A stretch of DNA of 64,000 nt. Source: Candidatus Aenigmatarchaeota archaeon (GTDB lineage Archaea > Aenigmatarchaeota > Aenigmatarchaeia > CG10238-14 > SCSR01). Position numbers and translations under genes: made by a program. How positions within the stretch are numbered: position 1 is the stretch's first letter; each line of letters starts with the position of its first letter. The DNA is taken from contig JACRAE010000006.1 in NCBI GenBank assembly GCA_016213525.1, forward strand, positions 16,691 through 80,690, read 5' to 3'. The notes beneath the pieces were generated by a model, which was not told the DNA's origin, ran no database searches, and saw only the letters and a list, made by a program, of their open reading frames with translations. Below, one piece after another: positions 1 through 64,000 of the stretch.

Positions 1-37
1 ATCTCAAGGACCGGTATCTGGCCTTTCATTCCCATTT

Positions 38-559
38 TCACGGCCTCCACACCTGAAGCGTCATGTCGCCGAACCTGCCGTCGTCGAACGCCACTATCCT
101 CCTGACGGTGACGGAGAACCCGCGCGTGTTGTTCCTGGGGGCGTTGCAGTCGAGCCTTGGGCTGCCGTCTGTCCTGTCGACGATCAGCATGGACATCTCA
201 AGGTCCGTGTACATCTTCGACCTGATTGCCTGCTGTCCGAGGGAGGCGCACGTCGAGCCCATGGACGTTATCTTGGAGGTAGAGAGGAGGTTCGTCTTGT
301 TGAGAGTCTGGTTGGACAGTCCGAAAAGGACGGTCTGCGAGTATGGTAGGGCATTCCAGTTTGCCGGTATGCCCGGGCTGTTTATCAGTATCTCGGACAT
401 CTGGTAGGCCTCGGACCTTATCCTCTGGCTCTCCATCTCGCCCGTGAACTCCGGCACCAGGTTCGACATTTCGAATAGGAAGTAGACCACGAAGAAGATG
501 AAGATTATCATGGCGACGAAGTACTCTATCGAGAGCTGACCTTTTGTTGCGGGTGACAT
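38..559 (-). CDS. Archaeal type IV pilin-like protein (class III signal peptide)
   Basis: N-terminus MSPATKG/QLSIEYF followed by a hydrophobic helix: a prepilin-peptidase motif with Q at +1 and E at +5. It is the last gene of the pilus operon. Confidence 0.6.
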   Translation of the reverse strand: MSPATKGQLSIEYFVAMIIFIFFVVYFLFEMSNLVPEFTGEMESQRIRSEAYQMSEILINSPGIPANWNALPYSQTVLFGLSNQTLNKTNLLSTSKITSMGSTCASLGQQAIRSKMYTDLEMSMLIVDRTDGSPRLDCNAPRNNTRGFSVTVRRIVAFDDGRFGDMTLQVWRP

Positions 560-560
560 T

Positions 561-1601
561 TTAGATTCCCAGGAAACCGAGCTGTATCATTATCATGAAC
601 GCCCCCACGGTGATGCCGGCGAGTATTACGCTGTGCTTTATTCCGGCCTTAACGGAGCCCTCGCTTATCTGACCCGCTATTATCCCGGACAGTATGGACT
701 GTATCAGGGCCATCATGAAGAACAGGGAGGTGTAGTAGGTAGATATCTGGTTCAGGACGCCGACGTCCTTCAGCTTGCATATGCTCTCGACCTGCTTCGC
801 GGGGGCCAGCATGCACTGGTACAGGTTGTTGTACACGTTCTCGCATATCGCACATTCCAGGCCGGTGCAGGTGCTGCACGGGTTCTCCAAGGCTATGACG
901 GCCGAGACAGCCCCTCCGGAGGCCGTGTCCTGGCCGGAGCTGAATATCGGTATCAGGAACTTGCTTATCGCGGCTATTATGACGACGAAGATTATCGATA
1001 TGGCGTACATCAGCAGCACGTACTGGCTGAGGAGGCTCTTCTTCTCCTTCTCGGCGTCCTCCAGGCTGTTGGCGCTGTCGGCCACAGATTCGAGGGTCGT
1101 CACCACCTGCCCGCCCGACAGGAAAGACTCGCGTATGATTCTCGATGACGCGTATATCCTCTTGCTCACCTTCATCCTCTCGGAGAACCTGTCGAGGACC
1201 TTGTCGAGGGTCACGCCCCAGCTTATCTGGTGCGCCATCTTCTTCACCTCCGGGCTCAGCGCGCCGTAGTCGTTCTTGCTGGCAGTTATTATCGCCTTGT
1301 GGAACGGCATGCCAGACCTGATGTTCTCTGTCAGGTCCCTCAGGAACGCGGGGAAAGTCTCTTCCATTTCCTTGATCCCCCGGAACTTCTGGTAGTATAT
1401 CAGAATTTGAGGCGTGACGTTGACGAAGACGCCGATTACGAAGAATATGCCGAGCACGCCCACGTTCCCGCTCAGGAAGCCTACGAGTATCGTGACCGCC
1501 GTCAGAGACATCGTTATTATGAGTATGTGCCTCGGGTCCGTGAAGTCCAGGTTCAGGCTCTTCTTCTCTTCCTTGCGGTGGGGCCTGTGTGTGGTCTGCA
1601 T
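561..1601 (-). CDS. Type II secretion system F-domain membrane protein (TadC/FlaJ-like)
   Basis: Multi-TM protein with the GspF/TadC-like architecture, placed between the secretion ATPase and a pilin. It contains an unusual six-cysteine cluster, CSTCTGLECAICENVYNNLYQC. Confidence 0.6.
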   Translation of the reverse strand: MQTTHRPHRKEEKKSLNLDFTDPRHILIITMSLTAVTILVGFLSGNVGVLGIFFVIGVFVNVTPQILIYYQKFRGIKEMEETFPAFLRDLTENIRSGMPFHKAIITASKNDYGALSPEVKKMAHQISWGVTLDKVLDRFSERMKVSKRIYASSRIIRESFLSGGQVVTTLESVADSANSLEDAEKEKKSLLSQYVLLMYAISIIFVVIIAAISKFLIPIFSSGQDTASGGAVSAVIALENPCSTCTGLECAICENVYNNLYQCMLAPAKQVESICKLKDVGVLNQISTYYTSLFFMMALIQSILSGIIAGQISEGSVKAGIKHSVILAGITVGAFMIMIQLGFLGI

Positions 1602-1602
1602 T

Positions 1603-2472
1603 CTATTCCCCTCCCGGCGTCGCCGACTTTATCATCATGATGAAGGCCGCGGATATGATCGGCATGAACAGGAATATCAACGTGAACTGCAGCATTATGA
1701 TGTTCTCCCCACCCCCGGATATTCCGGACACTATGGCCGTCAGTACGGTGAAAAATATCGCCCCGAGGACTATCGACGTCAGGTAGATCTCAACGTAGAC
1801 CGTGAGGGCGTGCGAGAACTCGTAGAGGGACCTCCTGTAGTCGGCCATGTATGCCTCTGACTTTTCCTTCAGGTAGATGTTCATGTTGGCCCCTGACTTG
1901 AGGGTGGACAGCATCCCATACAGCATCTCCCGGAACTTCTTGCTCGGGGACCTTTCTATGGCCCTTTCGAGCGCGGTCGCGACGTCGAGCCCGAAGAGCT
2001 TGATGTCCTCGTTTATCGAGTTGATCTGCTTCACAACCTCCCCGTACTTCAGGAACTTGGTGAACACGTCGAAGCTCTTGTGGAGGGGGAGGTTCGAGCT
2101 CGATATGGTGGAGAGGTACATCGTGGCGAACGGCAGCGCGTCGTCTATCTCCTTCGACTTGCCCTGTATCACGAGCTTCGGGTACTGGGGCAGGGCGAAG
2201 AAAACCCCCATAGTAACTATAAGGGAGACGAGAGTCGAAAGGAGGAAACCGAAGAGGAAGTCCGACAGGAGCAGGCCGAAGACGAACGACAAAACCGGCA
2301 GCATCACTATGAGGGATATCAGGCTCACCGTCATGGACATGCTGATGAACTCCTGGACGGTGAGCGGCATTTCCGCCCTCTTCAGGTCCGCCTTGAGGTC
2401 CGGGAAGTATGGGACTATGGCGTCGCTGTATTCCTTGAAGAGCTGGAAGGAGAGCTTCTGCAGGTCTCCCAA
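1603..2472 (-). CDS. Type II secretion system F-domain membrane protein (TadB/FlaJ-like)
   Basis: Polytopic membrane protein 1 bp downstream of the ATPase gene. It is the second TadB/C-like subunit. Confidence 0.6.
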   Translation of the reverse strand: MGDLQKLSFQLFKEYSDAIVPYFPDLKADLKRAEMPLTVQEFISMSMTVSLISLIVMLPVLSFVFGLLLSDFLFGFLLSTLVSLIVTMGVFFALPQYPKLVIQGKSKEIDDALPFATMYLSTISSSNLPLHKSFDVFTKFLKYGEVVKQINSINEDIKLFGLDVATALERAIERSPSKKFREMLYGMLSTLKSGANMNIYLKEKSEAYMADYRRSLYEFSHALTVYVEIYLTSIVLGAIFFTVLTAIVSGISGGGENIIMLQFTLIFLFMPIISAAFIMMIKSATPGGE

Positions 2473-2473
2473 A

Positions 2474-4375
2474 TCACTCGCCTCCGGTTATGGTTGCCAG
2501 CACCCTGTTCGGATAATGATAGTACATGTTCACGACTTCGTAGACGTTCTTGTATTCGGTTATGTTCTTCTCGAGCATCCAATTCAGTACGATCATCCTC
2601 CTTCTCATCTCATCGAACACATCCTGCTCCGACATGCCCGTGGCCTCGGTTATCTTCTTCAAGAGGACAGATTTCGACGCGGTCTCGACGTCGTCGTTTA
2701 TCGAGTTCCACTTGAAGACGGTGTTCGTGACCGGGAAGTCTGCGTCCTGGGGGAAGTCGACCATCTCCACGACCTCGTTCATCCTCCTCACGAACTTGTC
2801 CCTGTATCTCACCCTCAGCAGGAATATCACCAGGTCCAGGCTGCCGACGAGAGTCTTCGGCAGGGATATAGGCGCGGTGGTGAGGCGATCCACCAGCTTG
2901 TCCATGTTTTCCGCGTGTATCGTGGAGTATGACGGGTGACCCGTCGCCATCTGTTGGAACAGGACGAAAGCCTCTTGGCCCCTGACCTCTCCCACGATTA
3001 TGTAGTCCGGCCTCTGCCTCAGGCTCTCCTTCAGCAGCGCGAACATGTCTATCTCGTTTGAGTTCTGCGACGTCGCCACCGTGGTCCTAGCCACAGTCGG
3101 CACCCAGTGAGGGTGCGGCAGCCTGAGCTCGGCCGTGTCCTCGATCGATATTATCTTCTTGTCCGGCCTGATGAAGAGCGATATGGCGTTCAGGAAGCTA
3201 GTCTTTCCCGAGGCCGTGCCTCCGGACACCAGGATGCTGCGCCCATAGTCGACGGCCATCCACAGGTACGCGAGGTTCCTCACGTTCACGCTCCCGTACT
3301 TCAAAAGATGTATCGGCGTTATGGGCTCGTCGCTGAACTTCCTGATTGTGAAGTTGCTCCCCTTCCTCGCTATGTCCGTGGCGAGGGTGGCCTGCAGCCT
3401 GCTCCCGTCGGGCAGGGCGCCGTCCAGCAGGGGCTCCGACACGGAGAGGGACTTGCCAGTGAGCTGCCCGAGCTTGGTGATGAAGGAGTCGAGCTCGTCG
3501 CCGTCGTAGAATATTATGTTAGTCGCGATGGATCCGAGCTCCGGGTTCCTATGGAAGACGAAAATGGGTATTCCTATGCCGTCGCAGCTGATGTCCTCTA
3601 TCTGGATGTCATGCATTATCGGCTCTATCTTTCCGAGACCCATGAAGTCCCTCTCTATGAAGTACTGGAGTATCCTCTTCTCCATGTCCGTTATCTCGAA
3701 ATTATAGTAGTCGAGGAGCTTGTCAATCTCGCTCCTCAGGTAGTCTGTGGCTTCGGATATCTTCAGCCTGGAGAAATCGACGTCGAGCTTCTCCTCGAGC
3801 AGCTCCTTGACCTTAGCTATGACGCCCTTGATGTTGTCCGTTATCTGGGGCTCCACGACCTCGTACTTGTAGCTGTTCGTCTTCGCGTCCCAGGATATCT
3901 TGGCGTAGGCCATTATCGGCTCCCCTTTAGTGGGGTTCCTGGGTATCAGGGGGTAGGTGAGCGTCTTCATGGGCTGCATCTCCTGCCTGACCTCCGACAT
4001 CTTCGCCTTGCTCTCCATCGATGGTATCTCGTACCCCTCTATGCTGACGGCGTTTTTTATCAGCTCCCTCTTCTCGGGTTTCTCCAGAACCTGCTGTACC
4101 TGGACTGGCTGCTGCATCTGAACGGGCTGCTGTTGGACCTGGGCCGGCTGCTGCGGATACGGGGCGCTCGGATAGTTGCCGGAGAACCTCATGTTCACCG
4201 GTATCTGCACCGGGGACACTATAGGCTGTATGAAAATCGGTATGTTCCTGCCCTGTCCGCCGGGACCCACCTCTATAGGGCCCTGTGCCTTTGAGGACTC
4301 CTCGTAGTACTCCTTCAGCCTCTTCTTTCTGTATCCGTTCGCCATGACGCGGAACGTGTGTTTACCTAGGTTCAT
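2474..4375 (-). CDS. FlaI/TadA/VirB11-family secretion ATPase with a Q/P-rich N-terminal extension
   Basis: Walker A SGGTASGKTSFLNA. Asp/His boxes typical of type II/IV secretion NTPases. About 120 aa of low-complexity PQQPAQVQQQPVQ sequence at the N-terminus. Confidence 0.85.
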   Translation of the reverse strand: MNLGKHTFRVMANGYRKKRLKEYYEESSKAQGPIEVGPGGQGRNIPIFIQPIVSPVQIPVNMRFSGNYPSAPYPQQPAQVQQQPVQMQQPVQVQQVLEKPEKRELIKNAVSIEGYEIPSMESKAKMSEVRQEMQPMKTLTYPLIPRNPTKGEPIMAYAKISWDAKTNSYKYEVVEPQITDNIKGVIAKVKELLEEKLDVDFSRLKISEATDYLRSEIDKLLDYYNFEITDMEKRILQYFIERDFMGLGKIEPIMHDIQIEDISCDGIGIPIFVFHRNPELGSIATNIIFYDGDELDSFITKLGQLTGKSLSVSEPLLDGALPDGSRLQATLATDIARKGSNFTIRKFSDEPITPIHLLKYGSVNVRNLAYLWMAVDYGRSILVSGGTASGKTSFLNAISLFIRPDKKIISIEDTAELRLPHPHWVPTVARTTVATSQNSNEIDMFALLKESLRQRPDYIIVGEVRGQEAFVLFQQMATGHPSYSTIHAENMDKLVDRLTTAPISLPKTLVGSLDLVIFLLRVRYRDKFVRRMNEVVEMVDFPQDADFPVTNTVFKWNSINDDVETASKSVLLKKITEATGMSEQDVFDEMRRRMIVLNWMLEKNITEYKNVYEVVNMYYHYPNRVLATITGGE

Positions 4376-4806
4376 AGCAGGATCCTTAGTATATTTTGGG
4401 TCTTGTTATAGGATAATATTATTGGTTTCGATGAAATCTGCAGCCCGCCGGCGTCCACCAGGCCCCTCGTGAGGTTGTGGACCGTGGTCGCATACCTGAC
4501 AGCCCCGGGTTGGGTTATCGTCACCAGGTGGGTCGTGTTCAGCCACACCTGGGTGAAGGCGCCGGCGGTGGTGTTGGATATGCGGGTCGTTATGTTGACG
4601 TTGTCGCACTCCTTGCAGGACACGAGCTCCTTCACGGCTAGGGCCGAGAAGTAGCTGTTCACGGTCTTCCTGTTCTGCTCCGCTATGTCGTCCGTGAAGA
4701 CGTCTATTCTGCCCCTGAAAAGGCCGCTTATGGAGAGGAACAGGGCGAGCCCTATCATGAAAAAGAGGACGAACTGGATGACCTGGGACTGTCCTTTGGA
4801 CGGCAT
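4372..4806 (-). CDS. Archaeal type IV pilin-like protein
   Basis: MPSKGQS followed by a hydrophobic segment, a class III signal. It overlaps the ATPase start by 4 nt. Confidence 0.55.
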   Translation of the reverse strand: MPSKGQSQVIQFVLFFMIGLALFLSISGLFRGRIDVFTDDIAEQNRKTVNSYFSALAVKELVSCKECDNVNITTRISNTTAGAFTQVWLNTTHLVTITQPGAVRYATTVHNLTRGLVDAGGLQISSKPIILSYNKTQNILRILL

Positions 4807-5463
4807 CTATATCAATAGGATTTTCACGTCTGTAGTAATCAAGGTTTTCGGGCCCACGGTTTGCTGGCTCCTCCTGTCGAACTCCATCCTTATCGCCCTC
4901 TTCTCGCCCGAGGAAATGAGCTGGCTCGACGGGTGCTTGACCAGGTTGATTTTGAAGCCGTTCCTCTTCTCGGCGTCCTCGAGCTCCCTCATGAACATTT
5001 TGTAGGTGATGTTGTAGTGCCCCGAGCCGGTCCTGGAGGCCTTGGCGCAGATCACGGCCGGCTCGTCCTGTCCCAAAACCCCATTGGCAGGCGGGCACGC
5101 GCCCCCCGTCAGGGAGACCCACTTGCCGTCCGTGTTCTTGCTGCTGACGGTACCCGTGAACGTGAACTCGAGGCTGTTGTTCTCCACTGCTACCGAGTCG
5201 TATGGGTACAGGCGGACGACCCCGTTCAGGTCTATGGTCACCTGGTCCTTGCCGCCGCTGTTGGCCACGGCCTGGATCTTGTTCTGAATCGAGTTTATGT
5301 TCGTCTCCGAGAAGAACGCCTGGGCCCTCTTGTCCAACGCCTCGTCCTGGTTCTTGTTTATCAGGGGCAGGCCGAACGTGTACGCCACCCCGAGGAGGCC
5401 TATCGCCAGGCCGAGTATCATGACGACCGCTATTATGTCGGACTGTCCTTTCAGGAGCTGCAT
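4807..5463 (-). CDS. Archaeal type IV pilin-like protein
   Basis: MQLLKGQSDIIAVVMILGLAIG, a class III signal peptide, followed by a beta-rich extracellular part. Confidence 0.55.
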   Translation of the reverse strand: MQLLKGQSDIIAVVMILGLAIGLLGVAYTFGLPLINKNQDEALDKRAQAFFSETNINSIQNKIQAVANSGGKDQVTIDLNGVVRLYPYDSVAVENNSLEFTFTGTVSSKNTDGKWVSLTGGACPPANGVLGQDEPAVICAKASRTGSGHYNITYKMFMRELEDAEKRNGFKINLVKHPSSQLISSGEKRAIRMEFDRRSQQTVGPKTLITTDVKILLI

Positions 5464-5485
5464 AAGAATCTATTTTCCAAGTCGC

Positions 5486-6010
5486 CTATACCGGCTTCGG
5501 CTGGAACATCGGCGGGCGCCTTATCGTGCCTGGGGGCGGAAGCTGCATCGGCCTCCTCATCTTCTTCTCCATCTCTTCTATGGAGCTCATGACGGCCTGG
5601 TTGCTGTCCACTATCTTTTTGTTGCTGTCCACGATTTCGGCCATCTTGTCAATCAGCGGCTTCATGTTGTCGACGGAAGGCGCGCCGTAGTCCTCGCCCC
5701 CGGACGCCTTGATAAACGATATCAGCTCGTCGAGCTTGCCGATCATGTCCTCCAGCCTGGAAGGCAGCCTCGAAAGCTCAATCCTCAGGGAGTCGTTCGC
5801 CTTCGCCAGTTCGTCTACAATCTGCTGGTTCATCCTGATTATCTCGACCAGCTCGCGGTAGAATTCTTTCGAGTCCAAACCAGAAGACTTGGTCTCTATC
5901 TCTTCCATCCTCTTCTCCAGCTTCCTCAGCGGGGAGACGGGAATGAGCTCGTACTCGTGCTCGTCCTGGACGCGGTCCTTTATCTTGTTGCTTTGGTCCT
6001 GCATCGGCAT
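5486..6010 (-). CDS. Coiled-coil hypothetical protein (first gene of the pilus operon)
   Basis: Charged, helical protein with a proline-rich tail. An A/T-rich promoter-like segment lies upstream at 6011–6050. Confidence 0.4.
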   Translation of the reverse strand: MPMQDQSNKIKDRVQDEHEYELIPVSPLRKLEKRMEEIETKSSGLDSKEFYRELVEIIRMNQQIVDELAKANDSLRIELSRLPSRLEDMIGKLDELISFIKASGGEDYGAPSVDNMKPLIDKMAEIVDSNKKIVDSNQAVMSSIEEMEKKMRRPMQLPPPGTIRRPPMFQPKPV

Positions 6011-6086
6011 TTGAGCACCTTAGATTATTTGGCTAAAGGGGCAGATAAAAGTTTGCGTGGGGCGGAATCCGCGCGTTTCTCCGTGT

Positions 6087-6548
6087 TTAAAGGTCCGTTT
6101 CGACGTCGATTTTCATGTTGGGCATGCCCCTGAGCTTCTCCAGGTTGCGCCTGTATGACAAGTCGCTGAGGCACGCGTCGCCCATCTCGGTCAGATGATA
6201 AGTGTCGCGGCCCTCGCGGCTCAGCACGGGGAAGTCGTAAGTGGAGAGCGCGGAGAGCACTTTCTTGACGCTGTTCTTCGAGAGCCCCGTCTCCACGGCC
6301 ACGTCGTCCGGGACTATTGTGAAGCAGTTCCTGTTCTCATAAGAAATGGACTCCATACCGCACCTCTCGCCATGGAGGTACTCCAAGACCTTCCTGGCCT
6401 TCTCGTCCCCCATAACCAGTTCGGTTATCAGGCGGGCATAGCGGTTCTTACTCTCGTTCTTCTTGTACTCCCGTATGTGGTCCGTGCGGCCGTCCTTCTG
6501 CTGGGGCATGTAGCCGGCGTCCGCATGCTTGTCTAAAGTTGCGTTCAT
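6087..6548 (-). CDS. Winged-helix DNA-binding protein (putative regulator)
   Basis: C-terminal wHTH-like segment GLSKNSVKKVLSALSTYDFPVLSREGRDTYHLTEMG. Confidence 0.35.
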   Translation of the reverse strand: MNATLDKHADAGYMPQQKDGRTDHIREYKKNESKNRYARLITELVMGDEKARKVLEYLHGERCGMESISYENRNCFTIVPDDVAVETGLSKNSVKKVLSALSTYDFPVLSREGRDTYHLTEMGDACLSDLSYRRNLEKLRGMPNMKIDVETDL

Positions 6549-6576
6549 GGAAAGTCTATTAAAACCTAACGTTTAA

Positions 6577-7011
6577 ATGTCTATCATGAGGAGCGAAAGA
6601 TCGGCGGGTTTCGTCGTTTTCAGGAAAGACACCAGGGGTCTGGTCTACCTTTTGTTGCAGAACAGCTCTAAGTTCTTCTGGGACTTCCCGAAGGGCCACA
6701 TATCCCCCGGGGAGGGCGAGGAGGCGGCCGCGAGGCGCGAGCTGATGGAGGAGGCCGGAATAACCCAGATAACCCCCGTCTCGGGGTTCCGCGAGCAGGT
6801 CAGCTATTCCTACACGTTCAGGGACGAGGTCATACAGAAAGACCTCATAATGTTCGCGGGAGAGGTCCCAGACGAGAGGGTCGTATTGTCTTGGGAGCAC
6901 AGCAGCTTCGCATGGCTGACCTTCGACGACGCGAGGGAGAGGCTGAAGGACAAGAAGCTGGCCGTTCTAGAGAAGGCGCACGGGTTCCTGTCCGAGAACC
7001 TTGGACTTTGA
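6577..7011 (+). CDS. NUDIX hydrolase
   Basis: A perfect Nudix box, GHISPGEGEEAAARRELMEEAGI. Confidence 0.75.
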   Translation: MSIMRSERSAGFVVFRKDTRGLVYLLLQNSSKFFWDFPKGHISPGEGEEAAARRELMEEAGITQITPVSGFREQVSYSYTFRDEVIQKDLIMFAGEVPDERVVLSWEHSSFAWLTFDDARERLKDKKLAVLEKAHGFLSENLGL

Positions 7012-7045
7012 GCCGAAGAAGAATCCTATTATGAGAGCCGGGTTC

Positions 7046-8704
7046 CTACTCGCCGCCCATTCCGCCCATGTCCGGCATCCCACCCCTCGGCATGCCGCCG
7101 CCCATCTTGCTGGCTGATATCACGTCGTCTATCCTGAGAATCATCTCGGCGGCCTCAGACGCGGACTTTATCACCTGTGTCTTCACCTTCAGCGGCTCGA
7201 CTATGCCCTCCTTCTTCGCGTCTATCACGTTCCCGGTGAACACACCGACACCGGCGTTCAAGTTCCCCTTCTCATGCTCCACGCGCAGGTTTACAAGTAT
7301 GTCTATCGGGTCTATGCCTGCGTTCTCCGCCAAGCTCCTCGGGACCACTTCCAAGGCATCCGCGAAGGCCCTTATCGCGAGCTGCTCCCTTCCGGAGAAC
7401 TTCTGCGCCTCCTTCTTGAGCTTGCTCGAGAGCTCGCACTCGGGCGCGCCCGCTCCGTATACTATCTTGCCGTCCTCCAACGCGGAGGAGACCGCGCCGA
7501 CCGCGTCCTCGACGCTCCTGTCGACCTCGTCCACGAAGTGCTCCGTGCTGCCCCTCACCAGTATGGTGACGGCCTTCGGGTCCTTGCAGTCCTCTATAAA
7601 CGTCATCGACTCCCCGCCTATCTTCTTCTCCTCCACCTTCTTCGCGAAGCCCAGGTCGTTCGGTCCCAGGTCGTCCAAGTTCGTGACCACCCTGCCGCCG
7701 GTGGCCTTCGACAGCGCCTCCATATCGGACTTCTTGACGCGCCTGCACACCGCTATGCCCTTCTTGGCGAGGTAGTGCTGGGCGAGGTCGTCTATCCCCT
7801 TCTGGCAGAGCAGGACGTTCGCGCCGCTCTTCGAGACCTTCTCGACCATGTCCTTCAGCATCTTCTGCTCCTGCTCGATGAAGGCCTGCATCTGGTCTGG
7901 CGACGTAATCCTTATCTCGGCGTCCGTCTCGGTCTCCTTGACCTCGAGGGCGACGTCCAAAAGTGCTATCTTCGCGTCCGCCAGGCTCTTCGGCATGGCC
8001 GGGTGCACGATCTCCTTGTCTATGACTATCCCCTTCACCAGCTGGGTGTCTTCGGTAGAACCGCCGTGCTTCTTCTCGCGCTTCACGTTGTCCGAGTCGA
8101 TGACTATCTTGCCGCCCTTAGTCTCGGCCACGGTCCTCACGGCGTCCACGACTATCTGCGCCAGCAGCGGCGAGGCGCGCTCTATCGACTTGCCGGACAT
8201 CGACGTTATCGCAATCTTCAGCAGCATCTCCGTGTCCTGGAGGGTGACAGGCTGGGCGATGTTCTGGAGTATCTTCAACGACTCCTCCTTCGCAATCTTG
8301 AATCCCCTTGCTATCACAGTCGGATGTATGTCCTGGTCGAGAAGCTCCTCTGCCTTCTTCAGCAGCTCGCCGGCGAAAATAACGGATGTGGTGGTGCCGT
8401 CCCCGACCTCCTCGTTCTGGGTCTTCGCGACCTCGACCATCATCTTCGCGGCCGGGTGCTCTATGTCCATCTCCTGCAAAATCGTGACGCCGTCGTTCGT
8501 TATGACTATGTCGCCTATGGAGCTGACGAGCATCTTGTCCATGCCCTTCGGCCCAAGGGTCGAGCGGACGGACTCGCCTACCGCGCGGGCGGCTGCTATG
8601 TTCTGCCTCTGGGCGTCCTTTCCGGTGGAGCGCAACGTGCCCTCGGGAAGAATCAGTACCGGCTGCCCGCCAAAATTACCCATCATTGCCTGACCCATGT
8701 CCAA
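7046..8704 (-). CDS. ths: Thermosome subunit (group II chaperonin)
   Basis: [17 protein letters not shown]-terminal GGM repeat tail. The true start is probably the internal [13 protein letters not shown]-like TTTAAATA lies upstream. Confidence 0.95.
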
Positions 8705-8759
8705 TATGTGTAAGTGGGTATATTTAAACCTTTCCCAGAAGCACGCCGCCGATATGGAA

Positions 8760-9107
8760 TTATTTCTTCAGCATTGGGTTCATTTGATTGTCGGGGGCCA
8801 AAACAGGCAGGTTCCCGTAAGTCACTTCCTTGATTTCATGTATCGGGATGACTATTTTATCCGCCACTTCGTTCGGAATGTCGCTCATCAGAAGCTTTTG
8901 CCGCACGAAGATTTTTTCGGCATTTATCCCGTTGCCGTAGAAGATGTCGGCGTAGGACTTTGAAAAGTAGGTTGAGAGCCTCAGCACGTTTGTGTATTCC
9001 TCCATGCACCTGTTGGCGCAGAACATGCCGTAATTGAAGATGCTGAACGCCGCACCAATCGCCGTTCCCTGCGCATTTTTGCTGGAATTGTCGTGAGACA
9101 TGAGCAA
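8760..9107 (-). CDS. Hypothetical protein (low-GC segment)
   Basis: ORF in a locally lower-GC segment. It may be the C-terminal half of a gene split with 9139–9549. Confidence 0.3.
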
Positions 9108-9138
9108 GAAGCTTGGATTTCGGCGGATATAAAGCCCA

Positions 9139-9549
9139 CTAAAGGACCCCGAACGATCCTAGGGTGCTCGTGAGCTCGCCGTACATCCTGATCTCCTCGA
9201 GGTTTTTCGGATATACCAGAGCGACCGAGAACTCGGTCAGATAGTTCAGAGTGGGCTTCACGCTCCAGGTGAGCTCCTCCTTCTCCACGTCCTTCAGGTC
9301 GTAACCGATGGACTCCGTCACCCTGTACCAGAACATGCCCAAAAGTATCCTCTGACTTACCCTTAGGGACCCGTTGCCCAGGTACGACTTTTCGCTCACA
9401 TATTCCTGACCCACGGTCTGGAGTATCTTCAAGGACTTCTCCATGGCAGGTATGAAGTTTTTCTTCTCCAGATCCCTCTCTCTGACAAAACTCTCTATGC
9501 TCTTCCTGCTCAAGTCGTTCAGAAGATTGTTGAGTTCGAGAACTTGCAT
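9139..9549 (-). CDS. Hypothetical protein (low-GC segment)
   Basis: ORF with codon structure and no recognisable motif. Confidence 0.3.
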   Translation of the reverse strand: MQVLELNNLLNDLSRKSIESFVRERDLEKKNFIPAMEKSLKILQTVGQEYVSEKSYLGNGSLRVSQRILLGMFWYRVTESIGYDLKDVEKEELTWSVKPTLNYLTEFSVALVYPKNLEEIRMYGELTSTLGSFGVL

Positions 9550-9585
9550 CCTAGAATAATGATTGTCAGAGAAAGGATTAATCCG

Positions 9586-10494
9586 CTACTCTTTCTCCTC
9601 TATTACCTTCTTCAGCTCCTTGGATGTGTGTATGTCGGGAAGGTCGGACTCCAGCACGACCGGGACGCCGTGAACGGACTCCTGCCTAGACTTCTTGGCG
9701 ACAACGACGGCCTTCGACGAGAAGAAGTCGGATATGTTCCTGATGTTTATCGCGCGCTTCTTCAGCTTGTCGACGTTCTGCGATATCGAGGTTATGATTG
9801 AGAACTTCTCCTTGCCGACGTTCTCGAACGGGGAGGAGTATATCGGGGAGTTGTCTATGCCCATCCTAGTGAACTCCCTCCCCACGCTCTCCTGCAGCTC
9901 GTTCCTCGGCTTGAGGTACGTCGGGGGCGCGTCCTTTATGGAGTACGGCCTCTTGATGTCCGTCGAGAGTATGTCCTCAAGCTTGTCCACCGTGTCCTTC
10001 GTCGGCCTGACGCGGCTGTTCTCTATCTCGTACACGGCCTTCTTCGAGACGCCTATCTTCGCGGCGAGGGACTCCAGGGTGAAGCCCATCTCTTTCCTCT
10101 TGTTCCTCAGGAGGTCTGTGTCTATCTCCATTGTGTGCCTGCCCTTGGCCGCCTCGATTGCGGTCACGTCCTCCTGCATCGTGATGGCCTCGAAAAGCTT
10201 CGGCGTCATGACCGGTATGTCGAATCTGGAATAGACCACGTCGTCGTCCAGGGTCTCGCGGTTGTTCTTGGTGCAGACCACGACGGCCTGGCAGTTCATG
10301 AAGTATGCCACCGACCGCAGGCTCATCGCCTGGTCTTCCTTCAGGGCGTCTATGTTCATGAGGACCTTGATGAGTATTATCTTGCCGTCGCGCTTCGTCA
10401 TTATGTCGAAGTTGCCCTCCGTCTTGAGGACCTTGTAGCCCCCCTTCTCGAGTGAGGTCACCACCTTGCCCGTCAGGAAGTTCTTGTCAAACAA
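9586..10494 (-). CDS. XRE-type HTH transcription regulator (archaeal COG1395-like)
   Basis: Central HTH GFTLESLAAKIGVSKKAVYEIENSR. The domain layout matches conserved archaeal putative transcription factors. Confidence 0.55.
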   Translation of the reverse strand: MFDKNFLTGKVVTSLEKGGYKVLKTEGNFDIMTKRDGKIILIKVLMNIDALKEDQAMSLRSVAYFMNCQAVVVCTKNNRETLDDDVVYSRFDIPVMTPKLFEAITMQEDVTAIEAAKGRHTMEIDTDLLRNKRKEMGFTLESLAAKIGVSKKAVYEIENSRVRPTKDTVDKLEDILSTDIKRPYSIKDAPPTYLKPRNELQESVGREFTRMGIDNSPIYSSPFENVGKEKFSIITSISQNVDKLKKRAINIRNISDFFSSKAVVVAKKSRQESVHGVPVVLESDLPDIHTSKELKKVIEEKE

Positions 10495-10560
10495 TGGAAT
10501 CTACTGGTTACTTGTCCCGCGAAAATATTAAATGCGCGAGAAATCAAGCCTATTGAGAGA

Positions 10561-10680
10561 GGGAGGGTAGCTTAGCCTGGTTGGAGCGATCGACTTATAT
10601 GTCGACTAAGCGCCTGTCGCATGCTCTTGGGCATCGACTAGGAAATCGATAGGTCGCGGGTTCAAATCCCGCCCTTCCCA
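10561..10680 (+). tRNA. tRNA-Ile (anticodon TAT) with a ~45-nt intron in the anticodon loop
   Basis: Cloverleaf read by eye. Acceptor GGGAGGG/CCTTCCC, D-arm GCTT-AGCCTGGTTG-GAGC, anticodon stem ATCGA/TCGAT, loop CTTATA-[intron]-A, T-arm GCGGG-TTCAAAT-CCCGC, discriminator A. A TATA-like ATATTAAAT lies ~25 nt upstream. Confidence 0.7.
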
Positions 10681-10684
10681 TCGA

Positions 10685-11326
10685 CTATTTTTGCCGGTTC
10701 GCGCCGGCCTTCAGGAAGCTGACTATCCTCTTCCTCGGTATCACGCCCTCCCTCACCACCTCCACGCGGCCCCCGGTGACGTCGACGACCGTCGAGGGTC
10801 TGCCGTACTCGCACTCCCCCGAGTCGAGCACGACGTCCACCTTCTCGCCTATCTGCTCTATGGAGTCCTTCGCGCTCACCGGGTCCGTCTTGCCGGAGAG
10901 GTTTGCGGAGGTCGCCGTTATCGGGAAGCGCGTCTTCTCTAGAATGGCCTGCACAACTCTGTTGCTCGATATCCTGACGGCAATCCTGTCCCCGCCGAAA
11001 ATCTCACCGAGGTTTATCTTAGCTGGCAATATCAGAGTGATGGGCCCCGGCATGAAAAGCTCAGCAAGCCTCCTAGAATTTTCGTTGAAGACCGCGTACT
11101 TCTCCGCCTGCCCCAGGTCCCGGAAAACAATCGATATCGGCTTGTCTTCTTTTCTGCCTTTTATGTCGAAGACTTTCTGCGTCGACTCCGTGTCCATTAT
11201 GTTCGCCCCCAGACCGTAGAGTGTCTCGGTCGGGTACACCACTATCCCTCCCAGCTGGAGTATGCGGGCGGCCTTGTCCACGACGTCGGGCTGCGGCCTC
11301 TTAGGGTCGACCTTGAAAATCTGCAT
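10685..11326 (-). CDS. tsaC: L-threonylcarbamoyladenylate synthase, YrdC/TsaC-type
   Basis: YrdC-domain motifs TETLYGLGANIMD, KGRKEDKPISIVF, ATSANLSGK. The true start is the internal MQIFKV at 11326; the track ORF is extended upstream. Confidence 0.8.
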   Translation of the reverse strand: MQIFKVDPKRPQPDVVDKAARILQLGGIVVYPTETLYGLGANIMDTESTQKVFDIKGRKEDKPISIVFRDLGQAEKYAVFNENSRRLAELFMPGPITLILPAKINLGEIFGGDRIAVRISSNRVVQAILEKTRFPITATSANLSGKTDPVSAKDSIEQIGEKVDVVLDSGECEYGRPSTVVDVTGGRVEVVREGVIPRKRIVSFLKAGANRQK

Positions 11327-11357
11327 ACTAATAAAAACGGTTTGCGAATAATTAACT

Positions 11358-12908
11358 ATGTCAAATGAGGAGCACCGCGACTTCTGGCCGTTCGGCATAG
11401 CGAAGGAGCTGATTTCTGGCTGGGAGGCGGAGAGGCATGTCATAACCACCGGCGTGTCGATGTCCGGCGACCCGCACATAGGGAACGCGAACGACGTGAT
11501 AAGGGGCGACGCGATAAGGCTCGCCCTGGAGAAGCTCGGGGCGAAGGCGGAGCTAGTGTGGATATCGGACGACATGGACCCGTTCAGGAGCGTGCCGGCC
11601 GGGATGCCGCAGGAAATGGAGGATTATCTAGGGGTTCCGGCCGCCCTCATACCGGACTTCTGGGACGACGGGCACAAGGACTTCATCGAGCACTTCGAGG
11701 AAAAGTTCCTCAGGCAGCTAGCCGAGGTCGGGGTGAAGCCCACCGTGAAGCGCGGGATAGACATGTACAGGGCGGGCGAGTACAACGAGTCGATAAAGGT
11801 CGCGATGGGGAAGAGGGGAGAGGTAGCTGAGATACTGAACAAGTTCAAGCAGGTCAAGCTCGGCGAGGGCTGGTATCCGATAAACGTGATATGCGAGAAG
11901 TGCAGCAAGATTTCCACGACCGTCATCAAGGGCTACGACGAGGAGTCCTGCGAGGCCGAGTATTTTTGCAACGACGAGACAGTGCTCCTCCAGAGGAAGA
12001 ACCCGGTCAGGGGATGTGGGCACTCAGGCAAAGTCTCCGTGCTGGACGGGCACGCCAAGATAACGTGGAGGGTCGAGTGGCCTGCCAGATGGTCTTTCCT
12101 TGGGACGACGTGCGAGCCCTTCGGGAAGGAGCACTCGAGCGCCGGCGGCAGCTGGGACACCGGGAAGGAGATAGCAGAGAAGGTGTTCGGTTACAAGGCG
12201 CCGCATCCAGTGGTCTACGAGCACTTCCTCGTCAACGGCGAGAAGATGAGCAAGAGCAAGGGCAACGTGATTACGGTGGACGACATGCTGAGGTACATGC
12301 TGCCGCAGCACCTCAGGTACTGGATGTTCCAGGGAAGGCTGACGATAGCGAAGAACATTGTCTTGAAGGACATCTCGCCCAGGGTGTTCGACGAGTTCGA
12401 CAGGGCGGAGCTCGCGTACTTCGACCCAGAGTCCGTCGAGGACGAGAGGGAGAGGAACAACCTGGCGAGCGCCTACGAGCTGTCGATGTCGGGCAAGATA
12501 CCGACAGAGATGGTCCACATACCGTTCGCCGAGATGAAGTCGCTCGTGGAGAGCGGCGAGAAGATAAAGACGGGCGGGGGGATCGCGGAGAAGAAGGTCG
12601 AGATAGTGCGCAATTGGGTCAGGGACTTCGAGCCGAAGAAGGAGGAGGCGAAGTTGGAGGTCGAAATCGGCGACGCGGAGAGGAGGGTTCTGCGGGACCT
12701 GATAGAGGTCATAGAGTCCGAGAAAGGAGGGGACGAGCTGCAGACGGGAATTTTCGAAGTCGCGAAGAGGAACGGCATGAGACCGGCGGACTTCTTCAGG
12801 CTCGTCTACGGAGTCCTCCTCGGATCCGATAAAGGACCCAGACTCGGCCCGTACATAGCGGAGACGGGAAAAGCAAAAGTAATAGGGAAACTAAAGAATG
12901 CAATATGA
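11358..12908 (+). CDS. lysK: Lysyl-tRNA synthetase, class I (archaeal type)
   Basis: HIGN (HIGH-like) and KMSKS motifs. Length 516 aa, typical of LysRS-I. Confidence 0.9.
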   Translation: MSNEEHRDFWPFGIAKELISGWEAERHVITTGVSMSGDPHIGNANDVIRGDAIRLALEKLGAKAELVWISDDMDPFRSVPAGMPQEMEDYLGVPAALIPDFWDDGHKDFIEHFEEKFLRQLAEVGVKPTVKRGIDMYRAGEYNESIKVAMGKRGEVAEILNKFKQVKLGEGWYPINVICEKCSKISTTVIKGYDEESCEAEYFCNDETVLLQRKNPVRGCGHSGKVSVLDGHAKITWRVEWPARWSFLGTTCEPFGKEHSSAGGSWDTGKEIAEKVFGYKAPHPVVYEHFLVNGEKMSKSKGNVITVDDMLRYMLPQHLRYWMFQGRLTIAKNIVLKDISPRVFDEFDRAELAYFDPESVEDERERNNLASAYELSMSGKIPTEMVHIPFAEMKSLVESGEKIKTGGGIAEKKVEIVRNWVRDFEPKKEEAKLEVEIGDAERRVLRDLIEVIESEKGGDELQTGIFEVAKRNGMRPADFFRLVYGVLLGSDKGPRLGPYIAETGKAKVIGKLKNAI

Positions 12909-13936
12909 GTTCGGTCTTCAAGAACGAGTCCGTGATGTCGCCGGACTTCCTGCCATCCATACTGCCTTTCAGGGAGACGCAGGTCGCGCGGATAGCCGAG
13001 AACATGGAGTCCGCAGCCGACGGCGGATCGGGCCAGAACACTTTCATATTCGGGCCGCCGGGAATAGGGAAGACGGCCACGGTCAGGTTCGTTTTCAGGC
13101 AGTTCGAGGACGAGTATCCGGGCATCAGGGCCGTCTATGTCAACTGCTGGGACTGCAACACCTCGATAGCCGTGATGTCCAAGATAACGAACGACCTGGG
13201 AGTCTTCGTGCCGCGGAGGGGTCTGGGGAAGGACGAGGTTTCAGGGAAGTTTCAGGAGGCCGTAGGGAAGTCCAAGGGCGGCGTCGTGGTCTGCCTGGAC
13301 GAGGTCGACCAGCTTGTCAACAAGGAACCGGGCGCCCTCTACAGCCTCATACGACTGGGAGGCCCGAGGCAGCTCACGCTGGTAATGATATCGAACGACC
13401 CTCACATAATGTCGAAGCTTGAGAACAGGGTAACGAGCAGCCTCAGCGCCGAGGAGGTCGAGTTCAGGTCCTACAATATCGACGAGATGAAGGGCATACT
13501 CTCAGAGAGGGCCAGGACCGCGTTCTCGTCTTTCGAAAGCGCTGCGATAATGCTCGCGGCGAACCACGCCATACGGAAGGGCGGGGACGTCAGGGTCGGG
13601 CTTCAGTGCCTCCAGAGAGCCGGCAGAGTCGCCGAGAAGGTCGGGGATTCGAGGCTCTTGGCGAAGCATGTGAGGGACGTCGTATCCGTCGTCAAGGAGG
13701 CGAAGCCCCAGATAGTCATGAAGAAGCTCAACGCGCACGAGAAGTCCATAGTAGAGATAGTCGCGAAGAAGTCTCCGATGTCCTTCGGGGAGCTGTTCGC
13801 GGCGTACAGGAAGTCCGTGGAGAAGCCGTCGAGCGAGAGGATGGTGCAGGAATACGTGAGGCACCTCGAGCAGGCGAAGATGATAAGGCTCAGCGAGAAG
13901 AAGGTCGCGGGCAAGAGGATGGTCTATGCGGTCTGA
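12905..13936 (+). CDS. orc1: Orc1/Cdc6 replication initiator
   Basis: AAA+ Walker A GPPGIGKT. ETQVARIAE-type N-terminus. C-terminal winged helix. It overlaps lysK by 4 nt (ATGA). Confidence 0.85.
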   Translation: MSSVFKNESVMSPDFLPSILPFRETQVARIAENMESAADGGSGQNTFIFGPPGIGKTATVRFVFRQFEDEYPGIRAVYVNCWDCNTSIAVMSKITNDLGVFVPRRGLGKDEVSGKFQEAVGKSKGGVVVCLDEVDQLVNKEPGALYSLIRLGGPRQLTLVMISNDPHIMSKLENRVTSSLSAEEVEFRSYNIDEMKGILSERARTAFSSFESAAIMLAANHAIRKGGDVRVGLQCLQRAGRVAEKVGDSRLLAKHVRDVVSVVKEAKPQIVMKKLNAHEKSIVEIVAKKSPMSFGELFAAYRKSVEKPSSERMVQEYVRHLEQAKMIRLSEKKVAGKRMVYAV

Positions 13937-14331
13937 GATTTTTTCATTCTGTGCTTCAACGAGTAATTCGAAGTGTGGTGTTTTACCAGAATCTCTGTTA
14001 GGTCGCCTAGTTTCCGATTGAACACGTCGTCGCATTCTCGGAAAGTCTCTTTCATCTCCTTCATAATATTTTTGTTGTAGGAAACCGGGACCGATATCAG
14101 GACCCTTATCGAGCCCCCGTCGCCGGATTTTCCCACCTCATAGTCCTTCACTTTGACTTCATTTTTGTAGAACTGCTCTATCTCCCCCTTCACATAGTCT
14201 CCGACCCTACAGCCCGAGTGGTCCTTGACGCTGCACCTGGAGGTGCGTGGCAGGCCGTTCCTTTCATCCAACGAGTAAACGGAGTGCCCCTTAAAATTAA
14301 TTTTAATTTCAAACAGCCTGTCGTCTTTCAT
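13924..14331 (-). CDS. Hypothetical lysine-rich protein
   Basis: ORF in a lower-GC stretch with protein-like composition. Confidence 0.3.
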   Translation of the reverse strand: MKDDRLFEIKINFKGHSVYSLDERNGLPRTSRCSVKDHSGCRVGDYVKGEIEQFYKNEVKVKDYEVGKSGDGGSIRVLISVPVSYNKNIMKEMKETFRECDDVFNRKLGDLTEILVKHHTSNYSLKHRMKKSQTA

Positions 14332-14367
14332 GATTTGATATTGTGGGTCTAAAGGATTTATCCGCCT

Positions 14368-15768
14368 CTAGGGGACGAGGCGCTTGGGGTCCCTCGCGAA
14401 CAGCGTCGACTCGCGCACGTTCTCCAGGTCGAGAAGCTTCTCGACAAACCTCTCTATGCCTATGGCGAAGCCCCCGTGAGGACATGCGCCGTACTTGAAG
14501 GGGTCCGTGAACCAGCTCATCGTCTTCGGGTCGATCTTCTTCTCGTGCAGCTGTGAGATTACTTTGTCGTACCTGTGCTCCCTCTGGCCGCCGGACGACT
14601 GCTCCAGGCCCTTGAATACCATGTCGACGCTCCTCGCCCATGTCTGGTCGTCGTCAACCTTCATCACGTAGAAGGGCTTGACCGCGAACGGGAACCTATT
14701 GACGAAGAAGAAGTCGTGGTTGTGCTTCTCCTTCACGTACTTCGACAGGGCAAGCTCCGCCTCCCTGTCATAATCCTGGCCGAACGGGACCTTGATTCCC
14801 ACGTCCTCCAGAATTTTATAGACGTCGGGGAACGCGAGCTCCGGGAAGTTCCTCTTCGGAATCTGTATCTCCTTCTTCAGCAGGCCGAGCTCCCTCTGGC
14901 AGTCCTCAGCGACCTTTCTTATCGTGTGAATCACCATGTCCTCCTGCATCTTCATGACGTCCTTCTCGTCTTTGATGAAAGACATCTCCACGGCGCAGCT
15001 CCTGAACTCCGTCATGTGCCTCGTCGTCAGGCTCATCTCGGCCCTCCAGCTGGGGCCCATGTCGTAGACCCTGTCGAAGCCGGCGAGCATGAGAAGCTGC
15101 CTGTGGAGCTGCGGGTCCTGCCTCAGGAAGGCCTCCGTCTCGAAGTATTTCACCTTGAATACCTCGGATCCGCCCTCCGACGCCCCGCCCATCAGGCAAG
15201 GCGTGTTCGTGTTCACGAATCCCCTTGACTCGAGGAACTCGCGCATCGCGGACATGACCTTGGACTCTATCTTGAAAATTGCGAGGCTGTCGGGCTTCCT
15301 CAGGTCCATGACGCGGTTGTCCATCCTGGTGTCAAATAGGGCCGGCGTGACCTCCCTTGGGTCTAGCGGTAGAGGGGTGACGGACTTGGAGACTATTTCG
15401 ATCTCGTCCGGCAGTATCTCGAACCCTATCTTGGCGACCTTGCTCTTCACGACCTTGCCCCTGACGGAGAGCACGTCCTCCTGCCTCAGCTTCGGAAAAA
15501 TATCCATTATCTCCTTCGTCGACTTCGTCTTAATACCGGTGACCTGGACTATGCCGCCCGCATCCCTCAGAAGGACGAAGTTTATCCCGCCGAGCACGCG
15601 GACGTCGTGAACCCACCCGGAGACGACTACTTCCTTGTCTACCATCTCTTCGAGCTCGTTTGTATATTTGGTACGTTGCAGAAACTTCACCCTACGACGT
15701 TGAAAACGATTATCCAGGAGGTAAGCCAGACGAGGAAGAAACTGGGCATGCTGTTGGTCAGGACCCAT
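14368..15768 (-). CDS. aspS: Aspartyl-tRNA synthetase (archaeal/eukaryal type; AsnRS not excluded)
   Basis: N-terminal OB fold (RTKYTNEL..VVVSGWV) and class II catalytic core. The true start is probably the GTG near 15690. Confidence 0.85.
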   Translation of the reverse strand: MGPDQQHAQFLPRLAYLLDNRFQRRRVKFLQRTKYTNELEEMVDKEVVVSGWVHDVRVLGGINFVLLRDAGGIVQVTGIKTKSTKEIMDIFPKLRQEDVLSVRGKVVKSKVAKIGFEILPDEIEIVSKSVTPLPLDPREVTPALFDTRMDNRVMDLRKPDSLAIFKIESKVMSAMREFLESRGFVNTNTPCLMGGASEGGSEVFKVKYFETEAFLRQDPQLHRQLLMLAGFDRVYDMGPSWRAEMSLTTRHMTEFRSCAVEMSFIKDEKDVMKMQEDMVIHTIRKVAEDCQRELGLLKKEIQIPKRNFPELAFPDVYKILEDVGIKVPFGQDYDREAELALSKYVKEKHNHDFFFVNRFPFAVKPFYVMKVDDDQTWARSVDMVFKGLEQSSGGQREHRYDKVISQLHEKKIDPKTMSWFTDPFKYGACPHGGFAIGIERFVEKLLDLENVRESTLFARDPKRLVP

Positions 15769-15935
15769 TTTATTTTCTTGCTGTCGTCGAATGTCTTGGA
15801 CAGGAAGAACGTTGCCGCATATCCGGCCGCGCCCGCCCCGACGGCCAGCATCTCAGATCCTAATATGGCGGAAACCGCTCCTGCAGCCAGTCCGATGGCG
15901 GTCGATGCTATTCCTATTTTCTGTTCGGGCTTCAT
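15687..15935 (-). CDS. Small membrane protein (hypothetical)
   Basis: 82-aa ORF with two predicted TM helices. It overlaps the extended aspS N-terminus. Confidence 0.25.
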   Translation of the reverse strand: MKPEQKIGIASTAIGLAAGAVSAILGSEMLAVGAGAAGYAATFFLSKTFDDSKKIKWVLTNSMPSFFLVWLTSWIIVFNVVG

Positions 15936-15978
15936 TTCAATCTGAAAAGAATACTATCGTTGGTGTTAATAAAACTCT

Positions 15979-16674
15979 CTACTCGCATCCCTGTTTCCTC
16001 TTCGACGAGAAGAACTCCCCGACTTTTTTCTGCCAGTTCTTCTCTATTATGTTCTGGGTCGTCATCCAAGACTTCCTCACGAACGACGGGAGCTCCTTCT
16101 TCTCCCTCACGAAGGACTCTATGAAGTCCGTCGTCCTCTTGTCGTGCGGGTACCCGACGCCGAAGTCCACGCCGACCCTCTTCTTCAGGTCCTCTATCGC
16201 CCTGTCTCTCTCCACCTTCGCCACTATGCTGGCGGCCGACACCACGACGACGGACTCGTCCATGTAGTTCTTCACCACCATGTCCGCCTTCTTTCCCTTC
16301 ATGTAGCCGACTATCTTCTTCTCGAATCCCTTAGGGTTCGACGAGAGCGCGTCTACGTACACCGTGCCCGGCGAGTCGTTCATCGTTATTATCTGGGCCA
16401 TCTTCATAGCCTCTATCATGTCGAGGTTCTGGCCGGACGCGCGGTAGTCGTCTATCGTGCACGGCTGAACGCGCAGGACTATTATGTTGGACGCGACCTT
16501 CTCGATTTTGCCTGCGAGCTCCTCCCTCCTCTTCGGCTTCAGGACCTTCGAGTCCTTGCAGCCCATCTCCTTCAGCTTCGCCTCGTCCTCTTTCCTGACT
16601 GTGACACCGGCTATCACGAGCGGTCCTAAGACAGCTCCCCTTCCAGCCTCATCGATGCCAGTTATGTTTTGCAT
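15979..16674 (-). CDS. rnhB: Ribonuclease HII
   Basis: N-terminus GIDEAGRGAVLGPLV. Length 231 aa. Confidence 0.85.
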   Translation of the reverse strand: MQNITGIDEAGRGAVLGPLVIAGVTVRKEDEAKLKEMGCKDSKVLKPKRREELAGKIEKVASNIIVLRVQPCTIDDYRASGQNLDMIEAMKMAQIITMNDSPGTVYVDALSSNPKGFEKKIVGYMKGKKADMVVKNYMDESVVVVSAASIVAKVERDRAIEDLKKRVGVDFGVGYPHDKRTTDFIESFVREKKELPSFVRKSWMTTQNIIEKNWQKKVGEFFSSKRKQGCE

Positions 16675-17217
16675 TCAGAAAAGCCCTGTTACAGATTGCC
16701 CAGTCGGTGCTTTAAGTTTTTTCGTGACCTTATGTCTCTTGTGCCAGACCTCGAGAGAATCAGCCGCCAGGTTTTGAGAGGCAAATCCATCGAGGACGCG
16801 GTCGGCAAGTTCGACTGGCAGGAGTTCGAGAGGATAGTCGGCGACATATTCAGGCAGAACGACTTCCGCGTGAGCAACAACTTCCGCTTCAAAACAGGCA
16901 GAAGGTGGGAGGTCGACTTGGTTGCGGTGCGTGGGGGCACCGTGTTCTGCGTCGACTGCAAGCGCTGGTCAGCCGGGAGGCCGAAGAAGTGGGGTATAGC
17001 GAAGGCCGCTAGGGAGCAGGAGAAGCGAACCAAGGCGATGGGAAAATTTTTCAGGTCGAACGTCATAGCGAGGTCGCTCATGGGAATTCCGAACGGCAGG
17101 TTCGTGCCGATGATGGCCACGCTCCATGAGGAGGAGGTTGTTAGGGAGGGTCAGACGTTCGTAGTTCCGGTGAAGAAGCTCAACTCGTTCATAGTGCAGA
17201 GCGACGAGCTTTTGTGA
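16669..17217 (+). CDS. Mrr-cat/restriction endonuclease-like PD-(D/E)xK protein
   Basis: FERIVGDIF..GRRWEVDLVAV..VDCKRW matches the Mrr catalytic domain pattern. Likely start is MSLVPD near 16732. Confidence 0.55.
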   Translation: MHSEKPCYRLPSRCFKFFRDLMSLVPDLERISRQVLRGKSIEDAVGKFDWQEFERIVGDIFRQNDFRVSNNFRFKTGRRWEVDLVAVRGGTVFCVDCKRWSAGRPKKWGIAKAAREQEKRTKAMGKFFRSNVIARSLMGIPNGRFVPMMATLHEEEVVREGQTFVVPVKKLNSFIVQSDELL

Positions 17218-17231
17218 GTTGAAAATACACC

Positions 17232-17239
17232 TATATAAA
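17232..17239 (+). promoter_or_regulatory. TATA box upstream of tbp
   Basis: TATATAAA ~33 nt upstream of the GTG start, suggesting a short-leader transcript. Confidence 0.5.
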
Positions 17240-17272
17240 CCCTTCCAAACAATTATAAGGAAGGTATAATTA

Positions 17273-17926
17273 GTGGCTAACAAGTTCGGTATACGCGTTG
17301 AAAACATAGTTGCTTCTGCCAGCCTCGGAGTCGAGGTTCCGCTCGAGAAGATAGTTTCTAAGATGGAAGGCATGGAGTACGAGCCCGAGCAGTTCCCGGG
17401 CCTGGTATACAGGATGACCGATCCTAAGGCCGCGGCTTTGATATTCGGGTCCGGCAAGATAGTCTGTACCGGGGCCAGGAGCCTGGACGACGTAAAGGAG
17501 GTTTTCAGGAAGGTTGTTCTTATCGTGAAGAAGTCCGGCGCGAAGGTCCCGAAGGAGTACAAGTTCCAGGTAGAAAACATCGTCTCGTCCGCGAAGCTCG
17601 AGTCTAAGCTGAACCTGGACGACATAGCGTTCAACTTGGAGAACTCCGAGTACGAGCCCGAGCAGTTCCCGGGCCTCGTCTACAGGATGACCGAGCCGAA
17701 GGTCGCGTTCCTGTTGTTCGGCTCCGGTAAGATTGTCATCACGGGCGCGAGGAGCGTCAAGGACGTCAACACGGCCGTCGAGAAGGTCTCGAGGAAGCTC
17801 AAGGCCATAGGCGCCTTCAAGAAGGAGACTCCTGAGTCCATAGAGGAGGACAGGAAGAAGGAGGCCAAGATCGCGAGCAAGAAGGCGGCGAAGGAAGCGG
17901 CCGCGGCCGCTGCAGGCAAGAAGTAA
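17273..17926 (+). CDS. tbp: TATA-box binding protein
   Basis: Two TBP repeats (ENIVASA..QFPGLVYRM..). GTG start. Basic K/A-rich C-terminal tail. Confidence 0.9.
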   Translation: MANKFGIRVENIVASASLGVEVPLEKIVSKMEGMEYEPEQFPGLVYRMTDPKAAALIFGSGKIVCTGARSLDDVKEVFRKVVLIVKKSGAKVPKEYKFQVENIVSSAKLESKLNLDDIAFNLENSEYEPEQFPGLVYRMTEPKVAFLLFGSGKIVITGARSVKDVNTAVEKVSRKLKAIGAFKKETPESIEEDRKKEAKIASKKAAKEAAAAAAGKK

Positions 17927-18077
17927 TATTTTTTCTCGTGTCTTTCGATTCGTTCCCGGCGGTCCTGTGTCCGCGCGCAGCGTATTTTTAAATTTTAAGA
18001 GAGTAGACTTCCGGTTCGGAATTTTTTTGGAATCATTTCATAAATTGAAAAGTTAAAAGAGCCTGACGTCAAGATAA

Positions 18078-20093
18078 TTGTTGATGGAGCACGACGACCT
18101 AATCGAAAGATTGACCGAGTTCCTCAGTGAGTTCTATAAGAACGATCTCATAACCGCCGTGTCTGAGGGCAAGAAGTTCCTCCTCATAGACTTTTCCCTG
18201 GTAGACAAGTTCGACATCGAGCTAGCGGACCATCTGTTGGAGTATCCGGAGGACACGATAGCCGCGGCTGCCGAGGCGGCGAAGCAGATAGAGACCGGGA
18301 TGGGCGACATAGACCTGCGCCTGAGGTTCGTGAACATTCCGGAGAGCAGGGAGATTAGGATAAGGAACGTCAGGTCGGAGCACATATCCAAGATTGTGGT
18401 GATTGAGGGCTTCGTCAGGAGGGCGAGCGAGATAAGGCCAGAGGTGTCGGAGGCGATATTCCAGTGCGCGGACTGCGGCAACAAGATCACTGTGATACAG
18501 ACCGAGAGGATTATACGCAGCCCGCCGGACTGCGACTCGTGCAACAACAAGAGGAACTTCAAGCTGGTCGACCAGAAGCTCTACGACGCCAGATGGGTGA
18601 CGGTCGAGGAGGCGTCGGAGGTCACGAGCGGTGAGAGGCCGTCCAACATAATGGTCTACCTGAAGGAGGACCTGACCAGCCCGAAGATGCACAACAAGAC
18701 CGACCCCGGAAACAGGATCAAGGTCGTCGGGGTATTGAAGGAGCTGCCGAAGAGGTTCAAGGGCACGCGCTCTAGGCAGATGGACATCTACGTGGACGCG
18801 AACAGCGTCGAGTCGATAGAGAGTGAGTGGGAGGAGCTTGAGATATCGCTCGAGGACGAGCAGAGCATCATAGAGCTGGCGAACGACCCTCTGATATACC
18901 AGAAGCTGATACAGACGATAGCGCCGGCGCTCTACGGGATGGACGAGGTGAAGGAGGCGATATCCATGCAATTGTTCGGCGGCGTGCTGAAGAACCTCAG
19001 GGACAGGACGAGGGTGAGGGGCGACATACACCTTCTCCTGGTCGGAGACCCGTCGACCGCCAAGTCCTCGATAATGAAGGTCATCACCAGCCTCATCCCG
19101 AGGGGCAAGTACGTCTCCGGAAAGGGGGTCACGGCCGCCGGTCTTACGGCGACGGTCACGAAGGACGAGGACTTCCTAGGTGGTTGGATACTCGAGGCCG
19201 GGGCCTTGGTGATGTGCAACCGCAGCCTGATATCAATCGACGAGTTCGAGAAGATAGAGAAGAACGACCAGGTAGCGCTTCACGAGGCAATGGAACAGCA
19301 GTCCATCAGCATAGCGAAGGCCAACATAGTCGCGACGCTGCCGGCCAGGACGTCCATACTCGCGGGCGCGAACCCGAAGCTCGGAAGGTTCGACCCGTAC
19401 CTCCCGATCAAGGAGCAGATAGACATACCAGAGACGCTCCTGTCCAGATTCGACATGAAGTTCGCCCTTCGCGACCTCCCGACCCCCGACCTCGATGCGA
19501 AAATCGCAGATCATATAATGAACACGAGGTTCTTCCACCAGGAAGAGGCGGAGCCGATAATCAAGGTCGAGCTGATGAGGAAGTACGTCGCGTACGCCAG
19601 GAAGAACTGCCATCCGGAGATGTCCGCGGAGGCTGCGCAGGAGCTGAGGGACTTCTACCTGACCCTCAGGGGAAGGTCCGGCGAGGATTCCCCGATAGCG
19701 ATAACCCCCAGGCAGTACGAGGCTCTAATCAGGCTGGCCGAGGCCTCAGCCAAGGTCCAGCTGAGGAGCACCGTGTCGAGGGAGGACTCGCAGAGGGCGA
19801 TAAACCTGATGAAGGCATCGTTGAGGCAGTTCGGATTCGACCCGACGACCGGGAAGATAGACATCGACAGGGCGGACGGCGCGAAGTCCACCGCGTCGCA
19901 GAGGAGCAGGATAAGGATACTCATGGACGTGATAGACGACATAGGGAAGAGGGTCGGCAAGGACGTCCCGGTGGAGGACATAATCAAGCAGGCCCGGGAG
20001 GAGGGGCTCGACTCGCCCGAGGAGATACTGAGGAAGATGCTGAACGAGGGCCTCATATTCCAGCCCAAGCAGGGGTACATCAACAAGCTGTGA
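18078..20093 (+). CDS. mcm: MCM replicative helicase
   Basis: Zinc finger (CADCGN..CDSCNN). Walker A GDPSTAKS. Arginine finger SRFD. Length 671 aa, no intein. Confidence 0.95.
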   Translation: MLMEHDDLIERLTEFLSEFYKNDLITAVSEGKKFLLIDFSLVDKFDIELADHLLEYPEDTIAAAAEAAKQIETGMGDIDLRLRFVNIPESREIRIRNVRSEHISKIVVIEGFVRRASEIRPEVSEAIFQCADCGNKITVIQTERIIRSPPDCDSCNNKRNFKLVDQKLYDARWVTVEEASEVTSGERPSNIMVYLKEDLTSPKMHNKTDPGNRIKVVGVLKELPKRFKGTRSRQMDIYVDANSVESIESEWEELEISLEDEQSIIELANDPLIYQKLIQTIAPALYGMDEVKEAISMQLFGGVLKNLRDRTRVRGDIHLLLVGDPSTAKSSIMKVITSLIPRGKYVSGKGVTAAGLTATVTKDEDFLGGWILEAGALVMCNRSLISIDEFEKIEKNDQVALHEAMEQQSISIAKANIVATLPARTSILAGANPKLGRFDPYLPIKEQIDIPETLLSRFDMKFALRDLPTPDLDAKIADHIMNTRFFHQEEAEPIIKVELMRKYVAYARKNCHPEMSAEAAQELRDFYLTLRGRSGEDSPIAITPRQYEALIRLAEASAKVQLRSTVSREDSQRAINLMKASLRQFGFDPTTGKIDIDRADGAKSTASQRSRIRILMDVIDDIGKRVGKDVPVEDIIKQAREEGLDSPEEILRKMLNEGLIFQPKQGYINKL

Positions 20094-20103
20094 GCTGTTT
20101 TGA

Positions 20104-20829
20104 ATGGCGGAGAGACAGAATTCAAAGAACGTCAGGATATCGGACCTTTTGTCCGGGGTCTTCCTGCAGGGCGACAGGGAGACGATGAGGCCGAACACCA
20201 TCGTCACGCCCCTCGGGGAGCAGGTAGGGAGGGCTAGGATTGTTGGGGCAGTCGTCGAGAAGTTCCAGAGCGACGATGGGCGATTCGCGAGCGTCACGGT
20301 GGACGACGGAACGGGCGCGATGCGCGCGCGTGTTTTCGAGAGCGACCTGAAGATGATATCCGGCTTCGAGCTCGGTGACCTCGTGTCAGTGGTCGGGAAG
20401 GTGAAGAGCTTCAGGGACGAGACCTACCTCGCCCCGGATTTTGTGAGGAGGCTCGAAGACCCGAACAGCGAGACGCTCTTCAGGCTGGAGATGCTGAGGG
20501 ACATGTACGACAGGAAGAAGGCGGCCGACGAGGTGAGGTCGATGCACGACCAGATGAGCGAGGAGGAGCTCACGGAGTACGCGATGCAGAAGTACGGGAT
20601 AGATGCGCAGTCCCTGAACGTGATACTGCAGGCCAAGTCGGACAGGGTGGACTACAGGCCGCTGATACTCGACGTGATATCCGGTCTCGACAAGGGCGAG
20701 GGCGCGGAGATTGCAAAGATATTAGAGGCCGCCAAGCTAGATGAGAGTGTGGCCGAGTCTGCTATAAGCGAGCTCCTCGAATCTGGGGACCTGTACGAGC
20801 CGGTAGTCGGGAAATTGAGGAGGGTTTGA
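20104..20829 (+). CDS. RPA32-like protein (OB fold plus C-terminal winged helix)
   Basis: OB-fold segment ARIVGAVVEKF..VTVDDGTG..VVGKV. Acidic helical C-terminus resembling the RPA2 winged helix. Immediately downstream of mcm. Confidence 0.45.
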   Translation: MAERQNSKNVRISDLLSGVFLQGDRETMRPNTIVTPLGEQVGRARIVGAVVEKFQSDDGRFASVTVDDGTGAMRARVFESDLKMISGFELGDLVSVVGKVKSFRDETYLAPDFVRRLEDPNSETLFRLEMLRDMYDRKKAADEVRSMHDQMSEEELTEYAMQKYGIDAQSLNVILQAKSDRVDYRPLILDVISGLDKGEGAEIAKILEAAKLDESVAESAISELLESGDLYEPVVGKLRRV

Positions 20830-20830
20830 G

Positions 20831-21241
20831 ATGGATTTCAGCTACGAGTCACTTTTGAAGAGCGCGATGGAGAAGGTGCCGAAGAGGGAGGGCTCCGGCA
20901 AGAGGTTCAAGGTGCCACAGGTCGTTGTAGAGGCGCAAGGCGCGAAGACAGTCATCAAGAACATGGCAGAGGTCGCGTCCGGCCTGAGGAGGGAGCCCGA
21001 GCAGGTCGGCAGGTTCATAGCGAAGGAGATGGCGGCGCCGGGCAGCATACAGAACGGCACGTTCGTGCTGCAGGCGAAGGCGAGCAAGGAGATGCTCCAG
21101 AGGAAGCTCGAGGACTACATAAAAAACTTCGTCTACTGCCGCGTGTGCGGGGAGCCCGACACCAAGCTGGAGAAGGACGACAGGATAGTTTTCATAAGAT
21201 GTGAGGCATGTGGTGCGCGCTCAGCAGCCAAACCCGTCTGA
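20831..21241 (+). CDS. eif2b: Translation initiation factor 2 beta subunit (aIF2 beta)
   Basis: C-terminal zinc ribbon CRVCGEPDT..CEACG. Length 136 aa. Confidence 0.85.
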   Translation: MDFSYESLLKSAMEKVPKREGSGKRFKVPQVVVEAQGAKTVIKNMAEVASGLRREPEQVGRFIAKEMAAPGSIQNGTFVLQAKASKEMLQRKLEDYIKNFVYCRVCGEPDTKLEKDDRIVFIRCEACGARSAAKPV

Positions 21242-21551
21242 CCCGAAGAAGTTCTGGTGCAAGGTCTACCAGACCAAGCACGAGGTCGTCGCTGCAATTT
21301 GCGACGAGGACGTCCTAGGAAGGACACTCGAGGACGAGAAGTTCAAGCTGACGGTCAACAGGAGCTTCTACGGCGGCCTTCTCATAGGGGAGAGGGTGGC
21401 GCTGAAGATAATGCAGAAGGTCACGATAGGGAACCTGATGGGCGAGCACATAGTCGAAGTTGCCCTTAGGGGAGGTTTTATTACGAGAGAGAACCTAATC
21501 TTCATCGATGGCGTCCCGCACGCGCAGTTTGCCAAGCTCAATCAGAGATAG
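21201..21551 (+). CDS. DUF424-like protein (conserved neighbour of aIF2 beta)
   Basis: HEVVAAICDEDVLG..FYGG..GVPHA pattern. The 41-nt overlap with eif2b suggests a different, later start. Confidence 0.5.
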   Translation: MRHVVRAQQPNPSDPKKFWCKVYQTKHEVVAAICDEDVLGRTLEDEKFKLTVNRSFYGGLLIGERVALKIMQKVTIGNLMGEHIVEVALRGGFITRENLIFIDGVPHAQFAKLNQR

Positions 21552-21924
21552 GAAGGGCCAGTTCTTCCTGTTGTCCGCCTTCGTTATGGTCGCGATAATG
21601 TTCATCGTGAGCTCATTCATACAGCCATCCGGCGTCTTCGACACCTCGTCCGCCGTCCTGATGGACGAGGTCTACACGTTCAACAACATAAAAGAGAAGG
21701 CCGTGTCTGTCGTGAAGCTGAGCGACAGCTGCGCCGACTTGGACGGCAACATAGACGAGTACAAGCAGTTCGTCCAGACGTTCGTCGGACAGAGGAATGC
21801 GAGGCTCGTGTTCAACTACACGATATCGCAGCCGTGCTCGAACCTGGTGATGGCGACGGACTTCTACATCAAACTTACCTCACCGCGCGCCTCTATAGAT
21901 GCTAGGTTCAGGGCCACAAAATAA
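21508..21924 (+). CDS. Small pilin-like/class III signal peptide protein
   Basis: DRKGQFFLLSAFVMVAIMFIV: prepilin-like motif then a hydrophobic helix. Start uncertain. Confidence 0.35.
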   Translation: MASRTRSLPSSIRDRKGQFFLLSAFVMVAIMFIVSSFIQPSGVFDTSSAVLMDEVYTFNNIKEKAVSVVKLSDSCADLDGNIDEYKQFVQTFVGQRNARLVFNYTISQPCSNLVMATDFYIKLTSPRASIDARFRATK

Positions 21925-21930
21925 AATTTC

Positions 21931-23118
21931 CTACGCCAGGAAGTCGAGGGCGCCCTCTTCCAGCTTCATCTCCTTCTCGAGTCCTCCCCTGAAGCCGTCT
22001 TCCTTCGCCATTATCCTCAGGTAAGGTAGCATCTCCCACTTGATCTTCCTGGACGAGCAGTGGAGCTCCTTGGTCATGATTGAAAACACCTCCTTGGTCG
22101 CTGCCCTGCTGCCCTTCGTCCTTCCCATAATTGCTATGTTCTGCGGATACTGATACCTGACGTACTTCCTGTAGGGCGCCTTCTTCGACACGGCCACGCC
22201 GCCCGTCATCATGTCTATCATGTAGGCGAGGAACTTCCAGTTCTGCCTGGAGCGTATCCTGTTCCTGAAGACGTCGGCCCTGCTGAGCATGTCGTACGCC
22301 TTCGCCACCTCCTCCGGGTCCTCGTACTCGCCTGTGATGTTGTTCTCTATCCACCAGAATATCTCGTCCGGCTCCTTGTCCACGTTCCCGATGGAGTCGC
22401 GTGCCATTCTCGCCGACGTTGCCTTGAAGAGCGCCCCCATCGCGTCGAATATGCTGACCTCCCTCTCCCTCAGGCCTGAGTGGCGCATATCTTCTACTGT
22501 GGGTTTGACGCTCCTGCACACGAGTTCGAGGTCGTTTATCGCCGATCTCATGTCGCCGCCGGACTTCTTCGCTATGTCGTGTATGTAGTCCCTGCTGACG
22601 AAGACCCTCTCGGCGTCCGCGATGAGCTGCAGCCTCTTCATCACGTCCCACACGGTAAGCTTCCTGAAGGCGACCATGTCCGCCCTCTTCCTCAGCTCGT
22701 AGAGCTTCTTGCTGTACGGGTCGTTCGCTATCATGACTACCGGATACTTGCTGCTCTCGACTATCCTGATCATCTCGCCGACGCCTCCCTTGTCCTCGTA
22801 TCCGGATATGCCGTCCACCTCGTCGAACAAAAATATCTTGCCGCGGTTGAAGAGCGACTTCTGCGACACGGCGCTGCTCATCGTCTCGCTGAGTTCCTTC
22901 GAGCTCCTGAGGTCCGACGCGTTCGTCTCGATGAGGTCTATGTTGTTCTCGCGCGCGAACGCGTACACGAGAGTCGTCTTTCCAACCCCCGGCGGCCCGT
23001 GCAGGACGACCCCCTTTCCGGGCTTCCAGTCGCGCATCCACTTGACGAAGTCTTCGACGGCAGATTTCTGTCCCACGTAGGCGGAGAGCTTGTCCGGCCT
23101 GTATTTTTCCGTCAGCAT
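21931..23118 (-). CDS. rfcL: Replication factor C large subunit
   Basis: MLTEKYRP..HGPPGVGKTT. Extended C-terminus. Confidence 0.85.
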   Translation of the reverse strand: MLTEKYRPDKLSAYVGQKSAVEDFVKWMRDWKPGKGVVLHGPPGVGKTTLVYAFARENNIDLIETNASDLRSSKELSETMSSAVSQKSLFNRGKIFLFDEVDGISGYEDKGGVGEMIRIVESSKYPVVMIANDPYSKKLYELRKRADMVAFRKLTVWDVMKRLQLIADAERVFVSRDYIHDIAKKSGGDMRSAINDLELVCRSVKPTVEDMRHSGLREREVSIFDAMGALFKATSARMARDSIGNVDKEPDEIFWWIENNITGEYEDPEEVAKAYDMLSRADVFRNRIRSRQNWKFLAYMIDMMTGGVAVSKKAPYRKYVRYQYPQNIAIMGRTKGSRAATKEVFSIMTKELHCSSRKIKWEMLPYLRIMAKEDGFRGGLEKEMKLEEGALDFLA

Positions 23119-23122
23119 GGAA

Positions 23123-24091
23123 TCACTTCTTTGACAACAAGGAGACCTGCGCGAGGAACGCCTCTATCTGGATGAGCTCGTTCCCGCCTTCGGATATGCG
23201 GAAGTCGTACTCGCCGCACTTGTCTATCAGGACCATTTTCTTCTCCTCGGGCATGTCGAACGAATAGATCTGCCTGTGGATCTCCGACAGCACGTCGGAC
23301 CCGGCCAGGCCCTGCTTCAAAAGAAGGTCCTGAAGCATCTTCCTCGACTCAGAGAAGTTCCCGGATATCGCCTGGTTCAGCATGTCCCTCACGTCGTTCG
23401 GCTTCGCCCTGCTCGCCGCGTCGTAAATCGAGTCCTGGCTTATCTTGCTGCCGAGCGAGGCGGCGGACTGCATCAGGTTCGACACCCTCCTGAGGTCGCC
23501 CTCCGTTATCTCGATTATCGCGTTGACCGCGCCGCCGTCCAGATCCAGCTTCTCCGACTTCGCCACCCTGTCTATGTATGTCTTTATGTCGTCCTCGCTC
23601 AGCGACCTGAACCTGAAGACGGCGCACCTGCTCTGTATCGGCTCGATTATCTTCGTGGACCAGTTGCAGATCAGTATGAACCTGGATATCCCCGTGTGGC
23701 TCTCCATGGTCCTCCTCAGGGCCTGCTGCGCGTCCTGAGTAAGAGCGTCCGCCTCGTCCAAAATGACTATCCTGAACTGCACGCCGCCTATAGGCTTCGT
23801 CCTCGCGAACTCCTTGACCTTGTGCCTGATGACGTCTATCCCCCTCTCGTCGGACGCGTTCAGCTCTAGGACGTTCTTCTTCCATTCCGTCCCGTATAGC
23901 TCCCTCGCCAGCGCCAGGCCCATAGTGGTCTTGCCCGTGCCCGCAGGACCCGCGAACATGAGGTGCGGTATGTGCTTGTCCTTCACGAAGGCCTTCATCC
24001 TGTCGGTGACGTGCTTCTGGTTTATCACGTCGGCCAGCATCCTAGGCCTGTACTTCTCCGCCCAAATCTCCAAGACCATAACATTCCTCAA
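23123..24091 (-). CDS. rfcS: Replication factor C small subunit
   Basis: WAEKYRP. FAGPAGTGKTT. DEAD box ILDEAD. SRC motif. No intein. Confidence 0.9.
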   Translation of the reverse strand: MRNVMVLEIWAEKYRPRMLADVINQKHVTDRMKAFVKDKHIPHLMFAGPAGTGKTTMGLALARELYGTEWKKNVLELNASDERGIDVIRHKVKEFARTKPIGGVQFRIVILDEADALTQDAQQALRRTMESHTGISRFILICNWSTKIIEPIQSRCAVFRFRSLSEDDIKTYIDRVAKSEKLDLDGGAVNAIIEITEGDLRRVSNLMQSAASLGSKISQDSIYDAASRAKPNDVRDMLNQAISGNFSESRKMLQDLLLKQGLAGSDVLSEIHRQIYSFDMPEEKKMVLIDKCGEYDFRISEGGNELIQIEAFLAQVSLLSKK

Positions 24092-24112
24092 TTCGGATTC
24101 GGGGTATTTATC

Positions 24113-25165
24113 CTATTCTGGGAACCTGACCAGGGCGTCGTTGTTGTCCTCGTCCATCTCCTTAACCTCTCCCTTCCAGTCCGCCTGTATCCTTATTTCC
24201 TTCACATCGGACGGTATCTTGGCGTTCGTCACCCTGCTGGATATACCAGAGCCAGGCGAGATGGAAGGTATTATGGAGAACTTCGGCGCCGTCAACGATT
24301 CTATAATCTCGCCGTCAGCGAAGAACCCTATCGAGGAATGTACAGAGTCTTTTATTCCAACGTTCCTTATAGTCACGCTGACGTCCATGAAGCCGCCCTT
24401 CTTCACCACTGAGACGTTGGACAGGGTCAGGTCGGACAGGGCGTCCCCCTTGTAAATCGAGCCTATCGCATCCACCGTAATCTTGGTTATGTTCTGCCTG
24501 CAGTCGAGCTCGTTGGGGTACATTATGTCGCCATATCCCGGAGGCGCGTGGCCGAGGCCGAGCACGTGGCCCATCTCGTGCACGGGCCTGTTGACTCCGA
24601 CGCACTTGTTGTCGGTCGGCAGGAGGAATATCTCGCCACCCGCAATGAGGGTGTACTTGCCGTCCGTCTCAATTGCCTTCGTGGGTCCGCCCTCTCCCAC
24701 GACCCTGCTCGTCGGCGTGTCGGAGAGGCTGGGGAACCATGATATGATGATTTCAGACTCTTCCTTTGAGCCGACCTCCTGGAACGATATGACGCCGCCC
24801 GTCTTCTCCTCCCACGTCCCCATGGCCTGCCTCACGTATTCCGGGTCGTCGCTGCCGAAGCCTACCAGACCGGAGCCGCTAGAGACGTCCATGTAGTACC
24901 TCAGAGGCATGTGGTTCCACCTCGGATTGGGGAACAGCGTCGGGTAAACAATGTCCTTCCCGCCGCTGACGAAGCGCAGGTTGTTCTCTGCCACCTCTGC
25001 CTCGTCCTCCTCGATTATCTGTCCCGTTTCAGACTCCTGCGGCCCGCTTGCCGTGTCTCCCCGGAGTCCCAGATTCGACGCGTCTATGTAGCCGCCCTGC
25101 ATCAAGAAGTACCCCGCTCCCGCTATCAAAATCAATATTGCGACCAGTGTGATAGCCGTCGACAT
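24113..25165 (-). CDS. Membrane-anchored matrixin-like zinc metalloprotease
   Basis: HEMGHVLGLGH (HExxHxxGxxH). N-terminal TM helix. Beta-rich C-terminal domain. Seven nt downstream of the giant surface protein gene. Confidence 0.7.
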   Translation of the reverse strand: MSTAITLVAILILIAGAGYFLMQGGYIDASNLGLRGDTASGPQESETGQIIEEDEAEVAENNLRFVSGGKDIVYPTLFPNPRWNHMPLRYYMDVSSGSGLVGFGSDDPEYVRQAMGTWEEKTGGVISFQEVGSKEESEIIISWFPSLSDTPTSRVVGEGGPTKAIETDGKYTLIAGGEIFLLPTDNKCVGVNRPVHEMGHVLGLGHAPPGYGDIMYPNELDCRQNITKITVDAIGSIYKGDALSDLTLSNVSVVKKGGFMDVSVTIRNVGIKDSVHSSIGFFADGEIIESLTAPKFSIIPSISPGSGISSRVTNAKIPSDVKEIRIQADWKGEVKEMDEDNNDALVRFPE

Positions 25166-25171
25166 AACTGT

Positions 25172-28100
25172 CTATTTCGCGACCTGCCTTAATACGATTA
25201 GCCCGTTCCTTCCCGCGGCGTCCGAGAGGAGCACGTTGAAGGTGTAGACCTTACCGGAAACCAGGCACGGCTCAAGGGATATGTCCCAGAAACCGTTCGA
25301 GAACGCGGTCGAGTTCGTATTCTGTGTCCCCTCAACTTCCACCCTCACAGTGCCGGACGATGAGAACGAGCCCGACGCCGGGTCGGTCACCGTGCCGGTC
25401 AGCCTCCATTTCTGCGCCGCGCACGTCGTCTGAGGAGGCAGAGATGATGAGCCAAAGATTCTAGATACGAAGTATCCAGACTTGCCGTTCGTGTCGTTGA
25501 CGAATATACCGAGCGTGAATCCGGTGTTGTTGAGGTCGGTCCTCGAGTAAATAGGAATGCTCCACTGAGCCCCGCTTATCGTCGCCGATCCGGAATCTCC
25601 GGTCTCGAGTATCGTGGCAGTCGCAATGCCGCTCGTCATCTGCAATCCGGTCAGTGAGTACAGGGACCTAGCCGTGATTTCTATCGTCGAGAGTACTTGC
25701 TCTAGTTGGGCGCTCAGGTTCTGGTAGGACGTGACGTTCAGGGACGTCGAGTACGGGAAGTAGCCGCTCTTGCTGGCCGATATGACGTAGTTCGAGAAGT
25801 ACAGGTAGCCGGAAGTCTGGTTGTATGTTCCATTAGCCATGAACTCGGAGAGGAGCTGCGTCGGTATCTGGCCCGTCGAGTTCGTGGTAGCGGAGAAGTT
25901 CGAGGACGGGTTGTCCGTGTTTGCTACTGATGCGGTGTCGTTCCCATAGATGAGGGCTCCGTTCACTGCATTGTTAGATTGGTCTCTGACAACGGCGTTC
26001 ATTCTGTGTTGGACGAATAGTTTGGTGGATGTTGAGGCCCCGTTGTAGGGGAAAGTTATTGCCGATCGGTTGAAGGTCGCGTTGACGAGGTATCCGTATT
26101 TACTCGATGAAACCCCGCCCAGAGCCAAGCTGCTTTTTCCCGGGAGGTTCGTGATGTTTATGTCGTAGAATGTGTTGTTGTTCGAATCGTAAATTATCAT
26201 GCCAGAGTTTGTGACGCCGGTGTTAGTCGCTTTGACCATGTTGATTATGTCCCTGTAGACGACGTTGTTGCTGCCGCTGAAATATTCTCCCACTACCAAG
26301 TCCGTGCCGCCGACATTTTCAGTGACGGTCATATTGTTGCCCACCAGGGCGTTGTTGCTGCCGCTCACGTATATCCCATATTGCCACCCGGTAATTCCCA
26401 CGGTGTTGTTTAACACGCTGTTCCAAGAAGTCTCGATGTATATGCCGGAGTTTCCGGGGCTTCCCTGGCAGGACACGAGAAGATTCCCTATGACGATGGT
26501 TGAGTTGGCGCTGGACTCTAGATGTATGCAGGCATTGGCGGAGTTCTGATAGCCAGACGTCCTGATTTCATTATAACCTATCATGTTTTTGGTGGAACCT
26601 GACGATCCAGTCACGTATACGCCCTTGTCGTTGTAGTTCCCAGAGGCTGTTATGTTGTTGTAGGTGAAGTTGTTGGAGCCGGAGGATGATATCAGTATAG
26701 CCTCGTTTGTGTTGGTGCCGTTCGTGGATATGTTGTTTAAGGAAAATACGTTTGAATTGGAAGATGAGAAGAGATAGATTCCGTTGTTCCCAGATGAGGC
26801 ACCATTCGTCGATATTGTGTTTTGGGTGAAATTGTTACCGGAGCTGCTCTGGACGTAAATCCCTAAATTACCGCCACCCGAATTGACGCCCACTGATATG
26901 ATATTCTGTTGTATCGTGTTGTTATCGTCACCGCCATGTAGCCTTATGGCGATGTTGTTGTCACCGCCCGCAATGTTTATGGTGTTGTTCTCTATCCTAC
27001 CAGAAACGGACCCAGTGTAGTAGTGGACACCGTGTCCATAATTGCCCGAGCCCGTGTTGTTTATGACATTGTTGTATACAGTGGCATTTACTGATGTCAC
27101 ATAGACGGAGAAGAGGCTGGAAGTAGAGCCGTTGTATAGTATCACCATGTCTTTTACAGTCACATTGTTCGCAGTTATGTAAAGCGGATGACTGGAGTTA
27201 GACCATATCATAGGTCTTGTGGATGCGTTGCTCGTCAGAGTAAGGCCCGTGACGTTCACGGTGACGTTCTCGTTGTACTGGGCGTATTCTATCAGACTCT
27301 GTCCTATCCCGCCATTCCAGAGGATGGAACGTTCGTTGTCGGTGAGAGCCCTGTCCCATATGGAGAACTCATCTATCGTCGAGTTTGTGTATGTAGACTC
27401 GGCCGAGGACGCTATCGTGGGGTATCTGGTGGGAGCCCCAGATATCCCATAGACGGGATTCACACTGCTCGCCGCCTTCAGCTGATTGTCGACGTATATC
27501 CTGGCCCGATTGGAGGAGTTCGAGTCAGTGCTGTCGATGACGAGCGTTACCATGTGGAAGTTCCCGTCCGCTGGCAGGGCGTCCACCGGAGTCTGAAGAC
27601 CCAAAATATCCTGGGTCCCTCTTATATTGACGCCGAGTGTTCTTGTGGACCTCAGCAGCAGTTCAAACCCAGACTCCGAGAAGACTGTCCTGGCGTCGGA
27701 AAATATCGCCGCGCGCGAGCTCGTCGGATACTCGGTGAGCTTTATCCAAAGGTTCATCGACGTCGTCATTGAGCTGCCGCCCTGGTAGTGCAGGAACTCC
27801 CACTTGGTGGTGTTGGACCCCGAATGTGCCTCAGAGTAACCGTAAGGCGCGCCGCTCGCGACATACCAAAACGCACCGCCCAGCTTGCCCGCCGCCCTGG
27901 TGACGTTTGGCCGCACGCTCATGTTGCCGTCGGATCCTATACTCGAACCCGCGTTCAGTGAGCCCGCCATGTTGGTAAGATTTCCATCCGAATTGTCGAA
28001 CATGTAATACGCCTTGATATTGGACATGGATATCCCACTCGCCTTTTTCTCCACCATCACGACCGTCTGGCCGGAAGTGGCGTTGTTTATCGCGGCCTGT

Positions 28101-28996
28101 ATCGTAGGATGGCAGATGCTCGTCTCGTTCACGCATACGGTAGCCTCCGTGACATAGCTGATAATCACAATACCCGAGCCACCGTTACCTCCGGTAGAAG
28201 TTCCGCTTGCGCTACCGCCGCCATCTCCCGTATTTGCGCTTGCTGTAACGCCAGCACAATTCCCACAGGAGCTAGATTTTGCCTCGCCTCCCGTTGACCG
28301 ATTTACCGAGGAGCCTGATATTGAAGACGATAGGCCTACACCACCTGCAATCAAGCTTCCAGTTCCATCGAGACCTATAGAGCCCGCACCACCGCCTGAA
28401 CCACCGGCATTACCATTACAGTTACCGCCATTGTTACCTTGACCGGCTGGCGATGCGGAGCCCGCACCACCACTACAGGTATTTCCTCCTCCCGAACCGC
28501 CACCAGAACCACCGCTACCGCCGCCAAGAGCAGGCGGTCCGCCACCCTCACCGTAACCGCCGCGCCCACCACCAGCCGAGGTTATAGTTGAAAATGTTGA
28601 ATCGGTTCCATAAGCACCATAATCACCAAATACCCCGCCCGACCCGCCGGAACCCACGGTAATTGTATAACTCTGAGAGGTCACAGCAAAATTTGTCCCA
28701 TTTCTATAACCGCCCGCCCCGCCCCCGCCACCGGAACGGCTTGTTGTCGCACCACCGCCTCCACCACCACCCGCAACTACAAGATAATCCACGTTGCCGC
28801 CGCTCGTAACTGTGAACGTCCCGTTAGAAGTGAACGTGTGGATTGTCCTATCGCCATAATACGTAATCGTTCCGCCCGTGGCCCTGACCGCGTCCGCTTC
28901 CGGAACTACGAGGGAAAAGGCCACCAAAAAAGACAGGGCAAAGACCGACGAGAACGCGGTGAGGGAGACTAGGGACGGTGCTGTTCGGCTGCTCAT
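25172..28996 (-). CDS. Giant secreted glycine-rich / parallel beta-helix surface protein (1274 aa)
   Basis: Signal peptide. Gly-rich domain (VVAGGGGGGG...). LamG/ConA-like segment. Many PbH1-like NxT/NxS-rich beta-helix repeats. High density of N-glycosylation sequons. Confidence 0.8.
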   Translation of the reverse strand: MSSRTAPSLVSLTAFSSVFALSFLVAFSLVVPEADAVRATGGTITYYGDRTIHTFTSNGTFTVTSGGNVDYLVVAGGGGGGGATTSRSGGGGGAGGYRNGTNFAVTSQSYTITVGSGGSGGVFGDYGAYGTDSTFSTITSAGGGRGGYGEGGGPPALGGGSGGSGGGSGGGNTCSGGAGSASPAGQGNNGGNCNGNAGGSGGGAGSIGLDGTGSLIAGGVGLSSSISGSSVNRSTGGEAKSSSCGNCAGVTASANTGDGGGSASGTSTGGNGGSGIVIISYVTEATVCVNETSICHPTIQAAINNATSGQTVVMVEKKASGISMSNIKAYYMFDNSDGNLTNMAGSLNAGSSIGSDGNMSVRPNVTRAAGKLGGAFWYVASGAPYGYSEAHSGSNTTKWEFLHYQGGSSMTTSMNLWIKLTEYPTSSRAAIFSDARTVFSESGFELLLRSTRTLGVNIRGTQDILGLQTPVDALPADGNFHMVTLVIDSTDSNSSNRARIYVDNQLKAASSVNPVYGISGAPTRYPTIASSAESTYTNSTIDEFSIWDRALTDNERSILWNGGIGQSLIEYAQYNENVTVNVTGLTLTSNASTRPMIWSNSSHPLYITANNVTVKDMVILYNGSTSSLFSVYVTSVNATVYNNVINNTGSGNYGHGVHYYTGSVSGRIENNTINIAGGDNNIAIRLHGGDDNNTIQQNIISVGVNSGGGNLGIYVQSSSGNNFTQNTISTNGASSGNNGIYLFSSSNSNVFSLNNISTNGTNTNEAILISSSGSNNFTYNNITASGNYNDKGVYVTGSSGSTKNMIGYNEIRTSGYQNSANACIHLESSANSTIVIGNLLVSCQGSPGNSGIYIETSWNSVLNNTVGITGWQYGIYVSGSNNALVGNNMTVTENVGGTDLVVGEYFSGSNNVVYRDIINMVKATNTGVTNSGMIIYDSNNNTFYDINITNLPGKSSLALGGVSSSKYGYLVNATFNRSAITFPYNGASTSTKLFVQHRMNAVVRDQSNNAVNGALIYGNDTASVANTDNPSSNFSATTNSTGQIPTQLLSEFMANGTYNQTSGYLYFSNYVISASKSGYFPYSTSLNVTSYQNLSAQLEQVLSTIEITARSLYSLTGLQMTSGIATATILETGDSGSATISGAQWSIPIYSRTDLNNTGFTLGIFVNDTNGKSGYFVSRIFGSSSLPPQTTCAAQKWRLTGTVTDPASGSFSSSGTVRVEVEGTQNTNSTAFSNGFWDISLEPCLVSGKVYTFNVLLSDAAGRNGLIVLRQVAK

Positions 28997-29038
28997 GTAC
29001 GAGGATTATTTGTCCTTCCCGGGGAATATCTTTTCCCG

Positions 29039-29479
29039 TCAGACTATTTTCTCCCTCAAATAGAGCTCCGACTCGTAAAGGTCGTCCGGAACGTCCGCGG
29101 CGTCTATGAAGAACACGTCGTTCAGACCCGCCAGGCTGGAGAGCTTGGATTTGAGCCTCTCCCTCGTGAGGTTCGTCTCCACCTCGTACGCTATCATGTT
29201 GTCCATGTCCAGAACATCGACTATGCCGCCGTTGACCTCCACCTCCGTTCCGACCCTCCTCTTCATGCCCCTCAGTATCTTGAATATGGACGCCTTCACG
29301 AGCCAGTGCTTCATCGTCTCGCTGCCCGCGTTAGGGAACAGGCAGTTCTCGCCCTTCTGTGAGATGACGAATCCGTTTTCCTTCAAGAGCTCCCTGGATC
29401 TGAAGTACGGTATGCCGTTTTGGCTCCTCAGTCCGTACCTCCTCACCCTTTCGCCCACGCTCTTCTTCCGATTCTGCAT
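29039..29479 (-). CDS. Hypothetical protein (possible PD-(D/E)xK-like fold)
   Basis: ORF with a DVLD..AYEVET segment. Fold assignment is speculative. Confidence 0.3.
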   Translation of the reverse strand: MQNRKKSVGERVRRYGLRSQNGIPYFRSRELLKENGFVISQKGENCLFPNAGSETMKHWLVKASIFKILRGMKRRVGTEVEVNGGIVDVLDMDNMIAYEVETNLTRERLKSKLSSLAGLNDVFFIDAADVPDDLYESELYLREKIV

Positions 29480-29550
29480 GAGAAGTTTTTCTTTGATGTC
29501 CTATATTTTACGTTGCGACCACCAAGCGCGGTTCTAAACTGTAATCATCC

Positions 29551-30786
29551 ATGGCCGCGCTTCTGGTTATAATGCTGGAGCTCCTCCTCTTCGCAATTCT
29601 TGGCGCGGCAATCGGAGTCGTCACTGGCCTGGTTCCAGGGATGCACGTGAACAACCTACTCCCGATTCTGATTCCGCTGTCCCTAATGTTCGGACCTTAC
29701 CAGGTCGTTGTCATGATAGTGTCTATGTCCGTAGTCCAGATATTCGTCGGCTTCATACCCAGCATATTCCTGGGCGCCCCCGAGGCAGATTCGTCATTGT
29801 CGACGTTGCCGGGACACCAGCTACTCCAGGAGGGCAGGGGACTGGAGGCAATCAAGCTCACGGTGGTCGGCGGGCTCGGCGCCCTCCTCGTGTCCCTGAC
29901 AATCGTCTACCTCCTGTCCCCATACTTCCGGGACCTCTACGAGATGTCGAGGCCGTACATAGCCTACATTCTTTTGGGTATCGTCGGGTTCCTCGTCGTC
30001 GGCCAGTCCGGCTTCAAAAAAAAACTGGCGAGCCTTGTGATGATTCTGCTGTCCGGAATCTTCGGCCTCGCCGCCCTCAATTCGCCTTACTCGAACCAGC
30101 AGACCATACTGTTCCCGGTGCTTTCCGGGCTGTTCGGAATCAGCATCCTGTTAGTCAGCTCCATGAAAGGCTCCAAAATTCCCGACCAGACTGGGGACTC
30201 GTTCCTGTGCTCCAGGCAGAATCTAATAAAATCGATAGCTCTCGGCTCGGTTGCCGGCATATGCGTGGGCTTCCTCCCGGCGATAGGGGTGTCGCAGGCG
30301 GCCGTCATATTCCAAGGGATAGGAAGCCTGTCGGACGCCAGGAGCTTCCTGGTTTCCCTCTCCGGGATAAACGTGGCGAACGAGGTCTTCTCTCTGAACT
30401 CCGTCTACCTCATCGGCAACCCAAGGTCCGGCTCGAGCGTGGCGATGGAGGAGATAATGGGCGGCCTGAAGGCGGCAGACGTCGCCCTGTTCTCGGGCGT
30501 GATAATATTCTCGTGCGGCATCGGTGCACTGGCCACCGTTTTCCTGGCGAGGCGGGTACCGAAGATTTTGTGCAAGCTGAACTACAGGACTCTGTCCCTG
30601 TCAGTATGCGCGCTGATGCTGGGGATGGTGTTATTCACGAGCGGGGCCTACGGGATTCTGGTGGCGCTGTCCGGGGCCTCGATAGGGATCCTGTGCGACC
30701 GCCTCGGCGCGAGGAAGAGCGACTGCATGGGCGTGCTGCTTGTGCCGTCCCTGTTTTTCTTTCTCGGTCTGGGACCCGTACTTTAG
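29551..30786 (+). CDS. TctA/DUF112-family integral membrane protein
   Basis: About ten TM segments. G-x-x-PG motifs (GLVPGMH, GFLPAIGVSQA) typical of TctA-like proteins. Confidence 0.5.
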   Translation: MAALLVIMLELLLFAILGAAIGVVTGLVPGMHVNNLLPILIPLSLMFGPYQVVVMIVSMSVVQIFVGFIPSIFLGAPEADSSLSTLPGHQLLQEGRGLEAIKLTVVGGLGALLVSLTIVYLLSPYFRDLYEMSRPYIAYILLGIVGFLVVGQSGFKKKLASLVMILLSGIFGLAALNSPYSNQQTILFPVLSGLFGISILLVSSMKGSKIPDQTGDSFLCSRQNLIKSIALGSVAGICVGFLPAIGVSQAAVIFQGIGSLSDARSFLVSLSGINVANEVFSLNSVYLIGNPRSGSSVAMEEIMGGLKAADVALFSGVIIFSCGIGALATVFLARRVPKILCKLNYRTLSLSVCALMLGMVLFTSGAYGILVALSGASIGILCDRLGARKSDCMGVLLVPSLFFFLGLGPVL

Positions 30787-30834
30787 GGACTCGGATTGTT
30801 TATAAAAATCAGCGAGGACAGATTCCTTTAGGAC

Positions 30835-33153
30835 ATGTTGACCAAGAAAGGACTTTTGAAGGACTTCCAGAAGGAGCCAGAGAAGCACTGGAAAGTGAAC
30901 CTATTCCACGAGAAGGGCTTCAAGAGAAGCGTCTGCCACTGTGGCAAGTCGTTCTGGTCCTTATCGGATAGGAAAGAGTGCCCTGAGCACGAGGACTACG
31001 GATTCATCGGGACAAAGGTGTCGAAGGTAAAATGGGACTACATAGAGTCCTGGAGGGAGTTTGAGAAGTTTTTCAAGAAGGAGGGCCACACGCCGATACC
31101 TAGGTATCCGGTCATCTCCAGGTGGCATCCGACGCTGTTCTTCACGCAGGCCTCGATACAGGACTTCCAGAGGTTCGACGGCGACGTGCTCGAGTTCGAC
31201 TACCCGCACAACCCCCTCATCGTGCCGCAGGCCTGTCTTAGGTTCAACGACATAGAGAACGTCGGCATCACCGGCAGGCACATGACGGCCTTCGTGATGG
31301 CGGGCCAGCACGCGTTCAACGACTCGACGGGGAACGGCTACTGGAAGGACAGGTGCATAGAGCTCAACTTCTCGTTTTTGTCTGAAGTGATGGGCATACC
31401 CGAGGACGAGATTACGTACGTTGAAGATATGTGGGCGATGAACGACATGTCCGCGTTCGGACCCTCGATGGAGTCCTACTCGCGCGGTTTGGAGATCGTG
31501 AACAGCGTCTTCATGCAGTTCCAGGGCATGGGCGACTCCTATAGGGAGCTGCCCCTGAAGGTGATAGACGTGGGTTGGGGCTTCGACAGGCTTTCGTGGT
31601 TCTCGCAGGGCACACCGACGATATACGACTCCTCGTTCGGTCCGGTGGTAGGGAGGATGAAGAAGGAGCTTTCGATCGATTATGATGAAGACCTGTTCAA
31701 GAGGTACGCCTCCGTCTCCAAGAACCTCGACGTGGACGACACTCCGGATTTGAAGAAGGCCAGGCTCGAGACGGCTAAGAGGCTCGGCGTCTCCGTCGAA
31801 GACTTGGAGAGGAAGATTGGACCGATGGAGGCCGCTTATGCGGTCCTGGACCACTCGCGCGCCCTCGCCTTCGCGATATCCGACGGCGGAATGCCCTCGA
31901 ACGTCGGCGGCGGCTACAACCTACGCGTGATAGCGAGGCGCGCCATGAGCTTCATCGAGAAGCACAACTGGAACCTGAAGCTGGAGGACGTCGCCCTGTG
32001 GCACGCCGAGTACCTGAAGCCCATGTTCCCGGAGCTCTCGAAGAACGAGGACGAGATAGTGAAGGTGCTGCAGACGGAGGAGAGGAGGTTCAGGCAGAAC
32101 AGGGAGAGGTCGAAGAAGATAGCCGACTCGATGCGCGGCAAGGCGCCCACCACGGACGAGCTGGCGAGGCTGTACGACTCCGATGGCGTGACTCCAGAGC
32201 AGCTCGGCGTCGAGACCCCGTCGGACTTCTATGACGCCGTCACGAAGAGGCACATGGTCCAGGAGAAGGAGGAGGTCAAGTCGAAGCTGGACGTCTCCGG
32301 CATCGCCCCGACGGGGGTTCTATATTACGAGGAGCCCTACGTCTTCGAGTTCGACGCCAAGATACTGAAATTATTCGGCGACAACGACGACCTCGTCGTG
32401 CTGGACAGGACCGCGTTCTATCCGACGGGCGGAGGGCAGATGCACGACAACGGGGAGATAAACGGAATCAAGGTGATCAACGTCTTCAAGCTGGGCAAGG
32501 TAATTGTGCATAAACTCGCGGGTCCAATGGCGCGCTCTAAGGAAGCAAAGTGCAAGGTCGACAGGTCGAGGAGAGAGAAACTGATGAGGCACCACGACGC
32601 GGTCCACATAGTCAACGGCGCGACGAAGGCCGTGCTAGGGTCCCACGTGAACCAGGCCGGGTCGGAGAAGGACGTTGACAAGGCCAGGCTCGACATAACC
32701 CACTACGACGCGCTCACCGACGCGGAGGTCGCGGAGATAGAGAGGTTGGCGAACGAGGTGGCGGCGAAGGACCTGCCGATAGATAAGGAGGAGATGCCGA
32801 GGGGCGACGCGGAGCAGAAGTACGGCTTCCGAATATACCAGGGAGGCTACGTGCCTTCGAAGGAGATAAGGGTGGTCGAGGTGAGGGGCTTCGACATAGA
32901 GGCCTGCGGAGGGACCCACGGCGACAGCACGGCCGGCGCGGGCCCGATTAAGATAACGCGCACCAAGAAGATAGCGGACGGCCTGGTGAGGATAGAGCTG
33001 GTCGCGGGCGAGGTCGCACTCGAGTATTTGAGGGAGAAGGGAAAGATATTGGCAGAGGTGGCTGAGAAGCTCGGCGTGCCTGAGGACGACGTGCCGAAGG
33101 CCGTAGGCGAGCTGTTCGACGCCTGGAAGAAATTGAGGAGAGGAAAAAAATGA
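30835..33153 (+). CDS. alaS: Alanyl-tRNA synthetase (archaeal type, lacking a C-terminal domain)
   Basis: Archaeal AlaRS N-terminal core. Editing-domain zinc motifs HHDAVH and CGGTHGDS. Ends at 772 aa, right after the helical region that normally precedes the C-terminal domain. Confidence 0.9.
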   Translation: MLTKKGLLKDFQKEPEKHWKVNLFHEKGFKRSVCHCGKSFWSLSDRKECPEHEDYGFIGTKVSKVKWDYIESWREFEKFFKKEGHTPIPRYPVISRWHPTLFFTQASIQDFQRFDGDVLEFDYPHNPLIVPQACLRFNDIENVGITGRHMTAFVMAGQHAFNDSTGNGYWKDRCIELNFSFLSEVMGIPEDEITYVEDMWAMNDMSAFGPSMESYSRGLEIVNSVFMQFQGMGDSYRELPLKVIDVGWGFDRLSWFSQGTPTIYDSSFGPVVGRMKKELSIDYDEDLFKRYASVSKNLDVDDTPDLKKARLETAKRLGVSVEDLERKIGPMEAAYAVLDHSRALAFAISDGGMPSNVGGGYNLRVIARRAMSFIEKHNWNLKLEDVALWHAEYLKPMFPELSKNEDEIVKVLQTEERRFRQNRERSKKIADSMRGKAPTTDELARLYDSDGVTPEQLGVETPSDFYDAVTKRHMVQEKEEVKSKLDVSGIAPTGVLYYEEPYVFEFDAKILKLFGDNDDLVVLDRTAFYPTGGGQMHDNGEINGIKVINVFKLGKVIVHKLAGPMARSKEAKCKVDRSRREKLMRHHDAVHIVNGATKAVLGSHVNQAGSEKDVDKARLDITHYDALTDAEVAEIERLANEVAAKDLPIDKEEMPRGDAEQKYGFRIYQGGYVPSKEIRVVEVRGFDIEACGGTHGDSTAGAGPIKITRTKKIADGLVRIELVAGEVALEYLREKGKILAEVAEKLGVPEDDVPKAVGELFDAWKKLRRGKK

Positions 33154-33464
33154 GCCTTACGATGATTGTGACCACGTTCGAGAACGAGAAGCAGGCATCC
33201 GGGATGGAGAAGGACCTCCTGGAGAAGAGGATGGCCGCGTGCGTCAAGCTCAGTTCGGTCAAGAGCTCCTACCTGTGGAAGGGCAAGGTCGTTAGGGGGG
33301 AGGAGGTGATGATGACGGTCATCACCGACGTGAAAAAGTCGAGCTCGGTCGTGTCGCTTATCAAAAAGTCCCATCCCTACGACGTGCCGGAGATCATCGA
33401 GATACCGGTGAAGATCAGGGAGAAGGCTTACATGGAGTGGGTCGAGAATGTCACAAAAAACTGA
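33150..33464 (+). CDS. cutA: Divalent cation tolerance protein CutA
   Basis: CutA1 signature AACV..S.Y.WKG, HPYDVPEI. Overlaps the alaS stop by 4 nt. Confidence 0.75.
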   Translation: MSLTMIVTTFENEKQASGMEKDLLEKRMAACVKLSSVKSSYLWKGKVVRGEEVMMTVITDVKKSSSVVSLIKKSHPYDVPEIIEIPVKIREKAYMEWVENVTKN

Positions 33465-33597
33465 GTGGGAGGAGCTCAACAGGAAGGAGAGGCTGGTCCG
33501 CGAGGCGGCCGCCATACTGAGCGTCGGTGATAAAGATCTGTCAAAAGTTGTGGACAGGTTCTTGAAAGAAATCGAGGAAATGAAGAAGTCCGCTTAG
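33448..33597 (+). CDS. Small helical ORF (49 aa), not in the ORF track
   Basis: ATG 33448 to TAG 33597. Overlaps the cutA end. Charged helical sequence MSQKTEWEELNRKERLVREAAAIL. Confidence 0.2.
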   Translation: MSQKTEWEELNRKERLVREAAAILSVGDKDLSKVVDRFLKEIEEMKKSA

Positions 33598-34088
33598 GCG
33601 GGCTTCGCTTTCTTCTTGTTAATCTTGTCGAGCTTGACCTCTATCTCGGCCAGCTCCCTCACTATGTCCGTGTCCAGCTTCCTCATCTCGTCCTCCGGGA
33701 GCTCGCGGCTGAGGAACTTCTTCTTGAGCCTGCTCGTTATCTCCTTCAGGTCGTCCTCCCTGTCCTTCAGGTTCTTGGCCTCGTTCGCCCTCTCGGTGTA
33801 GAGGATGAAAAAGCTCGTGAAAGACAGCGCGGCTCCGCCAAGTATGAGCAGGTAAGACGATATTGTTATCGTCGGGTTCTCCGTAGAGCCGCTCGTGAAC
33901 GCGGCCTGTATGAGATAATTGATTCCTATTAGGAACGTCCCGAATGCCATGTTGACCCAGGGGAACGTTAGCTTCTTATCGGTCCCGCTCGACCTGCCCA
34001 CGTATATCTGGAGCGCCCCTATGACAAAGAACGCCATCGAAGCAGCCAGATTTATCACCGTGTTGAACTCCGGCGACACTTCAATCAT
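33594..34088 (-). CDS. Membrane protein with C-terminal coiled coil (hypothetical)
   Basis: Four predicted TM helices then a charged helical tail. Confidence 0.35.
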   Translation of the reverse strand: MIEVSPEFNTVINLAASMAFFVIGALQIYVGRSSGTDKKLTFPWVNMAFGTFLIGINYLIQAAFTSGSTENPTITISSYLLILGGAALSFTSFFILYTERANEAKNLKDREDDLKEITSRLKKKFLSRELPEDEMRKLDTDIVRELAEIEVKLDKINKKKAKPA

Positions 34089-34112
34089 AATTGAGATTTG
34101 CCTTTTGTTGGC

Positions 34113-34979
34113 TTAAACCATCAGGGTGCCCACGAAAAGGAAGGCCGACTTGGCAAAGTACTCGCCGTCGACTATGAAGTCACATATGACGTTCTTTCTG
34201 TTCTCGTTCCTTTCCAGGAGGTACATGTACACGGCCGCATAGATTGAGCTGATTGCGGCGAAGTAAACCAGTGGACCCATGATGCCTATCACACCCACTA
34301 AGACCATGAATACGCCCAGGAACGCGTTCATTATCATGACTACGGACCTGGTCTTATCCAAACCCATGCGGACGGGAATCGTCTGTATGTTGTTCTTCCT
34401 ATCGCCCTCATGATCCCTCATGTCGAACACGACTGTGTTGATGAATATCCTGCCTATGAAGAAGAACGATGTCACCATCAGGGGCACGAAGCTGAACGTG
34501 CTCGAATATGAGTTGACCAAGACCACCACGAATATAGTCCACGCCACGGCGACGCCTATGTTCTTGCCCACCGTTATGTCCTTTATCCTCCTGAATCTGT
34601 GGTTGGTGGGGAGCTTCACAGTGTAGAGGATTACGAATATCAATGGCACGAAGGACAGAGGTACCAGGTCCATCCTCTCCGTGGCTATCAGCACGACCCC
34701 GATAACGTACGCCACAATCGAGAGGGCGGACAGCTGTTTGTAGTATATTTCCATATACTTCGCCCTCGACTTGTGCTGCTTAGCGTCGTCTTCCATCTCT
34801 ATCACCCTGTTGAGCGAGTAGGACGAGAAGAATATCAGGAAGCTGGCCAGGTACACGACGTAGCCTATGTCAACTCCGAGCATGGTGCTGGACGAGTACA
34901 CCATTGCCATAGCCACGATTCCGACCATTATATCGCCGTGGAAAAGGGTTTTTAGGATTTTCGAGAGCAGCGTCCTCAT
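34113..34979 (-). CDS. UbiA-family prenyltransferase
   Basis: Polytopic membrane protein with DxxDxxxD (FDMRDHEGD) and a degenerate first Asp-rich motif. Confidence 0.55.
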   Translation of the reverse strand: MRTLLSKILKTLFHGDIMVGIVAMAMVYSSSTMLGVDIGYVVYLASFLIFFSSYSLNRVIEMEDDAKQHKSRAKYMEIYYKQLSALSIVAYVIGVVLIATERMDLVPLSFVPLIFVILYTVKLPTNHRFRRIKDITVGKNIGVAVAWTIFVVVLVNSYSSTFSFVPLMVTSFFFIGRIFINTVVFDMRDHEGDRKNNIQTIPVRMGLDKTRSVVMIMNAFLGVFMVLVGVIGIMGPLVYFAAISSIYAAVYMYLLERNENRKNVICDFIVDGEYFAKSAFLFVGTLMV

Positions 34980-36115
34980 TCGTATGCCTCCAGTACGAAG
35001 AATCCTTGGCTGGTGCCCATAGATATCTTGTCGAGGAGGACCTGTCTACCGGCCTTGCCTGAAAGTATGCCGGACACCATGCCTCTGAACATCGAGAATG
35101 TCACAGAACCGGCTAGGGGAGTCCATGGGAAGTAGTTTGAGATTATCCTGTACTTTCCGTCCTTGTTTAGGACTATGGAATCGCCCCACCCCAGGGCGGA
35201 CAGGTAGTCCGATATGAGGGGTTCCACCTTACCATTATCGAGCTTCTGCGCGAGCCTCATACCGTAGTCGAACGCCGACTGGAAAACTATTCTGTCGCCG
35301 TTCTCTTTAGACAGGGCGGTCTCCACGAGGTAGAATATGCTGGCTTCGCACAGCATGTGGCGCTCGTCCGCGAACTTCACGACCCCGTTCTTGTATTCTA
35401 TGTGGCCGGAGTCGACCATGTTCTTGAAGGAGCTCCTTGAAAACTGCGGTTCCCTAATCTGGTTCAGTTCGACATATTCAGGTGTGACTATCTTCACGTT
35501 GTCCGTAGACTCGGACTCCGGGTAGTTCAGGCCGACGTCGCGCAGCCTGTAGTTCGGCGCATACACCATGTCGCAGGTGTCCGCCCCCCGACCGATACAC
35601 TTCGGGTGGGAACCCTCTATCGTCGGATCGTCCATTATATATTCCCAGAAACCGGCTCCCGTGCCCTCGGATATTATCCTCCCGATGCCGCTCTTCCTGC
35701 ATACAACGAAGTCCGTAGCCTTCATTTCCAGGGTCTTCTTTTCGAGGTCCAGTGTGTGCTGTATGCCACCGCTCCACATAGCCTCCATGTATCTGATGAA
35801 CATGTAGACGAACTCCTGCATCTCCTCTTCCTTGCCTGGCTCGAACTTGGGAAAGGCCGACATCTTAGAATAGGTCCTGCCGAAAGTCTTGCCTGCCGAG
35901 TAGAGCAGCTTCGCGCCCCTCTCTCCCATCTTGGACTCCACGTTCCTCTCTATGTTGGCAAATATCTCCTCGGGGAAGAATATCTCGCGCATGAACACAT
36001 TCGCGCCCTTCTCGCTGAATTGTGTTACGACGAACCCGGGGTTCTCAATCAGTTCCATTCTGGACATCTCTATGTTCTTGATGAACCATGACACCAGGTT
36101 GTCTTTGACGCCCAT
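34976..36115 (-). CDS. Hypothetical protein, possibly tandem V4R-like domains
   Basis: Internal duplication. Cys-containing G-rich segments HPKCIGRGADTC. Assignment tentative. Confidence 0.3.
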   Translation of the reverse strand: MGVKDNLVSWFIKNIEMSRMELIENPGFVVTQFSEKGANVFMREIFFPEEIFANIERNVESKMGERGAKLLYSAGKTFGRTYSKMSAFPKFEPGKEEEMQEFVYMFIRYMEAMWSGGIQHTLDLEKKTLEMKATDFVVCRKSGIGRIISEGTGAGFWEYIMDDPTIEGSHPKCIGRGADTCDMVYAPNYRLRDVGLNYPESESTDNVKIVTPEYVELNQIREPQFSRSSFKNMVDSGHIEYKNGVVKFADERHMLCEASIFYLVETALSKENGDRIVFQSAFDYGMRLAQKLDNGKVEPLISDYLSALGWGDSIVLNKDGKYRIISNYFPWTPLAGSVTFSMFRGMVSGILSGKAGRQVLLDKISMGTSQGFFVLEAYE

Positions 36116-36199
36116 TCAAACCACTTTATCATAAATTCGGTTCGGGCGACAAAAAGCGTTTTAGTCCATATTTTGATGGAAAAACGTTTATTACAGCTT

Positions 36200-36904
36200 T
36201 CAGTCGCTGACCCGTATGCCTTTCGGGGAGAATTCTAGCGTGTGTATGCTCTCGTCTATCTTGGTCCTCCTCATCTTCCTGACCTCTATCGTCCTGTTGC
36301 CGGCCTGGCCCAGGGTCATGTACCTGAGCACGACAACTCCGTCGACGATGAACTCCTCGAAGCCGAACATGCTAATCTTCTTCGCGTCCCCCTCGGGTAT
36401 CTCGCAGATGAAGAGCGCGGTCGCGCCGGTGCTCTCTATCGTGCGCATGTAGCTGAAGACCTCGCTCCTGACCTTCCCGGGGTCCATGGAGGAAGTCTTC
36501 CATCCCAGTGCTGCAACTGTGAGGCTGTCCAGCACGAATCTGGTAGCCTGGACCCTTCCTATGTAGGCGAGCGATATGTCCTGCAGGTCCTTTATGCTAG
36601 TGGGCTCGGCCGAGACCACGATGAGCTTGCCGTCCTCGTAGTACTTCCTCATGGCGGCCCCCCACTCGAAACCCGACATGTCCCGCAGGAATTCCTCGAT
36701 CTTCTGCTCGAGCGACAGGTAGACGCAGGTCTCGCCCCTGTTCAGCCCCTCCAATATGTACTGCATGCAAAATATGGATTTTCCGCTACCGGCCTGACCC
36801 GCTATGAGGTATGTTGAGCCCCTGACGAAGCCGCCCTCGACGAGGTTGTCGAATCCCGGTATGCCGGTGGGCACCCTATCAGTCTGGCCGGTTGAGGACG
36901 GCAT
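36200..36904 (-). CDS. KaiC/RadA-like single-domain RecA-superfamily ATPase
   Basis: GIPGFDNLVEGG..GQAGSGKS Walker A. KaiC-like layout. Length 234 aa. Confidence 0.7.
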   Translation of the reverse strand: MPSSTGQTDRVPTGIPGFDNLVEGGFVRGSTYLIAGQAGSGKSIFCMQYILEGLNRGETCVYLSLEQKIEEFLRDMSGFEWGAAMRKYYEDGKLIVVSAEPTSIKDLQDISLAYIGRVQATRFVLDSLTVAALGWKTSSMDPGKVRSEVFSYMRTIESTGATALFICEIPEGDAKKISMFGFEEFIVDGVVVLRYMTLGQAGNRTIEVRKMRRTKIDESIHTLEFSPKGIRVSD

Positions 36905-36955
36905 ACATTAGACTTCGTTCGGGTCCATATTAAAAGTGCCTGTTGTCCGCCTAGG

Positions 36956-37438
36956 CTACTGTCCGAGCGAGCCGTCGGCCGTGAGGTTCTGCATGGCCAC
37001 GCATCCCAGGGGCGGGCTGGCCACGAACTCACATAGAGCCTTCACCGCAGACTCCTGGTCGATGCTGTCTATGGACCTGCCGCCGAAGTTGCTGTTGACC
37101 TCCAGCGACGCGGGGCCCGCAGACTCGACCTCCTCTAGTATCACCTGGCCTCCGAAGTCCTGTGACGTCACGATCTGCTCCAGAAAGGCCCTCTGGTCGG
37201 CGCACTCCAGGCACGTTTTTTCATACCTGTACGTGACCACGGTCAGACCTATGGACATGGCCTGTTCGAACTGGACGGGAGAGAGCCTGTAGTCGACTAT
37301 TGGGTTCGTCGGAAGCGCCTCGTTTTGGGGCGCGCCGGCGATGTTTTGGGTCTGCGTGTCGAAGCCCGATATGAAAGCGAACGCCAGGGAGGAGAAGAAC
37401 ATAGTACCTATAAGGAAGAGGCCAATCCACTTTTTCAT
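36956..37438 (-). CDS. Secreted CxxC protein (possible thioredoxin-like)
   Basis: Signal peptide MKKWIGLFLIGTMFFSSLAFA. A single CLEC motif. Confidence 0.3.
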   Translation of the reverse strand: MKKWIGLFLIGTMFFSSLAFAFISGFDTQTQNIAGAPQNEALPTNPIVDYRLSPVQFEQAMSIGLTVVTYRYEKTCLECADQRAFLEQIVTSQDFGGQVILEEVESAGPASLEVNSNFGGRSIDSIDQESAVKALCEFVASPPLGCVAMQNLTADGSLGQ

Positions 37439-37482
37439 ACTCAGATTAATATCGTCCGCTTGCTAATAAATTTAGAGATATC

Positions 37483-38292
37483 ATGGTTTTGGAATCTTTG
37501 GTGTCGGTCAAGGACGCGATAAGGAGCCCGTGGCACATGATAGTTTTCGGGGCCGTCATATCGTTGATCTCGGTCGGGATAGCGTACTTCATATTCCCTG
37601 AGAACGCCGGGCTCATGACGGTATTCCTGATAACCCTGATAGCCGCGCCGTTCATGTGGAACCTCCTGAAGTACGAGGAGTGGTGCGAGGAGAAGGACTT
37701 CGTCTGCAAGATGAACTTCTCAGACAAGGTAAATCCAATCAAGGCGTTCATTAGGTCGATGATGATATTCGTGATATATGCGGCGTTCTTCGGAGGCATG
37801 ACGGCCGCCCTCACCGCGGCCTACATATTCCTGCCGGCGTCGACCGCCCAGCAGACCTTCAATGACCAGATGGCCCAAATCGGCAAGGTGAGCGACCTGG
37901 TGGGCGGTTTCTCATTGGACAGCACCTTCTATCACATACTCAGCAACAACCTGGTCGTCATGGGCATGTCGTTCATTCTGGCCCTCCTGATAGGCGTCGG
38001 CGCAATCTTCATCCTGGCGTGGAACGCGTCCGTGCTGGCGGTGGCTATATCAATCGTCACGAAGGCGGACGGACTGTCGGCTGCGCTTCTGAGGTTCATG
38101 CCCCATGGGGTGTTCGAGATAGCCGCCTTCTTCCTGGCCGCCATAGCCGGCGGCGTGATATCCGTCGCTGTCACCAAGAGACAGACGCCCCAGTTCGGAC
38201 CGGTGATAAGGGACATGATGGTTATATTGGCGCTGGCTTCGGTTCTGGTCTTCGTCGGGGCCGTAATCGAGACCGAGGGAATATCTCTATAG
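37483..38292 (+). CDS. SpoIIM/DUF95-family membrane protein
   Basis: Six TM helices. PHGVFEIAAFFLAAIAGG motif characteristic of DUF95. Confidence 0.5.
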   Translation: MVLESLVSVKDAIRSPWHMIVFGAVISLISVGIAYFIFPENAGLMTVFLITLIAAPFMWNLLKYEEWCEEKDFVCKMNFSDKVNPIKAFIRSMMIFVIYAAFFGGMTAALTAAYIFLPASTAQQTFNDQMAQIGKVSDLVGGFSLDSTFYHILSNNLVVMGMSFILALLIGVGAIFILAWNASVLAVAISIVTKADGLSAALLRFMPHGVFEIAAFFLAAIAGGVISVAVTKRQTPQFGPVIRDMMVILALASVLVFVGAVIETEGISL

Positions 38293-41124
38293 GACGAATA
38301 TCGCCGGCTTCCTGACGTCCGCGTTCCTCGCCTTCTCCAGCTTCGAAGTTTCCGCGTCCTGTATCTCCACCTCGGCCCCTATCTGCTTCCCAATGAAGGC
38401 CTTCGCCTCCTCCAAGAGATCGAGCTGCGACTGCCTGGACACAAGGTTCCCGCTTAGCTCGCCCCTCTTCTGGAGCGCCTGTATGTACTTCACCGCGGCT
38501 TCGTTCTTCTCCTTGACCATCGATAAAATTGTCTTGAAGTCGGCAGACTTGTTCTTCGACACCAGGCCGTAGACGTCGAACTTCCATTGCGGGGCGACTA
38601 TGATGACCGCCTTCTTCGGCTTGATGCCGGATATCTTTTCTATCTGCCTCACGTCGTCCGCCACCTGCCTGATCATGTCCTCTCCGGACTCGCTCTCCGA
38701 GTCGGCCTTGCCCTCGTTCGCCTCGGGCCACATCGAGGAAGCAGCGAGCTTCTTGTTACCCATTCCCTCCCATATCTCCTCCGCCGTGTGGGGGGCGAAC
38801 GGGCACATCATGACGACTATCGTGGATATCCCTTCTTCCAGCACATCTCTGTTGCAGTTCTCGATTCCGCCGCACCTGTCGATGTACCACTTTAGGTCGT
38901 TCGTCGACTCGAAGAACCCGGACTGAATTGCGGACCTGAACCTGGTGAGCTCGCACGCCTCGGTCGTCGACTTGATTCTTGACTGGAGCATGCTGATGAA
39001 AGATTTATCGGGGTTCTGCATGTCTTTCCTCTTTGACTTTTCAATGTCTCTCGACAACGAGTGAAGCATCCTCATCCTAGACGCGAACGCGTCTATGCTG
39101 TCATCCCTCCAGTCCGCGTCGTCCATGTTCTCGTTCGAGCCGACGATGTTCATCCTGGTGACGTCCGACCCGTATGTCTCGATCATGTCAGAAAGCATCT
39201 TCACGTTCCCGAACCTCTTCGACATCTTCTGGCTGTTCAGGGTCACGAAGCCGTTCACCGAGACCCCCCTCGGCCACATTCTGGGGTCGTCCCACATGGC
39301 GACGTGGTGGAACACGTGGTAGGTGAGGTGGTTCGGTATCAGCTCCTTCGCCGAGAAACGGACGTCTGTGGGATAATAATAGTCGAACTCCCCTTTCATC
39401 TCCTCGATTGCCTTCTCATCCAGACCCGACTTCTTGCTCGCAGATTTGGCGTCGCCCTTCCCCAAGAAGACGTAGTCGAGGACCTCGTCCGTCAGGCCGT
39501 CGGCGTCAACCTTCCTTTCCTTCAGGGTCTTCGATATCGTGTAGTACGCCATGTAAATCACCGAGTCGCTCAGCGTCTCTATTATCCAGTCCCTGTCCCA
39601 GGGCATCTTCGTGCCGAGGCCGGACTTCCTGGCGCACGCCTTGTCCTTCAGCCAGTCGACGGTGTTCAAAAACTGCGTCCTCGACGTCTCGGGGTACAGG
39701 TTCATCCTGCTTATCGCCTCCTTCGCCCTCCTCTTCCACTCCTCGTCGGAGAATTTCAGGAACCACTGGTTCTCCAGTATCTTGACGTGGCACCTGGTCT
39801 TGCACCTGCACACGACCTCCGACGTCGTTTCCCAGAACACCTCGCCCCATCCCTTCCTCACGAAGTCCGCCGATATTTTATCCTTGGCCTCGGAGATTCT
39901 CACGCCCGGGTAGCCGGTGTTCTCCCTCAGGACGCCCTGGTGGAACTCCTTCTTGTAGACCTCGTCGGTAGCCTCGTCCAGTTTCTCCGCGTCCTTCTGG
40001 CTGGATATCATCATCCTGCTGCAGACCTCGACCGCCGGGTTCTCCGTCATGCCCTCGACCTTGATTATCGATATCGGCACCACGGCGTCCAGCGCCTCTT
40101 GGAATATCCCGTACTTCTGGGACAGTCCCATGTCCTGCTTCAGGTCGTGAAGTCCCATCCAGTCGTACGGCGCGTGCGACGGCACGGACATGACGACGCC
40201 GGTGGCCGTGTCTGGGTCCACGAAGCCCGCAGGGAACACCGGGACCTTCAGCCCGGTGACTGGGTTCTTCGCGACCCTCCCCACAATCATCGAGCCTTTG
40301 ATCTCTTCCTTCACGTCGACCTTGTGCAGCTGGTCCCTCGCCTTTTCAGCGGCGACCTTGCCGAGTATCCACGCCTTCCCGTCCACTTCGGCTTTGACGT
40401 AGTCGCCGTCTGGGTTTATCCAAACGTTCGTCGCGCCGTACGCCGTCTCGGGCCTCATGGTAGCGCACGGTAAAATGGTTCCATCGTCGAGCTCAAACTT
40501 CAGCATCACATATTCCACTGGGCTCTCGCCTTCGCCGACGAGCCTGTCGTGGTCGCCGGTCGGGGACTGGTCGTGCGGGCACCAGACCACGGGGTGGGTA
40601 CCCTGCACGACGTAGCCCTTATTCTTCAGCGTGTTGTACTGCCACTCTATGAAGCGGTTGTAAGTCGGGGTGAGGGCCGTGACGAAGCTCCGCCTCCAGT
40701 CGACTGAGAAGCCGGCCGACTTCAGCGTCCTGACCCACCTGTCCATCCAGTACGCCACGACGAACTCCGGACCCTGTTCCGCAAAATTTTTGATGTCCTC
40801 GTCCGTCGCACCGAGAGCTCGCAGGGCCTCTATCTGGTCCTGGTCCCTGTTCCTCACCCTCTCGACCACGCCGAGAATCGGCTCTCCGGTGGCGTGGAAG
40901 CCCTGCGGGAACAAAACATTGAAGCCCTGCATCCTCTTGAAGCGGGCGTAGACGTCGGCGCGGATGAAGGTGTATGCGTGGCCCAGGTGCGGCGCCCCGT
41001 TCATGTACGGGTATGCTACGTTCACGAAGAACTTCTGCCTCTTGGCGTCGGGGTCGGACTCGAATATCCCTGCCTCCTCCCACCTCTTCTGCCACTTCTG
41101 CTCTATTTTGCTGGTCTCAGACAT
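38287..41124 (-). CDS. leuS: Leucyl-tRNA synthetase
   Basis: HLGHAYT (HIGH) and KMSKR (KMSKS) motifs. CP1 editing domain. Length 945 aa. Confidence 0.95.
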   Translation of the reverse strand: MSETSKIEQKWQKRWEEAGIFESDPDAKRQKFFVNVAYPYMNGAPHLGHAYTFIRADVYARFKRMQGFNVLFPQGFHATGEPILGVVERVRNRDQDQIEALRALGATDEDIKNFAEQGPEFVVAYWMDRWVRTLKSAGFSVDWRRSFVTALTPTYNRFIEWQYNTLKNKGYVVQGTHPVVWCPHDQSPTGDHDRLVGEGESPVEYVMLKFELDDGTILPCATMRPETAYGATNVWINPDGDYVKAEVDGKAWILGKVAAEKARDQLHKVDVKEEIKGSMIVGRVAKNPVTGLKVPVFPAGFVDPDTATGVVMSVPSHAPYDWMGLHDLKQDMGLSQKYGIFQEALDAVVPISIIKVEGMTENPAVEVCSRMMISSQKDAEKLDEATDEVYKKEFHQGVLRENTGYPGVRISEAKDKISADFVRKGWGEVFWETTSEVVCRCKTRCHVKILENQWFLKFSDEEWKRRAKEAISRMNLYPETSRTQFLNTVDWLKDKACARKSGLGTKMPWDRDWIIETLSDSVIYMAYYTISKTLKERKVDADGLTDEVLDYVFLGKGDAKSASKKSGLDEKAIEEMKGEFDYYYPTDVRFSAKELIPNHLTYHVFHHVAMWDDPRMWPRGVSVNGFVTLNSQKMSKRFGNVKMLSDMIETYGSDVTRMNIVGSNENMDDADWRDDSIDAFASRMRMLHSLSRDIEKSKRKDMQNPDKSFISMLQSRIKSTTEACELTRFRSAIQSGFFESTNDLKWYIDRCGGIENCNRDVLEEGISTIVVMMCPFAPHTAEEIWEGMGNKKLAASSMWPEANEGKADSESESGEDMIRQVADDVRQIEKISGIKPKKAVIIVAPQWKFDVYGLVSKNKSADFKTILSMVKEKNEAAVKYIQALQKRGELSGNLVSRQSQLDLLEEAKAFIGKQIGAEVEIQDAETSKLEKARNADVRKPAIFVL

Positions 41125-41187
41125 CTTTACCGATAGTCATAAATTAGGTGCGGATACTAATTTAATCGTAGCTAAGCCGGATACGCC

Positions 41188-41281
41188 GGGCCCGTAGCTC
41201 AGCTTGGATAGAGCGGCAGACTTCTAGACCCGAGAGGGTGGAGAGATCTGAAGGTCGAGGGTTCAAATCCCTCCGGGCTCA
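41188..41281 (+). tRNA. tRNA-Arg (anticodon TCT) with a ~19-nt intron
   Basis: Acceptor GGGCCCG/CGGGCTC. D-arm GCTC-AGCTTGGATA-GAGC. Anticodon stem GCAGA. Loop CTTCTA + intron. T-arm GAGGG-TTCAAAT-CCCTC. Purine-purine pair at 27:43. TATA-like TAATTTAAT upstream. Confidence 0.7.
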
Positions 41282-41282
41282 C

Positions 41283-42773
41283 TTAACCTTTTTCGTCGGT
41301 GTCGATCTGCGCCTTCTGCAGCTTTCCCGAATAGTCGACGAACACGCTCTTCTCCTCGCTGAAGAACTGCACACCGGTCCATCCGACTTCCTTCCATCCG
41401 TTGCCGGAAGACTTGGAACCGCCGAACGGCAGGTGCACCTCCGCGCCGATCGTCGGGGAGTTGATGTAGGTTATCCCGAACTGCAGGTCCCTTATCGCCC
41501 TCATCGTGTCCTGCACCCTGTTCGTGTAGATTGAGGAGCTGAGGCCGTAATCCACTCCGTTTGAGATATCCACCGCGTCCTCGAAGTCCTTCGCCTCTAT
41601 GACCGAAAGAACGGGGCCGAATATTTCCTCCTGGCATATCCTCATGTCCGATTCGGCGTCCGTGAAAATCGTCGGTCTGTAGAACCATCCGTCCCTCTTG
41701 GGGGCAGAGCCTCCGCTGACGAGCCTCGCGCCCTCCTTCTTCCCTATCTCCACATAAGATTTTACCTTCTCCCTAGCCGCCTCGTTCACGAGAGGTCCCA
41801 TCTCGGTTTTCTTTTCCAGGCCGTCGCCCACAGCTATCTTCTTCGACCGCTCGACGAGCATCCTCTCGAACTTCTGTCTCACCTTTTTGTGCACCACGAC
41901 CCTGCTCGAGGCGGTGCACCTCTGACCCGTAGTCCCGAACGCGCCCCATATGACGCCGTCCAGCGCGAGCTTTAGGTCCGCGTCGTCCATGACTATCGTC
42001 ACGTTCTTGCTGCCCATCTCCATTCCGACTCTCTTCCCGACGCCCGCGCTCTTCATTATCTCGGCGCCGGTGTCCCTGTGACCCGTGAACGAGACGGCCC
42101 TCACCTTCTTGTGACTGGCCAGCCTGCTCCCGACGGTGCCGCCCGGCCCCGTCACCATGTTCACCACCCCCTTCGGCGCGCCCGCCATCTCCAGGAGCTC
42201 CATGAACCTGGTAGCGCATATCGGGGTGTCGCTGGACGGCTTCATCACCACAGTGTTCCCGCACACCAGAGCCGCGGTTATCTTCCAGGCCGGAATCGCG
42301 ATCGGGAAGTTCCACGGAGTTATCGCGGCCACGACCCCGAGGGGCTCCCTCACCGTCATTGCGAACTTGTTCCTGAGCTCGCTCGTAGTCGTCCTTCCGA
42401 ATAATCTCCTACCTTCGCCCGCCATGTATTCCGCGGCGTCTATCGCCTCCTGCACGTCACCCCTCGTCTCCTTCAGGACCTTCCCCATCTCGGCCGTCAT
42501 GGTCCTCGCGAGCTTCTCCTTCTCCTGCTCCAGAAGATAGGAGAACTTCAGGAGTATCTTTCCCCTCGCGGGCGGCGGCGTCAGCCTCCAATTCTCGAAC
42601 GCGTCCTGGGCGGCGTCCACTGCCCTGTCCACGTCCTCCTTGTTCCCTTTCTGGAACTTCCCGAGAACCTCCCTAGGATTCGCCGGGTTGACGCGCGAGA
42701 ACGTCTCCCCAGTCGAGCCGCTCACCCACTTTCCGTTTATCAGCATCTTGTAGGTAGTCAGACCCATACTCAC
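41283..42773 (-). CDS. NAD(P)-dependent aldehyde dehydrogenase (candidate P5C/glutamate-semialdehyde dehydrogenase)
   Basis: ALDH catalytic Cys in GQRCTA. Glu in EMGSKN. Length 496 aa. Confidence 0.8.
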   Translation of the reverse strand: MSMGLTTYKMLINGKWVSGSTGETFSRVNPANPREVLGKFQKGNKEDVDRAVDAAQDAFENWRLTPPPARGKILLKFSYLLEQEKEKLARTMTAEMGKVLKETRGDVQEAIDAAEYMAGEGRRLFGRTTTSELRNKFAMTVREPLGVVAAITPWNFPIAIPAWKITAALVCGNTVVMKPSSDTPICATRFMELLEMAGAPKGVVNMVTGPGGTVGSRLASHKKVRAVSFTGHRDTGAEIMKSAGVGKRVGMEMGSKNVTIVMDDADLKLALDGVIWGAFGTTGQRCTASSRVVVHKKVRQKFERMLVERSKKIAVGDGLEKKTEMGPLVNEAAREKVKSYVEIGKKEGARLVSGGSAPKRDGWFYRPTIFTDAESDMRICQEEIFGPVLSVIEAKDFEDAVDISNGVDYGLSSSIYTNRVQDTMRAIRDLQFGITYINSPTIGAEVHLPFGGSKSSGNGWKEVGWTGVQFFSEEKSVFVDYSGKLQKAQIDTDEKG

Positions 42774-42812
42774 TACTTTCTCCTAGATTCTATTAAAACC
42801 GACGCAATTTTT

Positions 42813-43727
42813 TCACTTCGACGAGGCGACGGTCTCCGCAATTATCCTCGCCGCCAGGTGGGACGTCATGTGTTGGACGTCGTACTTGGGGCATATCTCC
42901 ACCAAGTCGAACCCAATTAGGCCCTTCTCAGCCAGTCCTTTCATCAGGTATACCATCTGCAGGGAGGATATGCCGCCGGGTACCGGTGTGCTCACGGCCG
43001 GGGCGAATGCGGGGTCCACCACGTCCATGTCCAGAGAGACATACACGTTCCTACCGACCTTCTTCTTTATAATTTTTAACGCGTGCTCAACACCCATCTC
43101 CTCAATCTCTATCGGGGTTATAGTCTTCAGCTTCCCCCTATCTATGTTCCTCAGCTCCTCGGTTTCGGGCTGCCTCATCCCGACCTCTATGCTCGAGGAG
43201 AAGTCCACGTTCCTGAACTCCCTTATGTCGCACACGACCGAGCCGTAGTATCCTCTGGTCGAGCACACGAAGTCGGGGTGCGAGTCGAAGTACACCACGC
43301 TGATCTTCTTGTCGACCTTGTTCATGCCCCTCAGGACCTCGGACGTTATAGAATGGTCACCTCCAATGGAGACGAGCATCTTTCCGTCCGCGAAGGACCT
43401 GTATGCGATGTGTTCGACGTCCTTTTTTCTCACGTTCCCGCGGTCAAATATCTTACTTTTGATTTCTCCCGTCTGCGCGGCTGCGACGTTCCAGGCGCCG
43501 CCCCTGAAAAATACCTCCCTCTCGTGCGACACGTGCCTTATCGTGTCCGGCGCCTTAGAGGAGCCCCTTCGCTTGGAGTGCGAGCCGGAGTCGTCCGGCA
43601 CGCCTATCACAACGACGTCAGAGCAGTCGTAGCTCTTGGCGTTGGACCAGGCGAGCTTCATGAAATGATTTCGGACCGCGGTCAGATATATCTTCCCGGC
43701 TCCCCAACTGTTAACTGTAGATGGCAA
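42813..43727 (-). CDS. Arginase/agmatinase-family ureohydrolase
   Basis: GGDHSIT, DSHPD, SLDMDVVDP manganese-binding motifs. Confidence 0.8.
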   Translation of the reverse strand: MPSTVNSWGAGKIYLTAVRNHFMKLAWSNAKSYDCSDVVVIGVPDDSGSHSKRRGSSKAPDTIRHVSHEREVFFRGGAWNVAAAQTGEIKSKIFDRGNVRKKDVEHIAYRSFADGKMLVSIGGDHSITSEVLRGMNKVDKKISVVYFDSHPDFVCSTRGYYGSVVCDIREFRNVDFSSSIEVGMRQPETEELRNIDRGKLKTITPIEIEEMGVEHALKIIKKKVGRNVYVSLDMDVVDPAFAPAVSTPVPGGISSLQMVYLMKGLAEKGLIGFDLVEICPKYDVQHMTSHLAARIIAETVASSK

Positions 43728-45037
43728 TAAAGTTCGTGTGCAGCAAGCCGGGAAAGAAGTCCGTCAAGATAATCAGACGCGACGACAGGGTGATGTCGCC
43801 ATCGTTCACAAGGGAGTACTCGTTTGTTTTCAAGAGGGCGAGGGGGTGCTACATCTGGGACGTCGACGGTCGCAGGCACCTCGACTTCGCGGCTGGGATA
43901 GCCGTGATGGGGATAGGGCACAGCAATCCCGCGGTCGGTAGGGCCGTGAAGGACCAGCTGAAAATGGGGACGCACGTTGGATTCTCGGACTTCTATGCAG
44001 AGCTCCCCGTCGAGTTTGTGGAATATGCTATGAAGTTTTTGCCCAAACATCTCGACACGGCGTTCTTGTCGAATTCCGGTACTGAGTCAGTCGAGGCCGC
44101 GTACAAGATGGCGAGGTGGCACACGAAGAAGAAGTGGGCCGTTGCCTTCAAGCCGTCCTTCCACGGCAGGACGATGGGGTCTCTGTCCATGACCAACTCC
44201 AGGCCCGTTCAGAGGGACAGGTTCGGGCCGTTCCTGCCCGTCAAGCACTCGCCATACCCGTACTGCTACAGGTGCCCGTTCGAAAAGGGCGACCACGAGC
44301 ACCACAAATGCACCAACAATTATCTGAGCGAGCTCAGGAAGACGATGCTGGAGTGCAGGGGCGACCTGGCGGCAATCTTCTTCGAGCCGATATCCGGCGA
44401 AGGCGGCTACATAGTGCCGCCGAAGGACTTCGTCAGGGGGATGCGCGAGCTGTGCGACGAGCACGGCGTGCTGCTGTGCGACGACGAGGTGCAGTCTGGC
44501 TGCTACAGGACCGGAAAGTTCCTGGCGATTGAGAACTTCGGCGTGAAGCCCGACGTGGTTTCGCTGAGCAAGGCCATAGGGGGCGGCGTGCCACTCGGCC
44601 TCACAGTCGCGAACAGGAAGACGATGGATTGGGTTCCGGGCTCGCACGCCAACACTTTCGGCGGAAACTTGCTCGCGTGCGCCGCGGGGATGGCCACGCT
44701 GAAATTCATGAAGGAGAAGAGGCTCGGCGAGAACGCGCAGAAGATTGGCGGGTACATAATGAAGAGGCTGGAGAGGACGAAGAGAGACTATGATATAGTC
44801 GGGGATGTGAGGGGTATGGGGCTGATGATAGGCCTTGAGATCGTGTCTGACAAGGCATCGAAGAGGCACGGCGAGTCCGAGAGGTCGAATATTTTGTGCA
44901 AGGCGAGCGAGAAGGGGCTATTGTTGCTGCCGGCAGGCAGGAGCGCGATAAGGATATGCCCGCCACTCGTCATCAACAAGTCGCAGGCGAAGACCGGGAT
45001 AGACATCCTGGAGGACGCCATATCGGAGTCCTGTTAG
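43721..45037 (+). CDS. Class III pyridoxal-phosphate aminotransferase (ornithine/4-aminobutyrate type)
   Basis: DEVQSGCYRTGKF and SLSKAIGGG (PLP lysine) motifs. Length 438 aa. Confidence 0.85.
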   Translation: MAIKFVCSKPGKKSVKIIRRDDRVMSPSFTREYSFVFKRARGCYIWDVDGRRHLDFAAGIAVMGIGHSNPAVGRAVKDQLKMGTHVGFSDFYAELPVEFVEYAMKFLPKHLDTAFLSNSGTESVEAAYKMARWHTKKKWAVAFKPSFHGRTMGSLSMTNSRPVQRDRFGPFLPVKHSPYPYCYRCPFEKGDHEHHKCTNNYLSELRKTMLECRGDLAAIFFEPISGEGGYIVPPKDFVRGMRELCDEHGVLLCDDEVQSGCYRTGKFLAIENFGVKPDVVSLSKAIGGGVPLGLTVANRKTMDWVPGSHANTFGGNLLACAAGMATLKFMKEKRLGENAQKIGGYIMKRLERTKRDYDIVGDVRGMGLMIGLEIVSDKASKRHGESERSNILCKASEKGLLLLPAGRSAIRICPPLVINKSQAKTGIDILEDAISESC

Positions 45038-45048
45038 GCGGTGATTGG

Positions 45049-45891
45049 ATGGGGCTCGCGTCGTTCTTCGTCAGGAGGTGGATAGCCGGCGAGTCCGTCG
45101 ATGACGCGATAGGAGCCGCCGTCAGATATAATTCCAGGGGAATGTCAGCGATAATAAATTATCTCGGGGAACACGACTGTGATGAGAGAGTGATAAGGAA
45201 AAACGTCTCGGTCTACCTGAGGCTCCTCGACAGGATACACAGGAAAAAGATAAGGGCGTCGATATCTGTCAAGCCTAGCCAGATGCACATAGAGAGGAAG
45301 CTGGAGCACTGCATCGTGCATTTCAGAAAGATACTCGATAGGGCCAAGAAGTACGGGACATTCGTCTGGATAGATATGGAAGGATCGGAGCATACCAGCC
45401 GCACCATCGAGTCGTACCTATCCCTCCACAGGTCCTACAAGAACGTCGGCATGGTGGTTCAGGCCAACATGGTGAGGAGCCAGTCCGATTTGAAGTATCT
45501 GTTGGAGAAGGGTGCCGTCGTGAGGCTCGTCAAAGGCGCGTACAGGGACGGGAAGAAAACCGTGTATGGGAAGTCGGACGTCAGGAAAATATACAAGACC
45601 ATGATGAGGATGATGTTTGAAAAGTCCAGGAGGTTCGCCATAGCGACGCACGACAGGACGCTGGTAGGCGAGGCGCTCAGGTTGAGCAGGGGCTACAGGG
45701 GTCACCTGGAGTTCCAGTTCCTCATGGGAATAAAGGACGACATCAAGTACGGCCTCGCCGACGAAGGTTATAACGTGTCGGACTATGTACCGTTCGGGAC
45801 CAACTGGCGCGGCTACGTGACCAGGAGGATAAGGGAGAACCCACTTGCGCTGCTACAGATTTTCGGCCCCTTCATTCCCAGAAAAAAATGA
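45049..45891 (+). CDS. Proline dehydrogenase (monofunctional)
   Basis: ProDH TIM-barrel motifs (VRLVKGAY, IATHD). True start is MGLASFF at 45049; the track ORF is extended upstream. Confidence 0.7.
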   Translation: MGLASFFVRRWIAGESVDDAIGAAVRYNSRGMSAIINYLGEHDCDERVIRKNVSVYLRLLDRIHRKKIRASISVKPSQMHIERKLEHCIVHFRKILDRAKKYGTFVWIDMEGSEHTSRTIESYLSLHRSYKNVGMVVQANMVRSQSDLKYLLEKGAVVRLVKGAYRDGKKTVYGKSDVRKIYKTMMRMMFEKSRRFAIATHDRTLVGEALRLSRGYRGHLEFQFLMGIKDDIKYGLADEGYNVSDYVPFGTNWRGYVTRRIRENPLALLQIFGPFIPRKK

Positions 45892-46830
45892 CTAGACGGA
45901 CTTTCGCAGTTCTTTCGCGAACGACAGGACCCCATCGTATGTCTTCTTCTTCATCATCTCGTCCCTCGCCTTGGCTGCGCCCCCGAAGCCGCGCACGAAC
46001 TTGCTGCACACGCGCTTTATCCTCCCCATGTCGGCACCGTTGGTTTTTTCCAGACTCAGGTATTCTAGGAATATCTTCATGTTCTTCCTCGCGTCGAACT
46101 CCTTCTCCTTCCCGGTCTTCAGGTAGTGCAGGATTCTCTCGAACACCGCCGGATCCCCTATAGAGGCGCGCGCAATCATGGCGCCGTCGGCCAGGTCGAG
46201 CATCTTCTCCGCCCCTGGTCCGTCCCACACGTCGCCATTGCCTATGACCGGTATGCCAACGGTATGTTTGACCTTCGCTATCCATTTCCAGTCGGCCGGC
46301 ACGTCGCTGCCGTGGTCGGCGAGCCTGGCGTGCACCGTTATCGCGTCCGCCCCCGCCTTCTCCACCGCCTTCGCCACCTTCAGTACGTTGTTCTCCTTGA
46401 AGCCTAGCCTGATCTTCGCGGTAGTGGTGAGGCCGGCGTCCTTCAGCGTGCGGACCATGTCCGCTATTTTCTCGGGATGCTTGAGGAGGAAGCTGCCCGA
46501 GCCGTTGTCCGTTATCCTGATGGACGGGCAACCGCAGTTGATGTCGACGACGTCGAAATTCTCGACGTAGGGCACGACCTTCTCGAATTCTTCTACAGTC
46601 CTGCCCGTTATCTGGATGCCGGACGGCTTGTCCCTCTTGTCCGTCCTCATCAGGCCCTCCGTGTGCCTGTTTTCGTGCAAAATCGCGGATATGTTGAGCA
46701 TCTCTATGTACGCCATGGCTGCGCCGGCCTTCCTGCACACTAGCCTGAACGGTAGGTCCGAGACGTCCACCAACGGGGATAGCAGGAGCCTGTTCTTCAG
46801 TTTCACGTCGCCTATCTTCAGCTTCCTCAC
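45892..46830 (-). CDS. dus: tRNA-dihydrouridine synthase
   Basis: DINCGCP catalytic-Cys motif. FMN-binding TIM-barrel pattern. Confidence 0.8.
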   Translation of the reverse strand: MRKLKIGDVKLKNRLLLSPLVDVSDLPFRLVCRKAGAAMAYIEMLNISAILHENRHTEGLMRTDKRDKPSGIQITGRTVEEFEKVVPYVENFDVVDINCGCPSIRITDNGSGSFLLKHPEKIADMVRTLKDAGLTTTAKIRLGFKENNVLKVAKAVEKAGADAITVHARLADHGSDVPADWKWIAKVKHTVGIPVIGNGDVWDGPGAEKMLDLADGAMIARASIGDPAVFERILHYLKTGKEKEFDARKNMKIFLEYLSLEKTNGADMGRIKRVCSKFVRGFGGAAKARDEMMKKKTYDGVLSFAKELRKSV

Positions 46831-46867
46831 AAAATAGAATCGGGGTCGCGGCTTAAATTTCCGGCTA

Positions 46868-47578
46868 TCAGCTGCTCTTCAACGTGAAGCTCTTGCCCTG
46901 TATCTCCTTGGCAGATCCCTTAAGGACATAGTTCTTGCCATCGAACGATATGCTGCCGTGGAAGTCCGTCAGCTCCACCGTCGAGTTGGCGAGCTTGGTC
47001 GAGCTGCTCTCGCCCCCTTCGCTATCTATGCTGCCCGTGACCCCCGAGAGCCTGACCCTGGATATCGTCACCGGGTCTATGCTGTAGGCGGACGGCTCAA
47101 GCTCGGCCGATATTGAGAACTTCTTGGACTTGGGCCTAAGCTTCGTGCCCTGCACCTCCGCCGAGGCGGCCGTGCCCTCAACCGACAGGTTGACGCTGTC
47201 AATCTCCAGCTTCCCGTTGAACTCGTTGAAGACTATCCTCATGCTCTCCCCGCTGACGTCTATCAGGGAGTCGCCTATGACGGTGTCCTTGACGTGCTTG
47301 CCCTGCAGGACTATGTCCGAGTCCAGGAGCACCGTGGAGTCGTCGAGAAGGCCCACGCTTGACGTCATCGTGAAGTTGACCGGGCCGGACTCGCCGTCGC
47401 CCACCCTATCGCCGAATATGTTCTTCCCGTCGAATCCTTCGAAGACGCCCAAAGAGAGCCCGGCTGGGTCGTAGAACGCGAAAGCCGCTATGCCCACAAT
47501 GACTATGATTCCCAGGGCCACCTTGGTCGAGCTCGACAGGTTCGACTTTCCTCCGCCTCCGGACGGTGGGTGCGCCAT
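46868..47578 (-). CDS. Membrane-anchored hypothetical protein
   Basis: N-terminal TM anchor then a beta-rich S/T/G-rich domain. Confidence 0.35.
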   Translation of the reverse strand: MAHPPSGGGGKSNLSSSTKVALGIIVIVGIAAFAFYDPAGLSLGVFEGFDGKNIFGDRVGDGESGPVNFTMTSSVGLLDDSTVLLDSDIVLQGKHVKDTVIGDSLIDVSGESMRIVFNEFNGKLEIDSVNLSVEGTAASAEVQGTKLRPKSKKFSISAELEPSAYSIDPVTISRVRLSGVTGSIDSEGGESSSTKLANSTVELTDFHGSISFDGKNYVLKGSAKEIQGKSFTLKSS

Positions 47579-47625
47579 AGAACCTTTATAGGAGTCTGTA
47601 GATATATTAATTCCGCTAAGGTCAA

Positions 47626-48837
47626 GTGGTAAGCATGGTGTTCGAGCTAAACCAGGAATTCTTCAACCAGATATTCTTTTTCGTCCTCTTCTTCGGGTTC
47701 ATGTTCGTGTACCCCAGGCTCATGCTGACGCAGATGCTCTTCCAGCTCGACCGCACGGTCAGGGGACTGGAGGAGAACTCCCTCAAGGGCAGGAGCATAG
47801 CCATCAAGAAAGCCTCGAAGTCCCCGAGCCGCGCCGTCAGGGATTCGATAACCCAGTTCATGGACTTTTTCGTCATAGAGCCGGTCGGGATAGACCCCGC
47901 CGGCGCAATGAAGAGGATAGAGCACCTGTCCAACCTCGGCGACAAGAGGTTCCGATACTTCGTCAAGAACGTGGCCCCTCAGCTGGGCAAGGAGGAGCAG
48001 GCGAACATGGCCATGACGCTCGCCGGCACGGTCTCCCTGCACCAGGTGATGAAGATCGTCAGGCACTACGTCGAGATAGTCAGGAAGACCAGAAACCTCC
48101 AGATAGCTATGATACTCCAGATGCAGCTGCCCTTCATAGAGAGGGTCTCGAGGGCGATGTTGAAGGGGACGGAGGCGTTCGCGAACGGCTGGCCCGTCGG
48201 CGACACCGTCGGCCCGCTTGTGGCCTCGCACCTCATAGGCGACGGCAAGTCTAAGGACATCGCGGACGACGAGACGGTTGTGGTCAAGAGGAGGATTAAG
48301 GGGAGGAACGTCATTGTAATGCGCGCAAAGGGCCCCGGAGGCAGGCTCGGCAAGCTCGGCAGGGCAGTCGAGATTCTCTCGAGGAGGGGCAAGATTGCGA
48401 AGGTCATCACGGTGGACGCCGCGGCGAAGCTCGAGGGCGAGAAGACCGGCGCCATCGCGGAGGGCATAGGCGTGGCGATAGGCGGCATAGGAGTCGACAG
48501 GGGCTACATCGAGAAGATCGCGACCGAGAAGGACATACCGCTCGACACGATAGTCGTGAAGATGAGCCAGGAGGAGGCCATAATGCCGATGAGGATGGAG
48601 ATTTTGAACGCCGTTCCCTCCGTGCTGAAGATGGTCGAGAGGAACGTGCAGGAGACGGCCGAGAAGGGTGACATCATAATAATCGGCGTCGGGAACTGCA
48701 CCGGGGTCGACAACGACAAGAAGGGCGCGCTCAAGGCCGAGCTCCTAATCAAGAAGGTGGCGGCCCAGGTCAAGAAGCAGGAGGCCGTGGAGGAGAAGGA
48801 CAGGAAGAAGTTCTCCAACAGGTTCCTAGGTATGTAG
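47626..48837 (+). CDS. Conserved archaeal membrane-anchored protein (DUF1512-like)
   Basis: N-terminal TM helix, ~400 aa, Gly-rich GxGxxG segments. Family assignment is from memory only. Confidence 0.35.
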   Translation: MVSMVFELNQEFFNQIFFFVLFFGFMFVYPRLMLTQMLFQLDRTVRGLEENSLKGRSIAIKKASKSPSRAVRDSITQFMDFFVIEPVGIDPAGAMKRIEHLSNLGDKRFRYFVKNVAPQLGKEEQANMAMTLAGTVSLHQVMKIVRHYVEIVRKTRNLQIAMILQMQLPFIERVSRAMLKGTEAFANGWPVGDTVGPLVASHLIGDGKSKDIADDETVVVKRRIKGRNVIVMRAKGPGGRLGKLGRAVEILSRRGKIAKVITVDAAAKLEGEKTGAIAEGIGVAIGGIGVDRGYIEKIATEKDIPLDTIVVKMSQEEAIMPMRMEILNAVPSVLKMVERNVQETAEKGDIIIIGVGNCTGVDNDKKGALKAELLIKKVAAQVKKQEAVEEKDRKKFSNRFLGM

Positions 48838-48868
48838 TTGTCTCGTGTGACTCACAAATTCCAGAATT

Positions 48869-49441
48869 TTACTGAATCTTCGGCAGAATCTCGGCGACCT
48901 TCTCTGCGACCTTCGCCACGTCCCCGTCGGTCTCTATCACAAAGTCCGCCATCTGTATGCACCTTCTGACCTGCTGGCCGTATGGGGGCTCGTTCGCTCC
49001 TTGGTCTGAGTTGTCCTGCGCAGTGAACTCCTCGAAAGTCTTCGGGTCGGTCGGCTTGCCGCGCTTGGTCATCCTCTCGAACCTGGCGCTCTGAGGCGCG
49101 TCGACACCTATCAAGACGAAGCTCCCCCTGTAGTTCTGCTTCAGCCACTCAGCCTCGGCCGGGTTCCTTATACCGTCGACAATTAGATACGGCCTGTCCC
49201 TCGACATGAACTCCGTCGAGACCTTCGCCAGAACGTGCCCCCCATACTTCTGCCTCAGCTCGTTGCCCATCTCCTGCATCGTCTTCCTGGTGAACGACCC
49301 CTTCTTCTTCTCGAGCTGTCCGAAGATCGCGCCCGAGAGCGTGACTTGGTAGCAGTTCAGGTTCTGCATGAGGATCTGTTTCACTAGGTCTTTCCCGGCG
49401 GCTATCGTGCCCGTCAATCCGATTACCTTTACTGGCATCAT
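48869..49441 (-). CDS. P-loop nucleoside/nucleotide kinase-like protein (CoaE/cytidylate-kinase-like)
   Basis: GLTGTIAAGKD Walker A at the N-terminus. Length 190 aa. Confidence 0.5.
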   Translation of the reverse strand: MMPVKVIGLTGTIAAGKDLVKQILMQNLNCYQVTLSGAIFGQLEKKKGSFTRKTMQEMGNELRQKYGGHVLAKVSTEFMSRDRPYLIVDGIRNPAEAEWLKQNYRGSFVLIGVDAPQSARFERMTKRGKPTDPKTFEEFTAQDNSDQGANEPPYGQQVRRCIQMADFVIETDGDVAKVAEKVAEILPKIQ

Positions 49442-49489
49442 GTTGGTTCACCATTATCTTACAATTAAAAAAACCCTTAAAGGCCATGA

Positions 49490-49672
49490 CTATAAGTCGC
49501 AGCCTCTGCAGGTCTTTCTTCCATTCCCCTTAGCCCTAGCAACGGCAGAAGCCACGGTTGTAGCTATCTGCTTGTCCAGTGCCTTGAAGAAGTCTTCGCT
49601 TGCTCTCATTCCTTTCAAGTTGGAACGAACAGCAGTTTTTACGAACAAAGCCATTGATAATTCCTCCTGCAT
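49490..49672 (-). CDS. Short histone-fold protein (archaeal histone-like, C-terminally truncated)
   Basis: RASEDFFKALDKQIATTVASAVARAKGNGRKT parallels archaeal histone alpha2–L2 (..IASEAIKLARHAGRKT). It ends CRGCDL instead of the alpha3 helix. Strong TATA 20–27 nt upstream. Confidence 0.45.
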   Translation of the reverse strand: MQEELSMALFVKTAVRSNLKGMRASEDFFKALDKQIATTVASAVARAKGNGRKTCRGCDL

Positions 49673-49690
49673 TCTGATTGTCCGCGCTTG

Positions 49691-49698
49691 TATATAAA
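49691..49698 (-). promoter_or_regulatory. TATA box for the histone-like gene
   Basis: TATATAAA (palindromic core) ~20–27 nt upstream of the ATG at 49672. Confidence 0.5.
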
Positions 49699-49832
49699 GT
49701 TGAACGCAAAACGCGTTCTTTTGGTGTTCTGAGCCGTTTGTCGGAGGATTATTTTTCCGCGGTTTCCATCCCCGATTTCCCCGCGCGCCCGCCGATAGGA
49801 AAGCTTAATTTATGCGTCTGCATACTAGGTTA

Positions 49833-49949
49833 ATGGAAAAAGAGAAGAAGGTCAAGCTGAAGGACCAGCCGGCCCAGGGAAAGAAAGGCGGCAACTGGCA
49901 CTTCAGGAGCGGCAAGAAGAAAGAGAAGTTCAGGAAGTTCGGAAGATAG
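49833..49949 (+). CDS. Small highly basic ORF (38 aa)
   Basis: MEKEKKVKLKDQPAQGKKGGNWHFRSGKKKEKFRKFGR. TATA-like CTTAATTTAT 20–28 nt upstream. Not in the ORF track because it is under 60 aa. Confidence 0.3.
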   Translation: MEKEKKVKLKDQPAQGKKGGNWHFRSGKKKEKFRKFGR

Positions 49950-50090
49950 TCGCATCCCGTTCATTGAATTTTTTCGGGCGTTTGCGGCGGTCGGTCGGGT
50001 CCGATGTTTCTCGTGGCAGCGCGCCGGCGCCTCGGAGGGCGCCTGAGAAGATTTAAATCCATCCGAATTCCACTCCTGTAAAGTGATTTT

Positions 50091-50615
50091 ATGGCCGGAT
50101 TGAGACCTGGAAGATCGATGAGGAAGGTAGAGAGGCCTTGGACTAGGGTCAGTAAGCACAAGCCGAGGAAGTCCTACGTCAAGGGAGTCCCGTTCCCGAA
50201 GACCCACCAGTTCGAGATGGGCAACAAGACGGGCGTGTTTGACACGAGCATCTACCTCACGGCCGACCGCCCGGTCCAGATAAGGGACCAGTCGATAGAG
50301 GCGTCCAGGATAGTGGCGACGAAGTACTTGACCACGAAGATCACAGAGGTGAACTACTTCATGAAGATTCTCGTTTATCCGCATCACGTCCTCCGCGAGA
50401 AGCCAATCGCGACGGGCGCGGGGGCGGACCGTTACTCCCAGGGCATGGCACACCCGTTCGGGAAGCCGGTAGGCTCGGCCGTCCAGACGAAGCCCGGCAT
50501 GAGGCTCGTCCAGGTCAGGGTTAACAAGGCGAACCTCACCCACGCCAAGATAGCGCTGAAGAAGTTCGGCAAGAAGATATCGACCCCGAGCACCCTGGTC
50601 GTAGAGTCCATCTGA
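50091..50615 (+). CDS. rpl10e: 50S ribosomal protein L10e (uL16)
   Basis: RKVERPWTRVSKHKPRKSYVKGVP matches the uL16/L10e N-terminus. The start may be the internal MRKVERP at 50118. Confidence 0.9.
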   Translation: MAGLRPGRSMRKVERPWTRVSKHKPRKSYVKGVPFPKTHQFEMGNKTGVFDTSIYLTADRPVQIRDQSIEASRIVATKYLTTKITEVNYFMKILVYPHHVLREKPIATGAGADRYSQGMAHPFGKPVGSAVQTKPGMRLVQVRVNKANLTHAKIALKKFGKKISTPSTLVVESI

Positions 50616-50668
50616 TTTTCAACGCCTCCTTCGGTTCCTTGCCTCAGAACGACCCGGTCCCGCGCCCG

Positions 50669-51445
50669 CTACTTCAGCTTGTGGTGCGACAGGAAGAACG
50701 CGAGGAATATCACGGTGCCGGTGAGCATCGAGATCAGGACCGGGGACGTCTCCCCGCCCGCGACGAACGCTCCGACGGTCACGGTGCCCGGCTGTGTCTG
50801 GGACAGGGCCCAGAGCACGCTCATGCCGAACATCGCTGAGAAAATTATCAGGACTGCATTCCCGAAGCGCGACTCCTCCTCGGGCCTCTTTTTTTTCTGG
50901 GAATAGTTCAACATCGTCTGGGTCAGCTCCTTCGACATTTCCTTCACCTTGTTGTTGTATTTTTCGAAGTTTTGGATGCTCTTCGTCCTCTCCATGTTGA
51001 GGTTCTCTATCTCGTGCTCCATTTTCACCATGACGTGGGAGTTTTTGTTCATGCTTCTGGATATGGGGTCTTTCTCCCTGTTGTAATCCGAGAGAAGCTT
51101 GCTCAGCCTCTCAGTGTACTCGCCGTATTTCTTCAGGTCCTTCAGCGCGGCGTTCACGTCGGAGTTCAGGTATCCGAGCTGCTTGTAGAAGACTTTTTGC
51201 TCGTTTTCCGGCACATAAGATTTGATTAGTTTCTTCAGCTTGTCCATTCCGACTCCCAGGAACCTCCTCTTGTTGAGCTCGTCGCTCTTCACCCTGTACA
51301 TCTCTTCTCCCATCTTTTTCAGATTGCTCGCTTCGTCCATCAGATAGCTCGCGGAATTTTGAAGCTCTTTCTCATACATTTCCCCTATGCCTCTGGGCTG
51401 TCCGGCGCCCTGGTAAGGATTCTTCTTCTTTTCAGGAGGAGCCAT
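50669..51445 (-). CDS. Coiled-coil protein with C-terminal TM helices (hypothetical)
   Basis: Long charged helical region then two hydrophobic segments. Confidence 0.35.
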   Translation of the reverse strand: MAPPEKKKNPYQGAGQPRGIGEMYEKELQNSASYLMDEASNLKKMGEEMYRVKSDELNKRRFLGVGMDKLKKLIKSYVPENEQKVFYKQLGYLNSDVNAALKDLKKYGEYTERLSKLLSDYNREKDPISRSMNKNSHVMVKMEHEIENLNMERTKSIQNFEKYNNKVKEMSKELTQTMLNYSQKKKRPEEESRFGNAVLIIFSAMFGMSVLWALSQTQPGTVTVGAFVAGGETSPVLISMLTGTVIFLAFFLSHHKLK

Positions 51446-51528
51446 AAATGTAATTCGTGGTTTCTGCTTAAAAATACGACGAAATGTTAGCCAGTAACCC
51501 TTAAGCGGGTCGGAAGCGAATCCTATTC

Positions 51529-53817
51529 ATGAAGTACGTCCTGTGGTTCGAGCAGATATCCAGGGACGACGTCCCGAAGGCCGGTGGGAAGGGCGCCAAC
51601 CTTGGCGAGATGTTCGGCGCTGGCATGCCCGTGCCGCCAGGGTTCGTTGTCACGACGACGGCGTTCGACAAGCTCATGAAGATCGGCGGCCTGGGAGAGA
51701 AGATAGACCAGATAATCAAGAGGACCAACGTCGAGGACACTGGGGCGCTGTTCAATGCGTCCAAGGCGATAAAGGAGATGATAGTGTCCCAGGAGATGCC
51801 GGACGACGTGAAGGCCGAGGTTGCGGACTCGTACAAGACTCTCTCTTATGACGACAAGGTGCAGGACGCCAAGATGGCATCCCTCATGTCCGCCGGCGCC
51901 GACATGGCCTTCGTGGCGGTGAGGAGCTCCGCCACGGCAGAGGACCTGCCGGGCGCGTCTTTCGCGGGCCAGCAGGCGACGTTCCTCAACGTGAGGGGCA
52001 CGAAGGACCTCCTGCAGTCGGTCAGGGAGTGCTGGGCCTCGCTCTTCGAGCCGAGGGCTATATTCTACAGGTCGAAGAACAAGTTCGGCAGCGCGAGCAT
52101 AGCAGTCGTTGTGCAGAGAATGGTCAACTCGGACAAGTCCGGCATAATGTTCACGACGGATCCCGTGTCGGGCGACGACAGCATAATCATCGAGGCGACC
52201 TGGGGACTCGGCGAGTACATCGTTTTAGGCGAGGTCTCCCCGGACCACTATATAATAGACAAGCAAACCGACTCCGTGAGGGACATGAAGATTGGGAGGA
52301 AGGAGAAGGCGCTCGTGAGGGACCCGAAGACCGGCAAGTCCGTCGAGTGGATAATCCCGCGCGACAAGTCCGAGGCCGAGGTGCTGACGGCCGACGAGCT
52401 CGCTAAGCTCATCAGGTACGGCCACATGCTGGAGGAGCACTACGACCACGCGCAGGATGTGGAGTTTGCGATTGAGAAGGGTGTGGTTAGGATAGTCCAG
52501 ACCAGGGCCGTCACGACGAAGGGGAAGAAGAGCGACGTGAAGATAGAGGGCAGGGAGCTGGTACGCGGCAGGGGAGCCTCGCCCGGCATCGCCACGGGCA
52601 AGGTCAAGATTGTGAGGGGCATGGAGGACATAGAGAAGATAATGAAGGGCGACATCCTGGTAACCGTGATGACATCCCCCGATCTCGTGCCCGCGATGAG
52701 CAGGTCCGGCGCCATAGTCACGGACAACGGCGGGTCGAACTGCCACGCCGCGATAGTGTCGAGGGAGATGGGGATACCGGCCATAGTCGGCACGGAGACC
52801 GCGACCTCGGTCCTGAAGGAGGGCGAGCTCGTCACGGTCGACGCCTACTCTGGGATAGTGTACGAGGGCTCCGTAGCGGTCGACAAGCCCGATATGCTGG
52901 ACCTCGGCGAGACCGGCGAGACGAGGACTAAGGTGAAGGTCAACATGGTCTTTGCGGACAAGCTGGAGGTCGCCTCAAAGACCGATGGTGTGGGGCTGCT
53001 GAGGATCGAGCACATGATAACGAAGTTCGGCGTGCATCCCGCCAAGCTCATGCGCGAGGGTAGGAGGGAGGAGTATGTCAATCTTTTGGTGGATGGGATA
53101 AGGCCCATAGCAGAGGCCTACAGTCCGAAGCCCGTGTGGGTCCGCACTTTGGACGCGAGGAGCGACGAGTTCAGGCACCTGCAGGGAGGGGAGGACGAGC
53201 CGCACGAGGACAACCCGATGCTCGGCTGGCACGGCCTCAGGAGGAGCCTCGACGAGCCCGAGCTCTTCAAGGCCGAGCTCGAGGCGATCAAGAGGCTGCA
53301 CGGCGAGGGCCTGACGAACGTCAGGGCCGAGATACCCTTCGTGATCAGCGTCGAGGAGTTGAGGAGGGCGAACCAGATTGCGGCGGAGGTCGGGATGGGC
53401 GAGGGATTCAAGTTCGGCCTCATGGTGGAGACGCCGGCCTGCGCCCTCGACATCGAGGAGTTCTGCAGGGAGGGCATAGAGTTCGCGAGCTTCGGCACGA
53501 ACGACCTCACCCAGCTGACTCTGGGGATGGACAGGAACAACGAGAAGATAATGAACATAGGGTCCGAGTTCCACCCGTCCGTCATCAGGCAGATGAAGGA
53601 AGTGATTGAGGTTTGCGCCCGCTATGGGGTGGAGAGCTCGATATGCGGCGAGGCGGGGAGCAGCCCCGAGATGGCGAAGATACTCGTGAGGGCGGGGATT
53701 AAGAGCGTGTCCTGCAACATCGACGCGATAGACAAGATAAGGGCGGCGGTCTATCAGGCGGAGAGAGAATCGGGCTATTCGGAGAGACCTTCGGAACTGT
53801 TCACTGAAATTGTATGA
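51529..53817 (+). CDS. ppsA: Phosphoenolpyruvate synthase
   Basis: PPDK/PEPS N-terminal ATP-grasp. Phospho-His motif GGSNCHAAIVSRE. C-terminal PEP-utilising TIM barrel with catalytic Cys (ICGEAG). Confidence 0.95.
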   Translation: MKYVLWFEQISRDDVPKAGGKGANLGEMFGAGMPVPPGFVVTTTAFDKLMKIGGLGEKIDQIIKRTNVEDTGALFNASKAIKEMIVSQEMPDDVKAEVADSYKTLSYDDKVQDAKMASLMSAGADMAFVAVRSSATAEDLPGASFAGQQATFLNVRGTKDLLQSVRECWASLFEPRAIFYRSKNKFGSASIAVVVQRMVNSDKSGIMFTTDPVSGDDSIIIEATWGLGEYIVLGEVSPDHYIIDKQTDSVRDMKIGRKEKALVRDPKTGKSVEWIIPRDKSEAEVLTADELAKLIRYGHMLEEHYDHAQDVEFAIEKGVVRIVQTRAVTTKGKKSDVKIEGRELVRGRGASPGIATGKVKIVRGMEDIEKIMKGDILVTVMTSPDLVPAMSRSGAIVTDNGGSNCHAAIVSREMGIPAIVGTETATSVLKEGELVTVDAYSGIVYEGSVAVDKPDMLDLGETGETRTKVKVNMVFADKLEVASKTDGVGLLRIEHMITKFGVHPAKLMREGRREEYVNLLVDGIRPIAEAYSPKPVWVRTLDARSDEFRHLQGGEDEPHEDNPMLGWHGLRRSLDEPELFKAELEAIKRLHGEGLTNVRAEIPFVISVEELRRANQIAAEVGMGEGFKFGLMVETPACALDIEEFCREGIEFASFGTNDLTQLTLGMDRNNEKIMNIGSEFHPSVIRQMKEVIEVCARYGVESSICGEAGSSPEMAKILVRAGIKSVSCNIDAIDKIRAAVYQAERESGYSERPSELFTEIV

Positions 53818-54205
53818 TGCTGTCCCGATTGTCCGACTCCATCAGCTTCATCAGGCTCTTCATGTTGCTCGTTCCCATGATATTTTTCACATAGGAATCC
53901 TTGTCGTTCGCGCCCCTCCTGCCCTCCTCCTCGGCCGCCATGAGCCTCGGCAGGTATTTTTTTATCGTCGACGCCTTGTACGGGCCGGCGAGATTCTGGT
54001 ACCCGTCGTACGACTTCACAATGAGGTTGAACTCTTGGTATTCCCCTATGTTCTTGCTTTCCATGTTATCTTCGAACGCGTTCAGGGGGTATGTAAAGTT
54101 GTGGCCGAGCTTAGGCATTGAGCACAGTATGAAGGAGGAGTTTTTCTGGACGTTCCTGCCCTGGCCAAGATAGCCGTGCTTGAGCTCCATGAACCGATAA
54201 TCCAA
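53801..54205 (-). CDS. Hypothetical protein
   Basis: TTG-start ORF. No motif recognised. Confidence 0.3.
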   Translation of the reverse strand: MDYRFMELKHGYLGQGRNVQKNSSFILCSMPKLGHNFTYPLNAFEDNMESKNIGEYQEFNLIVKSYDGYQNLAGPYKASTIKKYLPRLMAAEEEGRRGANDKDSYVKNIMGTSNMKSLMKLMESDNRDSIIQFQ

Positions 54206-54248
54206 ATCAGTCTTTATAAGATTTTCCGACGTTGTTATAATTCAGGAG

Positions 54249-54345
54249 AGCCTCAACTGGGATTTGAACCCAGGACCCCTTCCTTACCATGGAATTTAGC
54301 TAGTTTTTCCTAACTATGTGCTCTACCGGGCTGAGCTATTGAGGC
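54249..54345 (-). tRNA. tRNA-Thr (anticodon GGT) with a ~23-nt intron at a non-canonical position (26/27)
   Basis: Minus-strand read. GCCTCAA-TA-GCTC-AGCCCGGTA-GAGC-A-[CATAGTTAGGAAAAACTAGCTAA]-ATTCC-ATGGTAA-GGAAG-GGGTC-CTGGG-TTCAAAT-CCCAG-TTGAGGC-T. No canonical anticodon arm is possible without removing the insert. Coordinates ±1. Confidence 0.55.
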
Positions 54346-54386
54346 TTAATTCAAATTTTGAATTTCACAGTTTTTAAATGCTGTTT

Positions 54387-54641
54387 TTAATCTGGCTCCA
54401 GGTAAAGGTGGTCTTCCAGATGTACCACACCGTTTGTCTTGATGGCGACCTGAATGCCCTTCTTGGCGGAGTCGGCGCTCTTGCCGTCGACCTGAATGCT
54501 TTCCACGGTCTGCACGAGGTCCGTGTTGGGGCCCTCGAATGACACCCTGTCCCCGACGGAGAAGTCCGATTCGACGTCCACGACGGCCACCCCTATCTTC
54601 GGGTAGAAGTGCCTGACTATGCCCACGAGCCTCTTCGCCAT
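54387..54641 (-). CDS. Small beta-barrel protein (EF-Tu domain 2-like)
   Basis: MAKRLVGIVRHFYPKIGVAVVDV..VGDRVSFEG pattern of small archaeal beta-barrel proteins. Track ORF extended upstream with a TTG start. Confidence 0.35.
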   Translation of the reverse strand: MAKRLVGIVRHFYPKIGVAVVDVESDFSVGDRVSFEGPNTDLVQTVESIQVDGKSADSAKKGIQVAIKTNGVVHLEDHLYLEPD

Positions 54642-55113
54642 GTACAAACCTTGTCTTGCAATATTCATTAGCTTGTGCGCCGAATATGTTTGTATGAAGC
54701 TCTCGCCCGCCAAGATGCTCATCTGGGTCATGGCCGTCGTCGTGCTTGCTGTCGTCTTCATACAGCCCGGCAGCGAGACCGGCAAGTACGTCTACCAGGT
54801 GGAGACGATAGACAACAAGTGCACGTTCGACGAGTACCAGCAGCAGGACATACGAGCCGTCGGGGACTCCATATTGATTGTGATGCCCATACAGACACCG
54901 ACGCCCTGCTACGAGGTCCAAGGATCGGTCGACTTCTTCAGGAGCGACATAACCGTCAACCTGCAGACGAAGAAGAGGGCTGAGGCGTGCACGGCAGAGT
55001 GCGTCGGGGTGACCGTGGCGAGGGTCGTGATATCCAACCTCGACTCCGGGACTTACGGCCTGCAGATCAACGCGCCGGACAAGTCCGTCAGGACCAGCGT
55101 CAAGGTGAAGTAG
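54619..55113 (+). CDS. Membrane-anchored/secreted Cys-containing hypothetical protein
   Basis: Hydrophobic N-terminus (MLIWVMAVVVLAVVF). Four Cys. Likely internal start. Confidence 0.35.
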   Translation: MPTSLFAMYKPCLAIFISLCAEYVCMKLSPAKMLIWVMAVVVLAVVFIQPGSETGKYVYQVETIDNKCTFDEYQQQDIRAVGDSILIVMPIQTPTPCYEVQGSVDFFRSDITVNLQTKKRAEACTAECVGVTVARVVISNLDSGTYGLQINAPDKSVRTSVKVK

Positions 55114-55566
55114 TTGGTCAAGGAAGGCCAGAAGGCGCCCGCCTTCGCGCTGCCCGACGAGTCTGGATTCGATGTCGCCCTCTCAGACTTCGCGGGCAAG
55201 AGGATTGTCCTCTACTTCTACCCGCGCGACATGACGCCGGGATGCACGATAGAGGCCTGCAGCTTCCGAGACTACCATGCCAAGTTCAAGGAGAGGGGCG
55301 CCGTAATTTTGGGGGTGAGCACCGACGGTCAGAGGTCCCACGCGAAGTTCAAGGAGGCGCACGGACTGCCCTTCGCATTGCTGAGCGACAAGTCGGCCTC
55401 GGTCTGCAGGAAGTACGGTGTCTGGAAGAAGAAAAAATTCATGGGCAAGGAGTACATGGGGATAGAGAGGACGACTTTCGTGATAGACGAGGCGGGCAAG
55501 ATATCCAAGATATTCAAGAGGGTGCAGCCGCTCGGCCACTGGAAGGAAATATTGGCCCTACTATGA
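55114..55566 (+). CDS. bcp: Peroxiredoxin Bcp (thiol peroxidase)
   Basis: FYPRDMTPGCTIEAC peroxidatic-Cys motif. TTG start. Confidence 0.85.
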   Translation: MVKEGQKAPAFALPDESGFDVALSDFAGKRIVLYFYPRDMTPGCTIEACSFRDYHAKFKERGAVILGVSTDGQRSHAKFKEAHGLPFALLSDKSASVCRKYGVWKKKKFMGKEYMGIERTTFVIDEAGKISKIFKRVQPLGHWKEILALL

Positions 55567-55701
55567 CGTGTACCTGACCAGCTCTATGTCGCATCCCCTA
55601 CATACGCTGCACTTCATGCACTCGTGGTTCCCTATGCAGGCTATCGGGTTCTCTATCCTGGTCTTGCAGTCCTTGCAGCGCCATTCGACCGTCTTTCCCA
55701 T
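55561..55701 (-). CDS. Small Cys-rich zinc-ribbon ORF B (46 aa)
   Basis: MGKTVEWRCKDCK..CIGNHECMKCSVCRGC. Several CxxC motifs. High GC3. It is the plausible 3' part of track ORF 55561–55887. Confidence 0.35.
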   Translation of the reverse strand: MGKTVEWRCKDCKTRIENPIACIGNHECMKCSVCRGCDIELVRYTS

Positions 55702-55703
55702 AA

Positions 55704-55847
55704 TTACACATGACCGGCAAGCTTTTTGTTCCTTAGCTTCAGGAGAGAATTCCCGCAGTCTTTGCAGAATTCCCCCTTCGGGCTCCATCTGGACTCGCTC
55801 TTCATCTTGTTGCACTTCGGGCAGAACCACGGGAAGTCCTTGAACAT
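55704..55847 (-). CDS. Small zinc-ribbon ORF A (47 aa), missed by the ORF track
   Basis: MFKDFPWFCPKCNKMKSESRWSPKGEFCKDCGNSLLKLRNKKLAGHV. Two CxxC pairs. High GC3. ATG 7 nt downstream of the tRNA-Leu 3' end. Stop 2 nt before the ORF B start. Confidence 0.35.
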   Translation of the reverse strand: MFKDFPWFCPKCNKMKSESRWSPKGEFCKDCGNSLLKLRNKKLAGHV

Positions 55848-55854
55848 AGCAGAG

Positions 55855-55940
55855 TGCGGGAGGGGGGATTTGAACCCCCGTATCCACTAAGGAACTGGAA
55901 CCTCAATCCAGTGGAATTGACCGGGCTATCCGACCCCCGC
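55855..55940 (-). tRNA. tRNA-Leu (anticodon GAG), intron-less, class II with long variable arm
   Basis: GCGGGGG acceptor. Anticodon arm CTGGA-TTGAGGT-TCCAG. Variable arm TTCCTTAGTGGATAC. T-arm GGGGG-TTCAAAT-CCCCC. Discriminator A. TATATAA 27–33 nt upstream. Confidence 0.75.
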
Positions 55941-55994
55941 GTTACAGACAAAATTTATCTTCCGCGTATATAAGAAGTGCGCCTTCGCGCCTCG

Positions 55995-56507
55995 TCAGCA
56001 GATGTCCGAGCCGTAGACGCAGGATTTGAGCACGTTCTTCGGGTTGTTTGTCAGGTCCCTTATCTTCTCTACCCGGACGCGCATGTCTTTCTTCGGGGCG
56101 AACTTCATGTACTCCCTCTCGACTATGACGTAGAAGCTGTTGCAGTTGACGATAAGGGTGTAGGCCTTCTTCTTGGTGGTCTTGCTGAACATTCTGTTCC
56201 CGCGCATCACTCCCTCCTGCAGGTTCTCCGTCCAGGACTCGAACTTCACTATCTTCCCCACGGCGGACGCCTCCCTGTTCTTCACAATCAGCCCCCTCTT
56301 CCCGCTCTCTAGAATCCTCACCCCGTCCCCCCTCAGGAGGCCGAGTATTTTCATCCCCTTCTTCGGTATCTTGTGTGTCTGGTTGTAGACCTCGAAAGGC
56401 GCGGAGTCGTTCAGCCTCAGGAGCAGGTAGTCTCCGAATCCGGGCATCTCGTCCTCGAGCCTGACCTCCACGACCTTGAACTCTGAGTCTATGTATTCGG
56501 GGTCCAT
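55995..56507 (-). CDS. Hypothetical protein
   Basis: 170-aa ORF with protein-like composition. No motif recognised. Confidence 0.35.
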   Translation of the reverse strand: MDPEYIDSEFKVVEVRLEDEMPGFGDYLLLRLNDSAPFEVYNQTHKIPKKGMKILGLLRGDGVRILESGKRGLIVKNREASAVGKIVKFESWTENLQEGVMRGNRMFSKTTKKKAYTLIVNCNSFYVIVEREYMKFAPKKDMRVRVEKIRDLTNNPKNVLKSCVYGSDIC

Positions 56508-56529
56508 GAAACGAATTTGTGAGTGCTGC

Positions 56530-57453
56530 TTAAATCTTCGACAGGAGCTCGAACAGGCTCCTGACGGACAGGAACTCGGTGACGTTGCCCTGCATCGGGT
56601 TGCCCCCGCAGAGGGTTATGCCTGCTATCCTGCCCTTGAAGGACGACACCACGTCGCAGAACTGGCGGAACGTCATGCCCTCCGGCTCGCTGTAGTCCAC
56701 GTTCGGCGCTATGCTGGGGTCGAAGCAGTCCACGTCCAGGTTCACCCATATCTTCTCCCCCTGCGTGAAGATCCCCAGCTGGTCCTTGACCTCCTCTATG
56801 TTGTCCTCTATCTCCCTCGGCGTGATGTGGAGGATCTTGCTCTTCTCCATGTAGGCCATCGTGTCCTCGTCGACGGAGCGCAGCCCTATCACACAGACGC
56901 TGTCCGCGCCGACCACCTCGACGGTCCTCCTCAGCCACGTCGAGCTGTTCTCCCTCTCGTTCCTGAAGCCGTCTATGGACTCTATCTTCGGGTCCGTGTA
57001 CTTGTCCAAGAGGTCCGTGTGGGCGTCGAAGCTGATCACCTTCACGTTCTTCAGTATGTTGCACGCGCGGTAAGACGCGATGTCGCCCTTCGTGATGATC
57101 ACGGGAACCTTCCTCTTCAAAAATATCTCCGTCAGCTTCCTGTCGAGCTCCTTGTGGTCGGTCACGTCCCCGGCGTCGCACACCTTCTTGTCGAAGAGGT
57201 TCCTCTTCCTGTATATGTCGAATATCTCGACGAACCAGCTCTGCTTCCTCAGGCTGTCCACGTACTCCTTCCCGCCGGTCCCGTTAGGCACCCCTATCAC
57301 TACCACGTCCGCCTCCTCCTCCGTGAAGAGGTCCGTGAAGAACTTGTCGTACATGGATAGAATCTCCCGCTCCACGCTAAAATATCTTTGCCTGTCGTCG
57401 AATGATTCGTTTCTATCAGAACGGCTTTTAAGCGGCTGCGACCAATATTTCAT
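56530..57453 (-). CDS. Agmatinase/arginase-family ureohydrolase (second paralog)
   Basis: GVPNGTGG, SFDAHTDL, DVDCFDPS manganese-ligand motifs. Confidence 0.8.
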   Translation of the reverse strand: MKYWSQPLKSRSDRNESFDDRQRYFSVEREILSMYDKFFTDLFTEEEADVVVIGVPNGTGGKEYVDSLRKQSWFVEIFDIYRKRNLFDKKVCDAGDVTDHKELDRKLTEIFLKRKVPVIITKGDIASYRACNILKNVKVISFDAHTDLLDKYTDPKIESIDGFRNERENSSTWLRRTVEVVGADSVCVIGLRSVDEDTMAYMEKSKILHITPREIEDNIEEVKDQLGIFTQGEKIWVNLDVDCFDPSIAPNVDYSEPEGMTFRQFCDVVSSFKGRIAGITLCGGNPMQGNVTEFLSVRSLFELLSKI

Positions 57454-58178
57454 TGATGAGTTCTGTTGACAGGCCCGTCATACAGTTGGTCGGGGTCGGG
57501 AAGACATACGACATGGGCGAGGTGAAGGCGGAGGTCCTGCACGGGATAGATTTTTCCGTCGATAGGGGGGAGTTCGTGGCCATAGTGGGCGCCTCCGGAT
57601 CGGGGAAGTCCACGCTGCTGCAGATTATGGGGCTCTTGGACAGGCCGACCAAGGGTAAGGTCCTGATAAACGGCATAGATTCTTCCAAGATGAGCGACGA
57701 CGAGCTGGCGGACATGCGCGGCAGGAACATAGGTTTCGTGTTCCAGTTCTTCAACCTTTATCCGACGCTGAGCGCGAGGGGGAACGTCGAGCTTCCCATG
57801 ATGATACAGGGTATGCCGTCAGGGGAGAGGACCCGGAGGGCGAGGGAGATACTCAGGTCCGTCGGTCTCTCCGACAAGGAGGAGAACATGCCCTCCCAGC
57901 TGTCCGGCGGGCAGAAGCAGAGGGTGTCGATAGCGCGCGCCCTGGCGATGGAGCCCGCTCTTATATTGGCGGACGAGCCGACAGGCAACCTCGACTCAAA
58001 GACGGGTCAGGAAGTCATAGACATGATTGCGCGCCTGGGGAAGGGCGGCAATAGAACCATATTGGTAATAACCCACGACCGCCACATAGCCGAGCATGCC
58101 GAGAGGATAGTCGAGATAAAGGATGGCAGGGTTATATCCGATAGGAAGAACAAGAATAGAAGAGTTGTTGAACGATGA
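57453..58178 (+). CDS. ABC transporter ATP-binding protein (MacB/LolD/FtsE-like)
   Basis: Walker [10 protein letters not shown]. Signature LSGGQKQR. Walker B ILADEPT. Confidence 0.9.
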
Positions 58179-59353
58179 AGCTGGCATATTTTGCAATCGG
58201 CCTGTTGTTTTTGGCGGTCCTGCCGTCGGCGTCCCTCGCGCAGTCGTCGGACGCCTCGGTGAAGTTCGAGGTCCTGAAGTACGACCCGTCTCCGGCCGAG
58301 GCCGGCGAGCTGCTGGAGCTGTGGCTGGCAGTCGGCGTCGTCGGCAACACGGAGCTCAGGAACTACGTCGTGGAAGTCGTGCCGGATTTCCCGTTCCTTT
58401 TGGCCACAGACGAGGACGCTAAGAGGAGGTTCTCCGTGATAGACTCCAACGGGGTCGTAGCAAAATACAGGATAAGGGTGGACGGGTCGGCCCTAGACGG
58501 CGACTCGGTCCTCAGGGTCAAATATTATCCCGACGGATCGTCGTCCCAGCCGGCGCGCGAGGTGACGATCTCTATTTTGGGCAAGGTCAACGTGCAGCTC
58601 TCCTCCGCCCAGCCCGACACCCTGATACCGGGCAGGCCGACGAAGGTGAAGTTCCTTTTCAAGAACGACGGCAACGCGCCCGTCAGGGACCTGGCCATTA
58701 ACTGGACCGACCCCGACGCCGGCATACTCCCGCTCGCGGGCGAGAACAGGCAGAGGATAGACTTCCTGGGGGTCGGAGACGAGAGGGAGGTCGAGTTCAG
58801 CATGATAGCGGATCCGCAGATATCGCAGGGCGTGCACGTCATAAACCTCAACATGGAGTTCCTCAGGTTCGGGGAGTCGACTAGCAGGACTTCCAGCGTC
58901 GCCTTCATAGTCGGCGGGGTCACGGAGTTCGACGTGACGCAGGACGAGGTGAGCGAGGACGCGGTCTCATTGTCGATAGCCAACATAGGAGTGAATACCG
59001 CCACGGGCGTCCTCGTTTCGGTACCGGAGCAGAGCGGATGGGAGATCAACGGGGCGTCGGACGCGTTCCTCGGGAACCTCCAGTCCGGCGACTTCACCGT
59101 CGCTTCGGTTGACGTGGTGTCTTTGTCGCAGGCGCCGAAGCAGACGCTCAGGGTGCTGGTGAAGTACACGGACACGGTAGGCATACGCCAGACGATGGAG
59201 GCGGAGGTCCCGATAAATTTGGATAAATCCATGGGCAAGTCGAAGAAGGACGACTCCAGCCAGATTTACATAATTTTGGTCATAGTGGCCGTCATTGCGT
59301 TGGGCGTGGCCCACTTCAAGTTCAGGGTTTTCAACAAGACGAAGAAGAGGTAA
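58175..59353 (+). CDS. Secreted beta-rich protein with C-terminal TM anchor (ABC-associated, CARDB-like)
   Basis: Signal peptide. Repeated beta-sandwich-like segments. C-terminal hydrophobic anchor followed by KTKKR. Overlaps both neighbouring ABC genes. Confidence 0.45.
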   Translation: MKLAYFAIGLLFLAVLPSASLAQSSDASVKFEVLKYDPSPAEAGELLELWLAVGVVGNTELRNYVVEVVPDFPFLLATDEDAKRRFSVIDSNGVVAKYRIRVDGSALDGDSVLRVKYYPDGSSSQPAREVTISILGKVNVQLSSAQPDTLIPGRPTKVKFLFKNDGNAPVRDLAINWTDPDAGILPLAGENRQRIDFLGVGDEREVEFSMIADPQISQGVHVINLNMEFLRFGESTSRTSSVAFIVGGVTEFDVTQDEVSEDAVSLSIANIGVNTATGVLVSVPEQSGWEINGASDAFLGNLQSGDFTVASVDVVSLSQAPKQTLRVLVKYTDTVGIRQTMEAEVPINLDKSMGKSKKDDSSQIYIILVIVAVIALGVAHFKFRVFNKTKKR

Positions 59354-59357
59354 TCGG

Positions 59358-60608
59358 ATGCTGCTCCGCGACTACCTGGAGTTTGCCAAGGGCAGCCTGG
59401 TTCACAGGAGGCTCAGGAGCTGGCTCACTGTCCTCGGAATCATCATCGGCATAGCCGCCGTATTCAGCTTGGTGTCCATAGGCCAGGGCTTCGACAATCT
59501 GATCAGGGAGCAGATAAGCTCGCTTGGCGGGAACTTCATATTCATCACGCCTTCGACCGGGACCTCCCAGAGCGGCGGCCCCAGCTTCGGGTTCAGCAGC
59601 GGCGTCGGGCCCAGGTCCGCAAGTCAGGGAATCCTCACGACCAACGACGTGACGGCCGTCAGCTCCGCAAGGGGAGTGGTGTTCGCGGACGGGATAATAT
59701 TCGACAGGGCGGACGTGGAGTTCAGGGGAGAGTCCGTCACGACGAACGTCCAGGGATACACCGTGGACCTTCTCAAGGAGTTTCCCCTCGTGAGCGTCGG
59801 CGAGGGCAGGATATTCTCCTCCGGCGAGTCCAAGGTCGCTATAGTCGGCTTCAAGGTCGCCAAGGACTTCTTCGAGCGCGAGGTGAAGCTCGGCGACATA
59901 ATCACGGTCGAGGGCGAGAGCTACAGGGTCATCGGCATATTCGCGGAGGGCAGCGGCGCCACCGCGTCTATATTCGACCAGTCCATAGCCGTGCCTAGGG
60001 ACGACGCGAGGAGGATGTTCATGGAGCCGGGTAGCAGAGAGGTCTCCGCGATATTCATCAAGATGTCCGAGGAGGCCGATGCCGACAGGGTGCTGAGGGA
60101 CGTCGAGAAGAGGCTCCGCGCCTCGCACAAGGTGACGGAGGAGGACCAGGACTTCACCGCCACGAGCTCTAAGGCCATACAGTCCAGCGTGGCCGCGATA
60201 ACCAGCGGCATCACCATTTTCCTCGGAGGGATAGCCGCAATATCCCTCCTCGTCGGGGCGATAGGCATAGTGAACACCATGTTCATGTCCGTGATGGAGA
60301 GGACGAAGCAGATAGGCATACTGAAGGCGCTCGGCGCCAGGAACAGCCAGATAACGGCGATATTCCTGATAGAGTCCAGCATGCTCGGGCTCGTCGGCGG
60401 CATAATCGGCGTGTCGATTGGCGTTGCGCTGGACCTAGTCATAGGCAGCAAGGAGCTGCTGGGTCCGTCCGCATTCGTCGCGCCCATAACCCCCGAGCTC
60501 GTAATATTCTGCGTGTCGTTCTCCGCCATAGTGGGCACCATATCTGGAGTGATGCCGGCTAGGCGCGCCGCGAAGATGGACCCGGTGGAAGCGATAAGGT
60601 ACGAGTAG
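59358..60608 (+). CDS. ABC transporter permease, FtsX/MacB-like
   Basis: N-terminal TM. Large extracytoplasmic domain. Three C-terminal TM helices of the FtsX fold. True start is MLLRDY at 59358. Confidence 0.8.
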   Translation: MLLRDYLEFAKGSLVHRRLRSWLTVLGIIIGIAAVFSLVSIGQGFDNLIREQISSLGGNFIFITPSTGTSQSGGPSFGFSSGVGPRSASQGILTTNDVTAVSSARGVVFADGIIFDRADVEFRGESVTTNVQGYTVDLLKEFPLVSVGEGRIFSSGESKVAIVGFKVAKDFFEREVKLGDIITVEGESYRVIGIFAEGSGATASIFDQSIAVPRDDARRMFMEPGSREVSAIFIKMSEEADADRVLRDVEKRLRASHKVTEEDQDFTATSSKAIQSSVAAITSGITIFLGGIAAISLLVGAIGIVNTMFMSVMERTKQIGILKALGARNSQITAIFLIESSMLGLVGGIIGVSIGVALDLVIGSKELLGPSAFVAPITPELVIFCVSFSAIVGTISGVMPARRAAKMDPVEAIRYE

Positions 60609-61139
60609 TCACGCCTTCCTAGATTTCGCGTACTCCCTGATTATGTTCCTGAAAGATACGGTGTAATTCCCAGGGTTTTTCCTAACGTCCTTTAAAACAA
60701 AATCAAGGTCCGTCCAGACGGGCTTCGCCCCCACTTCCTTCCTGTCGTGCCTGAAAGGTCCTGGATGCACGGCCTCGAAGACCGTCGTTATCTCCTTGTT
60801 TTTCGCCAGGTTGTCGTTGGCGAATTTCAGGACCCTCCTCAACTTTATGTCCGGCATCCTCATGCCGGCGAACAGCTCCTCCTTCATCTCCGTCTCGGCC
60901 GCCTTCCTCGCGGTCTCGCCCGCCATGACGTGCCCGCCCGCGGAGTGCTGCCATAGTCCCGGGTCCTGCTCCATGTCCGTGCTCCTCTTCTGCAGCAGAA
61001 TCTCCCTCCTAGTCCTGTCTTTGAAAATCAGCACGCACGACGTCCTGTGCCGCAGACCCTTCCTATGGCACTCCGTCCAGGTGGCCTTGCCCACGACTCT
61101 GTCGTCCTCGTTCACCACGTCGTAAGTCTCGTCTTCCAT
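60609..61139 (-). CDS. NUDIX-family hydrolase
   Basis: Nudix-box-like GGHVMAGETARKAAETEMKEELF. Confidence 0.65.
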   Translation of the reverse strand: MEDETYDVVNEDDRVVGKATWTECHRKGLRHRTSCVLIFKDRTRREILLQKRSTDMEQDPGLWQHSAGGHVMAGETARKAAETEMKEELFAGMRMPDIKLRRVLKFANDNLAKNKEITTVFEAVHPGPFRHDRKEVGAKPVWTDLDFVLKDVRKNPGNYTVSFRNIIREYAKSRKA

Positions 61140-61179
61140 GATTTGATATAAACGGCTCTGGAATTAAATGATTTCCGTC

Positions 61180-61737
61180 CTAGACGCTCCATTTCTTGTC
61201 CGTGCTGTCGAACTTCCCGGTGTTCAGGACGTAGAATTCGCTCCCCCTGTAAGACACGGTGCCCTCAGACATGTCGTATCTGTCCCTCAGGTCGCCTATT
61301 ATCGGCCTGGCCCACCTCTCGGAGACGATGAGACTCGGGTTCCTCCTCCCGTATTCCGACAGCGCAATCTTCATCCCGACCGCATCGTTGATCTCGGCCT
61401 CTATCCTGTCGAACGCCGAGGCATAGACTTTTACCGGTCTGCCGTCGGACGCCTCCCTGTCGCCGGTGGCCACAATCATCCCTATTCTCTGCAGCGCGTC
61501 CATGTTCCTGTAGAGCGACGTCATCGGGACTTTCAAGGATGGGTCCCTGGCGGCCCCTATCTTGGTGTTCTTGTTGCGGGAGAAATAGCTGTAGAGTTCG
61601 AAGTTGTCCGCTATCGCGCCGATTATCGCCGCAGCCGCCTCCTCGTCGGGCACGTAGTCCCACCGTCCTTTCATACAGATTCGGATGGAAGCGAAGCTTT
61701 TATGCTTTCCCGCCGCCTCCGGAAAAAAGTCGGTCAT
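61180..61737 (-). CDS. Winged-helix protein (putative transcription regulator)
   Basis: wHTH-like MTSLYRNMDALQRIGMIVATGD. Its ATG lies inside the 18-bp direct repeat. Confidence 0.4.
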   Translation of the reverse strand: MTDFFPEAAGKHKSFASIRICMKGRWDYVPDEEAAAAIIGAIADNFELYSYFSRNKNTKIGAARDPSLKVPMTSLYRNMDALQRIGMIVATGDREASDGRPVKVYASAFDRIEAEINDAVGMKIALSEYGRRNPSLIVSERWARPIIGDLRDRYDMSEGTVSYRGSEFYVLNTGKFDSTDKKWSV

Positions 61738-61750
61738 GCTCCCTGTGGGA
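61733..61750. repeat. Direct repeat A (GTCATGCTCCCTGTGGGA), a copy of the tRNA-Glu 3' end
   Basis: 17/18 identical to 62741–62758. It flanks the low-GC island. Confidence 0.8.
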
Positions 61751-62740
61751 ACGTCTATGGGAGAAACTTTTAGGGAGCATTATCATTTTATAATTCCGTG
61801 CTCCAAATCATATTTGAAGGGGTAAATCTCCTCGTTTTTACAATTTGGGCACAACGTTACCAGATATTCCTTGATTACATTGTTTTTTTGTAGTATACTG
61901 TAGCTATACCACACCTGTAATTCTCTATGAATTATGTTATTACAATCGACACAACGGAATATTTTTTTCTCAATAAATGTGTTTTTATTTTTCTTAATAG
62001 AATCTTTACCAAACCAAAATAAATTTATTCTTTCGTTACAAAACATGCATTTACCGTTATATTCATATTCTAAAGCTCCAAAAATATTGTTTTGTGTTGA
62101 TATTGATTTTTCGTTTCCTAATGATTTTGCTAACTCGCGTAACATAGCGGTTAATACGCCAATTTTATCGTTTTTTACGCCTACTTTTCGAATATACCAA
62201 TTAACTTTTTTATGATTAATCAAGTGTTTACAATTCCAACATTTCATATCGAATTGTTTTAATGATATCATGTAAACTATAATCGCCCTATGGATTTGTG
62301 GGTATATAAAAAACGCTACATTAGGAAAACTTCCATGCTACCTGCGGGAACTTCAATTAGGGAATTAAAAGGAGTATTATTATAGTTTCTTCTTCGGAAC
62401 AGGACCCGTTAGCTTAACATGGCATTTTTTACATATGACCATCAAATTACTTTCTCTTGGGTCTGACGGATCGTAGTTTTTATGGTGGAAGTCAAACTTG
62501 ATGTTGAACAACAAGGTACCACAGTTCTCACACTTTCCCCTAGACCGTGCCATAATTCTTTTTTGTAACCCAAATGGGATTTTAGTTCTTTTTTTCCTTA
62601 TTTTTGGTTCTATTTCAGGTTTCTTGTCAAGAGACTTCTCATATTCCTCAATCCAGTCCATAATGCTGCCCTTTTCAGGTTTGATTGTCAGACTCATAAT
62701 TTGTCTGTGACTTTCCATTCTTTTAAATATTTCTCTAATA
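61751..62740. mobile_element. ~1 kb low-GC island integrated at the tRNA-Glu 3' end (HNH endonuclease + Zn-finger ORF, no recombinase)
   Basis: Abrupt drop to roughly 30% GC between two 18-bp direct repeats. Two minus-strand ORFs. Boundary exactly at the tRNA discriminator. Confidence 0.65.
61783..62271 (-). CDS. Cys-rich zinc-finger protein (possible second HNH-like nuclease) in the AT-rich island
   Basis: Four CxxC motifs (CWNC, CMFC, CVDC, CPNC) with His/Asn between them. AT-rich codon usage unlike the host genes. Confidence 0.45.
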   Translation of the reverse strand: MISLKQFDMKCWNCKHLINHKKVNWYIRKVGVKNDKIGVLTAMLRELAKSLGNEKSISTQNNIFGALEYEYNGKCMFCNERINLFWFGKDSIKKNKNTFIEKKIFRCVDCNNIIHRELQVWYSYSILQKNNVIKEYLVTLCPNCKNEEIYPFKYDLEHGIIK

Positions 62741-62745
62741 GTCAT
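62380..62745 (-). CDS. HNH endonuclease
   Basis: GKCENCG..FDFHHKN..N..VICKKCH. Canonical HNH zinc-binding motif. ATG overlaps the tRNA-Glu discriminator. Confidence 0.7.
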   Translation of the reverse strand: MTIREIFKRMESHRQIMSLTIKPEKGSIMDWIEEYEKSLDKKPEIEPKIRKKRTKIPFGLQKRIMARSRGKCENCGTLLFNIKFDFHHKNYDPSDPRESNLMVICKKCHVKLTGPVPKKKL

Positions 62746-62758
62746 GCTCCCTGCGGGA
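62741..62758. repeat. Direct repeat B (GTCATGCTCCCTGCGGGA) spanning the tRNA-Glu 3' end and the HNH start codon
   Basis: Pairs with 61733–61750. Confidence 0.8.
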
Positions 62759-62859
62759 TTTGAACCCGCGTTTCCACCTTGCTTCTCTCATCCGATGTGT
62801 CAAATCTTTCGAAGTCAATCGAAAGGGTGGAGTCCTTGACCGGGCTAGACGAAGGGAAC
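62745..62859 (-). tRNA. tRNA-Glu (anticodon TTC) with a ~40-nt intron
   Basis: GTTCCCT-TC-GTCT-AGCCCGGTCAA-GGAC-T-CCACC-CTTTCGA-[40-nt intron]-GGTGG-AAAC-GCGGG-TTCAAAT-CCCGC-AGGGAGC-A. Confidence 0.65.
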
Positions 62860-62988
62860 CCAGACTCTTCTCTTGTGATATGGGTTATTTGGGTTTATTT
62901 CTTTAAGGGGTCTTCTAGGCGCGCCCCGGGTTTCCGGCTGCAGCAGGCCGCCGTCAATGGTTTAAATTTCACTCCCCATTTTTTTGAT

Positions 62989-63576
62989 ATGATCCCATAC
63001 ACGAATGCCAACGGTTCCGGCAAATTTCAACGGGACATGATGGGGCGCGGCGGGCAAGACATGGTAGAGGACCTGTACCCCATAGGCACGGACGTCAACC
63101 GGTTTATAGACAAGTCCAAAGACTTCATCGCGAAGCTGGCCGGCGGGAGCGTGTGGGTCGTTGACATGCAGTCCCTTAGAAATATGGTTGGAAGTTTCGG
63201 TTATAGGGTCGTGGAGTCCGCAATCGGATACTCGTCCGATGGCGACGTCTCCGACATACCCTGCGAGAGCGTCGACGGCTGGAAGCACCCCATATACCTG
63301 AGGTCAAAGCCGGCCACCATAAGCCTTGTGTATAAGACCCTCCTTTCCAAGGAGGACAGGAAGTTCAAGCTGTTCGGAATGGAAGTTGGCAACATAGAGG
63401 AGATTGACGGCATATACTCGCCTGCCGTCCTGCCTGCCGACGAGGCGTTCCCTGGTCTGGATGCGGTAAAGTCGAACAAGTTCGGCGAAATCGTATTGAA
63501 GGTCGGAAAGATGTCGGACGACATCGACGTGGCCGAGCTGAAGAGGGAGCAGGCGACCAGCTACATTTACAAGTAG
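62989..63576 (+). CDS. Hypothetical protein
   Basis: The track ORF 62779–63576 overlaps tRNA-Glu, so the plausible start is the internal MIPYTNANG at 62989. TTTAAAT sits 26–33 nt upstream. Confidence 0.4.
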   Translation: MIPYTNANGSGKFQRDMMGRGGQDMVEDLYPIGTDVNRFIDKSKDFIAKLAGGSVWVVDMQSLRNMVGSFGYRVVESAIGYSSDGDVSDIPCESVDGWKHPIYLRSKPATISLVYKTLLSKEDRKFKLFGMEVGNIEEIDGIYSPAVLPADEAFPGLDAVKSNKFGEIVLKVGKMSDDIDVAELKREQATSYIYK

Positions 63577-63580
63577 GGAG

Positions 63581-63655
63581 TGGGCAGGCTGGGATTTGAA
63601 CCCAGGACCTATCGATTATCAGTCGATTGCTCCAACCAGGCTAAGCTACCCGCCC
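63581..63655 (-). tRNA. tRNA-Ile (anticodon GAT), intron-less
   Basis: GGGCGGG-TA-GCTT-AGCCTGGTTG-GAGC-A-ATCGA-CTGATAA-TCGAT-AGGTC-CTGGG-TTCAAAT-CCCAG-CCTGCCC-A. D-arm and anticodon stem identical to the TAT isoacceptor at 10561. Confidence 0.85.
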
Positions 63656-63713
63656 GTGAATAAAATATTGGTCTTCTCCGCGGTTAAATTCTTTCTTGAC
63701 CCACACTTTATCA

Positions 63714-64000
63714 CATGGGAATTTTCAAGAAAAACCAACCACCCGGCAAGTCCGGGAGCCTGGAAGAGGCGGTGGAGGGCGCGAGGAGCATGATGTCGTC
63801 GTACGGCCACATAGGTTATGGGAGCAGGCGCGCCCTGGGGGCGTGGAACGATTTCATGGGATACCTGAGGGACATACACTCCATGGGAGGGTGCGACGAG
63901 ATATCCAAGATGCTCGGGGAGGCCAGAAAAGACAGATCCTACTTCTACGACAAGCTTAATTGGTTTCACAAGGAATATTGTTCAGGTCAGTTGGGCCGGT
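63714..64000 (+). CDS. Partial ORF running off the window end (hypothetical)
   Basis: ATG at 63714. Open frame with high GC3 to position 64000 (MGIFKKNQPPGKSGSLEEAVEGARSMM...). Not in the track because it is incomplete. Confidence 0.3.

What the first reader, a model, noticed from the sequence alone, without database searches (positions are those of the whole stretch)
24113..28996. Operon of a 1274-aa glycine-rich beta-helix surface protein and a membrane-anchored matrixin-like zinc protease
The large protein has four parts. First a signal peptide. Then a Gly-run domain (..LVVAGGGGGGG..GGGGGAGG..) of the type seen in tail-fibre and adhesin proteins. Then a LamG/ConA-like module. Then more than 20 parallel beta-helix-like repeats packed with N-x-S/T sequons.

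Seven nt downstream, on the same strand, is a protease with HEMGHVLGLGH, an N-terminal TM anchor and a beta-rich C-terminal domain.

Together they are a candidate cell-surface adhesin or S-layer-like protein with a dedicated processing or maturation protease. The domain combination is not a standard annotated archaeal S-layer type.
Basis: partly seen in the sequence, partly recalled or inferred. Interest (0 to 1): 0.6.

Follow-up and report, generated by a model that had tools for sequence, protein, structure and literature searches.

The report
Modular archaeal surface protein plus ectoprotease
In a tiny symbiotic-type archaeon (Aenigmarchaeota), a large secreted sugar-binding-type surface protein is followed by a membrane-tethered collagenase-like zinc protease. 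The part shared with relatives is a previously unnamed 175-residue C-terminal domain, and the protease is a later, optional neighbour rather than a proven dedicated partner.

Summary
Both ORFs are real and lie on the minus strand: 25172-28996 (1274 aa) and 24113-25165 (350 aa), separated by 6 nt. Their exact protein sequences are on record as hypothetical proteins of a Candidatus Aenigmarchaeota MAG.

The large protein has these parts:
- a signal peptide;
- Gly_rich_2;
- a roughly 13-coil beta-helix (not more than 20 coils) with a LamG domain nested in its cap;
- a beta-rich middle domain;

The protease has an N-terminal membrane anchor, an acidic linker, a matrixin-fold catalytic domain and a CARDB domain.

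The CTD is the only part shared by the genes found upstream of protease orthologues, where the rest of the protein ranges from nothing to more than 3000 aa. It defines an unannotated family of 137 clusters. The CTD is C-terminal in 120 of 133 members, and no member has a C-terminal membrane segment. The family gene sits directly upstream of the RFC clamp-loader genes, including in two loci that have no protease. Two protease loci have no CTD gene. So the pair is co-conserved only within one sub-lineage, and it is not obligate.

Best reading: a cell-surface adhesin-type protein of a new CTD family, plus a co-transcribed surface protease. A dedicated processing role is unproven, with probability about 0.2-0.3.

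The parts
25172..28996 (-). ORF of the 1274-aa secreted modular surface protein (NCBI HY833_03455)
   Evidence: ORF listed. It has a 100% match to P0001.
28889..28996 (-). Predicted Sec signal peptide, aa 1-36, ending ...PEADA|V
   Evidence: Hydropathy peak at aa 6-37, and no other hydrophobic segment anywhere in the protein. The cleavage site is inferred, not predicted by a dedicated tool.
28154..28831 (-). Glycine-rich domain (Pfam Gly_rich_2), aa 56-281
   Evidence: 63.6 bits against a cut-off of 24.3, matching profile positions 1-225 of 226. It also matches phrog_2295 at E 2.5e-41. This is the only part shared with most of the 1395 database hits.
27332..27766 (-). LamG / ConA-like domain (Laminin_G_3 match at aa ~411-555; the whole insert is about aa 330-572), nested in the N-terminal cap of the beta-helix
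   Evidence: 53 bits against a cut-off of 27.6 when the segment is scanned alone. It is 64% identical to P0002/L045. The relative P0150 has the same cap sequence without the insert.
26117..27277 (-). Right-handed parallel beta-helix, aa 574-960, about 13 coils of 23-30 aa
   Evidence: Beta_helix scores 30.2 bits against a cut-off of 25.9 in the isolated segment, and NosD scores 21.2 bits. A 28-29 aa periodicity exceeds all 200 shuffles. The close relative P0146 lacks about 109 residues (~4 coils).
25700..26116 (-). Beta-rich middle domain, aa 961-1099, with no family assignment
   Evidence: No Pfam hit. It is conserved in P0002/L045 (54% identity), P0146 and P0150.
25175..25699 (-). Conserved C-terminal domain (CTD), aa 1100-1274. 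It is a tandem duplication of an ~85-aa beta-sandwich unit. Two Cys are invariant in the 28-sequence alignment (C1192, C1244). It also has a near-invariant sequon (N1228-S-T) and the tail ...LRQVAK-stop.
   Evidence: 42-49% identical to the C-termini of the genes upstream of protease orthologues, which otherwise differ. A profile finds 137 clusters, and the CTD is C-terminal in 120 of 133. The two halves align with hhalign probability 99%. No Pfam or NCBIfam family reaches its cut-off, and there is no PDB relative by sequence.
24113..25165 (-). ORF of the 350-aa membrane-tethered matrixin-like zinc endopeptidase with a CARDB domain (NCBI HY833_03450)
   Evidence: There are 22 orthologues at 44-87% identity, and a CARDB hit is on record for all of them.
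25097..25159 (-). N-terminal transmembrane signal-anchor, aa 3-23
   Evidence: Hydropathy and a helix at aa 3-23 in the model. It is followed by an acidic disordered linker at aa 27-58 (pLDDT below 50).
24455..24985 (-). Matrixin-fold catalytic domain, aa 61-237. Includes HEMGHVLGLGH (aa 196-206, nt 24548-24580), the Met-turn M215, and Cys188 and Cys222, both invariant in the 23-sequence alignment.
   Evidence: Peptidase_M10 scores 31.4 bits against a cut-off of 24. Invariant residues are listed in alignment A1. Foldseek top hits are MMP-8, karilysin and MMP-13, with target-normalised TM-scores of 0.6-0.67. The family profile hits karilysin at E 2.7e-8.
24137..24433 (-). CARDB beta-sandwich domain, aa 245-343
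   Evidence: 38.6 bits against a cut-off of 22.7. The model shows beta strands with pLDDT around 90.
21931..24091 (-). Context: RFC small subunit (23123-24091) and RFC large subunit (21931-23118). They are co-oriented with the pair, 21 nt and 4 nt from their upstream neighbours, and are probably on the same transcript.
   Evidence: ORFs. Orthologous synteny. No oligo-T run occurs between the genes, and TTTTATTTT follows the RFC-L stop.

Best explanation
Shown:
- The large gene encodes a Sec-exported, disulfide-containing modular protein with no membrane anchor of its own.
- It is the local member of an Aenigmarchaeota family built as signal peptide + exchangeable 'payload' + a fixed ~175-aa C-terminal tandem beta-sandwich (CTD).
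- In this genome the payload is a glycine-rich domain, a LamG lectin-type domain nested in a ~13-coil beta-helix, and one more beta domain.
- The downstream gene encodes a matrixin-fold zinc endopeptidase with all catalytic residues. A single N-terminal helix and a ~35-residue acidic linker tether it, and a CARDB domain follows the catalytic domain.

Inferred:
- The protein is probably N-glycosylated.
- The CTD is the part that holds or assembles the protein on the cell envelope. It is the only constant part, it always sits at the extreme C-terminus, and in many relatives it is the whole mature protein.
- The payload domains are of carbohydrate-binding or adhesin type and contact glycans of a partner cell or substrate.
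- The protease catalytic and CARDB domains face outward.
- The two genes are transcribed together, probably along with RFC-S and RFC-L.
- The protease works at the cell surface as a general ectoprotease, doing peptide scavenging or trimming and shedding of envelope or host-surface proteins. The neighbouring protein is a possible substrate, not an exclusive or required one.
- The protease was added to, or retained in, this locus only in one sub-lineage.
For: Domain content and structure:
- The catalytic HExxHxxGxxH motif, Met215 and the two Cys are invariant in 23 orthologues.

The CTD as the constant part:
- The CTD is shared at 42-49% identity by upstream genes of 206, 529, 1274, more than 773, more than 1860 and 3235 aa, whose other domains differ.
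- The CTD family has 137 clusters, with a length mode near 180-220 aa (signal peptide + CTD only).
- The CTD ends within 8 aa of the C-terminus in 120 of 133 members.
- None of 112 members has a hydrophobic C-terminal segment.
- Two Cys are invariant in the 28-sequence CTD alignment. The CTD sequon is near-invariant there. Across the wider family a sequon-W-PC motif is found in 54 of 112 members. These features fit an extracellular glycoprotein.

Payload exchange:
- P0150 is signal peptide + short beta-helix + middle domain + CTD, with no Gly-rich or LamG part.
- P0002 carries the LamG-in-beta-helix cassette at another locus, without the CTD or the protease.

The protease as an optional neighbour:
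- L052 and L055 have the CTD gene next to RFC-S with no protease.
- L002 and L005 have the protease without a CTD gene upstream.

Transcript and biology:
- Spacers are 6 nt and 21 nt, and no oligo-T run occurs until after RFC-L.
- Published background says LamG-like and CARDB-containing secreted proteins are expanded in DPANN and are thought to mediate host contact (PMC5498576).
- Aenigmarchaeota lack amino-acid biosynthesis and carry many extracellular or membrane peptidases (PMC8407114).
Against: - No experiment or localisation data exist.
- The signal peptide, glycosylation and topology are inferred from sequence alone.
- The structure model of the large protein was unusable (pLDDT 43). The CTD fold is therefore known only from weak CarboxypepD_reg and Big_13 similarities and generic Ig/fn3 matches.
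- The anchoring role of the CTD is an argument from architecture, and no binding partner is identified.
- The tight 6-30 nt CTD-protease spacing in six loci would also fit a specific functional pair.
- The beta-helix could be an enzyme, such as a polysaccharide depolymerase, rather than an adhesin.
Confidence: 0.55

Rival explanations
1. Dedicated pair. The membrane-tethered matrixin recognises the CTD of its upstream neighbour and processes it. It would either remove the CTD, release the payload, or mature and attach the protein. This would resemble a C-terminal sorting domain with its cognate peptidase.
For: - In six distinct loci the CTD-ending gene lies 6-30 nt upstream of the protease orthologue on the same strand, although everything N-terminal of the CTD has been exchanged.
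- Both products are predicted to be on the outside of the membrane.
- The protease has no pro-peptide, and its long flexible tether would let it reach envelope proteins.
Against: - Each partner occurs without the other. L052 and L055 have the CTD gene with no protease. L002 and L005 have the protease with no adjacent CTD gene.
- The CTD family (137 clusters at 50% identity) is much broader than the protease family (23 clusters at 90% identity).
- The whole region down to MCM is syntenic, so adjacency can simply be inherited.
- No conserved cleavage motif could be separated from shared ancestry.
- No CTD-protease fusion was found, and profile comparison shows no similarity between the CTD and the protease, CARDB domain included.
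Confidence: 0.22
2. The large protein is not an adhesin but a surface-exposed or secreted polysaccharide-degrading enzyme. The beta-helix would act as a depolymerase, as in phage tailspikes, with LamG as the binding module. It would be used to breach a host's glycan layer, with the protease acting on the protein part of the same envelope.
For: - Beta_helix and NosD-type coils are present.
- The Gly-rich N-terminal domain matches a phage PHROG family of unknown function (phrog_2295, E 2.5e-41) and, weakly, a tail-fibre-assembly family.
- From general knowledge, many right-handed beta-helix proteins are glycanases or lyases.
Against: - No hit to any glycoside-hydrolase or lyase family at E <= 0.1.
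- No usable model was available in which to look for a catalytic groove.
- Related family members carry non-enzymatic payloads (LamG or Ig-like only) or none at all.
Confidence: 0.13
3. The CTD-family protein is the S-layer (lattice) protein, or a core S-layer subunit, of Aenigmarchaeota. The CTD would be the lattice or anchoring domain, and the payload a species-specific outer face.
For: - The gene sits at a fixed syntenic locus.
- Only one copy was seen in each stretch examined.
- It has a signal peptide, a modest sequon enrichment and a conserved disulfide.
- The outer part is extremely variable while the C-terminal part is constant. From general knowledge, this is the usual pattern for S-layer proteins.
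Against: - The mature size ranges from about 175 aa to more than 3000 aa, which is unusual for a lattice subunit.
- No hit to known S-layer families.
- Other CTD proteins sit at unrelated loci, one of them in a probable integrated element. That suggests a family of cargo proteins rather than one structural protein.
- Copy number per genome could not be measured.
Confidence: 0.1

Closest known systems
Karilysin and vertebrate MMP catalytic domains (MEROPS M10A, matrixins)
   Same: - HExxHxxGxxH motif and a Met-turn ('DIMYP').
- The N-terminal 'P-R-W-x4-L-x-Y' strand of the catalytic domain.
- Pfam M10 above its cut-off.
- Best structural matches are MMP-8 and karilysin.
   Different: - The host is an archaeon.
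- There is an N-terminal membrane anchor instead of a cleaved signal peptide plus pro-peptide.
- There is no Cys- or Asp-switch pro-domain.
- The residue after the third His is Ala (A/I/L/V/S across the family), not the matrixin Ser.
- No His lies between aa 86 and 195, so the structural-zinc ligands of MMPs are absent.
- A CARDB domain replaces the haemopexin or T9SS-type C-terminal domain.
MMP-23 (type II membrane MMP with a C-terminal Ig-like domain). This comparison is from general knowledge and was not tested here.
   Same: The order of parts is the same: N-terminal signal-anchor, then a matrixin catalytic domain without a classical cysteine switch, then a C-terminal Ig-like beta-sandwich.
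   Different: There is no detectable specific relationship, so the shared layout is convergent. MMP-23 is released by furin cleavage and has a toxin-like domain. Neither feature is seen here.
LamG-, CARDB- and beta-helix-containing secreted surface proteins of DPANN archaea (for example Mia14, PMC5498576) and archaeal beta-helix/PKD surface-layer proteins
   Same: Large, strain-specific secreted proteins built from LamG, beta-helix and Ig-like modules, in a reduced-genome archaeon that is presumed to depend on a host.
   Different: - Here the variable modules are attached to a defined, family-specific C-terminal tandem domain at a fixed locus upstream of RFC.
- An N-terminal Gly_rich_2 domain is added. 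This domain is otherwise seen mostly in bacterial (CPR, Planctomycetota) giant proteins.
Shared anchoring or sorting modules of surface-protein families: T9SS C-terminal domain with PorU, PGF-CTERM with archaeosortase A, and SLH or CWB2 domains with Cwp84 (from general knowledge)
   Same: One conserved terminal module is attached to many unrelated cargo domains. In some of these systems a surface protease processes the family members.
   Different: - The CTD here is 175 aa and is a tandem repeat.
- It has no C-terminal transmembrane helix (0 of 112 members).
- It has no match to T9SS, PGF or other sorting-signal models.
- No sortase-like enzyme is nearby.
- The only neighbouring peptidase is optional.
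CarboxypepD_reg / Big_13-type beta-sandwich domains
   Same: The motif 'I-x-G-x-v-l-D-x-x-T-G-x-p-I-x-s-G-x-V' and the ~85-aa repeat size are shared. There are weak hits in 5 of 28 and 3 of 28 members respectively.
   Different: No member of the CTD-only alignment reaches a Pfam cut-off. The family also has its own signature: two invariant Cys, an N-x-T sequon, W...PCL, and the tail Q-[VI]-A-K or Q-K-Y-P-A-[KR].

Membership tests
Matrixin / Peptidase_M10 (metzincin clan) | Zinc-binding consensus HExxHxxGxxH | tested here: met
   HEMGHVLGLGH at aa 196-206. H196, E197, G199, H200 and H206 are invariant and G203 is near-invariant (>=90%) in 23 orthologues.
Matrixin / Peptidase_M10 (metzincin clan) | Conserved Met-turn downstream of the third His | tested here: met
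   M215 is invariant, in the context 'GDIMY/F'.
Matrixin / Peptidase_M10 (metzincin clan) | Profile score above the curated cut-off, and an MMP-type fold | tested here: met
   PF00413 scores 31.4 bits against 24. Foldseek top hits are MMP-8, karilysin and MMP-13 at probability 1.0, with target-normalised TM-scores of 0.6-0.67. The family profile hits karilysin at E 2.7e-8.
Matrixin / Peptidase_M10 (metzincin clan) | Ser directly after the third zinc-binding His (the matrixin subfamily hallmark; from general knowledge) | tested here: not met
   The window protein has Ala207. The family shows A, S, I, L or V at this position.
Matrixin / Peptidase_M10 (metzincin clan) | Pro-peptide with a cysteine switch (PRCGxPD) | tested here: not met
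   There is no Cys before C188. The region between the TM helix and the catalytic domain is an acidic disordered linker followed by a beta-hairpin.
Matrixin / Peptidase_M10 (metzincin clan) | Structural-zinc site (His/Asp ligands in the S-loop) | tested here: not met
   There is no His between aa 86 and 195 of the window protein (sequence). This was judged from sequence only.
Archaemetzincin (Peptidase_M54) | Profile match and the HExxHxxGxxHC...C.M Cys-rich motif | tested here: not met
   No PF07998/M54 hit at E <= 0.1. Ala, not Cys, follows the third His.
CARDB domain | Profile score above the cut-off | tested here: met
   PF07705 scores 38.6 bits against 22.7 at aa 245-343. A CARDB hit is on record for all 22 orthologues.
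Gly_rich_2 (PF21722) | Full-length profile match above the cut-off | tested here: met
   63.6 bits against 24.3, covering profile positions 1-225 of 226.
Laminin_G_3 / ConA-like lectin | Profile score above the cut-off | tested here: met
   53 bits against 27.6, but only when aa 291-576 is scanned alone. The hit is not reported in the whole-protein scan.
Right-handed parallel beta-helix (Beta_helix / PbH1) | Profile match plus regular coil periodicity | tested here: met
   22.1 bits (below the cut-off) in the whole protein, and 30.2 bits against 25.9 in the segment. A 28-29 aa periodicity exceeds all shuffles, giving about 13 coils. The structure model was too poor to confirm the fold.
Known archaeal S-layer protein families | Match to an S-layer family profile | tested here: not met
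   No such Pfam or NCBIfam family at E <= 0.1.
C-terminal sorting signals (PGF-CTERM/archaeosortase type, T9SS CTD) | A C-terminal transmembrane helix with a basic tail, or a match to the sorting-domain profile | tested here: not met
   The large protein has no hydrophobic segment outside its N-terminal signal peptide, and 0 of 112 family members has one in the last 40 aa. No NCBIfam sorting-domain hit.
Aenigmarchaeota CTD family (defined here) | ~175-aa tandem beta-sandwich at the extreme C-terminus, with two invariant Cys and the W...PCL motif | tested here: met
   The window protein is the first row of alignments A2, A3 and A5, with C1192, C1244 and N1228-S-T.

The most novel reading that the evidence does not exclude
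The tandem beta-sandwich CTD is a previously unrecognised cell-surface sorting or anchoring module of Aenigmarchaeota. In the window's sub-lineage it has acquired a cognate membrane-tethered matrixin that recognises the CTD and matures, attaches or sheds the cargo. That would be an archaeal, metalloprotease-based counterpart of CTD/PorU-type or sortase-type systems. The variable payload would then be a swappable host-recognition head.
Probability: 0.12. Interest if true: 0.7.

Novelty: new variant of a known kind. Interest (0 to 1): 0.4.

Why it matters
DPANN archaea are thought to live attached to other cells, yet it is largely unknown how their large, fast-changing surface proteins are held on the envelope.

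A constant C-terminal module that carries exchangeable LamG, beta-helix or Ig heads at a fixed genomic locus gives three things:
- a concrete handle for finding the surface proteome of Aenigmarchaeota in metagenomes;
- a defined domain to test for envelope binding;
- a natural series of head swaps that may track host range.

The matrixin-like ectoprotease adds an archaeal, pro-peptide-less, membrane-tethered branch to a protease family known mainly from animals and a few bacteria.

If the protease proves to be CTD-specific, it would be a new kind of surface-protein maturation system. If not, the pair is an ordinary example of surface genes in a compact genome.

Tried and rejected
- **Structure of aa 291-1274.** Only a 4-sequence alignment was possible, and the model had mean pLDDT 43. 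Its Foldseek search gave no match at E <= 0.001, only generic fn3/Ig hits. It was not used as evidence.
- **CTD profile in the word-indexed protein search.** This returned only 2 hits, because low-complexity candidates saturated the pre-filter. The exhaustive representative search was needed instead.
- **Genome-collection and metagenome scans with the protease alignment.** Apart from a contig already in hand (L022 is the same contig as L004), these gave one true orthologue locus (L005) and otherwise only distant M10-like genes of Nitrososphaera and bacteria.
- **CTD in viral contigs.** None were found. The broader alignment was too divergent for that tool.
- **CTD against PDB sequences, Pfam and NCBIfam.** Nothing reached a cut-off.
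- **Similarity between the CTD and the protease, CARDB domain included.** None was found (hhalign probability 0.15%). No CTD-protease fusion proteins were found.
- **Bacterial-type promoter and terminator scan.** Counts were at chance level, as expected for an archaeon.
- **Archaemetzincin (M54) and S-layer assignments.** Both were considered and rejected for lack of any hit.
- **A cleavage motif specific to protease-linked CTDs ('GRSLY').** This was considered but cannot be separated from shared ancestry.

Full report
**1. What is at the coordinates.**

The window is archaeal. It carries MCM, RFC, aIF2-beta, AlaRS and intron-containing tRNAs. Both target proteins are exact matches to hypothetical proteins HY833_03455 and HY833_03450 of a Candidatus Aenigmarchaeota MAG.

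On the minus strand, ORF 25172-28996 encodes 1274 aa and ORF 24113-25165 encodes 350 aa. Six bases separate them. RFC-S follows after 21 nt and RFC-L after a further 4 nt. No oligo-T run interrupts this series, and TTTTATTTT follows the RFC-L stop. The likely transcription unit is therefore four genes, not two. This is an inference.

**2. Anatomy of the large protein.**

- **Signal peptide.** There is a hydrophobic N-terminus at about aa 6-37 followed by ADA|V, and no other hydrophobic segment in the protein.
- **Gly_rich_2.** Matched over its full length at aa 56-281, 63.6 bits. It also matches a large phage family of unknown function, and weakly a tail-fibre-assembly PHROG.
- **LamG.** Missed in the whole-protein scan but clear when the segment is scanned alone (53 bits).
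- **Beta-helix.** Also passes its cut-off in the isolated segment (30.2 bits).
- **Nesting.** Comparison with the relative P0150 shows that the LamG domain is inserted into the N-terminal cap of the beta-helix.
- **Coil number.** A 28-29 aa periodicity exceeds every shuffle and gives about 13 coils, not more than 20. The close relative P0146 has about four fewer coils.
- **Sequons.** There are 43 against 30.5 +/- 4.6 expected (p ~0.006). Inside the beta-helix the excess is not significant, because that region is 17% Asn.
These are a beta-rich domain at aa 961-1099 with no family assignment, and a C-terminal domain at aa 1100-1274.

**3. The protease.**

- **Family hits.** Peptidase_M10 and CARDB both pass their Pfam cut-offs.
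- **Conservation.** Twenty-two orthologues at 44-87% identity all have CARDB on record, and most also M10. Across the 23-sequence alignment the invariant residues include H196, E197, H200, H206, M215 (the Met-turn), C188 and C222. G203 and the 'QNIT' sequon are nearly invariant.
- **Structure model.** The AlphaFold model is good (pLDDT 84.6). It shows a TM helix at aa 3-23, a disordered acidic linker at 27-58, a catalytic domain at 61-237 and a beta-sandwich at 245-347.
- **Fold and sequence relatives.** Foldseek places the catalytic domain with MMP-8, karilysin and MMP-13. The family profile finds karilysin and MMP-12 by sequence.
- **Differences from textbook matrixins.** It lacks a pro-peptide with a cysteine switch. 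It has Ala rather than Ser after the third His. It lacks the histidines that bind the structural zinc.

It is therefore a divergent, membrane-tethered, matrixin-like enzyme that is probably active. It is not an archaemetzincin.

**4. The test of co-conservation.**

Contexts of protease orthologues show a strongly syntenic block: protease, RFC-S, RFC-L, three small genes, an OB-fold protein and MCM.

The gene directly upstream of the protease differs greatly between loci:

| Locus | Upstream protein |
|---|---|
| L001 | 3235 aa, multi-LamG/DUF2341 |
| L003 | more than 1860 aa |
| L048 | more than 773 aa |
| L049 | 529 aa, Ig-like |
| L050 | 206 aa |

All of them end in the same ~175-aa domain as the window protein. 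Identity is 42-49%, and the tail is ...L(R/K)xVAK. Spacing to the protease is 6-30 nt.

Two loci (L002, L005) have toxin-antitoxin-type genes upstream instead and no CTD gene. The only long homologue of the LamG/beta-helix part (P0002) lies at a different locus. It has neither the CTD nor the protease.

**5. The CTD is a family of its own.**

- A three-sequence profile searched exhaustively against 1.84 billion representatives found 137 clusters, 76 of them at E < 1e-10.
- In 120 of 133 proteins the domain ends within 8 residues of the C-terminus.
- Lengths run from about 180 aa to 3235 aa, with a mode near 180-220 aa. The short proteins are just a signal peptide plus the CTD.
- None of 112 members has a C-terminal hydrophobic segment. 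63% end in A-K, A-R or A-P.
- Named members are Aenigmarchaeota.
- The domain is an internal duplication of an ~85-aa unit (hhalign probability 99%).
- It has two invariant Cys, a near-invariant N-x-T sequon and a W...PCL motif.
- It has only sub-threshold similarity to CarboxypepD_reg and Big_13. It has no NCBIfam family and no PDB relative by sequence.
- Payloads in other members include a short beta-helix, LamG domains, Ig-like domains, or nothing.

**6. The CTD gene is older at this locus than the protease.**

In L052 (GCA_016198705.1, RFC-S 61% identical) a stand-alone 194-aa CTD gene sits 59 nt upstream of RFC-S. In L055 a 2254-aa CTD protein does the same. Neither locus has a protease.

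Protease-bearing loci all have RFC-S at 76% identity or more to the window. The protease is therefore a feature of one sub-lineage, inserted or retained between the CTD gene and RFC-S. Other CTD proteins lie elsewhere, one of them beside an integrase and a TraG-like ATPase.

**7. Interpretation.**

Shown:
- a secreted modular protein, and an outward-facing matrixin-like protease whose catalytic motifs are intact;
- a new, phylum-restricted C-terminal domain family with exchangeable N-terminal payloads at a fixed locus;
- a protease-CTD adjacency that is conserved in one sub-lineage but is not obligate in either direction.

Inferred:
- the CTD anchors or assembles the protein on the envelope;
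- the payload binds glycans of a partner cell;
- the protease is a surface ectoprotease whose substrates may include, but are not limited to, its neighbour.

The published picture of DPANN surface proteins (PMC5498576) and of peptidase-rich, amino-acid-auxotrophic Aenigmarchaeota (PMC8407114) fits this reading. The dedicated-processing model remains possible at about 0.2, and the experiments listed under next steps would decide it.

**8. Verdict.**

The large protein and the protease are each recognisable kinds. The new element is the CTD family and its conserved locus. Interest is moderate (0.4), and the novelty class is a new variant of a known kind.

Noticed in passing
window 21931-28996 (-); L052 8001-10792; L055 8001-18463: A secreted CTD-family gene sits directly upstream of, and in the same orientation as, the clamp-loader genes RFC-S and RFC-L. 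This holds across Aenigmarchaeota loci down to 59% RFC-S identity. In the window no oligo-T run occurs until after RFC-L. Why a surface-protein gene stays in front of replication genes is unexplained; it may be neutral synteny.
   Followed up: partly
L002 2992-5289 and 8315-11398; L046 956-3253; L050 11805-14102; L052 12612-15770; L055 14989-17259 and 20307-22765: In several relatives RFC-S and/or MCM carry inteins (Intein_splicing, LAGLIDADG). The window's RFC-S (322 aa) and MCM (671 aa) are intein-free.
   Followed up: no
window 10561-10680, 41188-41281, 54249-54345, 62745-62859: Rfam calls tRNAs of 94-120 nt at these positions. ARAGORN misses three of them and reads a 4-base anticodon for the fourth, which fits intron-containing archaeal tRNAs.
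   Followed up: no
window 27281-28141 (-), aa ~286-572 of the large protein: The LamG domain is nested inside the N-terminal cap of the beta-helix, between '...CHPTIQAAINNATSGQTVVMV' and 'YNENVTVNVTGLTLTSN'. The relative P0150 has the same cap without an insert.
   Followed up: partly
window 29039-29479 (-): This 146-aa ORF lies 42 nt upstream of the large gene on the same strand and has no family hit. It has homologues a few kb upstream of the CTD genes in L055 (4646-5068) and at the start of L049 (1-159). Its function is unknown.
   Followed up: partly
L056 1-10649: The CTD-family protein P0148 (882 aa, Cys-rich N-terminal part) lies beside an integrase, a TraG/VirD4-like ATPase and a Cdc6-like gene on a 1.94-Mb contig. 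This may be an integrated mobile element carrying a CTD protein.
   Followed up: no
L050 4536-9961: Between TctA and the stand-alone 206-aa CTD gene lie six ORFs: Helicase_C 597 aa, then 84, 72, 241 and 473 aa, and DUF2341 193 aa. The DUF2341 piece and its neighbours may be remnants of a disrupted larger payload gene.
   Followed up: no
window 561-4375 (-): A type IV pilus or archaellum-type secretion ATPase (T2SSE, 2474-4375) lies here with two adjacent ORFs (561-1601, 1603-2472). This may be another surface-structure locus in the window.
   Followed up: no

Follow-up and report, generated by a model that had tools for sequence, protein, structure and literature searches.

A tRNA-Thr(GGU) gene of an Aenigmatarchaeota archaeon with a probable bulge-helix-bulge intron between positions 27 and 28

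On a contig of an archaeon labelled Aenigmatarchaeota, a tRNA-Thr(GGU) gene carries extra nucleotides between its D-arm and its anticodon arm. Is this insertion an intron that is removed from the precursor of a working tRNA and, if so, at which bases is it cut out? Bulge-helix-bulge (BHB) introns at non-canonical sites form a well-known class in Thermoproteales, Nanoarchaeota/DPANN, Thaumarchaeota and other archaea. In this work, we focused on the limits of the insertion, on the predicted fold of its junctions and on its distribution among relatives of the host. The window is the whole stretch of 64,000 nucleotides that was analysed. The sequences compared make it very probable that the locus is a working archaeal gene for tRNA-Thr(GGU), and that the 23 nt inserted between positions 27 and 28, i.e. 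in the 5' strand of the anticodon stem, are a BHB-type intron removed by protein enzymes.

The gene and its surroundings

The segment at 54249..54345 (minus strand, as for all features of this gene given below) matches the Rfam tRNA model RF00005 end to end (44.3 bits, where the gathering score is 29), and the alignment leaves a block of 38 nt unaligned where 15 nt are expected. The whole precursor, 97 nt long, reads 5' to 3' GCCUCAA UA GCUC AGCCCGGUA GAGC A C AUAGUUAGGAAAAACUAGCUAAA UUCC AUGGUAA GGAAG GGGUC CUGGG UUCAAAU CCCAG UUGAGGC U; the discriminator U73 lies at 54249 and no CCA is encoded. The anticodon GGU (positions 34-36, 54286..54288), read from the sequence, sits in a loop AUGGUAA in which U33, GGU and A37 are present. 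The Rfam match and this loop bear out the first-pass annotation of the segment as a tRNA-Thr(GGT) gene, and the Rfam alignment, in which the variable loop has 5 nt, likewise agrees with its description of acceptor, D-arm, variable loop and T-arm as canonical. A putative archaeal TATA-box-like promoter element, TTTAAAAA (54371..54378), lies 26-33 nt upstream of the mature 5' end, and similar elements (TTTTAA or TTTAAG) are found upstream of the gene in two relatives, L122 and L127.

An NCBI protein with the label Candidatus Aenigmarchaeota archaeon shows 100% identity to the PEP synthase of the window (51529-53817), and the phylum Candidatus Aenigmatarchaeota belongs to the kingdom Nanobdellati, i.e. 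DPANN. This label is in line with the earlier proposal of a non-canonical intron in a lineage known for such introns. Pfam matches in the window also fit an archaeon (thermosome, class-I LysRS, Cdc6, MCM, RFC, TBP and aIF2-beta). Three further tRNA genes of the window were found with Rfam and the BHB rule described below to carry strict BHB introns at the canonical 37/38 site, i.e. tRNA-Ile(UAU) at 10561-10680 (plus strand, intron of 45 nt), tRNA-Arg(UCU) at 41188-41281 (plus strand) and tRNA-Glu(UUC) at 62745-62859 (minus strand); ARAGORN missed all three. In most archaea AUA is read by a CAU tRNA that is modified with agmatidine; tRNA-Ile of the UAU type is known from only a few lineages, e.g. 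Nanoarchaeum and Korarchaeum.

Other features of the region were recorded. A weak match to a C/D-box small RNA (RF00341; E 0.27, its 28.7 bits falling short of the gathering score) at 62216-62277 (minus strand), flanked by a short ORF and the tRNA-Glu gene, may represent an archaeal C/D sRNA. The window encodes a dihydrouridine synthase (Dus, PF01207; 45892-46830, minus strand) as well as AlaRS, LeuRS, class-I LysRS and AspRS, so that the region is rich in tRNA-related genes. A 1274-aa ORF at 25172-28996 (minus strand), whose sole Pfam match is the N-terminal glycine-rich domain PF21722, is probably a large surface protein.

Limits and history of the intron

Contigs with homologues of the PEP synthase were fetched, their synteny and the Thr tRNA gene downstream were compared, and a neighbour-joining tree was built with the window PEP synthase. 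The contigs of five homologues (P0003, P0004, P0008, P0010 and P0011), which stop before the tRNA site or lack this site, gave no tRNA gene for the comparison. Across the relatives, the tRNA-Thr(GGU) gene is found in conserved synteny with the PEP synthase and an 83/84-aa gene, and in each relative no tRNA-Thr(GGU) gene other than the one at this site was seen. Intein/LAGLIDADG domains (PF14528, PF14890) are present in PEP synthases from other Aenigmatarchaeota (P0071, P0085 and P0117; ~1180-1270 aa); that of the window is intein-free.

The syntenic site of L122, which at 90% PEP-synthase identity is the closest relative found, holds a 74-nt intron-less tRNA-Thr(GGU) gene; it reads ...GGUAGAGCAC|UUCCAUGGUAAGGAAG... 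at the junction and is identical to the window exons except for two D-loop bases. The junction in both L122 and L128 is ...GAGCAC|UUCCAUGG... (GAGCAC|UUCC), and the sole 23-nt deletion that turns the window sequence into this intron-less form is that of AUAGUUAGGAAAAACUAGCUAAA at 54295..54317. Because only its removal yields the L122/L128 junction, we set the intron between C27 and U28. Alignment with the intron-less genes of L122, L128 and L124 gives a 5' exon of tRNA positions 1-27 (54318..54345), which holds the acceptor 5' strand, the D-arm, A26 and C27; the 3' exon, with positions 28-73 (54249..54294), runs from the remainder of the anticodon arm through the variable loop and the T-arm to the acceptor 3' strand. 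A cut at 27/28 restores the C27-G43 pair, and the predicted 74-nt product, which differs from the L122 gene by the same two D-loop bases, regains the canonical cloverleaf. An intron at the canonical 37/38 site gives no acceptable helix, as had been noted before (CAUAG against GGAAG forms 2 of 5 pairs), and a model with a canonical intron is impossible.

The insertion is precisely absent from L122 and L128, and L124 has no intron at 27/28 either. Homologous introns occupy the same site in L125 (GCA_964487955.1; AUAGCUAGAAUCUAGCUCAA, 20 nt), L126 (Logan SRR32573210; AUAGCUAUUCGCUAGCUUAA, 20 nt) and L127 (metagenome contig FKKE01003775.1; AUAGCUGCGAAAGCUAGCUAAA, 22 nt). The last of these is the one further copy found by a metagenome scan with the exon context and a gap of 5-35 nt at 27/28; it represents a further divergent lineage, whose upstream gene is shared with the window locus at ~46-55% amino-acid identity. 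In the PEP-synthase tree the intron is found on both sides of the deepest split (in the window on one side, in L125 and L126 on the other) and is missing in L122, the sister of the window. The simplest history suggested by these sequences would be one old gain in the clade followed by at least three precise losses; lateral spread is possible. The intron had also been proposed as a lineage marker, and it does point to an archaeon of a group rich in disrupted tRNA genes; it does not mark a clade at fine scale or at species level, the closest relative L122 being without it.

A pattern scan for tRNA-Thr genes gave at least 120 matches, mostly bacterial tRNA-Thr genes, the pattern being generic. 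Among the matches listed, the 27/28 intron is absent from six archaeal tRNA-Thr genes (one from Thermoproteota, two from Woesearchaeota and one each from Njordarchaeota, Methanosarcina and Bathyarchaeota). A Woesearchaeota tRNA-Thr(GGU) gene (L022, 3086-3163, minus strand) has an unusually long D-loop of 13 nt, AGCCUCGGUUUUA. When up to 3 mismatches were allowed, no second copy of the intron was found in the window, which thus gives no sign of intron transposition within it. The idea that the intron was born by duplication of exon positions 7-13 (AUAGCUC, similar to the intron ends) was dropped, the similarity being mostly forced by pairing with GAGC.

The surroundings of the gene differ between the window and L122. 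In L122 (5587-6264 and 7646-7975, compared with window 54200-55600), an additional ORF of 225 aa separates the small post-PpsA gene from the tRNA and a Pyr_excise (PF03013) gene is present; the AhpC/peroxiredoxin gene of the window is missing. These differences indicate local gene turnover around the tRNA.

Splice motif and rival readings

A BHB cut rule was set on the three canonical 37/38 introns of the window, i.e. those of tRNA-Ile(UAU), tRNA-Arg(UCU) and tRNA-Glu(UUC). According to this rule, exon bases -6..-3 pair with intron bases L-5..L-2 to form the central helix H, the 5' bulge has the form exon,exon^intron and the 3' bulge the form intron,intron^exon. All three introns obey it, with 4/4 pairs in H, an inner helix h' of 2-5 bp and an outer helix h of 4-6 bp. 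Applied to the Thr intron with its limits at 27/28, the rule gives 3/4 pairs in H and 5 in h', and the cuts that it predicts are the limits set independently by the intron-less orthologues.

In the predicted motif, the exon strand of H is G22 A23 G24 C25 (54320..54323), which is also the 3' strand of the D-stem. It would form three Watson-Crick pairs and a G·A with the intron strand GCUA (54297..54300), which resembles the D-stem 5' strand GCUC. The 5' bulge comprises A26, C27 and the first intron base, A (54317..54319), with a predicted cut between 54318 and 54317; the 3' bulge, or loop, comprises A, A and U28 (54294..54296), with a predicted cut between 54295 and 54294. The inner helix would pair UAGUU (54312..54316) with AACUA (54301..54305). 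Its outer counterpart is reduced to the single pair U29-A21 in all four intron-bearing copies, and in the ViennaRNA folds the 3' site is instead part of a 2x4 internal loop that G18G19/C30C31 close.

The register is exact in 4/4 intron-bearing orthologues, each with two 3-nt bulges and a helix of four positions between them; in L125 the 5' bulge is A26 U27 ^ A. The intron side of H is GCU(C/U/A); its last base makes a terminal G-C pair in L125 and a G·U in L126, and the window and L127 have a G·A there. Standard pairs consequently fill 4/4 positions of H in L125 and L126 (with one G·U in L126), and three Watson-Crick pairs accompany the G·A in the other two. The inner helix, UAG(N)(U)/(A)(N)CUA, has 3-5 bp; at its fourth position the U-A of the window is replaced by C-G in L126 and L127, a compensatory change. 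This comparative support for the BHB helices comes from four homologous sequences with little variation, in which one pair is compensatory and one variable pair is mismatched in 2/4. Among 100,000 shuffles of the window intron, at least 3 pairs in H together with at least 3 in h' arose in the required register in 0.06%, against 0.01-0.1% for the three orthologous introns; over all four introns, the observed H and h' were reached in 0.01-0.12% of trials.

The strict hBHBh' motif, on which narrow-specificity alpha4 and alpha'2 EndAs act, has at least about 2 bp in each of h and h', and the Thr intron has 1 bp in h. Because the outer helix is nearly absent and the window copy has a G·A mismatch, the predicted motif is of the relaxed HBh' type in the nomenclature of PMC5829648, in which a central helix, one proper bulge and the inner helix are present and no outer helix closes the second site. 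A relaxed motif of this kind was what the first-pass annotation had suggested looking for at the junctions.

Folding energies were also considered. Since CUAGCUN, the 3' half of the intron, is a repeat shifted by 4 nt, folding of the intron on itself is also possible. In the window, the minimum-free-energy fold is the cloverleaf with a 7-bp intron hairpin (-32.3 kcal/mol). The BHB conformer, which requires the D-stem to open, lies above the full-length minimum by 5.9 kcal/mol in the window, 3.1 in L127, 4.4 in L125 and 0 in L126. With mini-substrates of 38-41 nt, BHB is the minimum-free-energy fold in L126 and L127, and is not in the window and L125. Thermodynamics alone is thus equivocal; the case for the BHB rests on the exact coincidence of its register with the limits derived from relatives, and on its conservation. 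The conformer that combines the cloverleaf with the intron hairpin was rejected as an EndA substrate, because its splice sites are not 4 bp apart on opposite strands.

How firmly these data fix the splice sites depends on two other registers. The first-pass annotation rightly described a 23-nt insertion separating the D-arm from the anticodon arm, but placed it after position 26 (CAUAG...CUAA); cut out at 26/27, it would leave an anticodon stem AUUCC/GGAAG and a product with ...GAGCAAUUCC... The same number of bases is removed and the same anticodon kept, and the window sequence taken alone separates the two registers only once the BHB rule is applied. The product GAGCA|AUUCC nevertheless disagrees with the GAGCAC|UUCC of the orthologues (L122, L128), which put the cut at 27/28, an A27·G43 mismatch appears, and the BHB is poor (2/4 pairs in H, 1 in h' and 0 in h), all of which makes the 26/27 register extremely improbable. 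It is also very unlikely that EndA cuts the window copy with the 5' site one base further 3' and the 3' site one base further 5', releasing 21 nt. If it did so, two extra A would be bulged in the anticodon stem and the window allele would be partly or wholly defective. This shift draws its appeal from the window and L127, where a G·A stands at the outer end of the central helix: with 3 pairs in H, 4 in h' and 2 in h, it equals or slightly exceeds 27/28 in these two copies, and in a scan of ~2500 possible cut pairs per sequence it ties there. In L125 and L126, on the other hand, 27/28 ranks first and the shifted cuts are clearly worse; their product disagrees with the intron-less orthologues, and the near identity of the window exons to the L122 gene points to a working gene.

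Two further readings deny splicing altogether. The gene could be a tRNA pseudogene disabled by an insertion that is never removed; its Rfam score of 44.3 bits is indeed below that of the intron-less orthologues (64.5-65.6 bits, 65.6 for L122), and ARAGORN leaves it untyped. We judge this highly improbable, as four divergent lineages carry the homologous insertion at one and the same site, each time able to form a BHB, the gene holds the conserved syntenic site described above, and a TATA-like element lies upstream. The exons tell the same story: in the seven orthologues all exon stem cells are paired, and five exon pairs, which fall in the acceptor, anticodon and T stems, show two-sided compensatory changes, with no disruptive ones. 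A decaying pseudogene is ruled out by this pairing and these changes; that the locus might turn out to be a pseudogene, a concern raised with the first annotation, is also answered by the match of the exons to the L122 gene. As judged from the sequences, the exons are under purifying selection and the genomic position is conserved. ARAGORN itself offers a model with no intron, in which the hairpin of the insertion serves as anticodon arm, the true anticodon arm becomes a long variable arm, and the output is 'tRNA-???' with a four-base anticodon GGAA. This can hardly be true, because the identities that it assigns to the intron-bearing orthologues, i.e. Ser(AGA) in L125 (6065-6159), Asn(AUU) in L126 (12244-12338) and Ser(CGA) in L127 (954-1050), conflict with one another for syntenic genes with near-identical bodies. 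Moreover, its loop is without U33 and is not a 7-nt anticodon loop, and the intron-less orthologues are plain tRNA-Thr(GGU) genes, which ARAGORN types as Thr(ggt). A MAG annotated with ARAGORN would seem to be without tRNA-Thr(GGU), an essential tRNA, and to possess bogus isoacceptors, and annotations of L125-L127 could be wrong likewise.

Proposed splicing and comparison with known introns

For the intron at 27/28, the steps of cleavage, ligation and folding can be proposed by analogy with known archaeal systems. In the precursor, the intron 3' segment GCUA would mimic the D-stem strand GCUC and pair with G22-C25 to give the 4-position central helix, and the intron segments UAGUU and AACUA would form the inner helix. 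This would place each splice site in a bulge of 3 nt (AC^A and AA^U) with four base-pair positions between the two, an arrangement that archaeal EndA cuts. Such a relaxed HBh' substrate probably requires an EndA of broad specificity, as the outer helix is nearly missing and the central helix of the window copy has a G·A. Cutting of both bulges would leave a 2',3'-cyclic phosphate and a 5'-OH, and an RNA ligase of the RtcB type, RtcB being the archaeal tRNA exon ligase, would join C27 to U28. The freed 3' strand of the D-stem could then pair with positions 10-13, giving the normal 74-nt cloverleaf.

The relaxed-specificity endonuclease, which the first-pass annotation also proposed, is inferred from the motif and from the literature. 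Efficient cleavage of relaxed motifs is confined to EndAs that have an added loop, and many DPANN lineages combine alpha4 EndAs that have an 'L3' loop with more disrupted tRNA genes (PMC5829648). A phmmer search with the M. jannaschii EndA (sequence matched to PDB 1A79) found no EndA in the window or in 16 related or other archaeal loci, a Pfam scan of 60 predicted window proteins found neither EndA (PF01974/PF02778) nor RtcB, the fetched related loci likewise showed neither gene, and a literature search found no paper on the EndA of Aenigmatarchaeota.

A wider reading joins these observations. The 27/28 intron might be an uncatalogued, clade-wide feature of Aenigmatarchaeota tRNA-Thr(GGU), the palindromic CUAGCUN switching the precursor between an inert self-hairpin and a BHB that hijacks the D-stem, with splicing coupled to, or gating, the folding of the D-arm. 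We consider it rather unlikely that all of this holds. If it did, the survival of the intron with a degenerate central helix would suggest that the possibly homotetrameric DPANN EndA is unusually broad in specificity, and the precise losses, being repeated, would be a record of introns actively removed from DPANN genomes. Whatever the standing of this wider reading, the locus offers a natural series of one intron, with a perfect BHB, with a degraded BHB and, in close relatives, precisely deleted, which is useful for the study of archaeal tRNA intron loss and of the motif decay that a DPANN endonuclease tolerates. The locus also yields a prediction, i.e. that the EndA of Aenigmatarchaeota cuts relaxed HBh' substrates.

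The Thr intron is of the ordinary archaeal tRNA kind, at a rarely reported position, and involves no new mechanism. Non-canonical sites compiled in PMC4090602 (citing Marck & Grosjean 2003 and Sugahara et al. 2008) are 20/21, 22/23, 25/26, 29/30, 30/31, 45/46, 53/54, 56/57 and 59/60 'etc.'; 27/28 is not among the sites named in this list, which ends with that 'etc.', and we do not claim that it is new. Mildly unusual features are the presence of a D-stem strand in H, the competing self-hairpin, the decayed central helix in the window allele and the patchy presence of the intron among close relatives.

Like the introns of the class described in PMC4090602, that of the Thr gene is short, would be spliced by proteins and lies outside 37/38; 3-nt bulges flank a 4-position exon-intron helix, the cloverleaf is restored (here by prediction), and the host lineage is rich in interrupted tRNA genes (4/6 tRNA genes of the window have introns). 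It departs from this class in that the exon half of H is the D-stem 3' strand, which makes the BHB and the D-stem mutually exclusive. The D-loop intron of Methanopyrus kandleri pre-tRNA-Glu(UUC) (Kaneta et al. 2018, PMC5829648) likewise shows a relaxed HBh' motif in the 5' half of the tRNA, with one well-formed bulge and a second site that is poorly closed; motifs of this sort need an EndA of broad specificity for efficient cutting. The tRNA, the position and the phylum differ, however; the M. kandleri tRNA has a canonical intron in addition, whereas the Thr gene has a single intron, and cleavage was tested experimentally for the M. kandleri tRNA, whereas the Thr intron is known from sequence. 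The pre-tRNA-Thr(UGU) of Aeropyrum pernix (Hirata et al. 2011, PMC3241643) is also a Thr isoacceptor with one non-standard intron in its 5' half. A. pernix EndA is sufficient to remove this D-loop intron, at a lower rate than an intron at 37/38 (PMC3241643). There, the substrate of a crenarchaeal (alpha-beta)2 EndA has a full BHB in the D-loop, whereas the present gene has anticodon GGU, an intron at 27/28 and a relaxed motif, in a DPANN host. Finally, the Thr intron obeys the same cut rule as the canonical introns of its own window, and differs from their strict hBHBh' motifs (4/4 pairs in H, 4-6 bp in the outer helix, compatible with the cloverleaf) by 3/4 pairs in H, an outer helix of 1 bp and a strand borrowed from the D-stem.

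Follow-up and report, generated by a model that had tools for sequence, protein, structure and literature searches.

Two tandem single-gene cassettes between copies of a tRNA-Glu 3' end in an Aenigmarchaeota genome, tentatively read as homing-type mobile units

Units that lack a recombinase, lie between recombination sites and accrete in tandem at a fixed site are represented by the cis-mobilisable elements (CIMEs) of bacteria and by integron gene cassettes. The integrated elements of thaumarchaea occur in tandem arrays and have att sites with a median length of 17 bp, most of which lie at tRNA gene 3' ends, also in genes with introns (PMC6563490). Family 2 casposons, whose cargo includes HNH genes, also insert at tRNA 3' ends, for which the T-loop region is a determinant, and duplicate their target (PMC5137440, PMC6563490). 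Tandem casposons that share a duplication are known, and casposon duplications measure 14–35 nt (PMC4779613). Among nucleases, SegB of phage T4 is a free-standing homing endonuclease that is encoded among tRNA genes and targets the tRNA region (PMC2988022), and SegB of phage T6 cuts within tRNA genes and so drives the tandem amplification of a 718-bp unit of tRNA and segB via microhomology (PMC13096335).

We analysed a 64,000-nt stretch of an archaeal contig (the window), in which 1008 bp of foreign DNA separate a tRNA-Glu gene from its usual downstream neighbour. This island is an unusually small, probably mobile insertion made of integrase-less units. The features of the locus, by position in the window, are the following:

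61180–61674, minus strand: host winged-helix gene, 164 aa from M22; flank, outside the element
61733–61750, no strand: repeat R3, TCCCACAGGGAGCATGAC on the tRNA strand; host sequence restarts directly after it
61736–61780, no strand: perfect 9-bp inverted repeat, ATGCTCCCT ... 27 nt ... AGGGAGCAT, which R3 and the end of unit A form together
61751–62331, minus strand: unit A, a single-gene cassette (162-aa protein); GC 0.29, repeat period 599 bp
61783–62271, minus strand: gene for the 162-aa protein with four CxxC pairs
62332–62349, no strand: repeat R2, TCCCGCAGGTAGCATGGA on the tRNA strand; its core matches R1 at 15/16 positions
62350–62740, minus strand: unit B, a single-gene cassette (HNH); GC 0.35, repeat period 409 bp
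62380–62745, minus strand: HNH endonuclease ORF, 121 aa from an ATG in R1
62741–62758, no strand: repeat R1, TCCCGCAGGGAGCATGAC on the tRNA strand
62745–62859, minus strand: tRNA-Glu(UUC) gene, the insertion target, still intact; Rfam RF00005, 43.6 bits

The tRNA-Glu gene at 62745–62859 was missed by ARAGORN. It has a 43-nt intron (insert) after the anticodon loop CUUUCGA, and its anticodon UUC specifies Glu. Its placement with Rfam confirmed that the copy at 62741–62758 is the 3' end of this tRNA, as a previous sequence-only reading of the window had held; the coordinates and sequences given there for the two outer repeats, GTCATGCTCCCTGTGGGA (61733–61750) and GTCATGCTCCCTGCGGGA (62741–62758), with a 17/18 match, were exact. 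R1 spans the last base of the T-loop, the 3' strand of the T-stem, the 3' acceptor strand, the discriminator and 4 nt downstream, and all three direct repeats correspond to 16–18 nt of the tRNA-Glu 3' end. A duplicated 3' end was found at no other tRNA in the window. The drop in GC described for the island is genuine: the profile in 300-nt windows reached a minimum of 0.28, compared with a mean of 0.559 (sd 0.05), and 61701–62901 formed the only run of such windows below 0.42. The GC at third codon positions was 0.29 for the 162-aa ORF and 0.40 for the HNH ORF, versus 0.80–0.82 in the flanking host genes.

The sequence-only reading treated the island as a single element, having overlooked a third repeat copy, TCCATGCTACCTGCGGGA at 62332–62349, that lies between the two ORFs. 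With the tRNA 3' end present three times (62741–62758, 62332–62349 and 61733–61750), the island therefore consists of two tandem single-gene units divided by this third copy. By our own arithmetic, about 2e-5 chance occurrences of a 16-mer with at most one mismatch are expected per 1 kb, and the bracketing of each ORF by repeat copies yielded p < 0.001. Each unit holds one intact ORF that ends 30–60 nt from the repeat copy on each side, and gene fragments are absent. About 36 nt upstream of the ATG of unit A is a TATA-like sequence, TTTTTTATATA (the reverse complement of 62303–62313), which may serve as a promoter. The perfect 9-bp inverted repeat at the end of unit A has a degenerate counterpart in unit B, and the z-score of DNA folding was −2.6 for unit A versus −0.9 for unit B.

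In size and one-gene format, integron cassettes resemble the island units. They differ in that the island has no attC-type R''/L''-L'/R' site, no GTTRRRY core and no adjacent IntI or attI, that its site is a tRNA end, and that a TATA-like sequence precedes at least the unit A ORF. An integron-like attC was rejected on inspection of the units, as the hairpin is confined to unit A and GTTRRRY/RYYYAAC boxes are absent at the unit boundaries. The neighbours of the island are the tRNA, the winged-helix gene and a NUDIX gene, and no intI/attI platform adjoins it.

An empty counterpart of the locus was located by a word-indexed protein search with the downstream protein, which has an orthologue with 70% amino acid identity on a related metagenomic contig; scans of genome contigs and JGI metagenome contigs with the same protein returned no match. 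In the relative (contigs L026 and L027), the orthologous tRNA-Glu (44.0 bits with Rfam in L026) is directly followed by ...GGGAGCA|TAACCGACTTTTTTC and then by the orthologous downstream gene, and the repeat is present in one copy. Because the tRNA-Glu is joined directly to the downstream gene there, the 1008 bp represent an insertion. The proposal of a compositionally foreign insert placed exactly at the tRNA-Glu 3' end and bounded by direct repeats is thereby supported, the empty site being of the very form suggested for it, tRNA-Glu followed at once by the winged-helix gene. The presence/absence polymorphism, occupied in the window and empty in L026/L027, rests on one related lineage only. 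A stretch of 15 nt in L026 aligns to R1 as well as to R3, and the empty-site sequence of L026 includes GGTTCAAATCCCGCAGGGAGCATAACCGACTTTTTTC, for which the window equivalent has TGAC. The downstream gene does not truly begin at the ATG that lies within the repeat: the relative has TAAC at this position, and the NCBI start lies 21 codons later.

The genes of the island were present in one sample only. A single metagenomic sample and a sharp break in composition are what would be expected of an assembly chimera, with a low-GC fragment of another organism stitched into the contig, but we consider this extremely improbable. The breaks fall on three copies of the 3' end of the host tRNA itself, past the island host synteny picks up precisely as in the relative, and an independent Logan assembly of run SRR12113407 shows no difference across 5821 nt that include the island.

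Both ORFs reported for the island, one HNH and one Cys-rich, do exist, and a recombinase is indeed absent from it. The NCBI call for the HNH protein is 105 aa long and starts from M17 at 62697. Its HNH core is intact (C72xxC75, H87H88, N100 and C105xxC108H109). The Pfam HNH score was 19.8 bits, just under the cut-off of 21.4, and several PHROG HNH families were matched, with E-values down to 2e-6; no match was found among PDB sequences. The catalytic core is conserved with the HNH proteins of P0002 and L012, and the sole relative of the island HNH is that of P0002, with 65% identity over the catalytic half. Unit B encodes a nuclease of a homing family, HNH, with its catalytic core intact.

The P0002 HNH gene is located behind an archaeal RNase P RNA gene, co-oriented with it and beside a LAGLIDADG gene. 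A duplication of 41 nt that spans the 3' end of the RNase P RNA flanks the latter gene on both sides (shuffle p < 0.0003; the best score among 478 windows compared). Of the four cassette-like genes found at the two loci, at least two, the island HNH and the LAGLIDADG gene, therefore encode homing-type nucleases and lie between repeats of an RNA 3' end. The P0002 HNH gene comes after the second repeat copy and has no supported closing copy; a possible third copy of this RNA end downstream of the gene (L001) did not exceed background. All P0002 contigs belonged to one population, with at least 99.85% identity.

The 162-aa protein of unit A matched no family, of nucleases or otherwise, and no known fold. 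Its family is rare, with genomic homologues in Nitrosopumilaceae. One homologue resides inside a 3.3-kb Cas1 element (L030) of a Nitrosarchaeum genome, which has a perfect 15-bp target duplication and inverted repeats of ~26 bp. Repeats flanking the L012 homologue were not significant. A conserved segment upstream of the L013 and L014 homologues was considered as a possible transposase C-terminus but matched no family. The most probable source of the island's cargo is low-GC archaea of the Nitrosopumilaceae type or the mobile elements of such archaea.

We searched for enzymes that could move the units and for further copies of them. No integrase, Cas1, transposase or family B DNA polymerase (PolB) was found in the island, which has room for two small ORFs only. 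Among the 20 integrase-sized ORFs of the window (258–466 aa), none matched an integrase or Cas1 family at E ≤ 1e-5, and three had no match of any kind. A split integrase of the SSV type was also rejected, since no ORF crosses the junction of the circularised units. In viral contigs, the protein search recovered no further cassette copies, the repeat pattern gave 11 chance matches on unrelated phage-like contigs, and neither the junction pattern nor the tRNA-Glu 3'-end pattern was found. The junction pattern had two chance matches in JGI metagenomes, on contigs with 48% and 70% GC, and protein and DNA searches of phage and plasmid collections detected no cassette copies. With no second copy in the viral, phage, plasmid and JGI collections, we therefore infer the mobility of the cassettes from one occupied and one empty site.

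The unit termini were compared under two definitions of the repeat boundary. Terminal inverted similarity just inside the outer repeats, as described in the sequence-only reading, was not distinguishable from chance with 18-bp boundaries (shuffle p 0.16–0.24). With 16-bp boundaries, chosen post hoc, similarity emerged among three of the four unit termini, each of which begins with AC (p 0.006–0.009, and about 0.007 for the three). This set consists of both termini of unit B, as an inverted pair, and the distal terminus of unit A; the proximal terminus of unit A is unlike the other three. If the units are read as casposons, the candidate terminal sequences are ACTATTAGAGAAATATTTAAAAG and ACTTCAATTAGGGAATTAAAAGG.

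The reading that we tentatively prefer, with less than even confidence, is that the island is a tandem pair of tiny, free-standing selfish cassettes of the homing-endonuclease type, located at stable-RNA-gene 3' ends. Close rivals are att cassettes moved in trans, miniature casposons and decayed remnants. Under homing, the HNH enzyme would cut tRNA-Glu loci that lack the cassette, at or next to the point where the tRNA 3' end meets the DNA downstream, and the break would be repaired by copying from a cassette-bearing locus. Homology on one side would be provided by the conserved tRNA, and on the other side the repeat copy behind the cassette would suffice; homology carried on the repeat would make the cassette portable between genomes sharing nothing but the tRNA. 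Insertion would split the site of the enzyme while retaining a functional copy of the tRNA. The tandem array would result from a second event at the tRNA-proximal copy, and the nuclease-less unit A could be carried along by the HNH enzyme acting in trans.

SegB of T4 resembles this arrangement in being a small, self-contained nuclease gene beside tRNA genes whose enzyme targets the tRNA region in genomes lacking it (PMC2988022), and T6 offers tandem repeats of a ~0.7-kb unit of tRNA and nuclease gene, formed through microhomology (PMC13096335). SegB, however, is a GIY-YIG enzyme of a phage, whereas the island has an HNH gene on the chromosome of an archaeal cell. In T6 the repeat unit contains a whole tRNA, whereas only the last 16–18 nt are repeated here and the units carry different genes, and SegB cleaves the tRNA region, whereas HNH cleavage here is putative. 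Several observations speak against homing. Classical homing leaves no direct repeats, and a repeat identical to a tRNA 3' end is what integrase-mediated recombination classically leaves behind; 16–18 nt is also short for homology-directed repair. A recognisable nuclease is absent from unit A, the pattern is supported by two loci only, and the Pfam score of the HNH protein, a putative enzyme for the target, is just under the threshold.

The repeat itself, 16–18 nt at a tRNA 3' end, has a form that fits a target-site duplication and is indistinguishable from an att core. Taken as an att core, of which such a length and position are typical, it would make the units integrase-less cassettes, each comprising an att site and one gene and moved by conservative site-specific recombination by a tyrosine recombinase in trans, an archaeal analogue of bacterial CIMEs. 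The differences among R1, R2 and R3 would then require no mutation, provided that strand exchange took place in the invariant AGCATG and the units brought their own att variants, and the unit ends beside R2 and R3 are alike (p ~0.009, post hoc). The tRNA 3'-end target, short repeats, tandem arrays, foreign composition and empty site are all shared with archaeal tRNA-integrated elements (PMC6563490), but those are multigene and encode an integrase, whereas the units here span 0.4–0.6 kb and have one gene and no integrase. Neither the island nor the 20 integrase-sized ORFs of the window supplied an integrase, viral contigs and JGI metagenomes yielded no attP-like relative, and elements of 0.4–0.6 kb go unmentioned in a review of archaeal recombinases (PMC8371274). 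Recombination in trans also offers no reason for the predominance of nuclease genes among the cargo of two independent loci, and we regard it as possible, if on the unlikely side.

Taken instead as a 16-bp target-site duplication, the repeat would be the product of a casposase of the Cas1 family, supplied in trans and recognising short terminal inverted repeats. The units would then be miniature non-autonomous casposons, and each newcomer would enter at the copy nearest the tRNA, in the manner of tandem casposon arrays. Casposons resemble the island in inserting at tRNA 3' ends, in repeating a defined target (a match in form), in having tandem units with a common copy between them and in carrying HNH genes (PMC5137440, PMC4779613, PMC6563490), and the precedents for tandem casposons include duplications of 14–35 nt (PMC4779613). 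The casposon lead of the sequence-only reading fared unevenly, gaining from the homologue of the 162-aa protein within the Nitrosarchaeum 3.3-kb Cas1 element with its 15-bp duplication and losing from the absence of Cas1 and PolB from the island and from the window ORFs tested. The likeness of three termini with 16-bp boundaries, including the inverted pair of unit B, suits this reading, but the similarity is post hoc and lost with 18-bp boundaries, one unit A terminus does not match, and the termini are by eye unlike the L030 inverted repeats. Moreover, the island has no robust terminal inverted repeats and is 10–20 times smaller than casposons, its repeat overlaps the tRNA by 14 nt versus 5 nt in A. 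boonei (PMC5137440), and we found no description of natural non-autonomous casposons in the literature. We consider this origin quite unlikely. Decay is an unlikely explanation as well. It would turn two tandem integrated elements (proviruses, plasmids or casposons) at tRNA-Glu into remnants through internal deletions that removed nearly everything, including the recombinase genes, with selfish nuclease genes tending to survive. Tandem integration followed by decay is common at tRNA genes, solo casposon terminal repeats are documented (PMC4779613), and the missing recombinase would be accounted for; yet both units retain one complete, full-length ORF 30–60 nt from the repeats, so that two independent deletions would have had to end equally neatly, and the composition is wholly unameliorated.

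Extended to both loci, the homing reading would define a new minimal mobile element, a proposal that we still consider doubtful: one-gene nuclease cassettes (HNH, LAGLIDADG and possibly four-CxxC) that carry the 3' end of a universally conserved stable-RNA gene as portable homology and home behind tRNA and RNase P RNA genes across distant archaea, in this case from Nitrosopumilaceae-like donors into DPANN (Aenigmarchaeota), without an integrase or transposase. If the cassettes move themselves, they would be among the smallest mobile units known in archaea, and a nuclease gene would have spread between phyla using only the conserved end of an RNA gene as a landing pad. Should the units depend instead on an enzyme supplied in trans, the island would represent a natural mini-element at a tRNA gene that lacks the integrase or casposase moving it, a kind of which we found no archaeal description in the literature, and would offer a compact substrate for studying that enzyme. 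The probable Nitrosopumilaceae-type origin of cargo found in Aenigmarchaeota provides a lead on the DNA exchange partners of these episymbionts.

The insertion at the tRNA-Glu gene is real and more structured than was first described. The anticodon loop of this gene, CUUUCGA, is followed by a 43-nt insert in the Rfam alignment, which identifies an intron-bearing tRNA-Glu(UUC); ARAGORN did not detect a gene at 62745–62859. The repeat, TCCCGCAGGGAGCATGAC on the tRNA strand, takes in the final base of the T loop, the 3' strands of the T stem and the acceptor stem, the discriminator A, and four further downstream bases. The two 18-mers that bound the island lie where the sequence-only reading had placed them and match at 17/18 positions. 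A third copy (TCCATGCTACCTGCGGGA, core 15/16), overlooked in that reading, is located between the two ORFs. What had been taken for one single element therefore consists of two tandem units with one ORF each, and the order in the direction of the tRNA is tRNA, R1, HNH gene, R2, 162-aa gene, R3, host gene.

Features of the tRNA-Glu locus (window positions)
62745–62859 (-): intron-bearing tRNA-Glu(UUC), Rfam, 43.6 bits
62741–62758: repeat copy R1
62350–62740: unit B, repeat period 409 bp, GC 0.35, with HNH ORF 62380–62745 (-)
62332–62349: repeat copy R2
61751–62331: unit A, repeat period 599 bp, GC 0.29, with 162-aa ORF 61783–62271 (-)
61733–61750: repeat copy R3

The repeat copies bracket both island ORFs beyond chance (flank-matching test, p < 0.001), with 30–60 nt between ORF and repeat on either side in both units. 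No extra 3'-end copy of any other tRNA was found in the 64-kb window. Together with the adjoining end of unit A, R3 makes up a perfect 9-bp inverted repeat (61736–61780; ATGCTCCCT/AGGGAGCAT), which restores the two strands of the tRNA acceptor stem with a loop of 27 nt between them (DNA fold z = -2.6); the unit B counterpart is degenerate. Four of the six Rfam tRNA genes in the window are 94–120 nt long (10561–10680, 41188–41281, 54249–54345, and 62745–62859) and presumably contain introns. ARAGORN missed three of these and called the fourth tRNA-??? with a four-base anticodon.

An empty version of the site, which the sequence-only reading had suggested looking for, was found in a relative. 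The protein encoded downstream of the island (61180–61737, minus strand) had one relative among 5.8 billion clusters (70% identity), located on the metagenomic contigs L026 (JGI) and L027 (Logan). On these contigs, the same intron-bearing tRNA-Glu (44.0 bits) stands directly ahead of the downstream gene and is followed at once by ...GGGAGCATAACCGACTTTTTTCTCGGGG, the sequence found behind R3 in the window (...GGGAGCATGACCGACTTTTTTCCGGAGG). By blastn, L026 349–476 aligned to window 62869–62744 and L026 462–1072 to window 61750–61142, with the 15 nt at L026 462–476 aligning to R1 and R3 alike. As the tRNA is joined straight to the downstream sequence and the repeat is present in a single copy in the relative, the window holds 1008 bp more (one repeat copy included), and this segment is an insertion that the relative lacks. 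Mobility is judged from one occupied and one empty site. At the ATG inside the repeat, the relative has TAAC where the window has TGAC, so this ATG is not conserved as the start of the downstream gene; the NCBI start lies 21 codons after it. A NUDIX gene (60609–61139, minus strand) between the winged-helix gene and a MacB-type permease gene is also missing in L026, where the flanking two adjoin; its GC3 (0.80) is host-like, and the difference is therefore ordinary gene gain or loss outside the island.

The reported drop in GC content was borne out: against a window mean of 0.559, 61701–62901 was the sole run of 300-nt windows below 0.42 GC (minimum 0.28). GC3 was 0.29 and 0.40 in the island genes versus 0.80–0.82 in their neighbours, and the island DNA is foreign and unameliorated. 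An assembly chimera as its source is very unlikely, because the Logan assembly of run SRR12113407 showed no difference from the window along 5821 nt spanning the island and the junctions match the end of the host tRNA itself.

The HNH ORF carries the full ββα-Me/zinc signature (C72xxC75, H87H88, N100, C105xxC108H109), shared with P0002, its sole relative, and with an unrelated 83-aa HNH protein. It scored 19.8 bits against the Pfam HNH cut-off of 21.4, matched PHROG HNH families at up to 2e-6, and obtained only generic HNH-domain matches in NCBIfam; no sequence relatives were found in the PDB. An NCBI protein listed under Candidatus Aenigmarchaeota, encoded on a 108-kb contig, is 100% identical to it, and the window belongs to a metagenome-assembled genome of this group. 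The sequence-only reading was right about the HNH gene, the Cys-rich ORF, and the lack of a recombinase. The 162-aa protein has four CxxC pairs but no family match and no recognisable nuclease or recombinase identity. In a set of 1.84 billion proteins, its profile matched just 26 cluster representatives, three of them with TPR repeats. When the units were circularised in silico, neither yielded a junction-crossing ORF, and an SSV-type split integrase was rejected. No integrase or Cas1 families were found among 20 window ORFs of 258–466 aa outside the island (Pfam, E ≤ 1e-5); 17 belonged to ordinary housekeeping families and three had no Pfam match.

Genomic homologues of the 162-aa protein came from Nitrosopumilaceae with a GC content of ~30–33%. 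These nearest genomic relatives of the island cargo (L012 and L030) have the same GC content as the island, which hints at DNA exchange between Aenigmarchaeota (DPANN) and Nitrosopumilaceae, possibly a symbiont–host pair. In L030 (Nitrosarchaeum sp. MAG JBKKCM010000019.1), the homologue is part of a 3.3-kb element (4743–8072) with a perfect 15-bp direct repeat (ATTAAAAATTTATAA, 4743–4757 and 8058–8072), inverted repeats of ~26 bp immediately inside it, and genes for Cas1 (Pfam 5.6e-47), a GNAT protein, and a 306-aa protein. No family B polymerase was found in this element. According to the casposon descriptions consulted, a polymerase is always present, so the element may be a casposon that has none or one that has undergone a deletion. 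Its insertion point is the stop codon of a 107-aa host ORF. The homologue itself is bracketed by a 33-nt direct repeat (4950–4982 and 5482–5514, p < 0.001), and since each copy lies just upstream of a start codon and contains a palindrome, they may reflect operator duplication and not the scar of an insertion. In L012, an uncultured Nitrosopumilaceae contig, the homologue is preceded by an HNH gene of another subfamily. Upstream of the homologues on two further contigs (L013 150–215 and L014 70–145), ~70 conserved nt encode ...DGKTPSEKCGIKINGENKWITLIQNA and a stop; this segment may represent the C-terminal end of a DDE (rve-type) transposase, and it had no Pfam or NCBIfam match.

P0002 was confined to one population of an archaeon. 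Its gene lies behind the RNase P RNA gene, co-oriented with it and adjoining a LAGLIDADG gene, and a 41-nt segment, made up of the final 21 nt of archaeal RNase P RNA plus 20 nt beyond it, recurs directly behind the LAGLIDADG ORF.

RNase P RNA 3'-end duplication
L001 4995–5035 and 5910–5949 (same in L002–L007): flanks a free-standing LAGLIDADG gene

The two copies match at 29/41 positions (shuffle p < 0.0003), and of 478 windows scored no other reached this value. P0002 comes after the second copy and has no supported closing copy, the candidate behind it being not above background. The duplication around the LAGLIDADG gene makes this a second, independent locus with the theme of the window: a stable-RNA gene and a repeat of its 3' end, then one homing-type nuclease gene, the repeat again, and a related HNH gene. 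The cassette architecture also occurs, then, at a non-tRNA gene for a stable RNA. Of the four cassette-like genes found at the two loci together, at least two encode homing-type nucleases and are bracketed by RNA-3'-end repeats, namely the LAGLIDADG gene and the HNH gene of the window.

Three enzyme classes could account for this architecture: a tyrosine recombinase in trans, a casposase in trans, or the nucleases themselves. A recombinase acting on an att core would suit the textbook form of the island, as integrated elements of thaumarchaea have att sites at tRNA 3' ends (median 17 bp) and form tandem arrays (PMC6563490), and the differences among R1, R2, and R3 need no mutation if exchange fell in the invariant AGCATG. 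We nevertheless consider it rather unlikely, as there is no integrase, no integrase-bearing relative was found, and such a recombinase would not explain why the cargo is rich in nucleases. Mobilisation by a casposase appears quite improbable. Family 2 casposons do target tRNA 3' ends, the A. boonei casposon makes a 15-bp duplication for which the T-loop region is a determinant (PMC5137440), a duplication copy is shared between tandem casposons and duplications range from 14 to 35 nt in length (PMC4779613), casposons carry HNH genes as cargo (PMC6563490), and a casposon-borne homologue of the unit A gene exists. The weak point is the terminal repeats: the inverted similarity drawn in the sequence-only reading was not significant (p 0.16–0.24), and with the repeat taken as 16 bp, three of four unit termini start with AC and resemble each other (p 0.006–0.009, post hoc) but the fourth does not fit. 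That the units are decayed remnants of larger elements is improbable too, as each holds exactly one complete gene, snug between repeats, and is free of gene fragments. Membership of known classes was rejected for casposons (Cas1 and PolB tested for and absent), integrase-bearing integrated elements (no integrase), and integron cassettes (neither attC nor intI). No further copies of either cassette were found in the viral contigs, JGI metagenomes, or phage and plasmid collections searched.

We tentatively favour the nucleases themselves as movers, in the manner of free-standing homing endonucleases, because repeat-bracketed nucleases occur at two loci, the units resemble free-standing homing endonuclease genes in being compact and self-contained, and phages offer a precedent. 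T4 SegB is located among tRNA genes and targets this same region (PMC2988022), and T6 SegB cuts within tRNA genes and thereby causes a 718-bp tRNA+segB unit to be amplified in tandem via microhomology (PMC13096335). In the window, the HNH protein would cut a tRNA-Glu end lacking the cassette, which would then be copied during repair, with the conserved tRNA providing homology on one side and the trailing repeat copy on the other; unit A would be carried along. Functionally, the island most resembles either a locus of a free-standing homing endonuclease or a cis-mobilisable cassette that lacks a recombinase. The choice of mechanism is testable, and the finding is worth pursuing.
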